A stretch of 64,000 nucleotides of DNA from Octopus sinensis. Its lineage: Eukaryota. The translations under genes were made by a program, and so were the position numbers. Below are positions 1 through 64,000 of this stretch, one piece after another. Below the pieces are notes generated by a model. It searched no databases. It had not been told where the DNA came from and saw only the letters and a program-made list of their open reading frames with translations. The number at the start of each line of letters is the position of its first letter. Position 1 is the first letter of the stretch. The stretch is from contig NC_042998.1 in assembly GCF_006345805.1 (NCBI RefSeq), positions 149,916,001 through 149,980,000 of the forward strand, written 5' to 3'.

Positions 1-219
1 ACTTTGTCAGTGACCAAGTCGCAGTTGGTGGGACGAAAATTTTGATACCAAATAATATGTGATTAAGAGAAGTGAACAGTCTTTGTGTATTTTTGATTCA
101 CTACTAGGTGCCTTCTGTACTGTAATTACTGTTGCATATATAAAGGTTTGTCTGTATGAGTTTATGTATGAATATGTGAGTGTTTGTCAGTTTGTATATG
201 TGTGTCTTTTTGTATGCAT

Positions 220-600
220 CCTTTGAAGCACTCCGTCGGTTCCGACGACGAGTGTTCCGGTTGATCCGAATCAACGGAACAGCCTGCTCGTGAAATTAAC
301 GTGTAAGTGGCTGAGCACTCCACAGACACGTGCACCCTTAACGCAGTTCTCGGGGATATTCAGCATGACACAGAGAGTGACAAGGCCGGCCCTTTGAAAT
401 ACAGGTACAACAGAAACAGGAAGTAAGAGTGAGAGAAAGTTGTGGTGAAAGAGTACAGCAGGGATCACCACCATCCCCTGCCGGAGCCTCGTGGAGCTTT
501 AGGTGTTTTCGCTCAATAAACACTCACAACGCCCGGTCTGAGAATCGAAACCGCGATCCTACGACCGCGAGTCCGCTGCCCTAACCACTGGGCCATTGCG
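220..600 (-). mobile_element. tRNA-derived SINE (family 1, tail type a) with 11-bp target-site duplication
   Basis: Minus strand begins cgcaaTGGCCCAGTGGttagg (A box) ... GGTTTCGATTCtc (B box). Flanked by the direct repeat tttgtatgcat (209-219, 601-611). Head homologous to 20672-20963. Confidence 0.85.
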
Positions 601-1088
601 TTTGTATGCATACTCCTCCTGTATGTACATTTTGGATGAGTAATTCATTAAAACTCTGATTCAGAGAAAATAATTGTTTCAGGTCAAGTTAACTCTGCAA
701 GAAATTTCAGAATGTTTTGAATTTTCGGGCTAAATTTCAAAATGTAGTATTTTTGGCGACTTTGAAGGTTTAGATTATTTGCTGTCCAAGAATAAAGAAG
801 TTTTTATTTGTTTTTTGCTTTTCACTTGATATAAGCTGTCGCGGGACTGTTGAACGATATATGATTGTAATATACCCCTTGGAGAATTTTTTCGCGGTTT
901 CTGTTGTTAGAAGTGGCGAAGATTTGACGCCACCGTGTGTCGCTGTTGCATGTAGATGACGCCCGTTTGCAGAAAGTTAAGGAGTACTCGAAATGAAAGC
1001 AAGTAATTTGTTAAAGCATTGGAAGAAGAGCACGGAGTTCGTTACTAAAACTTGGGATGCAACAGAGTGACAGAGAGGGAAAGAGAGT

Positions 1089-1141
<53 letters not shown>

Positions 1142-1839
1142 TGGTGTACACTACAATTTTGCAGTCTGACAAGAAACTTCTGAACCAAGAGATGAGTAAC
1201 GGATAAACTCACAGTCGGGCGACATGAATACGGTAGCGAGTCCCTATATGAATATAAATGTGTGTGTGTGTGTGTGTATGTGTTTTGCCTGTGTGTTGTG
1301 TGCGTGCATGTGTGTGTGTGTGTGTGTGGTGTGCACGAAAGGAGAACGGAGAGAGTATATGTGTATGTATCTTTGGGCGGGACTATGAAGGCAGTTTTCG
1401 TTATGTGAGTACAGCAGCAGACATACAAGAAGCCAGACAATTTGTGTGTGTGACTCTGTGTGTGTGTGTGTTTGTGTGTGTTTATGTGTGCGTGTTAAAT
1501 AAACAATCTTTCTGAATATGTATCAATGTGGGTATGTTCTGTATATACTATACAGTGCATAGCATACTTCATATATCTCCTATCTCCATCTTTTAAATAC
1601 ATACACATGTACATATATATATATATATATATATACATATATATATTCGCACATGCATAAACGCACACAGATACACAAATATACATATATGTGTGTGTAT
1701 ATTTGTGTGTAGATATCAATGGGTGCGCTTGTGTTTGTGTGTGTGTATATATGTAGTCAATTTAATCAGAGAAAAAGTAGAAAAAGAAAAAAAAAACGCG
1801 AGGACGTAGCGCAGAAAACATATGTACATACATACATAT

Positions 1840-1980
1840 ACTTAGCGGTTCGGCAAAAGAGATCCGATATGATAAATACTAGGCTTACAACGAATAAGTC
1901 CAGGGGCGATATGTTCGACTAAAGGCGATGTTCCAGCCTGCCCGCAGTCAAATGACTAAAACAAATAAAAGGATGAAAGA
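1840..1980 (+). mobile_element. 3' module of bipartite SINE family 2
   Basis: acttagcggttcggcaaaagag...ataaatactaggcttacaa...ttcgactaaaggcg...cagtcaaatgact matches the 3' half of 15287-15700 and 39180-39590. Confidence 0.75.
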
Positions 1981-1999
1981 ATACACGCACACGCACACA

Positions 2000-2037
2000 C
2001 ACATGGAAACACGCACACATACAAACATACAAACACA

Positions 2038-2075
<38 letters not shown>

Positions 2076-2545
2076 AAGGTCGATAAAGATTGATAAATTT
2101 AAATATGTGAGATTATGTGTCTTAGGGAGAATTACTGTACGAAAACCGATACAAACGTACACATATATACACACATATGTACATATACATATACACATAC
2201 ATAGATATACACACATATGCACTCTCATACACCAATATACATGCACACAGATACACGCATTATTCATATGCTCATGTACACGCGCATACATACATCTACA
2301 CATCTGTACATACATACATACATACATACATACATGCATACATACATACATACATACATACATACATACATACATACATACATACATACATACATGCATA
2401 CATGCAAAATTTATATGCGAACCTACTTCAATACGCTTTCCTGCATCAGAAAACCTCGTGTTTTTATTTTTTTTTGTCACAAGAACAAAATAAATAAAAG
2501 AAAAACACATAAATATATTAAATGAATAAATAACTTAATAGATAA

Positions 2546-2598
<53 letters not shown>

Positions 2599-2610
2599 AG
2601 ATAGACAGAC

Positions 2611-2673
<63 letters not shown>

Positions 2674-2678
2674 CAGAC

Positions 2679-2744
<66 letters not shown>

Positions 2745-2839
2745 GTAAATAACTGTTGGCAACAGCAAAAACAGTAACAAAAACAACAACAATACTTACT
2801 GATGTTGACAGATTACCAAATATCGATAGTGAATTAACA

Positions 2840-2897
<58 letters not shown>

Positions 2898-3074
2898 GTG
2901 GTGTGTGTGTGTGTATACGTGTTAATTCACTATATGTATATATATATAATATATATATATATGTGGTGTGTGTGTGTGTGTGAAAATTATATGTATATAT
3001 AATATATAAATAATATATATACATATATATATCCATAATATATATGCATATAGATATATATATATATATAATAT

Positions 3075-3113
<39 letters not shown>

Positions 3114-3169
3114 TATATATATATATGCATATATATATATATGCATATATATATATAATATATTATATA

Positions 3170-3217
<48 letters not shown>

Positions 3218-3234
3218 TGCATATATGTATATAT
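2000..3234. repeat. Compound microsatellite block (CA)n,(TACA)n,(GATA)n,(TA)n
   Basis: Directly visible tandem tracts. Confidence 0.95.
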
Positions 3235-3696
3235 TAAGCATACGTGGGCACAGGACGGAGAGAAAGAAAGAAAGATACACAAGTTAGGAGAAGAAAGATG
3301 GCCGATGGAACAAGGAAGACGTGTTCTTGCTTGCCTCCTATCCACGCTTGATTTACGCGTTCCCCATCACAACATCGTTAAGGCGTAACAACCCTTCCTG
3401 TTTGTTTTCACTGTCCTGTTTGTGTTACCTATTTTGGCCCACAGTAAAATCCCAAATTATATTTAATTTGCTTTGCAGGAGCAACTGTTTTATCGAAAGC
3501 GTATATTGCTCTTAAATGCTCGAAATACGAGACTGGAAAAACAGCCAACAACTGATAAAGGGTCGTTCTTTATGTTGTTTGTTTTGTTTTCCATTTGTGT
3601 CTTTCGTTGTTCGAAAGAATAGTTCATGTCCATGTACTTGTACTTCGTATCTTTTGTAGTACACGTTAAATGACCTCCTGTTCCCACGTATGCTTA
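3235..3696. mobile_element. Non-autonomous element with 21-bp terminal inverted repeats in (TA)n (MITE-like)
   Basis: taagcatacgtgggcacagga at the left end versus tcctgttcccacgtatgctta at the right end (1 mismatch). TA-repeat flanks. Confidence 0.65.
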
Positions 3697-3851
3697 TATA
3701 TATACGTATAGATGTAGGTATGTACATATACGCATGTATATATGCATATATACATGTATTATTTATATTATTCTATGATCGAACGTCAAGCATCATCTTC
3801 CAAGTATATGTATATATATATATGTGTATATATGTATATATGTATATATGT

Positions 3852-3903
<52 letters not shown>

Positions 3904-3966
3904 ATATATATGCATGCATACAAACATACATACATACGTATAACAACATATATAAACATATATGTT

Positions 3967-4002
<36 letters not shown>

Positions 4003-4412
4003 ATATCATATATATACATATGGTTGTGTGTGTGTTATAGGTAATTGCTTCGACATTATATATGAATCAATCATGGTCTGCTGTTAGAAGTAAACTACGT
4101 CTCATTAGAAACTGTGAAACGGGAATAAGGGGAGGTAATTAATTACTAAAAAGTATTTAGTCCTGTACTGTACCACTCCTGTAATTATATTCGCTTTTGT
4201 TAACAACACAAAAGTACACTCTTTATTTGGGGAGGTGGGTGATGTGTTAGTCGTTGAATCACCCCACCCTTCCTCCTTTTTTTATGTTTCCGAATCCAGA
4301 AAAACAAATATGACCATCACGAGAGGGATTTGAACTCTGGAAGCAAAGAGCCGGACTGAAGAAACACAAAGCATTTTGTCCAGAGCTCTAGTGTTTCTCC
4401 TAACCCCCAAAC

Positions 4413-4481
<69 letters not shown>

Positions 4482-4482
<1 letters not shown>

Positions 4483-4863
4483 GCCCTGACGCAGTACCAG
4501 ACAGTGGCTCTCATGGTTTCTGATCTTAACTGATTGGAAGGGTTTTCATGTACATTGTTCTGTCTTGGTATAGAAGATGGGCTACGGCAAATATGCTGCT
4601 CTATACTACAGATTTGCTTGTCAGTTGCTTGACCTAACCGGTTGAGCATGTCCCTTAGTGGCTGATGATATGTGCATCTTTGATCATGAGCAGAAGTAGT
4701 GGGGGAGCATCATAGCCGTGTGTTGAAAGGAATTGCCAGAGGTTTGGATAATTCACCTTTGTGCTTGGTGTACCGTTATCAGATGGGTAGTCATGATGGA
4801 TATACTGGGTTTCGTATATTTTACCTCAGTGTCACTTTGATAGCATGCACTGCTCTCCCACTC
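4482..4863. repeat. Putative interspersed repeat flanked by (TAA)n on both sides
   Basis: Complex ~380-bp block with sharp boundaries at (TAA)n runs and no ORF. Single copy in this window. Confidence 0.35.
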
Positions 4864-4872
4864 AATAATAAT

Positions 4873-5664
4873 ATTAGTTTCAAATTTTGGCATAAGGCCA
4901 GCAATATCGAGGGCGGAAGTTGATTACATCGACCATCGACCCGAAGGATAAAAGGCAAAGTGGACCTCGGTGGAATTTGACCAGTGAACGTAAGGACAGC
5001 GTGCTAACGATTGTGCAAGCTCACCGCCTTAATAATAATATTGGTTTCAAATTTTGCCACTGGGGCAGTAGTTTTGGGGAGGGGATTAATCCAATACATC
5101 GACCACAGTCTTTCACTGGTACCTAATTTATCGACCCCGAAATGTTAAATGGCAAAGTCGACTTCGGCGAAATTTGAACTTAGAACGTAGCGTCGGGCGA
5201 AATACCGCTAAGCATTTCGTGCAGCGCGCTAACGATTCTGCCAGCTTACCGCCTTAATAATTATGACAATCCTTTATACTATAGGCACAAGGCCTGAAAT
5301 TTGGTGGAAGGAGTAGTCGATCACATTGACCCTAGTACTCAACTGGTACTTAATTTATCGACCTCAAAAGGATGAAAGTTAAAGTCGATCCCGGTGGAAT
5401 TTGAACTCAGAAAGTAGAGACAGGCGAAATACCTATTTCTTTACTACCCACAAGGGGCTAAACACAGAGGGGACAAACAAGGACAGACAAACGGATTAAG
5501 TCGATTACATCGACCCCAATGCGTAACTGGTACTTAATTTATCGACCCCGAAAGGATGAAAGGCAAAGTCGACCTCGGCGGAATTTGAAATCAGAATGTA
5601 ACGGCAGACGAAATACGGCTACGCATTTCGCCCGGCGTGCTAACGTTTCTGCCAGCTCGCCGCC
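4873..5664 (-). mobile_element. Head-to-tail array of about 4 full/partial copies of SINE family 3
   Basis: Repeated unit (minus) ggcggcgagctggcagaa..gttagc...ttctgagttcaaattccgccgaggtcgactttgcctttcatcc..ggggtcgataaattaagtaccag. Units separated by TAA runs. Confidence 0.85.
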
Positions 5665-5686
5665 ATAATAATTATAATAATAATAA

Positions 5687-6241
5687 CCAGCGAGTCCCGT
5701 GAATTTTTCACGGAATTAACGGTAAATTTATTGGGTTATTTCTGAAAACTTCATCTAAAAACCTGAAAGCATAGCCTGTGTTTTCTCTGTATCAAAAGAT
5801 AGTCGCTCATCTGGTAATCATTAAAAAGTGAAGGAAATTGGAATACGATGATTAATTAATACACTTTATATATACACTTTACATACTTTATGCACAATTT
5901 TATAGACTTAATACATAGCACTCTCCCTCTTTCGCTATCATTCTTCGCCTTACCCTCTTTTTCTCCGTACTTTTTCTTTCGCTTTCCGCCTTTCCCTTCA
6001 ACTAATCACGTGAAAGTGTCCATAGACCAGCTAAGTAACAGAGAAAAAAATTAGTAAAAATTACACGTTCGCTTCCCCACCACCTCTTCCTTCTCCTTCC
6101 CATGTCTCTATTCCCCTCCCTAACCCTAACCCTAACTTCTCCCCACTGCATAACTCCTCCCCTCCCCCCACCTTCAAATAATCACGATGTAGCGTTACGG
6201 ACGGGCTAAGTAACGGAGAAACAAGCAGAATTATTATAAGA
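5687..6241 (-). mobile_element. Non-autonomous Helitron-like element
   Basis: Minus strand A^TCttataataatt 5' end. 3' hairpin ccgtgaa-aaa-ttcacgg followed by CTGG^T. Internal (TAACCC)n. Internal segment 5911-6064 recurs inverted at 7689-7844. Confidence 0.65.
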
Positions 6242-6339
6242 TAATTGGTGCGACTGATTAAAGAAAAGAGAACTTTAAAAAAGGGAATTGAGAACACTAT
6301 CTTGCTGCACAACAACAAGCCTTGGTAACAAATTCGAGG

Positions 6340-6935
6340 GCCAGTCTAAGAAATTAGCAAGTGCCGAATTTGCCCATATTGTGACTTAATATCCTAGGCT
6401 TGCCCAAAACTAGTATACATTGTAGTTACATGATGAAGCAGCAAAAGTTCTACACTGGAAACAAGTGGAGCCTAGAGAGAGGTAAGACAAAGTAACCTCA
6501 AACCACAGGGAATGAATGAATCGGAGACTTGGAAAGTCCTGTGCGATTTCTTAATCTAAGTAAGCTAGCTGTTTGAGCAAAACAAACGGACTTAGTGTGG
6601 TGAGTAAAGTAATCCACATCTGCTCTATAATTTATGTTGCATATTTATTTGCCCCACGGACGGTTAAAAAGGAAGGCGAGAACGTTCGCGTATACAATCC
6701 TCTTAAACACGAGTTGGCCAAATTGTGGAAAAAGAAAGAGATGAAGACAGTGCTAATTATTGTTGTGACCTTGGGTATAGCATCAACAGATATTAAGAGG
6801 AACATAAAGAAAATAAGAATAGAGTGTCCAGTAGAGCTGTTACGAAAAGCTTTCCTCCTTGACATAGGCTGTAGGTAGTATGTCCACTACTCATACAAGA
6901 TACCAGGATTTCCAACAAAATCTGAGTCAAATGAA
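6340..6935 (+). pseudogene. 3' fragment of an R4/Dong-like (REL-endonuclease) non-LTR retrotransposon
   Basis: Translation ..VKKEGENVRVYNPLKHELAKLWKKKEMKTVLIIVVTLG..IECPVELLRKAFLL resembles the C-terminal PD-(D/E)xK endonuclease region (KE.EK..KY..LK.E..RLW...VVPIVVGALG...LLQKA.LL). Followed by a (GAT)n tail. Confidence 0.7.
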
Positions 6936-6936
6936 T

Positions 6937-6974
<38 letters not shown>

Positions 6975-7688
6975 GCGATTTTATTATTACTGTTATTGTT
7001 TTTGTTGTCGTCGTTGTTATTGTTGATTTGTATCAGCAAGCACTCCTTTGAATCATTAAGTTAAACTTTTGTTTTCACAAACCAAGATCCTAAGGAACTG
7101 GTTAAAACCATTTTCTTCACTATGGGATTTCCAGGAAGAAATTTGGAATTTTTTCTTGATTTTCAACATTTAAAAAGACTTAGCGTTTCAAAAAGTGGGA
7201 GTCAATATTCGTTGGAACAGCAACTAGAAAATGGATTTCTGATAGCTTCTCACTACTCCTCTTCCGAACGTATAATGTAGCCGTGGCGGCAGCAGCCACA
7301 AATACGGTAAGTCGGTAAATCGGTCCGTTCTGCCCATGCACGTCATGTGTGAGGCACTGAACGGTCGGTTAAAATACTGGTAGCCTAATCTGTTCCAGAT
7401 CTCCATTTCGATAAAAACTGGGAGAAGAGGACAAGAGTGGTCTGTGTCACCGAGAAATGGGCCAAGAGAAAGCTAATCGGAAAGACTAGGTGAACGTTTA
7501 CATCGTCTCCGTCAGCTATTACTACCTTGCCGTAGTAATATGTCCTATATATATATGTCCTATATATATATATAGGGAGAGTGCTATGTATATCTGGTCA
7601 TTGGCTTTTATGTACAAATATCTCATTCCAGTGAGACTGCAATATATATATATATATATATATATATAATAGGACATATATATATATA

Positions 7689-7844
7689 TGTAATTTTAAC
7701 TAATTTTTTTTCTCTGTTACTTAGCTGGTCTATGGACACTTTCACGTGATTAGTTGAAGGGAAAGGCGGAAAGCGAAAGAAAAAGTACGGAGAAAAAGAG
7801 GGTAAGGCGAAGAATGATAGCGAAAGAGGGAGAGTGCTATGTAT
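7689..7844 (+). mobile_element. Fragment of the Helitron-like family at 5687-6241 (opposite orientation)
   Basis: Near-exact reverse complement of 5911-6064. Confidence 0.7.
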
Positions 7845-8140
7845 ATCTGGTCATTGGCTTTTATGTACAAATGTCTCATTCCAGTGAGACTGCAATATCT
7901 CCATCAATTCTTTGATAGTGAACAGATGTTATCATCACCGTTGTCAGACCTGATGTTCCTAGCTCGGCTCTCTAACAAAGCTGCAGTCCTGGGTGAAGCA
8001 AAGACCAAGCCAGGGCATTTGACATCAAGAATGATGTTAAGAAATTGCAGGCTTACACTTGTAGAAGTTCCATGGTCGTGTTCCATAGGGGATTGGTATC
8101 GTGCAACAATGTTCTATGGGGAAATTCTTGGCGCTGATGA
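7845..8140 (-). pseudogene. Degenerate LINE RT fragment (RTE-like)
   Basis: One minus frame gives HLFTIKELME (cf. DHIFTIRQLMEK after QxGFR); upstream IPIP...KPAIS (cf. IPIPK..YRPISL). Many stops. Confidence 0.35.
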
Positions 8141-8354
8141 TTAGGGTTATACACACACACACACACACACAGATGTGGGACGGAAGCGTCTTAACACACA
8201 CACACACAGATGTGTGTGTGTGTGTTAGACGCTTCCGTCCCAATCGCATGCTACGGGTACATTCCCACTGTTGACACCTTGAACAAGTGTCTTCTGTTAT
8301 AGCCACGGACCGACCAAAATCTTGCGAGTTAATTTGGTATATATATAAATGTTG

Positions 8355-9026
<672 letters not shown>

Positions 9027-10306
9027 CTGTATGTATGTATGTATGTATGTATGTATGTATGTAGTATGTATGTATGTATGTATGTATGTATGTATGTATT
9101 TATGTATGTATGTATTAGATTAATCGAGAAATCGGAACCGATTCGGGATAACTATATTTTTATGAATTTCTGTTCGCTTGCTCGTTTCGACACGGGATGT
9201 AATAACATAAGTGAAAATATTTTATGTGGTTAGACGATTTAGCGTCTATTTTTCAGCTTAAAGACAAGGAAATATTTTTCTTTTTGCCCTTATTTATAAT
9301 TGTATTTATAATTTCGACCTTAAAAGGTATTTTTCATATGCTGGCCACTGATAAAATACACCTATGCTATTAAACAACTGTGGTAGTGTTCGTTTTTCAT
9401 TTTTCTTCTTTCTTTTGCAGTAGGGTCTCTTTTATGTAATGGCAGTTTCTAAGGAATAACTTTAGTTAACATAGTTTATCCAAGCAATTACCGAAAGAAA
9501 ACTCCCTCAACTGGTGTATAAAATTCAATAACGAAAAATCATAGTAGATCACTCCAGTAAAATCGATCAACTGAAATTTTGGAAAATGCAATGTTAGTGG
9601 AGGTCTGGTCTTTACAGACAGCTGGTGAGTACAATAAGCTTGTTTCGGCCCTATTAGACATCTTCAATATGGCATTGTCATATGAGAATAATAAGCTTAT
9701 CTGAGGAAGTTAAATAAACCCAAATCATCTATATTACTTTGCACAGATCCACTCTGAAAGGCACGTTTTAAATCTCCAGAATTTCTATTAAATTACTTGA
9801 TATTTTTAGATTTTCACCCACCTCTTGAAGAAGGTTTCGCTCACTATTTACATGGGTAATTTCTGTTAATCGAACTTTTACTCCTCCCTATATCTACATG
9901 CCTGACACCAATATCTCTTAGTCTTTTTTGTGCGTAGTACAGTGGCATTCGCATCCCCACCGCCATCTTGTTCATACGATCTTGTAGTCGTTATATTTAT
10001 AAAATGTTAACGTTGTGTGTTTATGTGTTTATATTATTTACGTTTATTATGCTTGTGTATGTATATATCTGTGTGTCTGCTTATATTATGTAGGTGTGTG
10101 TGTGTGTTATTTGCGCATATAATATGTATGTACTTCACATGATAGTCACTTCATATATATATATATATATATATAAAACACTCCTCATCGTGTTGCAATG
10201 ATAATGCTGGTGATGATGAAGATGATGGTAAGGTGGAGGGGGGATTACTACGAGTATGGTGGTAGTAGTGGTGTACGGTGAGAAGGACGATGAACTATGA
10301 GGTAGC

Positions 10307-10349
<43 letters not shown>

Positions 10350-10399
10350 TAGTTAATGCGTAGATAATTCTTTATACGTCGTTACTCTGATGGCGGAGA

Positions 10400-11600
<1,201 letters not shown>

Positions 11601-12488
11601 GTTGCAAGTGTGGCCAACTACAAGTGGCCGTTGTCACAAGTCCTTTGCCCTCTTAGATTCGACCAAAAATATCACATAAATAAAACAATGGTTTTGCCAC
11701 CGGAAGTAGACGTTATTGTTTGTTTTGCCAGCATGTCGTCCAAAATACTCATACTAGTCTAGCTGGAAAAGAGGTTCTCTAAATTTAGACAGGAATAATG
11801 AAAATAGAATCTTAGTTATTAGATAAACAGATTTTGTAATTCGTAGTTGATTCTTGCTCAGTTGACTCTCGCCTTTTACGGTCCGATAAAATAAAACCCA
11901 ATGAAGTAGACAATACTCCACCTCTTTCACAAGGACTGGAGTATATTCCTGTTTAATTTAATTTAATCTTATTATTAGATATTATTGAGCTTCTGAAATT
12001 TCTATCGATGGTAGCGAAGGGATACTGAAAATTTCCCTTCTAAAGGCCTGGTTGTAGGCCTAACCTTCCGAGTTCTTTTACAGGGCTGAGAAAAACTGAA
12101 GGACCACTGCAATAAGTGGTTGAATCATAATTATTTGATTCTCCTGTATTTTCTTTTACCGAAAACCAGGAACATCTCAGTACCCGCCTCGCACAATGGG
12201 ATAACTTCCAGATATCCGTGACCTGGAAGTAACAACACAGGAGTGCTACTTGCTCAAGATAAACTCTACAGCAGTGACTCTGAACGTGGGGAACGTGGGG
12301 AATATGCCCCACAGGTGGGGCTGGGAAAATTATGGTGGAGCGTGGCGCCATAGACATCAGGCAAAAGGTTCTCATTAAAGTGAGTAATTTTTTTCTTAGT
12401 CAATAATCTTTTTTTTACTTTTGTGCTCAGTACTTAATAAAAGAATTACCAGTATATTCTTTTGTATTTAATAATTGTGATAAAATAC

Positions 12489-12745
12489 GGGCATATGGCG
12501 TAGTAGTTAAGAGCGCGGGCTAATAACCCCAAGATTCCAAGTTCGATTCCAGGTAGTTACCTGAATGATAATAATAATAATAATAATAATAACAACAGAA
12601 AAATACCTTAGGAATGAGAACCCGGATTCGAAACTTCCCCAAAACATCTGATGAAGGCTGGAGGGTATGTCAGCCGAAATTTTGTGTTAACAACAAACAA
12701 GATGAGGACAAAATCCGTCAAAATGTAAATAATGTAAATAATGTA
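12489..12745 (+). mobile_element. tRNA-derived SINE with an HHR-like 3' portion and (AATGTAAAT)n tail
   Basis: A box tggcgtagtagtt (12496), B box gttcgattcc (12541), (TAA)n spacer, then aacat-CTGATGA-a-ggctg..cagcc-GAAA-tttt-gtgtt (12643-12688), then a short tandem tail. Confidence 0.7.
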
Positions 12746-13056
12746 CTGAAAATAAAGTTGTTTTATTTTTCCGACCGCCGTTGGAGCATACATTTTTCAA
12801 TAAAGTTATAGTGGGGTCTGAGGGAAAATTGGCTGGGAAACACTACTCTACAGCTAACTCCACAGGCACAAAAGTGCGCGTCATCAAACAACTCTATCCA
12901 AGATACACATAAAGCTACAAAACTGTATTGCACGCCACCCTCGTTCGGTGTCCGGGCTGTTTCGTGTCCAATGGATCCGTCAATTGGCCGGTCCCTCTTG
13001 AAATTACATAAAAAGACAAGGGAGGGGAAAATATAATTAAGCTCTATATTAAGATG

Positions 13057-13156
13057 NNNNNNNNNNNNNNNNNNNNNNNNNNNNNNNNNNNNNNNNNNNN
13101 NNNNNNNNNNNNNNNNNNNNNNNNNNNNNNNNNNNNNNNNNNNNNNNNNNNNNNNN
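13057..13156. other. Assembly gap (100 N)
   Basis: Run of N. Confidence 1.
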
Positions 13157-13434
13157 ATAAGGAGTTATTTTGGAAAACGATGATATAGGAAGTATATAGG
13201 GAAATAAGAGAATAAAAATAAAAGTAAAATTATATGTAGAATGTTACAGTTGCACCAAAAATTACAGTATCATTCCTTTTGTTATTGCTTTTTAATAACA
13301 AAATATGATCTATCGGAATCTATATACCATGGACAAGAAGCATTTCTACCCATTCTAAACAGCACTTTCCTTGGATAATGGAACTGCAACTGTAACAACA
13401 AAAATTCGTCTATAGAGGATGTATCACAACTGCC

Positions 13435-13758
13435 TTCAACTCTCAGGCCGACTAAAGCATTGCGAATGGATTTGGTAGACGGAAACTGAAAGAAATCCAT
13501 TGTATATGTATGTGTTTGTGTTTGTACTTGTTACCCCACCACCACCACCACCACCACCACCACCATTTGATAACCTGTGTTGATGTTTTTATGTCTGTAA
13601 CTTAGCAGATCGTCAAAGGGTAACGATAGATTATGTATCAGGCTTTTAAAAATATAAGTACTAGGTTCGACTCGTTCGAGTAAAATTCTTCGAGACGGTG
13701 CTTCAATATGGTCGTAGTCTAATGACTGAAATAAATTAAAGATAAAAGATAAAAGATA
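13435..13758 (+). mobile_element. 5'-truncated, diverged bipartite SINE family 2 copy
   Basis: ggccgactaaagc..ggatttggtagacggaaactgaaagaa..[TG tract]..cttagcag..aagtactagg..aatgactgaaa. Confidence 0.7.
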
Positions 13759-13778
13759 CATATCTATCTATCTATCTA

Positions 13779-13836
<58 letters not shown>

Positions 13837-13870
13837 CATCTATCTGTCTGTCTGTCTGTCTGTCTGTCTG

Positions 13871-13975
<105 letters not shown>

Positions 13976-14251
13976 TATTACCACAGTGGTGTTCCAGCAT
14001 GGCTGCAGCTGTATAGTTGACATGTATAAAGGATAACCGAACTGAACATATATATATACATAGATACTAAGCAATAAAGGGTTTAGCAACGAATTGCCTT
14101 ACCACATACCGAATTTAGAAATAGCAGTCAAAGAGTTATAGCTATTTCTCTACTAAAAAGGGAGATCTCAGTAAAAACAGCAATTGGAAGGCAGACACAA
14201 ACAGGTAAGAGAGAATGAATTGACGGCAATCTATCATACAATTTTAAGTTA

Positions 14252-14351
14252 TCTACGGACGTACGTTTCGAAATCAAGTTTTTAGGAAAGCATAAGAATT
14301 AAATATTAAATAATTCTATCTCACCAAAACTTCTTTTCTCTTCAGCGTAGA
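14252..14351 (-). ncRNA. Type I hammerhead ribozyme (copy 1)
   Basis: Minus: tctacg-CTGAAGA-gaaa..[extended stem II]..tttc-GAAAC-gtac-GTC^cgtaga. Stem I 6 bp, GUC cleavage triplet. Confidence 0.85.
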
Positions 14352-14838
14352 AACTATAATCATAAATGATTATATATGAATTTTGAGATACTAGAAGGCA
14401 CCAACTCAACTCAGTATCAGAGCGAGCTAGAATCCGCAACTAGTATCCCAAAATTCAATGTGTGAATGAAAAGATTGTGTCACCAGCCCCTTCCCACCGC
14501 GTGTAGCCAAAACAAGCTGCTGTGTCATCTACTGAGATAAAATATGGTTATCCGTAATAATGAAGGGTGAAATTAATTAATTTGGAATAATTATCAATTA
14601 CACCAAGTAGTCTTCGGCATGTAAAAGCCTCATTCGAGGAAAATTTAAGTAATACTAAGCAATAAAGGTTTAGCAACGAATTGCCTTACCACATACCGAA
14701 TTTAGAAATAGCAGTCAAAGAGTTATAGCTATTTCTTCTACTAAAAAGGGAGATCTCAGTAAAAACAGCAATTGGAAGGCAGACACAAACAGGTAAGAGA
14801 GAATGAATTGACGGCAATCTATCATACATTTTAAGTTA

Positions 14839-14938
14839 TCTACGGACGTACGTTTCGAAATCAAGTTTTTAGGAAAGCATAAGAATTAAATATTAAATAA
14901 TTCTATCTCACCAAAACTTCTTTTCTCTTCAGCGTAGA
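14839..14938 (-). ncRNA. Type I hammerhead ribozyme (copy 2)
   Basis: Same fold, 587 nt from copy 1. Confidence 0.85.
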
Positions 14939-15231
14939 ATACTATAATCATAAATGATTATATATTGAATTTTGAGATACTAGAAGGCACCAACTCAACT
15001 CAGTATCAGAGCGAGCTAGAATCCGCAACTAGTATCCCCAAATTCAATGTGTGAATGAAAAGATTGTGTCACCAGCCCCTTCCCACCCGCGTGTAGCCAA
15101 AACAAGCTGCTGTGGTCATCTACTGAGATAAAATATGGTTATCCGTAATAATGAAGGGTGAAATTAATTAATTTGGAATAATTATCAATTACACATTCAC
15201 CCTTCATTATATACATAGATATATATACATA

Positions 15232-15286
<55 letters not shown>

Positions 15287-15288
<2 letters not shown>

Positions 15289-15699
15289 CGCAGGAGTGGC
15301 TGTGTGGTAAGTAGCTTGCTAACCAACCACATGGTTCTGGGTTCAATCCCACTGCGTGGCATCTTGGGCAAGTGTCTTCTGCTATAGCCCCGGGCCGACT
15401 AATGCCTGTGGATTTGGTAGACGGAAACTGAAAGAAGCCTGTCGTATATATGTATATATATATGTATATATATTGTGTGTGTGTGTTTGTGTGTCTGTGT
15501 TTGTCCCCCTGTGGTTGTCCCCACCAACCGATGCTGGTGTGTGTTTACGTCCCCGTCACTTAGCGGCTCGGCAAAAGAGACCGATAGAATAAGTACTGGG
15601 CTTACAAAGAATAAGTCCCGGGGTCGATTTGCTCGACTAAAGGCGGTGCTCCAGCATGGCCACAGTCAAATGACTGAAACAAGTAAAAGAGGAAAAGAG

Positions 15700-15700
<1 letters not shown>
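15287..15700 (+). mobile_element. Full-length bipartite SINE family 2 (tRNA-like head + internal (TA)(TG) microsatellite + 3' module)
   Basis: ggcgcaggagTGGCTGTGTGGtaag (A box), GGGTTCAATCCC (B box), ttgggcaagtgtcttct; tail cagcatggccacagtcaaatgactgaaacaagtaaaagag. More than 10 related copies in the window. Confidence 0.9.
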
Positions 15701-15753
<53 letters not shown>

Positions 15754-15754
15754 C

Positions 15755-15833
<79 letters not shown>

Positions 15834-16675
15834 ATTCGGTGTACTCAATTAAAACGATATTAGATCTAAGTAGCCATCTATGTGTCATACTTAACTTATA
15901 CACACCGTTCAAATGAATGATACTCTAAATTTTGTTTGATACGAAATTACTTCATTGTAATTCTGCGTTAAAGTACAGTATGTCGCAGGGAGAATATCGT
16001 CCCAATATTGACTCATGAGAACAATAGACAGGCTTCGACCCTTTTTGACCTTGTCAATGATGTTCTCTCACGACTCACATGCCTAAACGAAATGCGTCGT
16101 TCCGTGGTATAGACAATTGTAAATAATATATTCACTGATATGGCGGAAAGCCTGTTACCCTGAATAAAATCTTCGAATACGCAATGAAAACGGTAACTCA
16201 CTTTTTAAATGTGTGAGTTCGAGCACCGATCCACACTCAGTATCTGTTATTTTTTACGTGCAGTTCCTTTCAGTTTATATCTAAGAGTCATGAAATAATA
16301 AATAAGCAAATAAATAAATAGATAAATAGATAATTGTACGAGCGGACAAGAAAATAAACATCGTCCCTAGGCATCCCTTAATCCAAGAGCTGCAGAAAAT
16401 AGATGTCTTTGGTGAGTACTGAGATACTTAGAGCGATTCTGTCCAGAGGGAAAATATAAGAAGACTAAAATAAGCTGTAGAATTTCAGAAACGAACTTTT
16501 CACTCCCACATACAAACACATAGAGACACAGTAGGATGCACATATGCATATATTTGTAAATGTACATGTATATATGTATATGCATATATGTATATGCATG
16601 TGTATATGTTTCTGTGTGTGTCATGTAATATATATACCGTCACACGTAAACATACAGTCATGGATTTATTCAAGC

Positions 16676-16708
<33 letters not shown>

Positions 16709-16778
16709 AACATAAAGGCACACATATATAAACCCATACATTCATGCATACATACACGCATGCACCATCATATGTATG

Positions 16779-16824
<46 letters not shown>

Positions 16825-17550
16825 CATAGATACATAAACACGTACATACTTACATACATTCACGTATACCTAGACATGTATACAAGCATACGTTCATTTA
16901 CAAAAAAACATGTTATTCCATTTACGTGTTATGACAATATAGCCAATAGCTAAGATTATTAAAACAACACAGTTATAGAATGAAGAATATGTGCATGCGA
17001 TAGTGTAGGGTTATGTGTGTGTGTGTGTGTGTTTGTGCATATGCGTGTGTGTGTATGTGTGTGTGTTTGTGTCTGTGTTCTGTCTCCCCTTCTACGAAAA
17101 TAAAGAAGGATATATGCTGTGCTGATGATGTCTATTGGGGAGAAACGCGTGTAAACAACTCCTTTCTTTTCACATAATTATACTATTCTTTCCTTAACAG
17201 CATCTCAGTTGTTGAGATTATATTTTTTTCAGATAATATTCCCTTCCCGTTTCACTTTGTCACAAAATGCTACCAAAACGATTGTTTCTATGTTCTTTGG
17301 TAGCAGGAACATTTACAATAAATCAAAACGCTATTTTGTATTTCATCTAATATAGCCTTCTGATCTTTGTTCTTCAAATACACGCAATAGTTACTTTGAG
17401 TTATCTCCCATGTATGTATGTATGTATGTATGTATTTATGTATGTATGTATGTATGTATGTATGTATGTATGTGTGTATGTATGTGTGTATGCATGTATG
17501 TATGTATTCATATATGTATATATATATATATATATATTTATATATAAATG

Positions 17551-17584
<34 letters not shown>

Positions 17585-18828
17585 TGTGTGTGTGTGATAT
17601 ACACACACAGATACGTGTGTGTGTGTGTGTGCGCGCGCGCGCAAATAATACCATAAATGGGTTGAGGCTCATTACAACTGTTTCAGACGCATTTTGTATT
17701 GATAAGCAAATCAATTACATCAATAAAAAGCCAGTCTGAAACAGCTGTAGGGAATTTAAGCCCATTTATTTCTTTATTTATACTACACACACTCGAAACC
17801 CTCTCTACGTTGGATGTGGAGTTTACAGTGAAACGAGGAGTACATGTCGGTGTATGCATGTACGTGATTTTACCGACATGAGTACTTATATATTGATGAG
17901 TATATGTATCTGTGTATTTGCATGTATGTGTAAAAGGTAGGACAAGTCTAGATATACATTACTATGTACGTAAATGTCTACATATACTGTTGATACATGG
18001 ATACGCTGCTCTCGGCCGGTTGATGTCCTTATTAAAATACCTCGATTCTATTGGATCCTGTCAATATAGGTGTGTGTGTGTGTTGTGTGTATGCATGTAT
18101 GTATGTATGCGTGAATATATACATATATAAATTATAATTTTTCTAATTCTATGAGGTGCGGTAAAAGCAGTAAAATCCATGGTACCGGACTGGTCCTTAC
18201 ATTTTTACGTCCCTACGTAGGAAAGTATAAACAGCAGCGTAAATATTGTTGCAACCTGTGCACAAAAATGATGTAAAATATTCATAATAGAGCATAATTA
18301 GTTACAGAGTATTTCCGTTGTCAGTCATTCAAATGGAATTGTGTGGACAGGTGTTGTGGCCTTTATCAAGCTACATATATCGCTCGTACTTATTCACCCA
18401 AGGGTGGTTGAAATAGAACTTGAAACCCTAGGGGTTTGAATGCAACGATAAACAAGGGAGATAACTAGAAACTATGACATTTAGATAACCGCTCTATGCA
18501 ATTTGCCATCGGCCGACATTGCTAAATAAAATAATGAAGACAATATACAGAGATAATGTTACTTGTATATGTTGTGTATTTGGCAAAGTTCCGTTTTCAT
18601 TCTGCGTCTTATAAATACAATATAGATACATGAAATATATATATTATTTTACTAATATATGTATATATATGTAATGTATGTATGTATGTATGTATGTATG
18701 TATGTATGTATGTATGTATGTATGTACGTATGTATGTGTGTGTATGTATGTATGTTTTTACATGTCAATGCGCATTTTATGTGTACATACACATACACAC
18801 ACACATATGTATCTATATTGTATTTATA

Positions 18829-18978
18829 AGGCGCAAGAGTGGAGTGACTGTGTGGTAAGTAGCTTGCTTATCAGCCACATGGTTCCGGGTTCAGTCTCAC
18901 TGCGTAGCACCTTGGACAAGTGTCTTCTACTATAGCCTCGGGCCGACCAAAGCCTTATGAATGGATTTGCTAGACGGA
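18829..18978 (+). mobile_element. 5' module of SINE family 2
   Basis: ggcgcaagagtggagtgactgtgtggtaagtagcttgct...ggttcagtc..gtgtcttctactatagcctcgggccgaccaaagcc. Confidence 0.8.
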
Positions 18979-20671
18979 TTCCATTCAGTCTAGATGCACC
19001 CACTTATATAACCAGGAGCTTAGTCCAAATTGTGTTTCCACAAAGCTCATGGGTATCACAAACACTCAGCTACTCAATCTTAGATAATATCGCTTCGACA
19101 TTTTCACGCTTCAACATAAGCAATCATGTACCCACATAGTCTTCATTGGGAGAATCCTACTACTCGAAGGCTGTGGCCTAAATAGATCGCCTCACACCAT
19201 TCAATGGTAACAAGAGACACCCAACACATGTACTGTTTCAGGCGCAGTGACAAAAGGCGATTCACCTCCCTGTACCATTATTAAAAAATACTTTCCTATT
19301 CCAACATCATATGGAATAGCTTATGAATGCCATTCATACTCACCTATAGCTAGTAATTGCCAACACTATCTCAGTGATAAACGAGTGTATCTATCAATAA
19401 AAAAATCGAACTACACTATTGTTGTCCCCAAAGTTGCGTCCATCAGTAAACATTAAGACATTAGTCACTGATAACATGGATATACCTCCCTAGGCGTGGT
19501 TGGTCCGTACACAACTGTAGCGAATATAAACCTGCTGGCTGTGAAATTATTTCTTAATCAACATATATAACTATGGTCTACCCCAGGTTTGTGATGTAGT
19601 CTCTAATAAGCCAGCTGACTCCACTAAACATGTAAATTTACCATGTATTATCAGTTGTCGCTGTAATGCTGCACATTACACAATGCTAACTAAATGACAC
19701 CAAAATGATGTCGTCTACAACTTAGTGCATGTAATGAAATAGATATTGTCACTAATTAGCTAGGGAACCACCTTAACCTGAACTGACCAATGGAGACCTA
19801 TATATTCCTACCTTAAATTCTCTTCACACATGATGATTTAGATGTCTTTTCTGTGCACGAAACCTTCAGTTATACGATGTCGAGTCAACTTCTGTTATAT
19901 GTGTGTTATTGAGCGAATGCATATATGTATGTAAACTACTATTTAGTTTTATTTCAAGATCCCTTGCTAATAGGCAAAGAGCTAGTTTCTAACCTAGCCC
20001 CAAGACTTCACTGTAATTTCATCAACATCAACAGTGTATTTTAGTATGTAGGAATGTATGTGTGCAGTATTTGGAGATCCTCTTAAGCTGTTTTCATTCT
20101 GTTCTTCAGTTGTGTTGTCCAGCCATGTTGTTTGTAGTGACTCCCTATATGGGAAAGTCAAGTTTCATTCGAAAATCCTTACTATCTTGAATCAAAGGCT
20201 CCCTCAGTTAATTCATCATTAACGAGTTATCTAACAGGACTGATAGTTGTGGATTCAAAGTTGGAGATAGTATTCATTGTATCTCGATAGTCTCCCACGC
20301 CAAATAAGCGACTTGTCGCTTCGAGTATGTGTGTGTGTGAGATAGAGAGTGTGCGCGTGCGTGTATGTACGTGTGTTACTTTTAGCGACAATACAAAGAG
20401 GAACAAGACTTTTTGAATTAAGATAGTTTTCGGTGTTTGTAAATATGTGGTTGAGTTGGTATGCTTGTCGATGCATACACCCAAGTGTGTGTGTATCTCT
20501 TCACTTAAAAGATTTGAGAGGGAGAATCTTTGGAATGTCTTACAAAACTTCACTGTGCCACTAACAGAGTGAATTCGGAGAATCCGCGTCAGTTGATTTT
20601 GCTGTTTTTCCGTGAAACCGAATACGTTATGTATATATTCCTGTTCATGTATATATATATAAAGTGTGGAA

Positions 20672-20963
20672 GTGCAATGGCCCAGTGGTTAGGGCAGCAG
20701 GATCGTAGTTTCGATTCCCAGACCGGCTATTGTGAGTGTTTATTGAGCGAAAACACTTAAAGCTCCACGAGGCTCCGGCAGGGGAGGTGGCGATCCTTGC
20801 TGTACTCTTTCGCCACAACTTTCTCTCACTCTTTCTTCTGTTGGCCTGCTCACTTAGCCAGCAGGGTGGCGTCATTTGAAGGCTAAAACAATGCGAAGCG
20901 CATTGTAACCAGCGATGTGTTGCAACATCTGATAGCGTGGTCGGTCACGGTGATCACGGTGAT
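20672..20963 (+). mobile_element. tRNA-derived SINE (family 1, tail type b)
   Basis: gcaatggcccagtggttagggcagc..gtttcgattccc head shared with 220-600. Different tail ending (cacggtgat)2. Confidence 0.85.
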
Positions 20964-21219
20964 AAATATGAAGTAGCTGAAGTCCCAGCGTTGCACGACT
21001 ACTGAATATGTAGAAACACTTTATGTAGTACTTTTTGCATGTACTTATATTTGAATATATGATCATTATAAAGCAACGTGTCTAAATTTATATTCTTCCT
21101 GGCTTCTGAGATGTGTGGAACTTTCGAGACTCCCTTTAATTGATGATTATTTTCTTGTAATTCTAAATCGAAATGGAACGCATGAAACAGAAACACTACT
21201 TCCGGTACCATTATATAAC

Positions 21220-21780
<561 letters not shown>

Positions 21781-22172
21781 ATACGCTGTCAGTCCAGTTG
21801 GGACTTAGAGAGATTATCTACGGCTACTTAAGGATTAAACAGGATTTACTGAGAGATAGACTCCGCTGTTAGATTCAGGCAACACTTTGCGATCACACAT
21901 AACTCCTCCACCAACGCCACTCCATACTTTCTTCTCTTATTTACTCAATCTCACTCTTTCTTTTCTTCTCTTCTTTCTTCTTTTTCTTTTGCTATTTTCG
22001 TTCTTGTATTCTTCCTTGTTTCCTACATTGCCTTAACTCTTCTGTCTTCCCCAAATTTTCTTGTTATTCACATACAGGCACACACACACATACGCACCCA
22101 CGCATGCACATACACACACACACACACAGACACACACACACACACACACAGAGAGAAACATATTCACACACA

Positions 22173-22213
<41 letters not shown>

Positions 22214-22365
22214 AATCACAAATTTCTTTCTCTTCTTGCTATTCTCACTCAGTTGCTTGATTCTTTTTATCCCTCCTTCCTTTATTCTTTCTTTCATTTT
22301 TGCTGCCTTCAGTTTCTCCTCATCCCTCCCACTCACATTCAATTTCTATATTACAATATTACAAT

Positions 22366-22954
22366 ACTGGTTTTAAATTTTAGCAAAAAGTCAGCATTTT
22401 CGGGGAAGGGGGTATATTGATTACATCGACCCCAGTGTTCAACGGGTATTTATTTTATTGTCCTGGAAATGACGAAAGATGAAGTCGAATCGGGCGGAAT
22501 TTGAACTCAGATCGTAAAGTCGGAAGAAATGCCGCTAAGCAAGTTTTTTTTCCACCTGGCACGGTAACGATTCTGCCAAATCGCCACCTAAATCTTTTCT
22601 ACTCTAGGCACAAGGTCTCGAAATAATCGAGGGGCCAGTCGATTATATTGACCCTAGTACGCAACTGGTACTTAATTTATCGACCCCGAAAGGATGAAAG
22701 GCAAAGTCAGCCTCGACAGCATTTGAACTCAGAACGTAAAAACAGACGAAATAACACTAAGCATTTCACCCGGCGTGCTAACGTTTCTTATTTCTTTATT
22801 GCCCACAGGGGGCTAAACATAGAGGGGACAAACAAGGACGCACAAATGTATTATGTTGATTACATCGACCTCAGTGCGTAACTAGTACTCAATTTATCGA
22901 CCCCGAAAGGATGAAAAGTAAAGTCGACCTCGGCGGAATTTGAACTCAGAACGT
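22366..22954 (-). mobile_element. Array of about 3 SINE family 3 copies
   Basis: Same repeated unit as 4873-5664. Confidence 0.85.
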
Positions 22955-22957
22955 ATG

Positions 22958-23084
22958 CGATTCGGCATAAGAGACCGATAACATAAGTACTACGCTTACA
23001 AAGAATAAGTTCTGGGGTCGATACTAAAGGCGGTGACCGCAGGCAAATGACTGAAACAAGTAAAAGAATAAAAGAGTAAAAGAA
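22958..23084 (+). mobile_element. 3' module of SINE family 2, abutting the family 3 array
   Basis: cgattcggcataagagaccgata..aagtact..ggggtcgat..aaatgactgaaacaagtaaaaga. Confidence 0.75.
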
Positions 23085-23119
23085 TGTGTTACAACATATA
23101 TTAATATATTGCTATATAC

Positions 23120-24062
23120 TTAGATACTTAGATTCTTAGATAAGATTTGACCATGACACCACCTGCAAAAGACTTTTAATGCTGCTTTATATTAAAGTCA
23201 TCTTTTGGGTATCATCATCCATTCGAGCAAAGAGTTACTGTTTGCAGAGATATATCTGGGTATAAGTGGTTTGTCTGGAATTTGTTGGAGATATTCAACC
23301 AGGAACCGTTTGAATGTTATATGATTCCTTTTTTCTCTTATGTGTCTTGGCATTATGTTACAGAGAGAGGAGCCAGTTGAAGTGAAATAGTTCTGTCTTG
23401 GTGCTGTGATGTGACACGAGTATGAATTTTGTGGAGTACGAATGGCACGGAGACCAAGCCTTTGGGTGAATTTTAATGTTGGGCAATGCTGCTGGAATAT
23501 TTTCCACATCATATAGCGCTCACGGTGGCATTGGAGGGAAGAAAGTTTGAGCTTTTCGAGCTGTTCCCAATAATCAAGATCTATGATGTCATCAAATTCT
23601 TTGCAATTGATCTCTAGGGTACTTTTGTTTTTATATTCTGTTTAGTGTAGGAAGACAACAGCGGATATCCGTATTCAAAGTGAGGACAGCCGAAGGTGAA
23701 GTAAAGGATAATGATAGGGGTGTCTCTACACCAGAAAGTTCTGAGGATCCAAGAGCACGCTTTGCGGTCCGTGTTGACTTTGCTGCTTATATAATCACGC
23801 CAGCTTAAAGTTGTTGTCGACAGTTATTCCGAGTTCCCTATAGGTGTTTGATGCCACGAAGTTTTCGTGCGGAGGAAGAGAGTATGGTTGCTTAAGTGCA
23901 GCTTCTTTGCTGAAGTGAATTTATTCTCATTTAACAGCATATTTTGTTTCCTGTCCATTGGATAACAACGAACAGACCCGAGTGAATATTTGTCCGGTTT
24001 CCTATCCTGTCGACCGTCAAAAGCGTAGAGTCATCCATGAAAATTCTTATGCTGTTTACTAT
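23120..24062 (-). pseudogene. Degenerate 5'-truncated CR1/L2-group LINE
   Basis: IRIFMDDS (RT FADD-like motif) near 24040. C-terminus FKRFLVEYLQQIPDKP..SNSLLEW. Tail (atctaag)-like, as at 55040. Confidence 0.85.
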
Positions 24063-25155
24063 ATTATAGTTTAACTATATCATGTATAGCAATATACCAA
24101 TATTACAATAATATTACATTACTATATCACTATACTGCAATATTTCTATATTACTAGGCTACTATATTAATACATAACTATTTTATAATAATACAATATT
24201 ACAATGTTACTATAATATTATATTACTATATTATCATATTGTACAATCATTGTGTTAGAAAATTGCAAAATAATTTATTACAAAATTAAATATTCAAGCT
24301 TCTGTCTTCATTCAGGGTACGACTGAAAGTGTTCTCACGAAAATAGTTCCCAAGAGAAACATATTCAAACCGGTGTAAATTGGTCCAAACTATTTCAAAC
24401 CGGCTAAAATCAGAGAAAATTCGATCAAATGGCGTGTAAATTCGTGTCAGCTGGTGAAGCAGTTCAAACATGTTCAAACTAAATCAATCTGATTCGACTA
24501 AAATATTTCAGGATGTATAAAAACAAATTTAGGCAGGAGTGAAATCTCATAAATTGCGGTGAAATATGCAAACTCCAAAAAATCTCAAGAGATAAAGGAA
24601 ACATGAGAAATTGCTCGAAATGGTTTTCGACCCGCTCAAACTAGTTCAAAACAGTTCTCTACGTTCTCACTTGTTCTAGATAGTTTATATCAGAATCAGC
24701 TTTCTCAAATCAAGAAAATAGTGGGGATAAATTAAAGTTGTATTTGTTCAGGATGTCTCAAAAAATCGATCTAGTTCGTAAAAATCCAAGTGGTTTATAA
24801 AGGAAGAAAGTAAAGCAAATATATATACACTAAATTTTAAAAAATCCGGATAAAGTATTCTTAGAACACCCTAAAATAATTTAGCTCATACTTCATACTG
24901 TATATTCAAACTGAAAATCAAAGTTTCTTCATATTTACAACTCTTACAAGTATCCGCTCATATCAAACCTCTCATGCTATCAATCGCCCATCAGAAATTC
25001 CAACATAATAGCACCAAGTTGTTACATTAAATCTATCACAAAAGTGAAACATTCAGTTGACCAACAAAGCAAGCACATGAAGCGGGCGCTCTGCATGATT
25101 GCGCATCCGGTTAAAAAAAAAGGTAAATATGCGGCTAATTGCACTCTCACTACTT

Positions 25156-25239
<84 letters not shown>

Positions 25240-27222
25240 TGTAATTGCGCGCATTCGGTAAAGTATTTTTACATACACTACCTGAAAAATACACCATATT
25301 TTCATGAGTTGCAAATTTATAACAGTAGGCCTGCTCGACCAGGACCAGCTTGAGCTAAATGGGAGCAATAACAACAACCACCACGACAAAAACAGTAATA
25401 AATCAGTAAAGCAAAACTAAAGCAGGGCTATCATAATAATGTTTTTCAGGAATGTAACACGATATCAAGATTTCTGTCGATCCAACAGCGATCGATCCTC
25501 TAGAAACACGTATGTAATTAATGGATGTTGTTGTAGATATATTATGTTGGGAAACAAATGGAAAGGGCACGGCTGGAATCAAACGTATTATAACCTGATC
25601 TGAGATGAAACAAATTAAACTATAGCTACAACTTTCTGAAAAGGAATAAACTCCGTAGAAACGTAAAATAAAAAAAACAACAGAATTATTTCCCTCTGAT
25701 GAGAACCCTTCACAGAAAACCGACAAATCGCATGCGCTCGTGCACGCGCGTGCACACACACACACACACACACACCACACACACTGATAAAAAGAGCGAT
25801 AGAAGGAGAGACAATTGCGCAAATATGGTAGATATATACAATAGCAAATTTTAGCATAAAGCAGAGGGCAAACTGCCTATCGACCATTCCTAAATCTCCC
25901 TCAAACCATATTTTATCAGTTTAGAAAATGAAATATTACACTTGATAATATAGCCCCAGATAATTGTAGTTACACAATATAGTGTGTTATAATACTTGTG
26001 TCTAGTTCACGACAATAATACTCCAGGAAATGCAGCTCAGAAAACACACTCCTCCAAATATGCGATTCTGTGATTCAAAATGCGAACGAAACCCCAAAAC
26101 ACTAAACAAATTAGCTCATGACCCAAAGAGGAGTCTCTATGTGGCCATTCAGCATACTAAAAACAGCAGCAAAATCTTAACTTTCACGTTGCCTTCTTAA
26201 TTAAAACTTATTCAATAGTATTATCTTAGAGACACTATGTCTGAAAAAAGGTGAGATGGACGTATTTGAAATATCTTCGATTACAAGATTTTATTCAGGA
26301 TCGATTTGTGCCAGCCACATGATATATTCCATACACATCGTTCAATGACCAATCAATAACTTTCAAAAGATAAACCACTCACATCTTTGGTACGTCATAA
26401 AGTTTTAACATACGATTTTGCTTTGACTCCAAGCTGTCCTTAGCTTAATGAGGACTGGCTTCGTCAGTTGTCTTACCTCAAATACATATACACATTTTTA
26501 TCCAAATACCAAATTTCCTCTTTTCGTTCTCGTGCTCTTGTCTGCTTATATACTCAACTAGCCAGAAGTGTTTGTCCCATGCCCCTCTCTCTCTCACTCT
26601 CTCTCACTCCTCTCCCCCATCTCTCTCTCATTGTACTTATGTCTATGCGTATGTGTTTGCGCTTGCTTGCAAGCACAAATGTCTGTATTTACGTTCCGTG
26701 TACACAGTGGGAAAAATGAACACAATTCGAAACGATAACGTTCCTAAGTCTACGAAAGTTTTCACATTTTTATTGCTTTAAACCTGGATAAAATGAATAT
26801 TAATGATGTTTATCATAGCTATACATTTTTTAACAATTAGCAGCAAGATTCAAGGTTACTGTTGTTATCATCAACGTTAAATTTAAATTAATTTAAGAAA
26901 TCAACAATTTTTTGAAGTAATTATTTTATGTATGTGTGTTAAGTTTTGCTTATATTTTGATATTAATAAGGCTTCGTAACTAATTCACAATAGTTTCCGG
27001 TAGTTTATATACTATATTTGTGATATCAGCTAATGTCTTCACTCTAGACTACTATTTTGCTCAAGTGGAAACGTTGCCAACTTTATCGATTCCTCACCAG
27101 TCGACCATGCATTTTAAACAAACCATATCAGTATTTTACAATACAGAACACGAAACAAAATGTAGACCGAAAAATATTAAATTAGGAACACACCCATTTT
27201 ATAAGGAATTCTATGAAAAATA

Positions 27223-27739
27223 TCCATTATATAAAATCCGTTTTGTCTGTCTGTGTGTGTGTCTTCTAGGATCTCAGGCATCCTCCATCCGATTACGCTC
27301 AAATTTGACATGTAGATACCGACGTGTAAGTCTTGAAAATTTACAAAAATCGATTCCAGGTGAGAATGTGATCGATAAAGCCGTGGGAAAGTGCATTTGT
27401 ACGCGCAAGTACATCAGCTGTTGCGATCAATACTACACGTACGCGAGAAAAATGCAAGTTCAGTTTGTGCAAAATAAGCCGGCTGGCTTGAAATAATGCC
27501 ACAAAATGCAGTATATTTAAGAGACCAGAAAAGTAAGATGCAAAAGAGATATTTTCTTCAAACTTGGCATGAAGGAAAGAAAGACCATTTGGTTTCTCAA
27601 GAAGTTGTTTAACAAGACCAAAAATTTTATTGAAATAAAAGCATGCTTAATTATATTTTAATGAAAAGAAAACACTGATTGCTTTTATTTCAGCAGATAT
27701 GATTCAGCACCGTCCACTGGACGCGGGGCGTTTTGCTCG
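27223..27739 (+). mobile_element. Non-autonomous Helitron-like element (family 2)
   Basis: A^TCcattatataaaatccg 5' end with gtct repeats. 3' hairpin cgtcca-c-tggacg then CTCG^T. Second copy at 30733-31280. Confidence 0.65.
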
Positions 27740-29256
27740 TATATATATATATCGGGTACATAACCACAACACTTTCCTGTTTGTTAATTATGCATTAAAA
27801 ACAAAGAAGTATAACCACTCTTTGTAATACAGTCGGTTGAATAAAATAAGCAAGAAACCATACGTTGTCAGTACAAGATTTTATTGAAAAGTCGACAAAA
27901 TATTGTAATAATTGTGGAATCTATATAAATGGTAAAATACCAACCGAAACTGGTGAATAAATTATAAAACCAGCGCTGGTGATTTTGTCAAGTCAAACGA
28001 TATTCTGATGAGCTTAAAGACCTACTGCAAAGCGCAGAAATAAAGTTCCATTGTTATCATAATTACATTCTCATATTGAGGCTAGGACGGTCTTGAAACA
28101 TTAAGGGTTCCAAACTAAATATAAGGAGAAATAACGAAATACGAATGTCCCTGAAATGAAAAAAAAAAAAAAGAACACTGAACAAACTCCAACACTGCCA
28201 TGTCTTTAATAGGACACGTTTGAAAGAAAAGCTGTTACTTATCCACTAAGACACACATACACGTACACACACATAAATACATATATTCGTAAACATACAA
28301 GCATACACATAACTACATGTACACACGTAAATGATCGAGACACATTATTATGATTTGTTACAGCACATTTCCTCGCCGCCGCTACTTTGTCAACTATTTT
28401 CTACTCTTCTCTCCCTCGCATCATTTGAAACAGAAAATCGTTAATTCGTTCACACGGTTAGACTCGCTAAATATGCAATGTTGTCACAAATTGAAGTTTT
28501 AATTAAGCAATTGCCTTCTCGTTTCATCACTGCAACATGTCACCGATTGCGAATCTTAGAAGCGTGAACACATTGGTGATATATATATATATATAATATA
28601 TATATATAATATATATATATATATAATATATATATACACATATATATATGTATGTATATATATATATCTATATATATATACACACACATATATATATATG
28701 TATATATATATATATACATATGCACAGACACACACCCAAGCATGCATGTATCCAGTATGTATATGCGCATGTGTGTATATATGTGTGTATACCTATATAC
28801 ATATACGTATATACATATGTATATGTGCCTGTGCATGTATGTAGTATGTATTTGTATATATGCATGTATGTTCGCACATACATCTATGTATAAATGGTTG
28901 GATGCATGCATCCAGCACGTTTGCATGCATGCGTATAGGCCTTATGCATATACGCATGCTGGTGTGCGTATGTGTGTACGTATGTTTGTATGTGTGTGCG
29001 TGTGTATGCGTGTGGGGGGGGGGAGTGCACATTGATCAACTTGTTAATGGTTGGGTGAAAGTCAATGACATACAACGTCTTCGTAAATTCAGATCTGAAT
29101 CAGACAGAAATCGTTAAGCAGATGGTACTTAGAACCATTGAGAAAATCTCGTTAGGAAGATATTTCCCAATTCACAACAGACCTTTCTACATTCACTTTT
29201 GTTCTTTCCCCCTTCTCCTCCGCCTCCTCCTCCTCCTCCTCCTCCTCCTTCTTCTT

Positions 29257-29287
<31 letters not shown>

Positions 29288-29657
29288 ACGTGTTGGGGCT
29301 GACTGAATCCGCAGTGAGTCAACTATGCTATGCTTTGTTGCCGTTTTGGTACAAGTTCAAATTCTGACAGAGCTAGCGTTTCCCTCTAATTCCATTGTTA
29401 TTAACATCTCTGCATGATAATAGCCGTTATAAATATTGGTTCATTGGTTGCTTGGTTGCTTGCTTGTTTGATTGATTGATTGCTTGCTTGCTTGGCCGGT
29501 TAGTTGGTTGATTGGTTGGTTACTTGCTTCTTGCTTGCTTGTTTGCTTGGCTGGTTGGTTGGTTGGTTGCTTGCTTGGCTGGTTCGTTCGTTCGTTAATT
29601 TCTCTAGTGACGCTCTAATTCCTATAGGAAGAAGGCAAGAGAAAGAGAGAGACAGGC

Positions 29658-29697
<40 letters not shown>

Positions 29698-30089
29698 ACA
29701 GTAAAAGAGAGATACAGAACGAATTACATACCAGTAACAGAATGAGTGTATACACTAGGCTTGAAGGCAGGCAATGAGTAAAAGAACGGTATACACAGTG
29801 AGAGAAAATCATAGAGACAGAGGATGAGAAGGTGAAGGAGTAGGGAAATAATTAACTGAGTATTTATAGGAACAATTATACAGATGGGTAGGAAGCAGAC
29901 AAAATAAAATAGCCATTAGCATATTTACTTTCGAATCTGTCGGAATTTATTAAGAACGGAAATGTACAGCATTGCTTTGCTTTATTTAATTTTATTTTAC
30001 TTTGAAAATAGTATCTATTTCTTCATTTTGTAGAAGCACTAAGAAATTGGATAAGTTCAATTATTTTTTACTTGTCCAAATCAATTGAC

Positions 30090-30267
30090 TAAGGCCAAGC
30101 TGGGGCAACGCCTAAAACAATTTTAGCCAAATCAATCGAACGTAGTACTTTTTTTTCAGCCTGCTATTTATTCTATCCGTATTTCTTACCGAACCGCTAA
30201 GTTACGGGGCATAAACACACCAACACCACCAATACAGTTGTCAAGCGGTGATGGGGGACATCACAAA

Positions 30268-30270
<3 letters not shown>
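30090..30270 (-). mobile_element. 3' module of SINE family 2 (minus)
   Basis: ccgaaccgctaagttacggggcataaacacacc..gttgtcaagcg is the reverse complement of the module. Confidence 0.7.
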
Positions 30271-30332
<62 letters not shown>

Positions 30333-30359
30333 AAAGACACACACACATATACATATGAT

Positions 30360-30643
30360 GGACATTCTCGTCGAACAAAGCGTTCAACTTTTGCCGAACG
30401 ACCTGCACAAATGATTTGTTTATGGTGATCAAACGTATGTGCTGTACATAATCTTACTCCTTCCGTCAAATAAACGTTGCCTGATCAGGTGCACGGTGTA
30501 CCATGCGTCAAGTGTCGAAGTGATCGCAAAGCAACATGAGTTGAACTGCTTTGCTCAAGCACACAACGCACCACCCGGTCTAGGAATTGAAATCACGATC
30601 GCTAGATTGTGAGTGCAACACCATAACCACCAGGACTAGCGTC

Positions 30644-30646
<3 letters not shown>
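30360..30646 (-). mobile_element. Diverged tRNA-derived SINE
   Basis: Minus: tagtcctggtggttatggtgttgcactc..gatttcaattcctagaccggg..gttgtgtgcttgagcaa; head resembles family 1. Confidence 0.55.
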
Positions 30647-30688
<42 letters not shown>

Positions 30689-30732
30689 ACACACACGCAC
30701 ACGCATGCACATATACATATACATATATATAT

Positions 30733-31278
30733 ATTATATAAAATCCGTTCTGTCTGTTTGTCTGTGTGTCTACTAGGATCTCGGGCATCCTCTATCTGAT
30801 TGCGCTCAAATTTAATATGTAGATACCGACGGTATCAGGGCGTGTATAAGTCTTGAAAAAATTACAAAAATTGATTCCAGGTGAGAAAGCCGATTTCGTC
30901 CTGCTTTTCTTACGTCGAGCTGTACATAACTGCACCTTCCATTTTTTATTGTTTTTGTACTACTTAAAGGCACGTTTCTTTCCTACCAAGCTTACTGTTT
31001 AAACCATGTCTGTGTTCTCCCAGTCAACAGCCTTATCATTACTGGTACTTTAAACTCTTCGGTTGCATATTTGTGTGAACAAAATCGCTTTTCTTTGGAA
31101 TAGTAAAAAAAAGTCTATCTTTATTTCTTCTTTTGTTAGTGTCTCACATTTAGGTTAAATCAGTGTTTCTCAAAGGAAAGCCTATGGGACGGTCGGACAA
31201 GTTGTTTTGAGAAAATTTGGTTTAAATGTTTGACAACTCAGCACCGTCAGTCGGACGTGGGGGGGGGGGCGTTTTGCT

Positions 31279-31280
<2 letters not shown>
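30733..31280 (+). mobile_element. Non-autonomous Helitron-like element (family 2), second copy with different interior
   Basis: Shares ~150 bp of 5' end and the cagcaccgtc..ggacg..ggggcgttttgctc 3' end with 27223-27739. Confidence 0.65.
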
Positions 31281-31343
<63 letters not shown>

Positions 31344-31345
<2 letters not shown>

Positions 31346-31830
31346 GGCATTATTACACATAAATGCCACACGCTAAGAGGGACTCTTAAGTCAAAACTAC
31401 TAAGATAAACATATCGTACCGAAAGCAAGTCTCGAAGCAAGTCATTTAAAAACATAATTCAGCTGCAGATCACCAGTGATTTCGTAATTAGTGCAGTCGT
31501 TCGTCTGGTATGCTGTTTTTGTTCATTCATTATAAATTTTGCATTATGCTTGCACCGATGAGTGAAGAGTGCATATAAATGCACTAATTACGAAATTACT
31601 GGTGATCTGCAGCTGAATTCTGTTTTTAAATGACTTGCTTCGAGACTTGCTTTCGGTACGATATGTTTATTTTAGTAGTTTTGACTTTAAGAGTCCCTCC
31701 TAGCGTGTGGCATTTATGTGTAATAATGCCCTCTATATAATAAAAATAAATATATTTAAGGAAAAAAAATTGAGGTTTTTCACGCTAACTACTTGATAAA
31801 TTCTTATAAAGATGTTATCCTATTTTTAAA
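31344..31830 (+). mobile_element. HHR-bearing element with ~152-bp inverted repeat, in (TA)n
   Basis: 31344-31495 is the reverse complement of 31580-31732. Terminal sequence agggcattat..atgcca.acgctaagagggac shared with 58494-59543. Confidence 0.8.
31548..31613 (+). ncRNA. Type I hammerhead-like ribozyme, CCGAUGA (U4C) core variant
   Basis: gcttgca-CCGATGA-gtga..agtgcat-ataa-atgcact..ttac-GAAA-ttac-tg-gtga-TC^tgcagc. Lies at the position homologous to the canonical HHR of the 58.5-kb element. Confidence 0.65.
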
Positions 31831-31853
31831 TTATATATATATATATATATATA

Positions 31854-31892
<39 letters not shown>

Positions 31893-32047
31893 TACCAATT
31901 AAGGACTGAACACGAAAAAGTGGACAGTCAACATGCTAGATATAGACGTCAAATCGCCATTCTCCACAAAAAGTCTATGTTCTCAGATCAAACTCAACAC
32001 AAAACCAAAACAATAAACAAGTGAAAAATATACGAAATAAATATTAC

Positions 32048-32113
32048 CCATGTACTAAATTCAGTTTCGGCTGTTATTTTCCGCAAGGAAAAGTGCAGCC
32101 ATCATCAGCATGG
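32048..32113 (-). ncRNA. Type I hammerhead ribozyme (inverted copy)
   Basis: Reverse complement of 32510-32575. Confidence 0.85.
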
Positions 32114-32509
32114 TCCCATATAAAATGTAATTTGCTGTACTAAATGCCAACACGATACCGAAATATCGCGTGCATGGAGTACGACTGTCCACTTTTTCGT
32201 GTTCAGTCCTTAATTGGTATATATAAATATTTTAATCTTCGGATTCTTTCTTTAATATGCTAGACCACTGGTTCTAATTGATAAATATCAATTTTTACTC
32301 TAAATTTAATGTTATATAAATATTTGTTCTCTAACCAATAAATTAACTGCTGCCAACTATTAGCTGCAGGCTAGTTTTCTCGGGTCTCATCGCGCCAAAA
32401 TTAGAGACATTTGAAATATATATTTCAAATGTAATAGGCCGTACTCCATGCACGCGATATTTCGGTATCGTGTTGGCATTTAGTACAGCAAATTACATTT
32501 TATATGGGA

Positions 32510-32575
32510 CCATGCTGATGATGGCTGCACTTTTCCTTGCGGAAAATAACAGCCGAAACTGAATTTAGTACATGG
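32510..32575 (+). ncRNA. Type I hammerhead ribozyme
   Basis: ccatg-CTGATGA-t-ggctg..ttttcc-ttgc-ggaaaa..cagcc-GAAA-ctga-at-ttag-TA^catgg. GUA triplet. Confidence 0.88.
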
Positions 32576-32822
32576 GTAAATATTTATTTCGTATATTTTT
32601 CACTTGTTTATTGTTTTGGTTTTGTGTGAGTTTGATCTGAGAACATAGACTTTTTGTGGAGAATGGCGATTTGACGTCTATATCTAGCATGTTGACTGTC
32701 CACTTTTTCGTGTTCAGTCCTTAATTGGTATATATAAATATTTTAATCTTCGGATTCTTTCTTTAATATGCTAGACCACTGGTTCTAATTGATAAATATC
32801 AATTTTTACCCTAAATTTAATG

Positions 32823-32858
<36 letters not shown>

Positions 32859-33039
32859 GAGAGACTTTTAGATTCCGTTTACCAAATATATTCACAAGGC
32901 ATTGGTAGGACCTAGTCTATGGTGGGACTGAACCTGGAATTATGCTATTGGGAAGACATTTTTTTACCACACCATCACACATCTGCCTATAATTATTTTT
33001 GATGTATCTTTATTTCCAGATTTAGGGTTGTAAAAGTAT

Positions 33040-33273
33040 ACGTCGAAACTTACCCGTCGTATACCGCGGTAAAACTAGTTGAAATGATCCGATTATATCT
33101 TGATAAAAATTAGCTGCGGAGGCTGTTATGCGAGTACATCAACGCTGATTGGCCACTGAAAGAAGTGTGATCCCGTGCCTCAACACTGATTGGCTGTCGA
33201 AAGTGATATGATTGTGACTCACTTTTTATTGGCTGCCATATGTCTCAAAACCGATCGCGTATTAGATGTAAGA
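33040..33273 (-). mobile_element. Possible short Helitron-like non-autonomous element
   Basis: Minus A^TCttacatctaata start, imperfect GC hairpin near 33053-33072, three internal attggc repeats. Confidence 0.35.
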
Positions 33274-33544
33274 TAACAGTAATATCTGTTATCCAATTGA
33301 GAATGGAGCGGAGGAGACTTAGCTTACTATTTTAGCAGGGTTGGTATTACTGCTGGTTTTATTGAGCATCAGGCCAGTCCAGACTGAGCAGACCTATTAT
33401 TAAATGCTTTCGATGTATGGCCATCACGTCTTCCTATTAGTCATTGCATATCTAGAATTACATTTTCCAATATGTTCCTTCTTTTTCAAGATGATAGGTT
33501 GTATGCTGAGGAACATTGGACTTCTGTTTCTCGCAAATTGAGTG

Positions 33545-33567
33545 ATTTCACCACCACTACTACCACC

Positions 33568-33599
<32 letters not shown>

Positions 33600-34036
33600 C
33601 AACAACAACATCATCAACAACACCAATACTACAACTGCTACTACATCCACGACAGCAATAGCAACAAAGATTACTATGAAAGAAAAGACGGTATGTTCGA
33701 ATGCTTTGTTGCTATTGTTGTTGCCGGTGGTTATAATAGTGGTGGTGGTGTTCGTGGTGTTCGTGGTGGTGGTGGTGGTAGTGTTATTGCTGGTGGTAGT
33801 GGTGGTGTTCGAGGTGGTGGTGGTGGTGGTTGTGGTGGTGGTGGTGGAGGTGTTATTGCTCATGGCGATTAAGTCACTGATGATGATGATGATGATGATG
33901 ATGGTCATAGGGAAGAGGATGAGCAAAAGGCTGGGTAGGATGGAAAGCGGATTACGATGGAGATGATGATTGAATATGGCTGTGATTTTATTCAAGTTGG
34001 TGATTAAGAGAATACTACTGTTGGTAATAATGATGT

Positions 34037-34084
<48 letters not shown>

Positions 34085-34513
34085 CGACGATGATGATGAT
34101 AATGATAACAGTGATGATAATGACATTAATGATAATGATAATAATCGATGACTCCGACGATAATGATGAAGACTGTGAGGACGATGATAACGACGACGAC
34201 GACGATGATGATAATGATGACGATGATGATGACGATGATGATGATGATGATGATGAGGAGGATTATGGTGATGATGTGGGGGAGTCTGATCGTGAAAAAA
34301 TATTAATGACAGCCGCGTGTGGCGAGTCAAATTGATGGGGTAATCAATAACATCACCACCACCATATCCCCATCATCATCACCACCACTACCGTCACCAC
34401 CGTCACCACCACTATTTCCACCGCAAACCCCACCACCTCCGCCACACCTCCAACACCACCACAACCACCACCACCGCCAACACCGCAACTACCGCTACTA
34501 CTACTACTACTAA

Positions 34514-34549
<36 letters not shown>

Positions 34550-34720
34550 CACTGCTATTGTGACTCCAACAAGGACGACGATGACGAAGTCGGTAACTAT
34601 CAATTAAAATGGCAGTAAAAGACCCACAAGAACAGGAATAAGGGGGAGGAGGAGGAGGAGGAGGAGGAGGAGGAGGAGGAGGAGGAGAATGAGGTAGTGG
34701 AGGAGGTGGAGTAATCACGT
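33545..34720. repeat. Trinucleotide low-complexity mosaic (ACC/AAC/GGT/GAT/GGA)
   Basis: Directly visible. Confidence 0.9.
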
Positions 34721-34844
34721 TAGCATTATCTGTGTTGCAATTGTTGGAGTAGGGCTGTTGGTAGTGTATCTCATACTGTTGCTGTGGTTGTAGATGAAAA
34801 CAATACTCTATTGATAATGATGATGATCATGATCATGATGATTA

Positions 34845-36280
34845 GCCGGTTTGAATAGCTGGATCGTAGCAATGCATAGCGGCGCTTGCTCAATGGTCAA
34901 AGTAATCGTCCACCACTCGAAACCGTTTATTATCGCGCACTCGATCCGTCAGAGCCGTCCTCTTTTCTCTCTCTTACATGTTCTGGCAATCGAACCATTG
35001 CTGCATAAATTAGAACTCTTGAGGGACATCCCTTCCGAAATGGAATGCAGGCAGCTGTGAGTCGGTGTATGTGGAGGACATAACCGTAATGGTGACATAC
35101 ACCATGGATGTTCAGGTAGTCGATTCCATTTTGAAAGAATACGAGGCGATGGAAAAAGCTAAGATAAATGTGAACATGTCGGTAGGCTTGCGACTCTGCA
35201 ACTGGAGAAGCAAGTCAATGCCAACGAACAGCACATTAAGTCGATGGACAGACAGACTGGGGAAATTGCTTAGGATTTGGTTTGGTCGGAACCTCTTGGT
35301 GGACAAGAACTGGAATGTGGTTACAAGCAGAGTGGCCAGTCTTCACTCAGAAATGGGCCGAAAGAAAATTATTCCTGACCGTTGTACGTTACACCAGTCC
35401 ACATTTGGTCAAACTTGAGCGTTTACTTATCAGCTTAATTTGGAAGGAAGCGTTTCACTGGTCAAGCAGTCCATCTTTTGCCAGGATCGTTTGGAAGGTG
35501 AGCTAATGCGCAGACACATGCTGTAGATAGATCACTTTTCTTGGACATTAAACTGGTGTGATGTCCGTTAGTTAGACATACTTTTCCGAAACTCTTTGAC
35601 AATGCTGCAATCCTGGGTTTAAAAAATATCAAGATGAGGCGCCTGACATCTGGAGAATCGCCAGGCGCTCATTGCCTTCTACCAATTGAGCAATGCGGTC
35701 GATTGGGAGTTCTACAGTGGCAATATATGGAAATCTATTGAGGGATAAGGGCGAGATGACGTTCTCGGTGCAACTCTTTGCATCGACGAGGGTGTACTAG
35801 CTGGTCTGTTTCGGAGGGCTTCCAGGCCCGGAACTACCATGGATAACTTCCAGTAGTCCTTGGCCCGGCTGTTCGGCCGAAAACCAACCATTTCAATGGT
35901 AATCTTTACAGGCACGGAAGCGCAGTCAGGTGGGACTCTACGAGTTGTGCGCAAAGCGATGAAACTATTCTGCACGCACTCGAGCAGTGTCCGAGTATTG
36001 CTGACTGGTGGGGTTTTGTCGAACAGCTGTCTTCGCGTGTGGGGCGAAACAGACTATCGGCTGAATCGATCGTGAGGACTTCCCTTCCACCCACATTTAA
36101 GAAGGCAGGGAAAGCGGTGTTCCTCTGTCTAGTGGCTATGGTGAAAGAAGTTGCGTTGCAAACGAGATTAAAAGGATTGAGGGAAGATATTTTCCACTTT
36201 AATCAAGCCCACATCGACATTTTTTAAGTTCCACTCGGAAAGGAAAGTGTAAGTAGGGAGGGAAGTGCCAGTTTCCCAGT
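34845..36280 (+). pseudogene. Degenerate L1/Tx1-group LINE ORF2 fragment
   Basis: SKPFIIAHSIRQSRPLFSLLHVLAIEPLL (cf. GVRQGCPLSPLLYVLAIEPL), YVEDITV (YADD), YEAMEKAKIN (cf. GAKIN..KS). Frameshifts and stops. Confidence 0.8.
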
Positions 36281-37629
36281 ACACAACAAGAGAAACTCCA
36301 TGTTTTTGTAGTTGGTTTTGTGAATGTGGTTATAGTTGTTATTGGTGGCTGACGATGGTTTTGTTTTTATTGATGTCGTGTTCGAAAATTATTAATCAAC
36401 CCTGATCGAACACTTGCTGAGTTAAGAAACTGACACTCTGGGTAATACACCACTGCTTGTCAGTTATGAGTATAAAGTTCTAACTTGCAGTCAAGAGCAT
36501 TGCAGCAGTGATTACCCAGTGTTTCTTTTTATAAGATTTACAACTAAGTATTATTTGACGGCTTACTTTAAATTGGTGGAAATACTACTGAAGATCAGTT
36601 AAGAAACTTGGCTACCTTTAATGGAGTCTACCCTACTGCAAACTATGTATCACTGTTGCGCAATAGACAAACTTTTAGATCAGTTCAAATATATTCCGGA
36701 CATACTTGACCTTGGAGAAAATTCTAGTTAAGGAAAAACCAGCAGTCATTTCAGAGCACCCTCTATTGACCGATCTTCATTTCAAGACACAGATACTAAG
36801 CGGGAAAATCCTGAAAGAACTTTGGAAATCAGAGCTTCCTTATAGAAAATCAGTAGAAAATATCTATTGACTGCGTGTAAACAGATGCGCTGACGATAAT
36901 TAATGAACTTGAAATACATTCATCGTCCCACAGGGTTGACTCTGAAATAACAGTTAGTGGTTCTTTTTCAACTGTTGCCTGTCGAGAATTTTTTTCTCTA
37001 CGGAAAAAAACGCTGTGCAAAAGATATTTTTACAAGTCAAATGTATCCCAGTTTGTTTAACGCAAACATTTCGGCAGTGTCTCAGGTTTGAGGACTTCAT
37101 CCTTTCTCCACCTTGTTCCTGTCCCACCACACTCAAAGACTATGAAGTGGTGATAAAAATGGATTAAAGTTAGAACTGATGCTGACTGCCGAGATTTGAA
37201 CTTATAACATGAACAGAAAACACTCAATACTTTTAATACATAGAGTTCTTTCTCATATTTTGTTTGACTTTTTTTATTTTATAATTGTCAGCAAGGTCCA
37301 AGCGCATGGACAAGAGACTTTGTTGCAGCTGAACTGTTATTTTTGTACTTGTTTAAACTCAGGTTAACTATAATTGGTCAGAAGTATGACTGAGGTGTTC
37401 CAACTGTCCAAAAATGCTTGTTTTCTTTTTTTTCTAGTTTTCGCCTATTGTGGATCTTCTATTCATTTGTTTTGAATATATAGTCCCCTGGATGGGCCTC
37501 CAAGCTGTTTAGGTGTATTCATTTCCGTTCACAACACTTGAGTCGATGCCATGCTGTATCACAAGCCACTCGTCCCCAAATTCCACAATGTCATATCGAA
37601 CCCGAGAACTCTTGATTCCCAAAAAGGCG

Positions 37630-38032
37630 ATGGCATTGTTGTGTGATTAAGAAACTCACTTTGCAACCACGTGGTGTCGGGTTAAATCCCACCGTGTGGT
37701 CATCTTGGGAATTATAGCAGAAGATACTTGGGCAAACGTCTTCGACTTTAGCGCGAGGTGACCAATGACTGGTGAATCAGTAGATGGAAACTGTGTGGAA
37801 GCCCTCGTATATGTGTGTCTTTGTGTTTGTGTTTGTTCCCGTCCCCCACCACCACTTTTCCATTGTGTTCCGTTGTTGGTTTGTTTTTGTCCTCATAACT
37901 TAGTGGTTCTGCAAAAGTGACCGCTATAACACGTATCAGATTTTAAAGATACGGAATTCAATTTGTTTGACAAAATTCTTCGATGTGGTGTCCCAACATA
38001 ACCGCATTCCAATGACTGAAGCAAGTAAAAGA
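37630..38032 (+). mobile_element. Diverged full-length SINE family 2
   Basis: Head tggcattgttgtgtg..gggttaaatccc, ttgggcaaa, tagatggaaactg, 3' module ending aatgactgaagcaagtaaaag. Confidence 0.7.
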
Positions 38033-39179
38033 AAATATTTTGGGTAAAATTTCTTAATTACATTATTGTGTTGTTTTTAAATATTATTTTAATTTAATAT
38101 TTTAATAAATTCATTAAAGTTATTTAAAAAATAATTTAATTATAATTTCGATGCCACATTTCTATGGTTTCTGCCGATTCTGCACTTTTACAATTTATTA
38201 ACATTTCTTGTGATAAACTGTATTGATAACAAACCATAGGAGGCACTTCGAAATATTGGTTAAGACACTTAATTATAACCAAACACTGACGCATTATAAC
38301 ACTTACACAAGTCTTGAACATTAGCCGCATTTTATATTCGAATTTTGAAATGTAATCCAGTAAACTAGTCGTTAAATAACTGCATTTTTCAGAGGGAATG
38401 TGACAGAAGTGATTTGTACACGCGCGTTGTAAAAGTTGCTCTTCGTCCACTGCGGCAGCATTTTTCAAAAATGCGTTACACATCTTGATAAGTTCTTGCC
38501 TAGCAGATGTCGAAAAGGTTTGTAAAAACGTATCATTCTACTTTCCGTGTAAAGGATTATTTCGTAGTGCGATTCTTGCGCATCTGGAGGGTATGATAAG
38601 TTCCCGTGTGTATCTTGCATGGCACTGCTGTTGACAATACCCTGTCATACGTAATATATGTTGTAAACCTTTCCTTGGAAACCTTAGTTTTATCAACGGC
38701 AATGGTTCTAAGAGCTTTCTGCTGAATATATTTCAATATACATAAAGTGTACTACCGAGATAGAACAAGCCAGCTTTATGAATATTCGGATATGTGCTTT
38801 ATAAATGGTCGCTCTCCCTGCTGTCTCAAATCTGTTTGGGATTTTATCAGGCTATGGGTCGCTTCTTTTCAGAGAGGAAATGTTTTATCAACGCCAGCCA
38901 GCCCCCACACAATTTCTGCTTACATTTTCGCTGACTTCTGATGTAATTCAAGGTTTATAGATATCATAAAATGACTGTTTTATATTTTATTGACTCTCCT
39001 TCGAGGCATCCAACCACGCTTCCGTTCTAATGAGGTATATATGTTGAAACTAGAAGGTACCGAGTCTGTCTCGCACAGACCGTGTTGCTCGATTTTACCT
39101 GTGTTCACTCAGATCATCTTTCAAGGTAGGAACAGAAGAGGATTATAGAGTATTGTGGGATTGGTGCATTCATCATCAA

Positions 39180-39335
39180 CGTAGGAGTGACTGTGTGGTA
39201 AGTAGCTTGCTTACGAACCACATGGTTCTAGGTTCAGTCCCACTGCGTGGCACCTTGGGCAAAAACCAAAGCCATGTGAGTGGATTAGATAGACGGAAAC
39301 TGAAAGAAGCCCGTCGTATATATATATATATATAC

Positions 39336-39366
<31 letters not shown>

Positions 39367-39590
39367 TGTGTATGTATATGTTTGTGTGTCTGTGTTTGTC
39401 CCCCAACATCGCTTGACAACCGATGCTAGTGTGTTTACGCCCCCGTAAATTAGCGGTTCGGCGAAAGAGACCGATAGAATAAGTACTAGGCTTACAAAGA
39501 ATAAGTCCTGGGGTCGATTTGCTCGATTAAAAGGCGGTGCTCCAGCATGGCCTCAGTCACATGACTGAAACAAGTAAAAGAGTAAAAGAG
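39180..39590 (+). mobile_element. Full-length SINE family 2
   Basis: Colinear with 15287-15700, including the internal microsatellite. Confidence 0.9.
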
Positions 39591-40032
39591 TATATCTGAA
39601 GGTCGGCCTCAAAAATTCTTTTTTGATCTCTTTAAAGTTAGCTTTAGATAATTTCCTACTCCAAATCCTACAATATCAGTGGGATGTTCTAAGGATGGAA
39701 GGTTCCATTAGCAGGGAAGATTATCGAGAAGGTTTGTTATACTGTGGCTTAGTTGGAAATCAAAATGACTTGATTCTTCATCTGATAACTTTCCAGCAAT
39801 TATTTATGGAATTTTAAGACCTTTATTTTGATAATGATTACTTGTTAAAAGTTTGGTGGATCGGTTCTGGAATGCCACGTATGTGTAGGTTCAGTTGGTT
39901 TGGGCTTGTAAGCCATACACAAAGAGCAAGGGAAATAGGTGACACATAAGGCTTGTTACAGTATCATATGTGACTGTTACAGCTGTTTGGCTGGCCAATG
40001 ACCAGTGGGTTTGGCGGGTTTAAGTTGATTTA

Positions 40033-40080
<48 letters not shown>

Positions 40081-40399
40081 ATCGTAGCTTGTAGTGCTGA
40101 GATGTTTTTGGTGTTCGTCATCTATATTTCGTCTGCGGGTCTTTTCTGCTGATGTCAAGTAAGAGATGTGGATTTCCCCTTTTGTTTAGTGAGTGTGTGT
40201 GTGTGTGTGTTTGTAAGTGTTATTGTATGCGGGTTTTTGTGTGTATATGTGTGTGCTACTTGCAATATATTCTAAGCCAGGCTTGTGGCTTAGTTTTTCC
40301 AGAGAAAGAGAAAGAAGAAAGAAAATGTTCAATGTTCCATCCCCATATATTGTTGTTAATGTTGTTGTTTGCCAGTCAGTTCTTATTTGGCATCATAGC

Positions 40400-40960
40400 A
40401 TTTTCTCTTTCCCTGACTCCCTGCCTTTCTTCTACAGACTTATCACATCTTTATGGAACCATTATTTTTCTTCGATTGATTAAAGAATCGCTGCTTCTTT
40501 CGTCTTCGAACCAAACTTTCTTACTTGATAGTAGTTTATAAATGTCTTCTCTTGAGATGACAATGTTCATGGTCTTGTATATAATCGTGGTAAACTCAAC
40601 TTTAGGACTTCTAAATAGGTTTAGCAAATCGGTTAATATAAGGTATCCTTGCATGTCTTAAAATTCCGCTTTTTACTAATGGCATATTATCTTTCGTATT
40701 GGTTTGTCTCAGTAAAACCGAGCATTTACTTCCATCAGAGCAAGATTCATCCTTAAAACGAAAACAAGTAGATGGTTCTTAAACTCAGAGCTTGTCCTTT
40801 ATTTGTTTTATAGTGTGAAGCAGATATAGGCTTAACTACTTGCGCAGTATTCCAGTATTTAGCGAGCATAATTTCTGCATAAAGAGAGACTTATTTCAGA
40901 CTCTAGTTAGACTGAAAGAATACTGATTATGTTTCGCCTAAAAATATACTAAACTTCAGC
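40400..40960 (-). pseudogene. Highly degenerate LINE ORF2 remnant
   Basis: Minus ILEYCASS near 40850 (cf. RPILEYCS) and MQGYLILT (cf. LRGDLI). Confidence 0.4.
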
Positions 40961-41542
40961 AGACATATTTAAGTACATCATTTATGCGTAAATTGTACTG
41001 ATAAATAGATGGTAATGAAGACTTGTTCACTGGGCTTTCGAAACAAACCCAGAAACATAAAAATACACAGGAATATACAGATATAACCAGATATATCTAA
41101 ACTTACCCAAATGCATCTAAGCATACCCAGGTACTTCTAAACTCTATCAGCCATACTGGAATAGGTGTGAAATACCTGAAATATAGTGTGGAAGATCTAA
41201 ATACAACAAAAAAGTCAAGATATATTTAAAATACAGGAATTATATTTACGTACGCTTAAATACCTCTCAAACATTCTTGAAACTTCAAAAATATTGAAGA
41301 AGAACTAAACATAACTCATTATTTCCTTTAAACGTAGATGGGTTCCGCTAATCCATGCAAATACATCGAAAACAGGCAAATATTTCTAAACACGTTCTAA
41401 TATACTTAAACACATCAGAACTTAGTAAACATGGCTGGTGGAAATATCCTTATCCATCCAAAGCGACACTAACACAACCAACACATTCTAACACATTAAA
41501 TCACATACACATACACACACTCACTCTCTCGCTCTCTCTCTT

Positions 41543-41600
<58 letters not shown>

Positions 41601-41963
41601 TTTCTCTCTCCTATTGCAGGATGTTCTTATAGTCATTTCTTTGTTTATTTTGGAAATTGTAGTCTCCTGCTTCCTCCTCTTCTTCTTCTTCTTCTTCTTC
41701 TTCTTCTTCTTCTTCTTCTTCTTCTTCTTCTTCTTCTTCTTCTTCTTCTTCTTCTTCTTCTTCTTCTCCCTCCTCCTCCCTCTTCTTTCTCCTCCTCCTC
41801 CTCTTCGTCGTCAGCACTTTCAGTTTACGTATATAGGTGCATTCCTACGACCAAATGTATTCCTCGGCATCTAATCACACCCATACACATAATTGATATT
41901 TTCTTTATGTTTTTAGTCATTCTCTGTTTTTAAATCTATTTATTTATTTCAGTGTGCTATTAA

Positions 41964-42011
<48 letters not shown>

Positions 42012-42083
42012 CATTATTATTATTATATTATTATTATTATTATTATATTATTATTATTATTATTATTATTATCATTATTATTA

Positions 42084-42137
<54 letters not shown>

Positions 42138-42464
42138 TATCATTATTATTATTATTATCATTATTATTATTATTGGTGTTGTCATTGTCATCATCATTAC
42201 TTTATATATTCAGGTGTGTCCTTATTTCGTATCCATTTTTTTCTTTTTCTTCCCTCAGTACGTCCATCTTGTCTATGTCGGTTCTAAGCTATTATTATAA
42301 TACATCAAATATTTCCATGTGTTTTGTCCCCAGGCAAATAAATATCTGAACGTATGTCGGTCAGCATGACAAAAATCCTCTCTTTACGTTAAGAAACTTG
42401 TATTCAGAAGGTGCAAAGACATCTAATTGTACCGCAAATGTTGTTCAACATTAGCTAAAGATGA

Positions 42465-42686
42465 AGGTAGGAAGTAAATACTACGAGGCAGAAAATCCCT
42501 AATTTAGAAGAATGGCATAGTTGATTGGATAAATCCCATTACATGATTGGTACATTGTCGTTCTTGGTTGTATAAAAGGCAAACTCATTCTGTGAGGGAT
42601 TTGAACTCAGGACTTAAAGATATGCAGCAAAGTACTACTAGGTACTTTGTCCGACGCTCCTGACTGATTCTACTAATCTTCCGCCT
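42465..42686 (-). mobile_element. Diverged SINE family 3 copy
   Basis: ggatttgaactcagga..gattctactaatcttccgcc matches the family 3 head in reverse complement. Confidence 0.55.
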
Positions 42687-43289
42687 TTTCCATGAAATGT
42701 TTTTGTGACTGTAAAAAGACTAAAAAGAACTAGTGAATTCCAATACCATAATTGACCAAATCTTTATAAAATTACAAGCGAAATGCTTTCTTTTTTATAG
42801 TAACTTGGAGCATTGTCCCTTAACCTGAGCAATAACGTCCTTAGTGGGAGAGACATCGGGAGATCAGAAGGAAGCGGTAAATGTCAAGCAGGTACTATGG
42901 GAGGTGCTAGGTATTTAGAAGTTGGTGCCGTGGAAGTTCTTGGAAATGAAATATCTAAACCAATTACCATATTTATTCATGTATAAGTCGCACTATTTCA
43001 GAATTGATTTCAACTGCAAAAACCTGGCGTGCGACTTATACACGGGGTAGGTTTCAATATGAAGTGAAACGAATTTGCATCAGTTTTGAACTGAAAATTA
43101 GGGCTGTAATTTATACACAACTAAATACTATATATTTTAAACACAATTTCAATCGAAAAAAATTTTGTCAGAGTGAAGGATATATTATCAATGAGCAGAA
43201 ACATGACCGATGACGTGACATGGTCCAGTTAATTTTCGTTATGTAAGTCCTACCTTTCTTTAGTAGTTTCCATAAAAATTTAACATGGA

Positions 43290-43627
43290 GGCATCAGTGA
43301 CTTTGTGGTAAGAAATTTGCTTCTGAGCCACATGATTCTGGATTCAGTCCGACTGCGAGGCACCTTCTACTATATCCTCGGGCATACCAAAGCCTTGTGA
43401 GTGGATTTAGAAGACGGAAACTGAAAACATCACGCCATATATGTACCTGTCTATGTGTGCGTGTTCCTTTGTGTCTGTGTTGTGCCCAAACACTGCTTGA
43501 CAAGCGGTGCCGGTGTGTTTACGTTCCCGTAACTTAACGGTTCGACAACAGTGACAGATAGAATAAGACTCCGGGTTCACAAAATAATAATATTAATAAT
43601 AATAATAATAATAATATAATAATAATA

Positions 43628-43676
<49 letters not shown>

Positions 43677-43770
43677 GTATTGGGGTCGATTCGTTTTACT
43701 AAAATTCTTTGAGTTGGTACCCCAGCATGGCTGCAGTCTAATGATTGAAACAAGTAACAGATAAGAGATA
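43290..43770 (+). mobile_element. SINE family 2 with an extra (TAA)n expansion in the 3' module
   Basis: Colinear with other copies; (TAA)n 43584-43675 inserted before ggggtcgat. Confidence 0.85.
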
Positions 43771-44383
43771 ATAAACCACTAAGAAAATATTAACATCTTT
43801 GCTATTAAAATTATCAGCAGAAATTTTTATATTTGCAAAAATTGAGGAGGGAGAGTTTACAAGTCAGTCACTGAGGTAGTAAGCTATAAAAGGTAGAGAT
43901 GCAACATTCTTGACCCTTATTTGTTTTTAGATCTTTCTGGGAGGTCTTGGTTATTCTGAGAATAAAGACTTGAACCGGAGGGTGGAACATTCCGTAAAAA
44001 ACGCCTAAAGATTACGAGACTGTATTAGATTTAGCCAGCCAAACAAAAGTAATATAGTTCCTCTTCTAGGCTTCCACACAGTTTCCGTCTTCGAAATTTC
44101 AAACATATGGCATTAGCCCATTGAAGGCTATGGTAGAATATTGTTAGTCAGAGTGTTAAACTACAAAGAAAGGATTGGTTTTGGTGTTTGTATTGGCAAT
44201 AGAGATATATTTTATTGCAATCATCAAACATACATAAACACATACACACATATGAATGGATGAATGTATATACACACACTTATTTATACTCATGTGTGTG
44301 AGTGTGCTCGCATGCGCATGCTTGTATACATAGACGATACATGTGTGAATACATCTATCTACTATCTATCTATATATCTATCT

Positions 44384-44416
<33 letters not shown>

Positions 44417-44450
44417 ATCTATTCTCTCTCTCTCCTCTCTCTCTCTATAT

Positions 44451-44493
<43 letters not shown>

Positions 44494-44497
<4 letters not shown>

Positions 44498-44710
44498 AAT
44501 GTGACCGTGTGTGTACCGTGGGCGATTTTTTTCCTGTCTTACCTTCTCTTGATCTTTCCTTCTCCTATGTTTCCGACGAAGAGCTCCGCTCGAAACGTTA
44601 AAAACCCTCCTTCTTCCCTTCCTTCCTGAGCGTCCAATAATACTATATTTGTTCCACGTCCTCGCGTTGTTGTGATTTCTTTTTGTGTTTTCTCATGTTT
44701 GGATTCCCTT
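44494..44710 (+). mobile_element. Short TA-inserted element with minimal HHR (CCGACGA core)
   Basis: gttt-CCGACGA-a-gagc-tcc-gctc-GAAACGTT-aaaaac (44569-44605). Related to 63690-63870 (gagcgtc.aa.taatac). Confidence 0.65.
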
Positions 44711-44779
44711 ATATATATATATATATTATATATATATATATATATTATATATATTATATATATATATATATATAAATCA

Positions 44780-45485
44780 ATAAATAGTGGGGTTGTGTTG
44801 ACCGCACGTGGAAAAATGATAGGCAAGGAGAAATTATAAAAGGCAGAATGCTAATTGAAGGTAAATTTTAATGAAAATGGGTGTATGGAAAATTTTTAAA
44901 AATTAAAAAAAAAATATATATATATATTAATTCAAACCGGTTTTCGTTGTAATGCGACTTTTCAAGAATTGTAAGGTGAAAAGAAATTTCTTTTATACTT
45001 GAGGAGGGAGGAAAAAAGAAAATTACATTGTTTTTGCAAAAAAATAATAAACATACACAAAAATTAAAAAATAGGTACACCGATACATTGTAAAGTCTTT
45101 GTGTATCTCGAGTACAATGATAGTTCTTGAAAAATTACCTTGGAGGATTGAGATCCATGTGATTAAATCCATGTGGTGTTTAATTTAGGATGTTTGTTAA
45201 ATGAATGTCAAAACAGGAAATGGGGTAGGAGTTATCCAGTTCCTGTGAGTAAGGGGAGACAACTCTGTGGGTTTTATGCTCTTCAATTGGGGTTATCAAT
45301 TTTTTGTAAGATAGGATGTTAATAAACCTTAAATTATAAAATCATTTTAGCTTCATTTGTACTATCTTTTTTTATATAATTGTTTGCTAACTTAACATTC
45401 AGATTTTAACACTTTATTTATATTGTTTTGTAATCATATAAATTTACATAAACCAATTTATAATTTCATTTCAGATTGTTGTGTC

Positions 45486-45531
<46 letters not shown>

Positions 45532-45535
45532 TTAA

Positions 45536-45566
<31 letters not shown>

Positions 45567-45606
45567 AAGAAGAGAAGAAGAAGAAGAGGAAGAAGAAGAA
45601 GAGAAG

Positions 45607-45639
<33 letters not shown>

Positions 45640-46360
45640 AGAAGAAGAAGAAGAAGAAGAAGAAGAAGAAGAAGAAGAAGAAATAAAGAATATAAGTTTT
45701 AGCTTGAAGTGATGACTGCATGCTATCCTTATATATTTGTATTAGTCCATCCATGAAGAATGAGGTAGAAAAAAGAAGTATGATTAACGTGGAGATTGCA
45801 TATTAAGATGCGTTTTGAATTTTTCAATAACATTATTCTCCTTGTTAATTCTTTCTTGTGTGGTGATTCCGTCTTTACATTGGTAGAAGGGGAATATGTA
45901 AAATTTGGGATTTTTGTCTTTAGCGCATGAGTCTATGTGGCTACTTAGTGGAATTTGACGGTATTCTCGGTGATTTATTTGCTCTTTGTGGACCGCTACT
46001 CTTTTACGCAAAGGGAGGCTCGTTTGTCCAACATAATTATGTTGACAACCGGCGCATGTGAGGACGTAGATAAGGTTCTCGGAGGAACAGGAGAAGTTGG
46101 TCTTGATTTTAAACTTAGTTCCTTGTTTGAAGATAAATTCAGAGCCTTCAAGTAGGAAGGGGCAGGTGCCACAGTTTGGGCGTGCACATTTTTTAGCTGA
46201 TGGGGGTGAATGTGGTGTGTGAAGTTTGGCATTTGTCAAGAGTTTTTTCAAAGATTTATGTTGCCTTTTACATTTGAGGATTTTGTGTGTATTGATAATG
46301 TTTTTCATTTTTGGGTCTGTTGACAGTAGAGTGAGGTTTTGTATGATTGTGGTGTATTGT
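44780..46360 (-). mobile_element. Penelope-like element 3' fragment with GIY-YIG endonuclease ORF (45784-46308)
   Basis: CARPNCGTC..FSCSSENLIYVLTCAGCQHNYVGQTSLPLRKRVAVH..HIDSC: LIY..YVG GIY-YIG motif with PLE-type Cys/His residues. Degenerate HHR-like motif downstream at 44929-44970 (-). Left boundary uncertain. Confidence 0.85.
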
Positions 46361-46364
46361 GGTG

Positions 46365-46470
<106 letters not shown>

Positions 46471-47610
46471 TTATTTGTCAGTATTACATGAGATGACCGC
46501 TTTATATCTTTGTCTATTCACAGTCTATTTATATACCAACTCCTTATGACGTCAAATGTTACTACAATATTTTCAGTGGTTATTCCAAATTCTTTTTATG
46601 TCCTCATTTAATTCACAAAAGTATAAGGCATAGCACCGACTACGTGTTGAGTCGTTGTGCACTTTCTATTAGATGAACTAAAGTTGAACTATATAGGTTC
46701 AGCAACTTTATTGTACGTGTGTATACAAACGCATAAGTACACATATGTTTTGTATACATATGTACACACATATATTTATAGGTTTGTGTGAGTGTGTACA
46801 CGTGTGTGAATCTAATCACGTATGTGTAAAGTAAGAACAATTACAGTTAACTTTGCCGACGTTTAACCAGACAAGGAATTGTTAATCCAACTTTAATCCT
46901 TCACACAGGACGGTGATAATTCTGCTCTAATGACGATGAGATTGTACAGTAATCATGTCTAGCTGCTGCTAGTTATGGCGTTGGAAGAATGGCTGGCGGC
47001 ACCCTAATGGTAATTCTAGTGTTGATTTAACGGTAATTCTCCTATGGTGGAGTAATATATGTAGGGGTTAGTGGGGGTAATATTGATTTTTCCCCCCCAC
47101 TATTTATCTCTAAGATTGTCCTGCTTCCTCTATACGCAGAAACACTGATTTAGATTATCCTATGTGTCCTTTTCTATGATGGTAGGATGTGATTTAAGGG
47201 AGACATCGCGTGTTGTTGTTGCTGCTATTGTTGTTATTGTTAGTGCTGGTGGTTGTGGTGGTGGTGGTGATGGTAGTGGTGGTGGTGGTGGTGGTGGTGG
47301 TGGTGGTGGTGGTAGTTGTCGCTACAGTGTAAGGTATATAGGTAAAAGTGTATGTTACTGTAGTGTGGGTTAGCCATGTGTGCCGTTAGTTCAAATAACG
47401 GATTCAAATCGATTCTGTAGACGCTTCTCCTCCCCACGTCAGTTCGATTATATTACACATCCAAACCTTAGTATACACCCCACCCCCCGATAACACCAGA
47501 TTTCATTCAGCTTAGTTAGTCATCACCATGTGTTGCTACAGTTTCAGTTACTCAGGACAACTGACAGGGATTTAATTATCTATCTATCTAACTAGCTGTC
47601 CTACCCTATC

Positions 47611-47684
<74 letters not shown>

Positions 47685-47685
47685 G

Positions 47686-47730
<45 letters not shown>

Positions 47731-47741
47731 ATGTAAAGCTG

Positions 47742-47797
<56 letters not shown>

Positions 47798-47798
47798 T

Positions 47799-47938
47799 AG
47801 GCGCGGCTGTGTGGCAAGAAGCTTGCTTCCCAACACATAGTTCCGGGCTTAGCTCCGCTGCGTGGCACCTTGGGCAAGTGTCTTCTACTATAGCCTCGGG
47901 TAGACCAAACCCTTGTGAGTGGATTTGGTAGACAGAAA
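47799..47938 (+). mobile_element. 5' module of SINE family 2
   Basis: ggctgtgtggcaagaagcttgcttccc..ccttgggcaagtgtcttctactatagcctcggg. Confidence 0.8.
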
Positions 47939-48313
47939 TGGATATATATATATATATACATATTTTGAAATAGAAAATTACCCTTTAACAGGTAATTTTT
48001 ACATGCTAGAAATAGCAGCCAACACGGCCAAAACCACAATTTAACAGCAAATTTCGAAGTAAATGAAAAATAAAAATGTTTACCTTGTTATTTAACGCTT
48101 ATAGCATGGTTTCGAATTTCTTTAGCAAATAATATTATTTGCCATCCTTTAATAGGTAATTTAGAAAAACAATATTATCCACCAGGCGAATTCTCGTTAG
48201 TAACCTGCCTCAACAACTAACTTATAATTCAGAGACAAGATAACATGTGTCCCATCATAATATGTTATAATTTTCAAAATACCGCGCGCTGGCGGTATTT
48301 TCCCTATATATAA

Positions 48314-48366
<53 letters not shown>

Positions 48367-48479
48367 CATACACATATATATATATATATACGTATATATA
48401 TATATGTTTGTATGAATGTATGTAAATATATATGTATATTTATGTGTGTATATATATTGCTGTTTATCCTACCCCTCCA

Positions 48480-48663
48480 TCATCGCTTGACAACCGATGT
48501 TGGTGTGTTTACGTCTCGGTAACTTAACGGTTCGACAGATGTTCCCGATGGAATAAGCACCAGGATTACAAAGAAAAAGTCTAAGGGTCGATTTCTTCGA
48601 CTAAAAGGTGGGGCTCCAGCATGGCCACAGTCAGTTGACTGAAACAAGTAAAAGAATAAAAGA
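48480..48663 (+). mobile_element. 3' module of SINE family 2
   Basis: catcgcttgacaaccgatg..ccagcatggccacagtc..gactgaaacaagtaaaaga. Confidence 0.8.
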
Positions 48664-48709
48664 ACACAACAGAACAAGTAAAGTTTCTAACCCTAGGTAT
48701 ATAGTAAGG

Positions 48710-48766
48710 CCTGCTGATGAGAGTAAGGGATGTTATCTCTCAAAATTCGAAATCAGTTGATCCAGG
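48710..48766 (+). ncRNA. Type I hammerhead ribozyme within a ~280-bp element (48680-48960)
   Basis: cctg-CTGATGA-gagt..attc-GAAA-tca-gt-tga-TC^cagg. AUC triplet. Stem I 5' strand (aggcctg) identical to the 58.6-kb HHR. Confidence 0.8.
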
Positions 48767-48967
48767 TATATTTATCGCCCCATTCTGTGGCTTTATGCCG
48801 AGATGGTAATTTAATTTATTTGCTTGTTGCCTGATTACTGTTGTGCCTGTTGCATTTCCATTAAAATGGTGGTCTATTAGAGGAATTTTCGACTCTGATT
48901 TTTACATCTATGCTGGCACCTCGTGTGACCTCAATTATAAATTAATTATTAAATTTTAGATATGCAC

Positions 48968-49051
<84 letters not shown>

Positions 49052-49843
49052 CTATCTGCCTGCCTGCCTTCCTGCCTGCCTGCCTGTCTGTCTGTCTGTA
49101 TGTCTGTCTGTCTGTCTGTATGTCTGTATGTATGTATGTATGTATGTATGTATGCATGCATGTATGTATGAATGTAATAAAGAAGACGAAGAATGAATGT
49201 TGCACATTATTATTAGTTCCATTGTTTTCGGTACCATTCCATTTTTAGCGCCATTTCACGTGAATGATTCCATGCGAAAAGTCAGGCAATATTCACGACC
49301 GATTGCATTGGTGTGGCACTTCATCAGACTGGCTGAAAGTCGTGTGTTTTACATTGTGCGACGAACATGCATTTTATGAGATGACGAATGTGTCAGCCAT
49401 TAACACACGAAAATTGCAAAAGTTAGGAAACCTTGATTCTTCAACAAATAGTTTATTATCTCTAGCAGATCAGCCCTATCTCAGACTCAGTTACTAGCTA
49501 CGTTAGAATAAGGCAATGCCATACAGAGATTATTAAACGCAACATTGTTTAAGACATAGTGTAAATGAACTGATAAATATGGATATTTTCGCATTAAATA
49601 TTTTTCATTCATTCATTCTCTCTCTCTCACTCACTCACTATCACTCATTCTCTCACTTTCTCTTCGTACATGTATATGTATGTGTATGCATGTATGTATA
49701 TATTTATGCATGTGTGTATATGCATACACACATACATACACATACATACATACATACATACATACATACATACATACATACATACATACATACATACATA
49801 CATACATACATTCATTCATATATATATATATATTATATATATA

Positions 49844-49876
<33 letters not shown>

Positions 49877-50027
49877 CGAATATGATTCCACTCTTGATCA
49901 CAACTGCCCGACGAAAGTTGTGATGTTTTGCAGCTTTAATAAAAAAGCAGATTACTTTACCTTCGGTATTGGAGTACTATATTTTCCACCTTATTTTGCA
50001 TGTATGTGCTGACTCGTGTATATGAGA

Positions 50028-50091
<64 letters not shown>

Positions 50092-50127
50092 AGAGAGAGA
50101 GAGAGAGAGAGACATATATTCTCATAT

Positions 50128-50614
50128 CTGTTTTTGTTATTATTATTATCATTATTGTTTTTACGTATTTTCGTATTCTTATTCGTGTTATCATTATTAT
50201 TTTTACGTATGTTTGTATTCTTATTCGTTCCCGTCCTTGTTTTGTATACATTCAGGGCTTTCTTCCAAGGAATCTAATGCGCTTGGCTTAGATTTTCCTT
50301 TGGAGCTGGCCAGGTCGGAGCAATCTCAAGATTAATCAGCCGAAATTGTGAGGATGATCCGGTTCTTGACTGAAGATTGAAGGCTTCGAATGTCCCATCC
50401 GTGTTTTTTGTATCGTCTTCTAAATGTTCTGCGTTCTTGTCTCAGTTTGTATTTTTTTGCATATACATATATATATAGCGGTGCCCGTACCCTTTTTGGT
50501 CTTGTATGTAAGTACATTTTTCTTTAAACTTGGTACGACTCTATAACACTGTCTCTCTCTCTCCTCTCTCTTACATTTCTCTGCCTTTCACACTTTGCAC
50601 TCCACTTTGATCTG

Positions 50615-50662
<48 letters not shown>

Positions 50663-51177
50663 TCCGCCTTTGTTCCTTGTTCCCCTTTTTCTCTCTTCCT
50701 CTGTCCCTCTTTTCCTCTCTCTTCTCCTTACACGTGACTAACTTTGGACTGCTGTCTGTCCTTTTCGTGGTCAGCAACCGCCGAGGCTAGACACATTTTT
50801 TCTCTCTTCGCCTCAAGGCATTTTTCTAATTGCGCCTGCTCAAGTTCACCCATTCTGTCGAAAAGACGCCTGTCTGTGACGTCCTGCTTTTGTTATTATT
50901 ATTATCATTATTATTTTTACGTAGTTTAGTATTCTTATTCGTTCCCGTCCTTGTTTTGTATACATTCGAGGCTTTCTTCCAAGGAATCTAATGCGCTTGG
51001 CTTAGATTTTCCTTTGGCGCTGGCCAGGTCGGAGCAATCTCAAGATTAATCAGCCGAAATTGCGAGGATGATCCGGTTCTTGAGTGAAGATTGAAGGCTT
51101 CGAATATCCCGTCCGTGTTTTTTGTATCGTCCTCTCAATGTTTTGCGTTCTTGTCCCAGTTTGTATTTTTTTGCATA
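50128..51177. repeat. Partial tandem / LTR-like direct repeat (~714-bp period) bounded by microsatellites
   Basis: ~50135-50470 repeated at ~50885-51177 with scattered substitutions. Contains the hairpin ccaaggaatctaa..ttagattttcctttgg. Confidence 0.75.
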
Positions 51178-51294
51178 TATATATATATATATATATACCG
51201 GAGTAAGCACATAAATGTGAAACAAGGTGGAAAAGAAGACTACTCAAATACCAGTGGTAGAGTAATATGTTTTATTTAAAAGCAGCAGAAATAT

Positions 51295-51347
51295 AACAAA
51301 AGCTGTTACTCAGAGTTTCACGTTCCCGTTCGTCCGACAGATTTGTT
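51295..51347 (-). ncRNA. Hammerhead-like motif, CGGACGA core (probably inactive)
   Basis: Minus: ctgt-CGGACGA-acg-ggaa-cgt-GAAA-ctc-t-gag-TA^acag. Confidence 0.55.
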
Positions 51348-51877
51348 AAAATAGAACAGAAATAATGATATGATCAAAACTAGTTAAAGGATACATCTTT
51401 AAAAATGGATTTGTTTCATTGGTCTTTTCAATTGACGGTCTTAATCATGCAATGAACAAAATAAATAAAATTAATGAATTCAATATAAATTCATCCGATT
51501 ATAAAAATCGAGGAAAATCTAAAATCGAAGAGCAGTATATACGCATGCTAAACAATCAATATACATATATTGTAAAATATTTATGTAATGCAGCGTGAAC
51601 ATTTTAATTTTAATTTTAATTTTTAATGTATTAATTGTATTAATTGAATTATATTTCGTATATAACTATTTGCAATATGTATTTTGAATCCGCTCTTCGA
51701 TTTAAGGTTTTCCTCGATTTTTGTAATAGGATGAATTTATACTGAATTCATTTATTTTGTTTATTTTGTTCATTGCATGCTTAAGACTGTTAATTGAAAG
51801 GACCAATGAAACAAATCCATTTTTAAAGGTGTATACTTTAACTAGTTTTGATCATATCATTATTTCGGTTCTATTTT

Positions 51878-51930
51878 AACAAAACTGTCCGACGAACGGG
51901 AACGTGAAACTCTGAGTAACAGGTTTTGTT
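51878..51930 (+). ncRNA. Type I hammerhead-like ribozyme, CCGACGA core variant
   Basis: aacaaaactgt-CCGACGA-acg-ggaa-cgt-GAAA-ctc-t-gag-TA^acaggttttgtt. Long stem I, GNRA-capped stem II. Confidence 0.7.
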
Positions 51931-52066
51931 ATATTTCTGCTGCGTGACGTAAGATGTAAGTAAGCATGTGTACAAATGCCCAAGTGGTTATGAAGTTTTG
52001 AGGTATATATATGTATATGTATATATATATGTATATGTATATGTATATGTATATATATATATATAT

Positions 52067-52128
<62 letters not shown>

Positions 52129-52559
52129 CACGTATATACAACGTGTAGATAGCTATATAGGAATATACATCCAACCTCTACTTATTGGATGCAGGTACGT
52201 ACATATATATATTCTTATAAGTGTATATGCATAATACATATCGGGTGCAAATTTGCCCCGTCAATAACCCCATCTCTCCCCTCCCCTGTTACTTCCATCC
52301 TTATACTGGAAAGCTTCTGGGGATTGAAGGAAAATGTAATTTGTTGTGCGACAAATAATTCCCGTTTCACTGAACGAGTGCAATACCCCATTGATTCGTT
52401 CGCAACATAGTTAATCTTTTTTGAGATGCTAAACACTGCTTACACCCCCCCCCCACCAATTAGCCTCTTATTCCTTCCAAGCCTATAACTTAAATCCATT
52501 AATCAGTGAGAGATTTAGAGGAAAATCAAATTGAGACATAACGAGAGGAAGGATGAGAC

Positions 52560-53375
52560 ACAAAGGAGGATAACTGGATTATAACTCGAAATTCCAAAGG
52601 AACAACCGACTAAGGCCGATAGACCAAATATGTGACTATTGCTAAGTTCCTGATAGTCCAAAGGTGACGTGGCGGTGCATTGTTGTAGTAGACAGAGCCA
52701 GTAAAAACAAGGACACAGTCTGGAGGTTGCAGAGAAATATATCAAGTGGCTACAAGAGAAGCTGGCAGCAGGTCATTCTAGAAAGGGGAGAAGCAAAAAG
52801 GAAGAGGTTTGTCAATATGTTTCAACATGAGGATCAGAGGTGTAAGGTATTCCAGATTGCTAGACAGGGTGTAAGAGAAAATCGTGATGTTATACGAGAG
52901 ATGTATGTACAGAAGGATTATGCTACATTAAGGAGAATGCATAGGAGATACTTCCTAATCTGAATTCGTCAGAAGGGCCAGCCGTTGTATTTGACAGCAG
53001 TATGATAGTTAAAGTTATTTAAGGACAAAAAGACGGATAAAACCTCACCCATGTTATTTATCAGGGTTATACAGGAAATTGTTATACATAACGACTTATG
53101 TACCTACGAGATACACAAAAGAGATTTACAGAAGTATCAAATGCCTGGAGTACGTCATGAAAGTTAGAGAAAGGGTTGTAGACGAAATAATTAAGAAGAA
53201 AGTTGATCTTGATGAAATGCTATTTAGTTCTGTAGCAGGAAGAGCTACGACTAATTCTATTCTCATAGTAAAGCAATTAGAACAGGAGTTTTTCGCCCAA
53301 AGAATAATCTGCTGTACTTGGTTCTTGTAAGAAGGGCAGACGAATGGCTGGTGAGAGACGTCTAAGCTATGTATA
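52560..53375 (+). pseudogene. Degenerate RTE-clade LINE RT fragment
   Basis: IKCLEYVMKVRERVV..VDLDEMLFSSVAGRATTNSILIVKQL (cf. IKLLEHxMKVxER..IDEMQFGFxPGRGTTDAIFIVRQL). Confidence 0.8.
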
Positions 53376-53415
53376 TAATTGTAATATGAATATAAATAAT
53401 TGTAATGTTCATATA

Positions 53416-55014
53416 CAGTGGGAGGAAATAAATATTCGTAAATGTCAAAATTCTTTATTTATTTAATTTCTAATGAACATAAATGGGATATACCAATACT
53501 ATATTTGCATACACATGCATAAACTAAGAATATACAAAAGAAACTAATAAATTATAGTAACTAAGGAATTTATATACAATCATAAATATTTAGGGGTGAA
53601 AAAATTATTCGTACAGAATAAATTTATGATTTTCTATGCCACAAAATACTGTTAAAATAATTTTTTACTAGAACTTTCTCGCTCGTTCCAATAATCTTAT
53701 CAGTTGTCATTTTTAAGTGTCAAAACGCTAGCTTCTTCATTCAGCACTGAGACAACATAAAGTAGTATCATAATAATGGCGAAAAGTAAAGAACTCACAA
53801 ATACAGTGAAAGACTTCATTATTGAACAGTGGAAAGCAGGTAAAAGTTACAGGAAAATATCAGACACCTTTTGTATTCCATTTTCTACCATATCTTCATT
53901 TATTGAAAGATATAAAAAGTCGGGAACTGTTGAAAACAGAATAAGATCCAGTGCACCATGCAAGATTTCCTCTAGATCTTTAAGAAAAATGAAGTAAGGA
54001 ATCGAAAAAAAAACGCAATGATCACTAGAAAGGAGTTGCAAGAAGATTTATTAGCTTCAGGGAATAGTGTTACACTACGGACAATCAGCAATGAACTTCA
54101 TAGGAATGAACTGAAGTTACGCTCTCCTAGAAAAACTCTGCTGTTGACTAGAAGGCATAGAGATGCCCATTTAAAATTTGTTTATGAACATAAAGATAAA
54201 CGTGATACATTCTGGGAAAATGTTCTATGGACAGACTAGTCGAAAATTGAATTGTTTGGACGAAATTCGCGTAGACATGTTTGGAGGAAAGATGGTACCG
54301 CCTATTCGCCGAAAAACACAATTCCTACCATAAAGTTTGGAGGTGGCAACATCATGGTGTGGGAGTTTTTTCTCTGCAAATGGTACTGGCAATTTACATG
54401 TGATAGATGGTAGAATGAATGCAGAGATGTACCAAAATATTTTGAACAATAATTTATGGGACTCTGTAGAAAAGCTCCAGTTTTGTGAAGGGTGGGTTTT
54501 ACAACGGGATAACGACCCTAAGCACACAGCGAAGTCTACCAAAAAATGGATTGTCGATCACTATATAAAATTATTAGAATGGCCATGCCAGTCACCTGAC
54601 TTGAACTCCATTGAAAATTCGTGGCGTTATTTGAAAATTAAAATTCATTCAACGTGCATTCAAGATTTGAAGAAAATTTGTCAAGAAGAATGGGAAAAAA
54701 TGTCTAAAGAAACATGCGAGCCATTGATTAAGAACTACAAGAAGAGATTGGTTGCAGTGGAACTGAATAATGGTTATGCTACGAAGTATTAAATCAGAAT
54801 TATCAGTCATTTATGCTCTGTACGAATACCTTTTTCACCCCTAAATATTTATAATTGTATATAAATTCCTTAGTAACTATAATTTATTAGTTTCTTTTGC
54901 ATATTCTTAGTTGATGCATGTGTATGCAAATATAGTATTGGTATATCCCATTTATGTTCATTAGAAATTAGATAAAGAATTTTGACATTTACGAATATTT
55001 ATTTCCTCCCACTG
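53416..55014 (+). mobile_element. Full-length Tc1-family DNA transposon (DD34E), ~200-bp TIRs, TA target
   Basis: TA^cagtgggaggaaataaatattcgtaaatgtc ... gacatttacgaatatttatttcctcccactg^TA. Long TIRs with internal repeated aaa.tattcgta sites (IR/DR type). Confidence 0.95.
53776..54792 (+). pseudogene. Tc1 transposase pseudogene
   Basis: MAKSKELT.. HTH region; WTD*SK, QRDNDPKH-(34 aa)-SPDLNSIENSW, GYATKY end. In-frame stops and frameshifts. Confidence 0.92.
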
Positions 55015-55039
55015 TATATATATATATTAATTATATATA

Positions 55040-58000
55040 AACTTAGATAGACTTAGATATGTTTCGACCAAAGATTGGTCCAGGCCATGTCTAACTTAAT
55101 AGCACCACCTGATAGGATTATCTAAATCCTGTTTAAGTCAAGTTTTGTTTATGGTCCATTCAATTAGTGAGTTTTTGTTGGGTGAGTTGTATCCAATTAT
55201 GGGTGGCTTATCTGGTATTCCTTGAAGGAATCTATCCAGACTCCGTTTAAAGTTGATGGGATCCTTTTCCTCTTTGATCTCTTTCGGGACAATGTTAAAT
55301 AGGGCAGGGCCTGTTAAGGAAAAGAAATTATGTTGCAGTGTACATATATGCTGTGATCCTGAATTGGGCAGGGGACGTATGGCCTGTGGTCCCAGTCGTG
55401 GATGAACGTTGAAGCTAATGTTCAGGTCGCTTGGGCAAAGTTGGCGGTATATTCTCCACATCGTACAAATGATGTACCGCTCACGGTGGCGCTGGAGAGA
55501 GAGTAGAGATTCAAGGCTTTAAGGTGGTCCCAATAATCGAGAGCAGCCATGCCTTCAATTCGTTTTGTGAGTGCCCTCTGAATTGATTCAATCCTCGAGA
55601 TGTTTTGTCTTGTATGGGGAGACCACAGTGGGCAGCAGTATTCGAGGTGTGGCCGTACAAAGGAGGAGAAAAGTGGTATGATGACACCTTGTTCTCTGGA
55701 CCGGAAGGTTCTTAAGATCCAGGAACTCATCCTACGAGCTATATCGACCATATTGTTGAAGTGGGCATTCCAACTGAGATTGTCATCAACAATTACGTCC
55801 AGGTCTCTGATATTGTTAGAGGCTGTGAGCGGTTCCCCTGAAGGAAGAGAGTATGGCTGTTTTATTGTGGACTTTCTCCCAAAATGCATCAGCTCAAATT
55901 TTCCCTCGTTCAGTTGCATTTTGTTTGTCTGCCCATTGACTCACAGCATGTAGATCAGACTGGAGTTGAGTTCGGTCTGCTTCTTCATTGATGATTTGCT
56001 GGAGCTTAGTGTCATCAGCAAATATTTTCACTTTTCAGGAATGTACGACACTGGAAAGGTCGTTTATATAAATTATAAAGAGGAGCGGGGTCAAAACATT
56101 CCTCTGGGGGACACCGCTGGTGACTTTTGCTGGGCTTGAGTGGACTCCCTCGACTACATGTTGTGTTCTATTCGCCAGGAAATACTTGATCCAGTGTAGA
56201 AGCTTTCCACGGATTCCAACATTTGCCAACTTTGAGAGTAGGATATTATGGCCAACCCTGTCGAACGCTTTACTGAAGTCAAGATATATGACATCAGAGT
56301 GCGAACCTGTTCCCAAGGCTTTAAGTATATCTTCAATGTGGTGTAAGAGCTGTGTTAGACAGTCCCTGCCACAGCGAAAGCCATGCTGATTTGCATTTAG
56401 GAGTTTGTGGGTCTCCAGGAAGTCAGCTATCCTTGATCTTAACACTCTTTCAAACACTTTAATGATGTGGGATGTGAGTGAGATTGGGCGATAGTTGACT
56501 GCGAAATCCGGGATGACAGACTGGGATAGAAGCTGTTTCAGTATATAACCTGAGTCTAACGAATTTCTCCAGAGGTTGGTCAGAGGGACTGCAAGTTGGT
56601 GTCTACATTTCTTCAGGAGACTAGCGGGGAATCTATCAGGGCCTACAGCAGAATAGTATTTGACTTCATTTATTGCTGCTATGATGTCAGAGGCAGTGAA
56701 TGTTATGTCTGAGATTTTATGTTGGGTATCAACTTCATTCGTTTCTCTTACGTCAATATCAGTGGGAACACTAAAGACAGAGCAGTATTGTTTCTGCAGT
56801 ATTTCTGCCATTTCTTTAGCATCGTGTTGTGGAATGCCGTTATCATCAATCAATGGCCCAATGGGTGAGACAGTGGTTCTATGCTTATTTGCATAAGAAT
56901 AGAACACTTTTGGGATCTGTTTGATGTTTTTGATTACCCACTGTTCCTCCACAGCTCTTTGATTTTCAATGGAGGTTTTCATGTCTGTCTGCAGATGAAG
57001 ACTTTCTAACTCCAGCCTTTTCCTTGTTGTTGAATGTGGATGTTGTATGTGGGAATATTTTAATTGGTTGACTTTTTTATTGAGTCTTTTGATGCGCCTG
57101 ATGAGTGTTTTTTTTTCTTTTTAGGGAGCCGATTTCTGTTAGTGTTAGTGGATTTCGTAGGAGCGTGTTTTGAGCATGTATAGGTGACAATGTTCTCAAA
57201 GTGCAGCCATGCGGTCTCATTTGGGTGGAATTCAGAGTAAAAGACCAGTCGGTGAAAGACAGATCCTTTCTGATTGCTCCCCAGTCCGCTTTGTGGAAGT
57301 TTATGTTGTCAAATGAATGCTATGGAGTGGGATTGGTTGGTTTGGTTTTTATATGTCGGGAATTAAAATTGCAGAGTACCATGTCGTGGTCTGAGACGGC
57401 AGTTTTTTCAATTGAAATACTGTGAATAGAGCTAGAGTGATCCAAGATCGTTTTATTCTGTACTGTTGGTTCGAGCACTAGCTGAGTCAGGAAGAATTTA
57501 TCCATTAGATTAAAGAGGAATTCTGCTGCTGCTTTATCTGATGTAGAGCATTTGCCTAACTTCAGAGTATTTGTGGGCCAGTTTATATGAGGGAGGTTAA
57601 AATCACCCATCACTAGTATGTTTCCGGAGTTGTATTTTTGAAGGAAGGACTTGATTTTGTTAAGGCACTCTTCAAAGCACTTTAGAGGTGCTTGGGGAGG
57701 CCTGTAAAGACCAGCAATGATTATGTCTTTGGCTTTGTTGAACAGTGATATAGATTCACAATAGCCATTGGAAAATATGTTCTTGGCATCAAGTGAAAAG
57801 GAGTCCCACCCTTATTTCGGTCTGTGCGATCTGCACGAACGATGGTGAAATCTTTTATTTTCACCTCGGCATCCATATGTGTGTTGTTTAGGTGAGTTTC
57901 AGTAAGGATAAAGAAAGGGAAGCAATGTGTTATTTCGGCAAGCCAACTCTCTATATATGGGATCTTCCATTTTTGGGCAATGATTGATAGGTTGATGCTA

Positions 58001-58450
58001 CGTATATTTAACAGGAATGTCGAGGTAAGGTTGGTTTGATGTTTGCGTTGTTCTAAGTTATGTTTTATGTTGTTCAGTGGTAACAATGTGGGTAGTTTTT
58101 TTTATTTAGCTGTGTGTGTTTGATTTTCTAGTTGATAGTGGGTGTATGGTCCTTGTGATTTACATAAATGGTTGCTGATAGCTCGTTGGATCTCCTGGCT
58201 TAGGTCGGGCTTCATATTTTCTGGGTAAGTCAGTAAAAAAGAGTTGCCTCTTTGGTTTGCCATTTGATCAGAGGATACATAGTTCATGTTTATGTTATTT
58301 GATGTTATGGCTTTTTCATGGTTCTATCTTCGTTGTTTGATTGTAGGAGGTGAAATGTGGTTGTATTTTGTTGTTGTTGTCGTAGGTCTTCTCTGTTACT
58401 GTTTATATTTATTTTGCGATCATTTTGTGCCCTTCAGATGGTGGTGGTTG
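55040..58450 (-). mobile_element. Near full-length CR1/L2-group LINE (APE endonuclease + RT), frameshifted
   Basis: APE: ILTETHL, MGDFNLPHINW, SDHDMV. RT: NYRPISLTS, QHGFR, YLDFSKAFD, SGVPQ, IFADDT (56008-56025). C-terminus RPHLEYCCPLWSP, FKRSLDRFLQGIPD. Short atctaagt tail. Confidence 0.93.
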
Positions 58451-58453
58451 CAT

Positions 58454-58490
<37 letters not shown>

Positions 58491-58633
58491 ATTTATATAG
58501 AGGGCATTATACATACATGCCAGGAGGCATTATACATACATGCCAAACGCTAAGAGGGACAATCAGTCATTTCTACCAAAAATATTACTAATCCCACCGA
58601 TGCAATTTTTCAAAGTAAGACATTTAAAAATAT

Positions 58634-58681
58634 AGACCTGTATCACAGTGATTTCATACTTACGTAATCATCAGCAGGCCT
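58634..58681 (-). ncRNA. Type I hammerhead ribozyme (copy 1)
   Basis: Minus: aggcctg-CTGATGA-t-tac-gtaa-gta-t-GAAA-tcac-t-gtga-TA^caggtct. 7-bp stem I, AUA triplet. Confidence 0.82.
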
Positions 58682-59108
58682 GAATGTATTATAAATAAAC
58701 AACGACCCTGCCTCGCTTAAGCCGATCAGCTAACTGATCAACATCAACGAAGCACATGGTGAGTTTATATATATTACATCCGGGTAAATGGCAAACTTTT
58801 ACGAATTGCATTTCGGGAGAGGAAAAGTTTTTTCGGAATAAAAATTTAGCAATTAAGGACAACTACTAATAAGGAAAACTTAACAAGAAATTGTCAGGTA
58901 GATAGCGTAAAAACCTCATAAGAGAAAAAATTTCGAAAATAATTATTTCTTATTGAACATATTAATTTATATATAGAGGGCATTATACATACATGCCAGG
59001 AGGCATTATACATACATGCCAAACGCTAAGAGGGACAATCAGTCATTTCTACCAAAAATATTACTAATCCCACGAATGCAATTTTTCAAAGTAAGACATT
59101 TAAAAAAT

Positions 59109-59156
59109 AGACCTGTATCACAGTGATTTCATACTTACGTAATCATCAGCAGGCCT
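59109..59156 (-). ncRNA. Type I hammerhead ribozyme (copy 2)
   Basis: Identical motif 475 nt from copy 1. Confidence 0.82.
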
Positions 59157-59680
59157 GAATGTATTATAAATAAACAACGACCCTGCCTCGCTTAAGCCGA
59201 TCAGCTAACTGATCAACATCAACGAAGCACATGGGTGAGTTTATATATATTACATCCGGTAAATGCAAACTTTTACGAATTGCATTTCGGGAGAGGAAAA
59301 GTGTTTTCGAATAAAATTTAGCAATTAAGGACAACTACTTAATAAGGAAAACTTAACAAGAAATTGTCAGGTAGATAGCGTAAAAACCTCATAAGAGAAA
59401 AAATTTCGAAAATAATTATTTCTTATTGAACATATTAATTTATATATAGAGGGCATTATACATACATGCCAGGAGGCATTATACATACATGCCAAACGCT
59501 AAGAGGGACAATCAGTCATTTCTACCAAAAATATTACTAATCCTATATATATATATATATATATATTAATTCACAATAGTAAAATGACAATAAAAGAACG
59601 AGACCTCTATGTGATGAAAATAGAGGAATTTATATGTGTGTGTGTGTGTATACATATATACATATATTGTGTGTGGTGTA

Positions 59681-59716
<36 letters not shown>

Positions 59717-59781
59717 TGTATGTATGTATGTATGTATCTTATATTATATATATATATATATTATATATATATATATATATA

Positions 59782-60664
59782 TGCGGTCATCTTATAAATG
59801 ATGCGGTTTTTCAATTGCCTGAACTAAAAGTCGATGGGGGACTGGATAAATTACCTGCACCAACTTGCTATAAAAGGAAATAGTAATTTTACCTTGTACT
59901 TATTCTTAGCGCAAGTTTTGAAGGATGTTTTTCGATTTCAACAGTTATTTTTTTAGAAGCTATAATGTAAATGACAAAAGGGCATATTCGGCATATTTTA
60001 CTTTATAAGTTCAATAAAGGCTACAACGCAAAATAAAGTGCAGTATATGGGAATCGGACAATAAGCGTAAGCCAAAGTCAACGGCGCTTCCAGAAATTCT
60101 GAGCCGGAAACTAGAGCCTAGAAGATGAGCCTCGTCCTGGAAGGTCTGTAGTACTCAACGACGACGTCCAGTAAACCCTGGTGGAACAAAACCCATTGTA
60201 ACTGCGGAGAAACTTAGATTTAATCACTCAAGTCAGTGCTAGAAGAAAAACGACTATCTTTGGTTTCAAGGCGAAAAGTGTTTTTCTATCAGGATAATGC
60301 TTGGCCACATACAGCAAGGATGACATTCCAAAGGCTGGAACAGTTTGAATGGGAAATGATGCCCCACCCACCATATTCCTCGGACATTACCCCATCTGAT
60401 TATTATTTATTCCGCAGTCTTCAAAATCATTTGGACGAAAAAAATATAAATTCTGTAGACGAGGTCAGAACAGTACTGGAGAAGTACTTTTCGTCACGGA
60501 CAAGTGAATTTTGGAAGAGGGGACTTGCAAGTCTACTAGATAGATGGAAGAGCATAGTAGAAAATTAAAGAGAGCATATTTTGGTTTAAAGAGGAACTTG
60601 GTTTATCTTAATTTTGAAAAGTAAAAGTAGTATAAAAAACCGCAATATGTATGTGATGACCCAA
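59782..60664 (+). mobile_element. Internally deleted mariner (DD34D) element
   Basis: Imperfect ~30-bp TIRs (tgcggtcatc..gcggttttt / aaaaaccgc..gatgacccaa). N-terminal HIRHILLYKFNKG; FYQDNAWPH-(34)-PHPPYSSDITPSDYYLF. About 880 bp, lacking the middle. Confidence 0.9.
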
Positions 60665-60676
60665 TCTCTCACTCCC

Positions 60677-60749
<73 letters not shown>

Positions 60750-60894
60750 AATATATATATATATGTATATATATATATGTATGTATACACACAATATATA
60801 TAAGTATGTATATGTGTATATATGCTTTATATATAGATATCTGCTTCGATACAGAGAGAGACAGAGAGAAACAAAGAAAGACAGATAGGCAGGC

Positions 60895-60966
<72 letters not shown>

Positions 60967-61357
60967 TCAGCAAAATATCTGGTGCACTGGCAACATGGTT
61001 ACATGAGGCAAAGCTTTCCAAAAGTTACCAAATTTATAGCCGTCTGTATTCCATAAAGAAAATTCCAGCACTGAGAAAGACTGGTTCCTGTTCTTCCAGT
61101 GAATGAATTTAGAAGATATAAAGAAGTTTTATGAATGAAAACACACAAACACTCATACATAGTGCAAACATATATATATGTATGTAGGTACGTATGCATG
61201 CATGTATGTATGCGCGTATGTATATATGTGTGCGTGTTTATGTTTATGTATGTATATATGTATATAGGTTATATTATATTAGTGTATGTATAATCATCTA
61301 TATATTTATACATATATACTTATATATATATATATACATGCACACACACTCACACAC

Positions 61358-61395
<38 letters not shown>

Positions 61396-61449
61396 TATAT
61401 TATATATATATATATATAAATGTATAAATACATGCTTTTGTATAGGTGC

Positions 61450-61487
<38 letters not shown>

Positions 61488-62261
61488 TAAATATACATAT
61501 ACGTATATACATACAATGAATGCGTACGTGTGTAAATATATTTATAAGGAATGAATGGTCCATGCACAAGTGTGTGTGTGTGTGTGTATGTGTGTGTGCG
61601 TGTGTGTGCGTGTGTGTGTGCATTGATACATATGTAATTAGACAGATACATACACTAATAGGTACTAATACATAGAAACATGCATATACACACACAAGCA
61701 TATGATATTCATAAAGTTATGCAAACATACATTTATATGTGTGTACATGTATGTTTGTGTACACAGCTATGTATATTTGTATACCGCCATTTTTGAAAAA
61801 CTAATCGTTTATTAGGAGCTCCAGTTAAAATATGTGAAACTTTCAGTAACTCCGTCGTCCATATTTGCTCCGACATTTTTATTGTTGTTTGAAATCTCAA
61901 CAAAAGAATCATGTCTGTCGGTTGAAGAGTGGCTTTTGTTGTAACGTCTGAATTTCAATGGACAACACAATGGATAAACATAACCTCCACCAACCTCACG
62001 TAGGAAAACCTCCTACACATACACACATACACATACCTGTATGCACAGACGTATGTATATATGTATATATGTATGAGTGTCAGTCAACGCGTAAATGCAT
62101 ACATGTATATGTGTGTGTGTTTGTGCGCGTGTGTGTACATTTTATGTATGTATATGTATATACACAAGTATACATATATATATATATATGTGTGTATATA
62201 TATATATATACACACACACATACACTTCCCCGTCTCTCCCACTCTCTCTCTCTCTACCACT

Positions 62262-62312
<51 letters not shown>

Positions 62313-63010
62313 CAACAAAAGAATGTCGTCTCTGTTCGTGATTGACTTTTGCACTATCGGATGAACTTAGATCAAATAAGGATGGAAGAGAGACACGAAC
62401 ACACACATTCAGACACACGCACGCGCACATATACACAAACACACACACACACGGTGGCTAACAAAACACAAATGCTCTGACAAATACAAAATTTTCTACT
62501 TATATATATGTGTTTGTGTTATATATATCTCATATATGTCATATAGACATTTATATATATGCTTAATATGTATGTATATGTGTATGTATATATGTATATA
62601 CTTATATCTATATGTTTATATATACACACACATATATACACGTATACACATAGACACTTATATGTACATCTATATGTGTGTGTGTGTGTGTGCGTGCGTT
62701 AGTGTTTGTGAGTGAAGGTATATCATTACCTTTCTTTTTCTTATGAGTAGAAAATTTCCCGCGCATCACTGTATCTGCTTTCCCTTGTGTCACTTCGGTG
62801 CACGCTTGAGCCTGGAACCGCTGGAAAATTATTGTAATTCTTTGCTTTTGTAACATTAATCGTAGCTGGTTTCTCTTTACCCTGTTGAAGATTAGATCAC
62901 AGATATCAGTTTTCTGAGCTGTATGTTAGGGTCTACAATCCGTTAGTGACTTCTCTATAGAAACGTTCGGTCTACGGATGGACTGAAACATTTTGAAACT
63001 GTTCACATAA

Positions 63011-63373
63011 GCGCAGGTGTGGCTGTGTGGTAAGAAGCTTGCTTTCCAATCGCATGGTTCCAGATTCAGTCCCTTGGGAAAGTGTCTCCTACTATAGCCT
63101 CGGGCTGACCAAAGCTCACCGAAACTTAAAGAAGCCCGTCGTGTATATATAGATATGTGTGTGTGTGTGTGTGTGTGTGTATCTAGGTGTGTATGTCTTT
63201 ATGTACGTGTTTGCCCTCTCACCCCGCTTGAAAACTGGTTTGTTGTGTTTATGTCCCCGTACCCTAGCGGTTCGGCAAAAACGACCAATAGAATATGTAT
63301 TAGGCTTAAAAATAAGTCCTGGGGTCGATTTGTTCGACTAAAATCCTTTCAGATGGTGCTCCAGCATGGCCAC
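63011..63373 (+). mobile_element. SINE family 2 copy
   Basis: Head, microsatellite and 3' module colinear with 15287-15700. Confidence 0.85.
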
Positions 63374-63495
63374 ATCACGTTTTTAGCGGAAGCATTGACT
63401 GTGTCTTTGATATAGTCTTATCAAATACTCAGGTGAATTCTGATAACCGAAACAAATACTTTTGAAATCTATTTTGTTATAAATTCTTCAACAAG

Positions 63496-63654
63496 GTGCG
63501 GGCGTGGCTGTGTGGTAAGAGACTTGCTTCTCAACCACATGGTTCCGGGTTCAGTCCAACTAGGAGGCATTTGGGCAAGTGTCTTTTACAATAGACTCGG
63601 TTCGGCAAAATCCTTGTGAGTGAACTTGGTAGATGAAAACTGAAAGACGCTGGT

Positions 63655-63655
<1 letters not shown>
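63496..63655 (+). mobile_element. 5' module of SINE family 2
   Basis: ggcgtggctgtgtggtaag..ggttcagtcc..ttgggcaagtgtc. Confidence 0.8.
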
Positions 63656-63689
<34 letters not shown>

Positions 63690-63691
<2 letters not shown>

Positions 63692-63870
63692 ACCGCTGGA
63701 CTCTACAAGTTTTTTTTCATTCTTTCTCTGTTTATTTCTTCTTATTCCTTTCTGTTGAAGAGCGTGGGTTCGAAACGTAAAAGACATTCATTTTCCCGAG
63801 CGTCAAACTAATACACTTGCTTGTCGTTCATACACCTGTCTTCGTCTTTTCTTTCTCTATAAATTTCATT
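63690..63870 (+). mobile_element. Short TA-inserted element with minimal HHR-like motif (CUGUUGA)
   Basis: cttt-CTGTTGA-a-gagc-gtgg-gttc-GAAACGTA^aaag (63748-63783). Related to 44494-44710. Confidence 0.6.
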
Positions 63871-63899
63871 TACATATATATATGTGTGTGTGTGTGTGT

Positions 63900-63950
<51 letters not shown>

Positions 63951-64000
63951 TGTGTGTGTGTGTGTATGTATGTGTATGTCTGTATTTGTCCGCCACCACC

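What the first reader, a model, noticed from the sequence alone, without database searches (positions are those of the whole stretch)
14064..15210. 587-nt HHR tandem with TSD: predicted unit-length (circular) RNA
Two canonical GUC-cleaving HHRs on the minus strand would cut between 14845/14844 and 14258/14257, releasing a 587-nt monomer. Stem II is unusually long (about 70 nt, with nested pairs aagtttt/aaaactt and agaatta/taattct), and stem III has a palindromic GTAC loop suited to dimeric folding. A ~14-bp TSD and a 16-bp inverted end indicate target-primed insertion. A ~1.9-mer fits rolling reverse transcription of a circle (inference). The unit is longer than the few-hundred-nt monomers I recall for animal retrozymes.
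Basis: partly seen in the sequence, partly recalled or inferred. Interest (0 to 1): 0.82.

Follow-up and report, generated by a model that had tools for sequence, protein, structure and literature searches.

The report
Self-cutting RNA repeat, Penelope-style insertions
This is one copy of a young, protein-free repeat of about 590 bases with a predicted self-cutting RNA motif in each unit; its genomic copies end at two fixed points and repeat one sequence variant per insertion, so it is likely a new member of the known animal 'retrozymes', likely copied round a single RNA circle by a borrowed Penelope-type enzyme.

Summary
Observation confirmed: two identical type I hammerhead motifs on the minus strand, 587 nt apart (family median 593), a 14-nt target duplication and a 15-nt inverted end. 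It is one copy of an abundant young family (at least 200 matches; roughly 1,500 insertions, extrapolated) in (TA)n. Copies are not randomly permuted: RNA-sense 3' ends sit at site A (189-202 nt after the cut) or site B (285-303). Of 45 resolved two-armed insertions, 42 have A at one end and B at the other, none A/A or B/B, matching the two-start-site 'tail' of Penelope-like elements (PLEs). The window's inverted end is a minimal B arm. Arrays of 1.3-14 units each repeat one haplotype, both arms included (0.6% within, 2.5% between), so one monomer was copied repeatedly. Three helices around the A-B segment covary across three lineages. Cleavage, circular RNA and the partner PLE are not shown; no read data were obtained. 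Length is unremarkable (published 51-972 bp). Verdict: new member of the metazoan non-LTR retrozymes, with good genomic evidence for PLE mobilisation. The scan noted this same anatomy before on other DNA.

The parts
14053..14066 (+). Target-site duplication, left copy (last 3 nt overlap the element end)
   Evidence: sequence
14064..15194 (-). Long arm, 1131 nt, 1.9 units: monomer positions 242-587, 1-587, 1-193; its 3' end at 14064 is site A
14250..14352 (-). Type I hammerhead motif, downstream copy; predicted cut 14258/14257; 69-nt stem II
14258..14844 (-). Predicted self-excised monomer, 587 nt (family median 593); no ORF (longest stop-free stretch 56 codons); fold z -7.7
14545..14725 (-). 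Conserved module with three covarying helices; site A (14652) lies inside helix 1's loop, site B (about 14542-14560) just 3' of helix 3; inferred RT recognition element
14837..14939 (-). Type I hammerhead motif, upstream copy; predicted cut 14845/14844
15196..15210 (+). Short inverted arm = monomer 274-288, ending at site B
15208..15221 (+). Target-site duplication, right copy (first 3 nt overlap the inverted arm), followed by (TA)n

Best explanation
The element is one two-armed insertion of a young non-coding hammerhead repeat family in TA microsatellites, likely a non-autonomous passenger of a Penelope-like retrotransposon, whose units are predicted to self-cleave and likely circularise. Shown: tandem units with an intact hammerhead motif, fixed 3' ends at two sites about 100 nt apart, one on each side of two-armed insertions, one haplotype per insertion, and a covarying three-helix module around those sites. 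Inferred: a tandem copy is transcribed from the minus strand, the hammerheads (probably as dimers, given the weak palindromic stem III) cut out a ~590-nt monomer, a host ligase closes it, a PLE protein binds the module, nicks both strands of (TA)n with a 9-15-nt stagger, and primes reverse transcription at site A from one strand and site B from the other on the same RNA; each arm runs round the circle for a variable distance and the two cDNA ends are joined, often through 1-8 nt of microhomology. Here the A arm ran 1.9 turns and the B arm 15 nt.
For: Ends: 42 of 45 resolved two-armed insertions are A+B, 3 have one displaced end, 0 are A/A or B/B; 27 of 30 one-armed ones end at A (two samples of 38, the second position-ordered). 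(TA)n at the 3' flank in 70 of 76. PMC11167929 shows in vitro that a PLE nicks and extends both strands in AT-rich DNA and starts at two internal sites that define the genomic tail. An autonomous PLE in this genome shows the same rule: 4 of 4 loci with both orientations have one end of each type. Haplotypes: 0.63% substitutions within insertions, 0.66% between arms, 2.5% between insertions; a minor allele is shared by 77% of same-insertion pieces, 79% across arms, 10% elsewhere (299 pieces, 75 insertions); 12 of 13 arrays with 3 or more full units carry 2-17 fixed non-majority substitutions. Junction spacer has one length in 173 of 176. Module: 97.9% of cells paired, 4 pairs with two-sided changes, slid controls 30-48%. 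Sister family f2 (565 nt) keeps hammerhead position and the A/B ends.
Against: No expression, cleavage or circle data. In the PLE assay the unprocessed RNA was the dominant substrate and ribozyme mutants still inserted; 8 of 9 predicted Xenopus retrozyme dimers did not cleave in vitro. No sequence homology to any of four PLE lineages sampled. 5' ends are not enriched at the cut site. Some variants are shared by only part of an array (e.g. 3 of 10 adjacent units in L054, 4 of 7 in L055), which allows local exchange or assembly effects; assembly polishing could also homogenise arrays. The tail is about 100 nt against 30-40 nt reported for PLEs. In family f2 several copies end at B with no A arm detected. 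Only 4 covarying pairs over three related lineages.
Confidence: 0.62

Rival explanations
1. Same PLE-driven insertion, but the template is the uncut linear multimeric transcript; the hammerhead is dispensable for mobility and homogeneous arrays come from homogeneous source arrays or later local expansion of 1.x-mers.
For: Unprocessed RNA was the dominant substrate for the anole PLE. Exact junctions are expected without ligation. Some haplotypes recur in several arrays, e.g. L047 and L050. Partly shared variants inside long arrays.
Against: Linear copying can only shorten arrays and keeps new mutations in single units, yet 12 of 13 long arrays have substitutions fixed in all units and both arms share them; L249 has about 3.5 units in each arm with intact TA-primed ends.
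Confidence: 0.2
2. The hammerheads cut out a linear monomer and the reverse transcriptase jumps repeatedly from its 5' end to its own 3' end, giving tandem copies with no covalent circle.
For: Would also give one haplotype per insertion.
Against: Junctions have one length in 173 of 176 cases, with no added or lost bases as template jumps usually leave (my knowledge of R2/group II RTs); arms do not stop preferentially at the cut site.
Confidence: 0.1
3. Two-armed insertions arise by fold-back of one cDNA rather than by priming from both target strands.
For: In 11 of 17 short two-armed insertions both arms stop within 14 nt of the same template position, two junctions at palindromes (no formal null computed).
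Against: Many arms differ widely in length and stop position (e.g. 286 vs 3938 nt); an A-primed cDNA cannot be folded back to give the extra 100 nt of a B arm; both strands are extended by a PLE in vitro.
Confidence: 0.06
4. A satellite spread by unequal exchange with a passenger ribozyme motif, or an assembly duplication at this locus.
For: The two units differ almost only by single-base indels; no reads checked.
Against: Dispersed short arrays on many contigs, fixed 3' ends, variable 5' ends, inversions and target duplications.
Confidence: 0.02

Closest known systems
Metazoan non-LTR retrozymes (Cervera and de la Pena 2020, PMC7229834, parts 2-4 of 6 read; Li, Clavereau and Pollet 2026, bioRxiv 10.64898/2026.07.22.740005, parts 1-3 of 5 read)
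   Same: Non-coding tandem units, one type I hammerhead each, AT-rich, stable fold, TSD longer than 4 bp, weak stem III suited to dimers, PLEs in the same genome, rolling reverse transcription of a circle already proposed.
   Different: Longer than the 170-400 nt of the 2020 paper but inside the 51-972 bp of the 2026 survey; 61-83-nt stem II; circRNA not shown here; insertion ends, two-arm rule and a conserved cis module are not described in the parts read (PMC7761336 passage: animal retrozymes show no conserved motif pointing to the partner).
EN+ Penelope-like elements: Poseidon of Anolis (Frangieh et al. 2024, PMC11167929, parts 1-2 of 4 read); PLE insertion anatomy (Craig et al., 10.1101/2021.04.23.441226, passages read)
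   Same: Partial tandems, 5' truncation, inverted 5' arm, tail on one end only, AT-rich or microsatellite targets, two internal RT start sites downstream of a hammerhead.
   Different: No ORF; tail about 100 nt instead of 30-40; full three-helix hammerhead instead of a minimal one; up to 14 units; strict A/B complementarity, whereas the in vitro study saw no start-site difference between strands.
Non-autonomous Chlamys elements such as MRC1 (same Craig et al. passages)
   Same: [quoted passage not shown]
   Different: Those clades lack hammerheads and resemble their partner at the 3' end; no such homology was found here.

Membership tests
Metazoan non-LTR retrozyme | Tandem units each with a complete type I hammerhead | tested here: met
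   (107 of 113 cores intact)
Metazoan non-LTR retrozyme | No protein coding, GC below 50% | tested here: met
   longest stop-free stretch 56 codons; GC 0.345 for 14001-16000
Metazoan non-LTR retrozyme | TSD longer than 4 bp when present | tested here: met
   9-15 nt in 7 of 76, shuffles mean 0.7
Metazoan non-LTR retrozyme | Stable, highly self-paired monomer | tested here: met
   -167 kcal/mol, z -7.72, 0 of 100 shuffles; 66% paired as a circle
Metazoan non-LTR retrozyme | Self-cleavage of the transcript | not testable with these tools
   bench assay needed; stem I variants keep pairing by wobble and one stem II pair changes on both sides in an older subfamily
Metazoan non-LTR retrozyme | Accumulation of unit-length circular RNA | not tested
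   no sequencing reads were obtained; remains open
Non-autonomous Penelope-like element | Partial tandem, variable 5' truncation, inverted 5' arm | tested here: met
   46 of 76 insertions two-armed; 5' ends spread over the unit
Non-autonomous Penelope-like element | Two fixed internal 3' ends defining a tail present on one end only | tested here: met
   42 of 45 A+B, 0 A/A or B/B; tail about 100 nt rather than 30-40
Non-autonomous Penelope-like element | AT-rich or microsatellite target | tested here: met
   70 of 76
Non-autonomous Penelope-like element | Sequence homology to the pLTR of an autonomous PLE | tested here: inconclusive
   none with four lineages sampled out of an unknown number; short end-motif likeness not discriminating
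Plant-type LTR retrozyme | Type III hammerhead in LTRs flanking a unique core, 4-bp TSD | tested here: not met
   type I topology, pure tandem, longer TSD
tRNA-derived SINE | tRNA-like head with B box | tested here: not met
   no tRNA, no B box, internal T5 runs

The most novel reading that the evidence does not exclude
A PLE protein dimer primes from both target strands at two fixed sites on one covalently closed RNA and rolls both copies round it, and the covarying three-helix module spanning sites A and B is the cis element that hands retrozymes to PLE machinery: the recognition signal said to be missing from animal retrozymes, and a strict one-site-per-strand rule not seen in vitro.
Probability: 0.4. 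Interest if true: 0.68.

Novelty: new member of a known kind. Interest (0 to 1): 0.45.

Why it matters
That animal retrozymes are copied from circles by PLE enzymes is a published hypothesis resting on co-occurrence and pLTR likeness. This family supplies genomic footprints that test it: two mapped start sites, a one-site-per-end rule, one haplotype per insertion across both arms, and a conserved structured module to mutate. It defines a concrete in vitro experiment (circle vs linear template, module mutants) and bears on how PLE tails and inverted arms form. The element class itself is known, so the value is mechanistic, not categorical.

Tried and rejected
Rfam: no hit at gathering score in the window, only microsatellite-driven weak hits at E<=10. 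No tRNA, no B box. Apparent pile-up of 5' ends at the cleavage site was a BLAST boundary effect: after extension only 3 of about 120 ends lie within 5 nt of it, so no genomic trace of in vivo cleavage. Partner search: a GIY-YIG fragment in the window and a PF01541 search gave four PLE lineages (782-, 781-, 775-aa ORFs and a partial one, 40-58% identical); BLASTN and a module profile hit them only where a retrozyme copy is nested nearby (L080, L153, L160). End-motif comparison: B ends of all three retrozyme lineages score p 0.003-0.03 against the B end of the 782-aa lineage, but one scores higher against another lineage's A end, in 49 uncorrected comparisons: a lead only. A third lineage gave short inverted copies and no linked ORF. 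RNAalifold on 40 gapped rows recovered only helix 1; helices 2 and 3 were drawn by eye and then counted, which favours them. Rows dropped: L064 and L069 (duplicates of L063, L031), L266 (end in an N gap); L112 samples etc. of family f2 were chosen by a query ending at B and are biased. Expression and circularity could not be examined. Literature searches found no paper on cephalopod retrozymes or on this two-arm rule; subscription journals are not covered and the supplements of the 2026 preprint were not seen.

Full report
Observation. The minus strand of 14064-15194 holds 1.9 head-to-tail units. A scan for type I hammerheads finds two identical motifs with cores at 14932 and 14345, 69-nt stem II, a six-base palindromic stem III and GUC, predicting cuts at 14845/14844 and 14258/14257, 587 nt apart. 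The two units differ by 7 one-base indels and 1 substitution. The family's cut-to-cut median is 593 (n=95), so 587 is likely slightly short through assembly indels. The monomer has no ORF, folds far better than shuffles (z -7.72), and has no tRNA head or B box. Rfam misses it. A 14-nt target duplication (8 nt beyond overlaps) and an exact 15-nt inverted end (15196-15210) are present. Below, positions count from the cut in RNA sense.

Family. The unit has at least 200 matches among 40 scored of 1172 candidates in the 2.7-Gb genome. A pattern from the conserved module has 4572 exact matches, control 0; 61 of the first 100 rows are this family, in 38 insertions over 65.6 Mb, which extrapolates to roughly 1,500 insertions. 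I analysed two samples of 38: best-scoring loci including the window, two duplicates dropped, and all position-ordered ones from that stretch. The second sample only sees copies that contain positions 233-281.

Ends. 3' ends are fixed at site A (189-202, mostly 193) or site B (285-303); 5' ends are spread over the unit. 46 of 76 insertions have two back-to-back arms. One has an end in an N gap; of the other 45, 42 have A at one end and B at the other, 3 have one displaced end (267, 246, 152) facing the other class, and none is A/A or B/B. Either arm can be the longer. Of 30 one-armed copies 27 end at A, 2 at B, 1 elsewhere. The window's inverted end is positions 274-288, a minimal B arm. 70 of 76 have (TA)n at the 3' flank; 7 of 76 show informative 9-15-nt duplications, against 0.7 in shuffled pairings. 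Arm junctions show overlaps of 1-8 nt or short inserts. This is the PLE anatomy described by Craig et al. (partial tandem, inverted 5' copy, tail on one end; passages) and explained in vitro by Frangieh et al.: both strands nicked and extended in AT-rich DNA, two internal start sites defining the tail. An autonomous PLE of this genome, with a truncated copy in the window, obeys the same rule in 4 of 4 loci with both orientations, with a tail of about 50 nt.

One monomer per insertion. Arrays run from under one to 14 units. Over 299 pieces from 75 insertions, substitutions are 0.63% within an insertion, 0.66% between its two arms and 2.5% between insertions; a minor allele recurs in 77% of same-insertion pieces, 79% across arms and 10% elsewhere; 12 of 13 arrays with three or more full units carry 2-17 substitutions fixed throughout. 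The junction spacer has one length in 173 of 176 cases. So each insertion is repeated copying of one sequence with precise joints. A circle explains this most simply. Against: a few variants are shared by part of an array, haplotypes recur between some arrays, assembly may homogenise units, and in the PLE assay uncut RNA was the main substrate. 5' ends are not enriched at the cut. In 11 of 17 short two-armed copies both arms stop within 14 nt of the same position, which fits a shared template molecule but also fold-back.

Conserved module. A 565-nt sister family aligns along the whole unit, with a short stem II and the same A/B ends; a third lineage shares the module. On 18 sequences from these lineages three helices pair in 97.9% of cells, with 4 two-sided changes (slid controls 30-48%; cell shuffles 0/500, pair count 42/500). 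Helix 1 encloses site A, helix 3 lies just before site B. Helix 1 came from RNAalifold, helices 2 and 3 by eye, and the lineages are related, so support is moderate. That the module is the RT-binding element is inference.

Ribozyme. 107 of 113 cores are intact; core positions vary less than the unit average (0.6% vs 1.4%, non-independent). The common stem III variant keeps a wobble palindrome (30 of 124 junctions; cofold -5.4 vs -6.4), stem I variants keep pairing, stem II varies at its apex (61-83 nt) and shows one two-sided change in an older subfamily. Activity is untested; 8 of 9 predicted frog dimers failed to cleave in one study.

Partner. Four PLE lineages sampled share no sequence with the unit. 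End-motif likeness to the 782-aa lineage is weak and not discriminating. The partner is open. No read data were obtained, so expression, strand, cleavage and circularity in vivo are open.

Comparison. The element meets every testable feature of metazoan non-LTR retrozymes (PMC7229834, parts 2-4 read). Its length is above the 170-400 nt given there but inside the 51-972 bp of the 2026 survey, which also argues that these are non-autonomous PLEs. Rolling reverse transcription of the circle by a PLE is the published hypothesis. What I did not find in print is the mapped two-site, one-per-end rule, per-insertion haplotypes and a conserved cis module; PMC7761336 states that no such motif was known (passage). 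The scan's earlier notes report the same anatomy for several 310-600-nt families in this and other genomes; a look-up by sequence found none matching this unit. They agree with a reading I had recorded first and are not independent evidence.

Verdict. Real feature; new member of a known kind; identity as a PLE-mobilised retrozyme about 0.9, the full circle-plus-twin-priming mechanism about 0.6; interest 0.45 because it makes an open mechanism directly testable.

Noticed in passing
window 58494-59543: Second tandem, 473-nt unit, 2.2 copies at 98%, between TA repeats; by eye a type I hammerhead with an AUA site on the minus strand near 58650-58690 and 59120-59165.
   Followed up: partly
window 31895-32830: Two-armed inverted element between TA repeats with identical type I hammerheads at + 32515 and - 32108 (33-nt stem II, GUA site): a third retrozyme-like family.
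   Followed up: partly
window about 44775-46360, minus strand: 5'-truncated Penelope-like element: GIY-YIG domain (Pfam PF01541, E 5e-6) with a cysteine motif before it, complete 3' tail, in TA repeats. Full copies are 4.6 kb with overlapping 499- and 782-aa frames, two 3' ends about 50 nt apart used one per end. Clade not tested.
   Followed up: yes
window 27997-28125, plus strand: Weak hammerhead-like match with 83-nt stem II and poor stem III; may be chance.
   Followed up: no
L136, L117, L237, L160: Sister lineages f2 (565 nt, short stem II, GUU site), f2b and f3 share the module and the A/B ends; 4572 exact module-pattern matches for f1+f2, control 0.
   Followed up: partly
first 65 Mb of G000:C1 (L168-L271): Only about 9 of 38 position-ordered insertions hold two tandem hammerheads; about 18 are short and hold none, so most copies could not release a monomer.
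   Followed up: partly
   Followed up: no
window 15288-15445 and 15530-15690: Two SINE-like repeats next to the insertion (resemblance to octopus SINEs recalled, not tested; earlier notes also call this genome an octopus).
   Followed up: no
window 54334-57811 and 8534-9151: Fragments resembling a Tc1-type transposase and LINE reverse transcriptase/endonuclease in the ORF list (names recalled, not scanned).
   Followed up: no

Follow-up and report, generated by a model that had tools for sequence, protein, structure and literature searches.

A non-coding hammerhead repeat inserted head-to-head in an octopus (TA)n tract, with the end pattern of Penelope-like elements

Insertions of Penelope-like elements (PLEs) are described as a partial tandem next to which lies an inverted, 5'-truncated copy, with a tail of 30–40 bp at one end, often within (TA)n (PMC8557442, PMC3846280). 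Pairs of hammerheads on opposite strands, 100–700 bp apart, were reported in 2014 (PMC4209133), and the same source describes the ribozymes of metazoan PLEs as having an extra base, a long helix II, a short helix I and a palindromic helix III, and as cleaving poorly alone. A TATA-box-like motif has been noted in a rotifer pLTR (PMC3846280). The purified PLE protein of Anolis (PAc) cleaves AT-rich DNA on both strands and extends each of them with uncleaved RNA as template, and its reverse transcription begins at two internal RNA positions whose spacing equals the tail (PMC11167929). A 2026 preprint (Li, Clavereau & Pollet, 10.64898/2026.07.22.740005) ties animal retrozymes to the pLTRs of PLEs, and reports cleavage for one of nine Xenopus retrozyme dimers tested. 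For octopus, a repeat annotation gives counts of Penelope families with recent activity, and the portion of its text considered here does not mention hammerheads (PMC13282606).

We describe an insertion that combines features of these systems, at 31895–32823 of a 64,000-nucleotide stretch of Octopus sinensis DNA (the window, that is, the whole stretch analysed).

Layout of the insert and its ribozymes

The insert lies between a (TA)n tract at 31832–31894 on its left, delimited by TRF and comparison of the ends, and another at 32824–32856 on its right (TRF). Its left part is an arm, 31887–32183, which is the reverse complement of 32440–32736 with 99.3% identity over 298 alignment columns, the differences being two 1-nt indels. 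The outermost eight arm bases, TATATATA, are common to the flanking (TA)n, leaving 31895–32183 (minus strand, 289 nt) as the element-specific arm, an inverted, 5'-truncated copy of unit positions 32440–32728. The rest of the insert, 32184–32823 on the plus strand, is a partial tandem of 640 nt, or 1.25 units of 511 nt; positions 32183–32323 recur at 32694–32834, an overlap of 141 nt within which 32299/32810 and the TA end are the sole differences between the copies. One full period, 32184–32694, is non-coding and has a GC content of 33%. The two parts meet head-to-head at 32183–32184, where a single nucleotide (G) is common to both sides and the sequence is not palindromic, and the gap between the two arms is 256 nt. 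An initial annotation had described an inverted copy of about 295 bp joined at 32183 to about 1.3 copies of a 511-bp unit without any ORF, and the alignments bear out the first part of this. The second part holds as well: stop-to-stop frames that overlap the element reach 71 aa at most, and four of them, compared with Pfam, gave no match. At 32442, 32530, 32614 and 32616 the two arms agree on letters that are in the minority in two public sequencing runs (X1 and X2, see below), as would be expected of one template or one subfamily. A target-site duplication is unreadable inside (TA)n.

The unit contains three TA-type tracts of six or more bases. The inverted arm ends, without a tail, at tract 1 (32729–32736 on the plus strand, again TATATATA), 158 nt 3' of the predicted cleavage site, and the forward copy ends 95 nt further on, where its terminus matches the internal TATATA of tract 2 (32313–32318 in the upstream copy). 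The stretch 32729–32823 is found in the forward copy only and corresponds to a one-end tail; at 95 nt, and 98 nt in the neighbouring insertion described below, such tails are outside the published range of 30–40 bp in the sources cited above. With its inverted 5'-truncated copy, partial tandem, one-end tail and (TA)n target, the locus has the Penelope-style architecture that the initial annotation had proposed. The upstream copy of tract 1, TATATATA at 32218–32225 (plus strand), lies 34 nt inside the forward copy and may be read as TATA-box-like in both directions, though as a putative promoter only. A bacterial promoter scan, whose model is not applicable to this DNA, gave a result below chance.

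Each strand of the insert carries a type I hammerhead. In the plus-strand motif (32510–32575), helix I pairs 32510–32514 with 32571–32575, the core (32515–32521) is followed by an extra U at 32522, between positions 9 and 10.1, helix II pairs 32523–32527 with 32550–32554 around an inner hairpin at 32531–32546, GAAA occupies 32555–32558, and helix III (32558–32569) is a self-complementary stretch of 12 nt; cleavage is predicted after A32570. The mirror-image motif on the minus strand of the arm (32048–32113) has its core start at 32108 and its predicted cleavage site after 32053. The motif occurs above chance: the hammerhead descriptor matched nine times in the window against zero in all 100 block shuffles, and it matched none of 2000 shuffles of the 511-nt unit. 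The Rfam hammerheads gave no match at the gathering threshold across the whole window, nor at E<=10 in 31200–33000, and the 27 weak Rfam matches at E<=10 are chiefly AT-repeat noise. The local MFE structure of the plus-strand ribozyme region is the hammerhead fold. Helix III is predicted at +0.3 kcal/mol as a hairpin versus −11.0 kcal/mol (dimer MFE) as 12 bp between two molecules, and the predicted two-molecule fold is a double hammerhead. The extra U, the long helix II, the 5-bp helix I and the self-complementary helix III set the motif apart from the fully canonical form. The earlier description of canonical hammerheads on both strands is thus upheld for the core, which matches the consensus on each strand, and has to be modified for the extra U, the long helix II, the short helix I and the lack of an Rfam match; the motifs are PLE-type rather than canonical in the sense of PMC4209133.

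The two ribozymes face outward, and RNA entering from either flank carries the complement of a ribozyme arm first. In folding models, which describe equilibrium and not kinetics, helices I, II and III had p=0.00 in all six plus-strand and all four minus-strand transcripts that start outside the antisense ribozyme copy, and this masking persisted in transcripts ending just beyond the cleavage site. The predicted dsRNA stem pairs 287 of the 289 arm bases. Because the antisense arm is transcribed first, the ribozyme helices would be lost on read-through; the modelled RNA buries both ribozymes in a duplex of about 290 bp, in which they are predicted to be silent, and the dsRNA stem and the active ribozyme are predicted to be alternatives rather than to occur together. 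The suggestion that transcription in either direction would meet both a ribozyme and a ~295-bp stem therefore survives for the predicted stem and finds no support in the folding models for the ribozyme. Modelled transcripts that start inside 32120–32500 keep helix II (p about 1.0) and, in part, helices I and III, and helix I is context-dependent even when the antisense arm is omitted (p 0.00–0.74). The forward part, 32184–32823, holds a single complete sense-strand ribozyme, so that no unit-length monomer could be released by double cleavage. The preprint reserves the term active for two consecutive complete units (10.64898/2026.07.22.740005); by that definition the locus, a 1.25-mer copy of its family, is not an active source.

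The unit as a whole is predicted to fold into a rod from which the hammerhead branches off at the side (z −4.89 as a linear molecule, 100 shuffles; z −5.3 as a circle on 32260–32770, 40 shuffles). Among 17 unit variants listed from the public runs, two fall in ribozyme helices, six at unpaired places and nine at paired places outside the ribozyme. Both ribozyme-helix variants keep the pair (G-C to G-U and G-U to A-U), and one of them perfects the helix III palindrome. All nine of the paired variants outside the ribozyme break the predicted rod, taken singly and unphased, an argument against exact conservation of the rod even with z values of −4.9 to −5.3.

Neighbouring insertions and the family in public runs

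A sequence-unrelated hammerhead-family insertion at 31343–31831 (plus strand) borders the (TA)n tract of 31832–31894 from the other side, as the initial annotation had recognised. Its alignment score against the 511-nt unit is 60, compared with a shuffle mean of 59.5. It consists of an arm (31343–31495, a copy of 31580–31733) and a forward part (31496–31831) with a 98-nt tail in the forward copy only. Its arm, too, ends at an internal TATATA, and its 98-nt extension aligns with the interior of a related 473-bp element (58494–59543). It has one complete hammerhead (core 31555, with C at core position 4), for which no local hammerhead fold is predicted and helix I has p 0.05.

The 64-kb window contains two further head-to-head hammerhead insertions besides 31895–32823, and this layout is routine in the host genome. 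The second of them, at 51199–51943, is an older, ~92%-type diverged pair with arms of about 250 nt; it has a hammerhead-like motif with a decayed core on each strand, and its minus copy is about 83 nt longer. A 3' piece related to it lies at 49918–50023. On the minus strand, 58494–59543 comprises 2.2 tandem copies of a unit of ~473–475 bp in (TA)n, with complete hammerheads at cores 59149 and 58674. This element ends at tract 1 and has neither an inverted arm nor a tail; its predicted fold is strong (z −7.24), and it carries the two ribozymes by which the preprint recognises an active retrozyme (10.64898/2026.07.22.740005). A 587-bp unit at 14064–15194 (minus strand), present in about 1.9 tandem copies, carries two hammerheads (cores 14932 and 14345) with a very long helix II (z −7.19), and a single truncated copy at 48665–48960 (plus strand) has a hammerhead core at 48714, predicted cleavage after 48762 and a helix I like that of the 473-bp unit. 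The units 32184–32694, 58972–59444 and 14064–14651 have no detectable sequence kinship, and their predicted folds look similar on inspection: each is a long rod capped by a hairpin, and the hammerhead branches off to the side just after it. We claim no kinship between the 511-nt unit and the four other hammerhead elements, whose alignment scores were 60, 81, 132 and 77 against shuffle maxima of 79, 121, 161 and 68.

The window also holds repeats of other kinds. A 302-bp direct repeat (50176–50477 and 50890–51191, 94% alike and 714 bp apart), both copies of which terminate in (TA)n, gave no hammerhead match. A SINE-like dispersed repeat occurs at 32857–32978, 15289–15705, 39180–39595 and elsewhere; its piece beside the element has a depth of 2,916 in run X14 versus about 7 for the element. 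A broken LINE at 55000–57800 (minus strand) retains pieces of an RT (RVT_1, E 3e-20) and an AP-endonuclease, and a DDE_3 transposase piece lies between ~235-bp inverted repeats at 53391–55039. For comparison with Pfam, 27 of the 127 frames of at least 90 aa were selected and the four from the element added; the matches among these 31 frames were the LINE RT and endonuclease and the DDE transposase, with no GIY-YIG and no PLE match.

Words of the insert were found in 20 of 24 listed runs, from nine studies and under four organism labels. All of these data are contigs, in which molecule ends, strand and A>G editing are not visible, and no run is listed as RNA. Four of the runs were compared with 32324–33530 only (one period and the right flank). 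In X1 and X2, the summed contig depth over 12 element bins is 35,000–672,000, against 40–45 on the single flank contig, figures that are not a copy number; single element contigs reach depths of 1,961 and 1,354. Public DNA runs thus contain the 511-base unit as a family of very high abundance. Record 9 of X14 runs through 32707–32811 and then 32325–32566, crossing the unit boundary, which shows that the head-to-tail joint exists beyond the window. No strand-changing joint corresponding to the inversion is listed in the four runs, whose contigs drop rare joints and of whose loose ends a further 156 fall outside the listing, and no pile-up of molecule starts or ends appears in these four contig runs, which cannot show such ends reliably. 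X1 and X2 differ from the window at two places in the flank. Exact scans for a 23-nt motif gave zero matches in metagenome and viral contigs.

Some features of individual runs may be recorded separately. In X14, which we guess to be RNA, one contig stops at 32566, four nucleotides before the cleavage site, and depth is zero over 32570–32610; we discount this gap as a sign of cleavage, since contigs of X8 pass through the site. At a loose end before 32649 in X14, a low-depth contig starts with a sequence resembling a template-switch cDNA adaptor, joined at about 32640 on the ribozyme-sense strand, a hint that X14 is RNA and the family transcribed. X1, X2 and X8 have a variant with A in place of T at 32505, and their loose ends near 32583 hint at a corresponding substitution at 32580; together, though unphased, these would swap U-A to A-U just beyond helix I. 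In X2 and X8 many contigs (28 in X2) exit the unit at 32707 into similar but different sequence, which appears to be a related subfamily with 32650–32707 in common.

Possible origin of the insertion

The most probable origin, in our judgement, is that the 511-nt unit is a non-LTR retrozyme that was inserted in trans at (TA)n by a Penelope-like RT-endonuclease. We infer the PLE partner, priming on two strands, pairing of the TA tracts, a circle or multimer as template, and cleavage. An autonomous PLE would supply the RT-GIY-YIG protein that binds the unit RNA in trans, this RNA being either a multimer or a cleaved and religated circle. The enzyme would nick both strands of (TA)n and extend both 3' ends, with cDNA synthesis beginning at two positions within the RNA that are separated by 95 nt, both of them at a short TA tract able to pair with the nicked target. 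Extension of the right-hand primer would start at site 2 and proceed for 640 nt, reading through an intact ribozyme and past the unit boundary, to give 1.25 units and the tail; the left-hand primer would be extended by 289 nt from site 1, tract 1 at 32729–32736, giving the tail-less arm. Joining of the two truncated cDNA ends on 1 nt of microhomology would then leave the two parts head-to-head and give both strands a ribozyme. Since the 640-nt cDNA crosses a unit boundary, the template would have to be a multimer or a religated circle.

A PLE-type insertion is favoured by the recurrence of the same layout, an arm without a tail and a forward copy with one (98 nt), in the unrelated neighbour. 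The published PLE insertion pattern, the in vitro behaviour of the PAc protein and the PLE traits of the ribozyme speak for it too. Against it stand the 95-nt tail, compared with 30–40 nt in the published cases, and the published reverse-transcription starts, which are described as non-homologous to the target (PMC11167929). On the same side are the lack of an autonomous PLE among the 31 frames compared with Pfam, the missing inversion joint in the contigs of four runs, the context dependence of helix I, the paired variants that break the rod and the low proportion of Xenopus dimers that cleaved. A more specific version of the proposal is two-strand TPRT of a circular retrozyme RNA, in which the nicked (TA)n would pair with the TA tracts of the RNA in the fashion of telomerase, with starts fixed some 95–98 nt apart in sequence-unrelated families; this we offer tentatively, as a possibility short of an even chance. 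If it is true, the locus would be direct genomic evidence that animal retrozymes move in trans as more-than-unit cDNAs and not by local pLTR duplication, and homology-guided priming and a long tail would be added to the PLE mechanism. The TA tracts could alternatively be scars of older target sites.

Two other priming schemes were considered. Twin priming on a single molecule with collision of the cDNAs would fit the stop of the forward copy 34–42 nt past the upstream tract 1, and we do not claim it: by our estimate about one in six random stops would fit, and the neighbour does not. Fold-back self-priming we reject, the junction being non-palindromic.

Insertion in trans has also to be weighed against origins at the DNA level. 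A plain tandem retrozyme insertion might have acquired its inverted arm later, through a template switch in repair or replication, or two insertions might have met head-to-head in one (TA)n. The near-identity of the arms, the repeated insertions that the (TA)n tracts here receive and a junction homology of just 1 nt would suit such a history. It would leave unexplained why no TA remnant lies at the junction and why the arm has its outer end precisely at tract 1, a position also found for the neighbour and the 473-bp element; the junction, with 256 nt between the arms, forms no fold-back palindrome, and the four minority letters common to both arms argue in the same direction. We regard this origin as unlikely, though it is the strongest of the competing accounts.

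Somewhat less likely still is that the element is no more than a truncated pLTR, the terminal repeat region of an autonomous PLE, and not independently mobile. Insertions of PLEs are mostly 5'-truncated, and retrozymes are similar to pLTRs (10.64898/2026.07.22.740005); depth in the runs climbs toward 32650–32733, roughly as 5' truncation predicts. Yet the sequence begins to repeat after 511 nt and contains no frame longer than 71 aa, and the independent X14 contig (record 9) spans the identical unit boundary.

The absence of the inversion joint from the contigs of four runs, and the fact that both differences between the arms are 1-nt indels of the kind made by read errors, raise the question of an assembly or chimeric-read artefact. 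Such an artefact would hardly place ends on like sites in two unrelated families or produce the older, ~92%-type diverged head-to-head pair at 51199–51943, and the asymmetric tail agrees with the published PLE pattern; we think it very improbable.

Least credible of all is a two-way device of the host or the element, with a bidirectional TATA at 32218–32225 firing outward to give ribozymes free of their complements, or with a read-through duplex that is edited or diced: modelled transcripts starting in 32120–32500 do keep helix II and part of I and III, a bidirectional TATATATA has been proposed in rotifer pLTRs (PMC3846280) and the duplex is predicted, but the locus has no transcript support, its near-identical arms mark a young insertion with no sign of selection, and no host gene is found among the 31 frames scanned with Pfam. 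On the reading we favour, the locus is the scar of an insertion and was not designed as a two-way device.

Comparison with known systems

The unit resembles the animal non-LTR retrozymes of Cervera & de la Pena 2020 (PMC7229834) and Li et al. 2026 in being non-coding, with GC below 50%, arranged head-to-tail with one type I hammerhead per unit and present in high copy. A strongly self-paired circle with the ribozyme free to fold is predicted for the unit as well, although the paired variants noted above break the predicted rod. Its length of 511 nt is within the 51–972 bp range of the preprint and above the 150–450 bp of PMC7229834. Inverted arms or tails of retrozyme insertions do not come up in these two texts (PMC7229834 and 10.64898/2026.07.22.740005), as judged by counts of the terms. 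Such features are those of the EN+ PLEs (Penelope/Poseidon, Neptune and Hydra; PMC8557442, PMC3846280, PMC4209133), which have an inverted 5'-truncated copy, a partial tandem, a one-end tail and (TA)n, and whose ribozymes, like that of the unit, combine a palindromic helix III and a long helix II with an additional base between 9 and 10.1 and occur in opposite-strand pairs. EN+ PLEs differ in the RT/GIY-YIG ORF, which is absent from the insert, and in their tail, 30–40 nt versus 95 nt here; without an RT and GIY-YIG ORF, the insert is not an autonomous EN+ PLE. The inverted junctions of rotifer PLEs are described as palindromic, the basis of a self-priming model, whereas the junction of the insert is not.

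The mechanism described for PAc (Frangieh et al. 2024, PMC11167929) shares with our proposal the cutting and extension of both strands, two internal reverse-transcription starts downstream of the ribozyme, an uncleaved RNA template and an AT-rich target. The PAc starts lie in an AC-rich stem-loop, non-homologous to the target and 30–40 nt apart, whereas the ends of the insert are target-matching TA tracts 95 nt apart. Non-autonomous Chlamys elements of the MRC1 type (PMC8557442) are, like the unit, ORF-less PLE derivatives arranged head-to-tail at microsatellite targets, and they carry pLTRs; they differ in coming from green algae, in their (CA)n or (C)n targets and, in most Chlamys, in having no canonical hammerhead. 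In L1 twin priming, primers from opposite target strands yield an inverted 5' part and a forward 3' part. The insert differs in having no poly(A) and in the multimeric or circular template proposed for it, and the two cDNAs of the neighbour copy an identical stretch, which would require two units or two molecules.

In the mainly open-access literature searched, we found no published report of retrozymes with inverted or tailed ends, or of retrozymes in cephalopods; the supplements of PMC7229834, PMC4209133 and PMC8557442 and Repbase may list the family. As a single locus the insert is an ordinary young transposon scar, of value mainly as a clean record of copying. The origin of the tandem and inverted ends of PLEs, and whether PLEs mobilise animal retrozymes, are open questions in the literature cited (PMC8557442; 10.64898/2026.07.22.740005), and an abundant, short, ORF-less family with the full PLE end pattern makes both of them computationally testable: thousands of breakpoints in one genome could fix the reverse-transcription starts, separate circle from multimer and test pairing with the target. 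The architecture itself has already been published for PLEs, and the insert adds a member to a known class of genome parasites; less usual here, at the two loci that display them, are the 95–98-nt tail and the ends on target-matching tracts.

Follow-up and report, generated by a model that had tools for sequence, protein, structure and literature searches.

Introduction

Among the described systems, the closest to the locus analyzed here are the non-LTR retrozymes of animals, for which Penelope elements have been proposed as helpers in the available text of the original account (Cervera and de la Pena, 2020; PMC7229834). When a target duplication is present in animal non-LTR retrozymes, it is longer than 4 bp. 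A survey of vertebrates, as far as its accessible part goes, reports unit lengths of 51–972 bp and argues that retrozymes are non-autonomous Penelope derivatives, on the evidence of co-occurrence and pLTR homology, local tandem amplification being suggested (Li, Clavereau, Pollet, 2026; 10.64898/2026.07.22.740005). Penelope elements themselves are described in the part available as forming tandem and inverted copies, carrying a tail on one end only and targeting microsatellites (Craig, 2021; 10.1101/2021.04.23.441226). In the accessible sections on the Anolis Penelope element, its protein nicks AT-rich DNA on both strands and initiates at two internal sites of the RNA, the interval between which corresponds to the tail; in vitro, uncut RNA was the preferred or main substrate and the element's own hammerhead was not needed (Frangieh, 2024; PMC11167929). 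The available parts of this literature name as open questions how animal retrozymes return to DNA and how the tails and inverted copies of Penelope elements arise.

Here, we describe a young, non-coding hammerhead repeat of Octopus sinensis that is probably inserted into TA microsatellites by a Penelope-like RT/endonuclease which it borrows and which would read round a predicted circular monomer from two sites. The class to which it would belong, animal non-LTR retrozymes, is already known; its two-end insertion footprint appears to be new, and a literature search covering mainly openly accessible papers found no cephalopod retrozymes or two-ended retrozyme insertions.

Hammerhead Array in the Window

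The window, that is, the whole stretch analyzed, comprises 64,000 nucleotides (NC_042998.1, positions 149,916,001 to 149,980,000, forward strand). TRF detected in it a tandem array (58494–59543, period 473, 2.2 copies, 98% matches), and a type I hammerhead scan, which covered the entire window on both strands, gave three matches. Two of these lie in the array and are on the minus strand, with C3 at 59149 and 58674 and H17 at 59116 and 58641. This agreed with the preliminary description, made from the sequence alone, of a hammerhead multimer of about 2.2 units, and two complete type I motifs were present. The predicted cuts proposed there, 59116/59115 and 58641/58640, were recovered at the same positions by this independent scan, with a spacing of 475 nt. 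The array itself was real, with its 3′ boundary to be moved from 58494 to 58490, where it merges into (TA)n. The 475-nt unit holds from cut to cut in the window copy and is not the usual length of the family, in which 68 of 158 near-full units measured 479–481 nt. Since contigs of independent runs also carried single extra bases relative to the window copy, the latter is probably short by homopolymer losses. The features are as follows, with unit positions numbered from the predicted cut in the hammerhead sense:

58490–59543, minus strand: whole insertion, one-armed, 2.2 units, with a fixed type A 3′ end at ~58490 and 5′ truncation at unit position 46 (59543)
58641–59115, minus strand: predicted cut-to-cut monomer, 475 nt in the window copy (family mode 479–481)
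59109–59156, minus strand: type I hammerhead 1 from the motif scan, predicted cut 59116/59115, stem I covariation in the sister family
58634–58681, minus strand: type I hammerhead 2 from the motif scan, predicted cut 58641/58640
58963–58975, minus strand: internal copy of end site A (unit 141–153), TA-rich, directly 3′ of the 96–137 hairpin, putative RT start site
58844–58849, minus strand: internal copy of end site B (unit 267–272), at the 3′ foot of the 247–270 hairpin, putative second RT start site, not used by the window copy
58979–59020, minus strand: predicted hairpin from a 21-nt internal duplication, which is single in the sister family
58723–58745, plus strand: empty 23-nt site (unit 371–393), duplicated by a 1.7-kb non-LTR element in other copies
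59198–59220: second empty 23-nt site of the window copy
58454–58489, strand not assigned: (TA)n target adjoining the element at its 3′ end
59544–59566, strand not assigned: (TA)n target adjoining the element at its 5′ end

The units are tandem and non-coding, with one hammerhead each and a GC content below 50%. No ORF of at least 120 aa was found inside the array, nor the RT–EN frame of an autonomous Penelope-like element.

The third hammerhead of the window (C3 at 48714) lies in a segment on the plus strand (48702–48965), and its stem I resembles that of the array family. That segment is a single 5′-truncated copy of an older family, ending in (TATC)n and not forming an array; its family gave 41 matches, the others being mostly 71–82% identical. 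A 3′ fragment of a Penelope-like element, with cysteine linker and GIY-YIG (Pfam E 5e-6), was located at 45784–46470 on the minus strand. Adjoining the array there are remnants at 55138–58101 (minus), 54334–54792 (plus) and ~59780–60580 (plus), which we take to be broken EN/RT frames of LINE type, a fragment resembling Tc1 and a mariner-like remnant.

A Young Repeat Family Dispersed in the Genome

The exact 41-nt hammerhead core occurred 1,284 times genome-wide and 0 times in the control, and a looser pattern gave 2,248 matches, in which the U at the foot of stem II faces U, A or G. A search with the unit returned 1,012 candidates, of which 38 were scored; these contained 193 matches, mostly 95–100% identical and located on many chromosomes. 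Matching contigs were also present in two independent runs (5,235 and 853). A contig of 511 nt corresponds to about one unit plus a k-mer; its run is only guessed to be RNA, and a circle or a tandem would fit it equally well. The array is thus one copy of a young, dispersed, protein-free repeat family and not a local duplication; with dispersed copies, no control match and contigs in independent runs, local duplication and assembly artefact, which the preliminary description had named as refuting it, were excluded. The retrozyme-like character proposed there was borne out by tandem non-coding hammerhead units that are dispersed and highly self-paired, and the structure together with the predicted hammerhead supports the assignment of the family to animal non-LTR retrozymes.

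In order to analyze the ends, 79 non-redundant loci were used, selected by similarity to the window copy or by the hammerhead pattern: 19 of 30 loci from the unit search (the other 11 overlapped others), 40 fetched loci (24 completing the 27 loci that came first in the exact-core listing, and 16 from the unit search) and 20 variant-core loci taken from the loose-pattern matches. T>G was unusually common among locus-fixed changes (13 of 78, and 11 of 49 among rare ones). A-to-I editing written back into DNA was considered and discarded, A>G accounting for only 10 of the 78 fixed and 3 of the 49 rare alleles. Another type of hammerhead, with a CUGAAGA core and a longer stem III, was observed in the flanks of three loci (L261, L262 and L264).

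Hammerhead Core and Predicted Folding

Both array motifs contain the core CUGANGA/GAAA/UH with three stems, stem I being open, and they were as compact as previously described (stem I of 7 bp; stem II of 3 bp with a GUAA cap). A feature absent from that description is a U.U mismatch at the base of stem II (10.1–11.1), which is unpaired in this way in the window copy and in all 1,284 exact cores; A–U and G.U variants at this position occur in the family. Stem III is indeed a near-palindrome with one central base, and the 1-nt loop attributed to it is not forced, 4 bp with a 3-nt loop being possible. Rfam reported no hammerhead in the array, either at gathering threshold or at E ≤ 10, so that the hammerhead call rests on the direct scan, on the 0 matches of the control and on covariation.

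The monomer unit folded much better than its shuffles (z −6.4 linear, −5.4 circular), and as a circle the hammerhead strand reached −121.2 kcal/mol vs. −97.8 kcal/mol for the opposite strand. In the predicted fold stem I had a pairing probability of at least 0.9, while in the predicted circle the values were ~0.25 for stem II with its U.U and ~0.02 for stem III. Stem III was predicted at −10.1 kcal/mol as an intermolecular duplex vs. +0.8 kcal/mol as a hairpin. According to these models, action of the hammerhead as a dimer is plausible, and a monomer fold exists among the predictions as well. The axolotl motif HHR_Amex2, which has the same U.U, is described in the available text as cutting weakly alone and better as a dimer (PMC7229834). 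Dimers of Xenopus retrozymes showed no cleavage in eight of nine cases.

Two other candidate features of the unit were examined and rejected. A D-arm-like stretch at about unit 380–400, seen by eye, suggested a tRNA-like head, and ARAGORN returned 0 genes. Purifying selection on the core was considered as well, none of the 78 fixed alleles falling in the 13 positions of the core (~2.3 expected), in loci that had been chosen via the core.

Two Fixed 3′ Ends Inserted Into (TA)n

The 3′ ends of the copies fell at two internal sites, A and B, about 120 nt apart and each fused to (TA)n: A ends lay at unit 148–153 in 58 of 67 cases and B ends at 267–272 in 46 of 55. Complete two-armed insertions, with the arms meeting 5′ to 5′, accounted for 48 of the 79 loci, and all 48 combined one A with one B end, no A+A or B+B insertion being found among them. 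One-armed loci were 20 of type A (including the window copy) and seven of type B; the remaining four were a duplicated A+B locus, one extending beyond the fetched stretch and two ending at unit 75–78. These last two (L202 and L206) are short copies whose ends lie close to the strand with which site B is predicted to pair, and a minor third end at this position is possible. In the duplicated locus (L031), a small two-armed insertion occurs as two complete tandem copies.

Both flanks were (TA)n in 69 of 77 loci, and 27 of 49 inversion joints had an overlap of 1–7 nt, at BLAST resolution. Sites A and B are each located directly 3′ of a predicted hairpin. No target duplication was visible, and one would be unreadable within (TA)n; no copy carried a poly(A) or repeat tail. 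Fixed 3′ ends at A and B together with variable 5′ ends indicate the footprint of Penelope target-primed insertion. A simple fold-back origin of the inverted arm was rejected, as it would predict equal or variable outer ends. So was free permutation, which is ruled out for the 3′ ends; accordingly, the permutation analysis proposed in the preliminary description did not give random permutations, the 3′ ends being fixed at two internal sites. The circular template proposed there found indirect support (see below), but not through the argument from staggered ends, only the 5′ ends being variable.

The Probable Template of Reverse Transcription

Only two of 126 5′ ends lay within 3 nt of the predicted cut (1.9 expected) and eight within 10 nt (5.6 expected), and 111 of 127 arms were longer than 280 nt and thus crossed it. 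Since the enzyme would halt at the cut of a cut linear RNA and no pile-up of 5′ ends was found there, such an RNA does not appear to be the template; an apparent excess of 5′ ends at the cut site was gone once the ends were extended over the unit border. The distribution of 5′ ends was compatible with uniformity on 92 ends (KS p = 0.26) and departed from it on 126 refined ends (p = 0.009). This departure is caused by an excess at unit 395–445 (30 vs. 13.5 expected, in a region chosen after the fact), which would coincide with the place where the enzyme would meet the long hairpin.

Units differed by substitutions at 0.79% within loci vs. 2.90% between loci (158 units). The two arms of one locus agreed at 226 of 237 diagnostic comparisons, compared with 2,372 of 18,899 for arms of different loci. 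In 18 loci, 23 locus-private changes were fixed in all copies, 16 of them on both arms, and 68 haplotypes were distinguished in 78 loci. Private changes fixed in all copies and on both arms point to a one-unit bottleneck followed by repeated copying, for which a circle is the simplest explanation. Given mobilisation by a Penelope enzyme, a circular RNA template is quite probable. Variants present in only part of an array (34) are left unexplained by a single monomer; these partial or alternating variants could derive from dimeric circles, template switches, linear multimers or polishing errors.

Two kinds of arrangement were observed among such arrays. In four loci (L021, L055, L057 and L061), variants recurred in every other unit, a pattern that could be produced by a two-unit circle or by local duplication. 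A 13-unit array (L052; G000:C1:143651200-143660000) consisted of two known haplotypes in blocks of 4, 3, 2 and 4, a switching that may reflect template switching or a polishing artefact.

The alternative that survives best keeps the same Penelope machinery and start sites and takes as template an uncut linear multimer from an existing array, with a weak or idle hammerhead and no circle. It likewise predicts that no 5′ ends pile up at the cut, it is in line with the use of uncut RNA as main substrate in vitro in the accessible Anolis data (PMC11167929) and with the weak prediction of stems II and III, and it would account for the alternating or block-wise variants of L021, L055 and L052, although these are also explicable by dimeric circles or polishing errors. 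However, a mutation of the source unit would still need a one-unit bottleneck to become one of the 23 private fixed changes seen in 18 loci, against a background of 68 haplotypes in 78 loci, and arms reach 10–13 units when the median locus has only 2–3 cores. We consider this linear template unlikely, but worth keeping in mind, and favor the circular monomer.

Candidate Penelope Helpers

The genome holds young RT plus GIY-YIG frames of 775–781 aa, with (TA)n ends and a cysteine linker of Neptune/Nematis type, the clade being assigned from this linker motif. Autonomous RT plus GIY-YIG candidates with the same (TA)n target as the retrozyme are thus present. Two autonomous families had (TA)n ends and two ends ~30 nt apart, and in all five of their inverted loci in which both ends were visible (of 60 fetched) one end was tailed and one tailless. 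One of these two families carries a minimal hammerhead, also with U.U. In a young family of Penelope-like elements (L105–L109, L121–L150), the 781-aa frames are intact and the targets are (TA)n, and the motif scan found no hammerhead in it.

The retrozyme shares with Penelope elements two alternative 3′ ends, a tail on one end only and an inverted 5′-truncated arm. It departs from them in its tail of ~120 nt, which is outside the 30–40 nt expected and four times the ~30-nt tails of both autonomous families. No significant similarity was found between the unit and the ends of these two families (best p = 0.055 of four comparisons), and a candidate partner by pLTR homology, a 47-nt match of 74% identity (E 0.05), was lost after shuffling. 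Judged from these footprints, a helper of the Penelope-type class is well supported.

That another retrotransposon enzyme, through LINE twin priming or from a Naiad-type Penelope element, mobilises the family is improbable. It would accommodate the missing sequence link to the two Penelope families compared and the many LINE remnants of the window, yet the copies have neither a poly(A) or repeat tail nor a visible target duplication. In LINE twin priming the inner priming is variable, and the two fixed outer ends fit the Penelope tail rule instead. Naiads, too, have a preference for (TA)n and are present in octopus, according to the available text (10.1101/2021.04.23.441226), but a Naiad partner would leave the main model as it is. 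Finally, the array might be a satellite, a DNA duplication of local origin or an assembly artefact, its hammerhead being a fossil or due to chance. The tandem form and a microsatellite-rich long-read assembly with homopolymer errors might lead to this reading, which is extremely improbable and at family level refuted by dispersed copies with unique flanks and fixed ends, by the 5,235 and 853 contigs of independent runs and by covariation.

A Sister Family and a 1.7-kb Insert

A sister retrozyme family, 72% identical and with a unit of 478 nt, was reached via its 1.7-kb parasite (L289:2163-2640, L264 and L281). It has a longer stem II and lacks the 21-nt duplication, and both ends seen in it lie at homologous positions, again with a ~120-nt tail. 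Comparing the two families, double changes preserved seven predicted pairs, including two of stem I, and 18 predicted pairs were broken.

The 1.7-kb element contains a CCHC ORF1-like frame and no RT in that copy. In four fully read loci of different architecture it was found at unit 371–393, flanked by a 23-bp duplication; as there is one per locus and architectures differ, these insertions look independent. Among 30 fetched of 36 copies of its 5′ end, five follow the unit site and 25 follow a closely related motif elsewhere, in the sister family or other repeats. Its 3′ end was not family-specific (one of the first 30 of 382 matches). In at least three repeats, this putative non-LTR element (L216, L257, L258, L259 and L273; L260–L289) is inserted after a 17-nt motif that they have in common; tandem stacks of the element occur as well. 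Both of its target sites are empty in the window copy. We assume a likeness to the Tx1 clade of target-specific non-LTR elements, presumably reflected in the CCHC ORF1-like frame, the 23-bp target duplication and the use of one target motif common to several repeats. The element differs from that clade in that the copy lacks an RT and in its target, the retrozyme hairpin.

Proposed Mechanism and Comparison With Known Systems

From the family, its ends, its target and the sharing of haplotypes, all directly observed, we infer the following steps of mobilisation. Tandem copies would be transcribed, and the hammerheads would cut the RNA, probably helped by pairing as dimers, after which a host ligase would close a circle of ~480 nt. 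A Neptune-type enzyme would nick both strands of (TA)n and prime one cDNA at A and one at B, each running 0.1–13 turns round the circle. The two cDNAs might then join back to back through a few bases of overlap, producing a two-armed copy, and a single cDNA fixed alone would give a one-armed copy such as that of the window.

A bolder version, to which we give an even chance, is that a dimeric Penelope enzyme primes both nicked TA strands on one ribozyme-made circle, at two structure-defined sites 120 nt apart, with the two products rolling at once; that this is the general origin of Penelope tails, inverted copies and animal retrozyme arrays; and that the conserved hairpin of the circle is the landing site of a site-specific retrotransposon. 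If so, the latter would be a parasite of a parasite of a parasite. This family brings together, in one genome, an RNA that is short and defined, a defined target, two mapped start sites and candidate enzymes that are young, so that a single in vitro reaction could address both how retrozymes return to DNA and how Penelope tails and inverted copies arise. It would also supply a compact natural substrate for rolling-circle reverse transcription.

The octopus family resembles the animal non-LTR retrozymes, in the parts of their account available (Cervera and de la Pena, 2020; PMC7229834), in having non-coding units in tandem, each containing one type I hammerhead, as well as a GC content below 50%, high self-pairing and no LTR, PBS or PPT, and its U.U at the base of stem II is shared with axolotl HHR_Amex2. 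It differs from them in unit length (~480 nt vs. 170–400), in its (TA)n target without a visible target duplication, and in its two fixed 3′ ends and two-armed insertions, which the accessible text of that account does not describe; expression and cleavage were demonstrated for those retrozymes, whereas in the octopus family the cuts are predicted. The vertebrate survey, in its available part, covers no molluscs and contains no end analysis; unlike the retrozymes there, the octopus family has no pLTR homology to the two Penelope families compared, but a direct insertion footprint (10.64898/2026.07.22.740005).

With Poseidon of Anolis (Frangieh, 2024; PMC11167929) and with Neptune and Naiad (Craig, 2021; 10.1101/2021.04.23.441226), as described in the accessible texts, the family shares tandem and inverted 5′-truncated copies. 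Further likenesses to Penelope-like elements, within the same sources, are the tail on one end only, the microsatellite target, the two putative internal RT start sites and a hammerhead upstream of the 3′ end. Unlike those elements, the retrozyme has no ORF, its tail measures ~120 nt instead of 30–40 nt, and it forms arrays of up to 13 identical short units.
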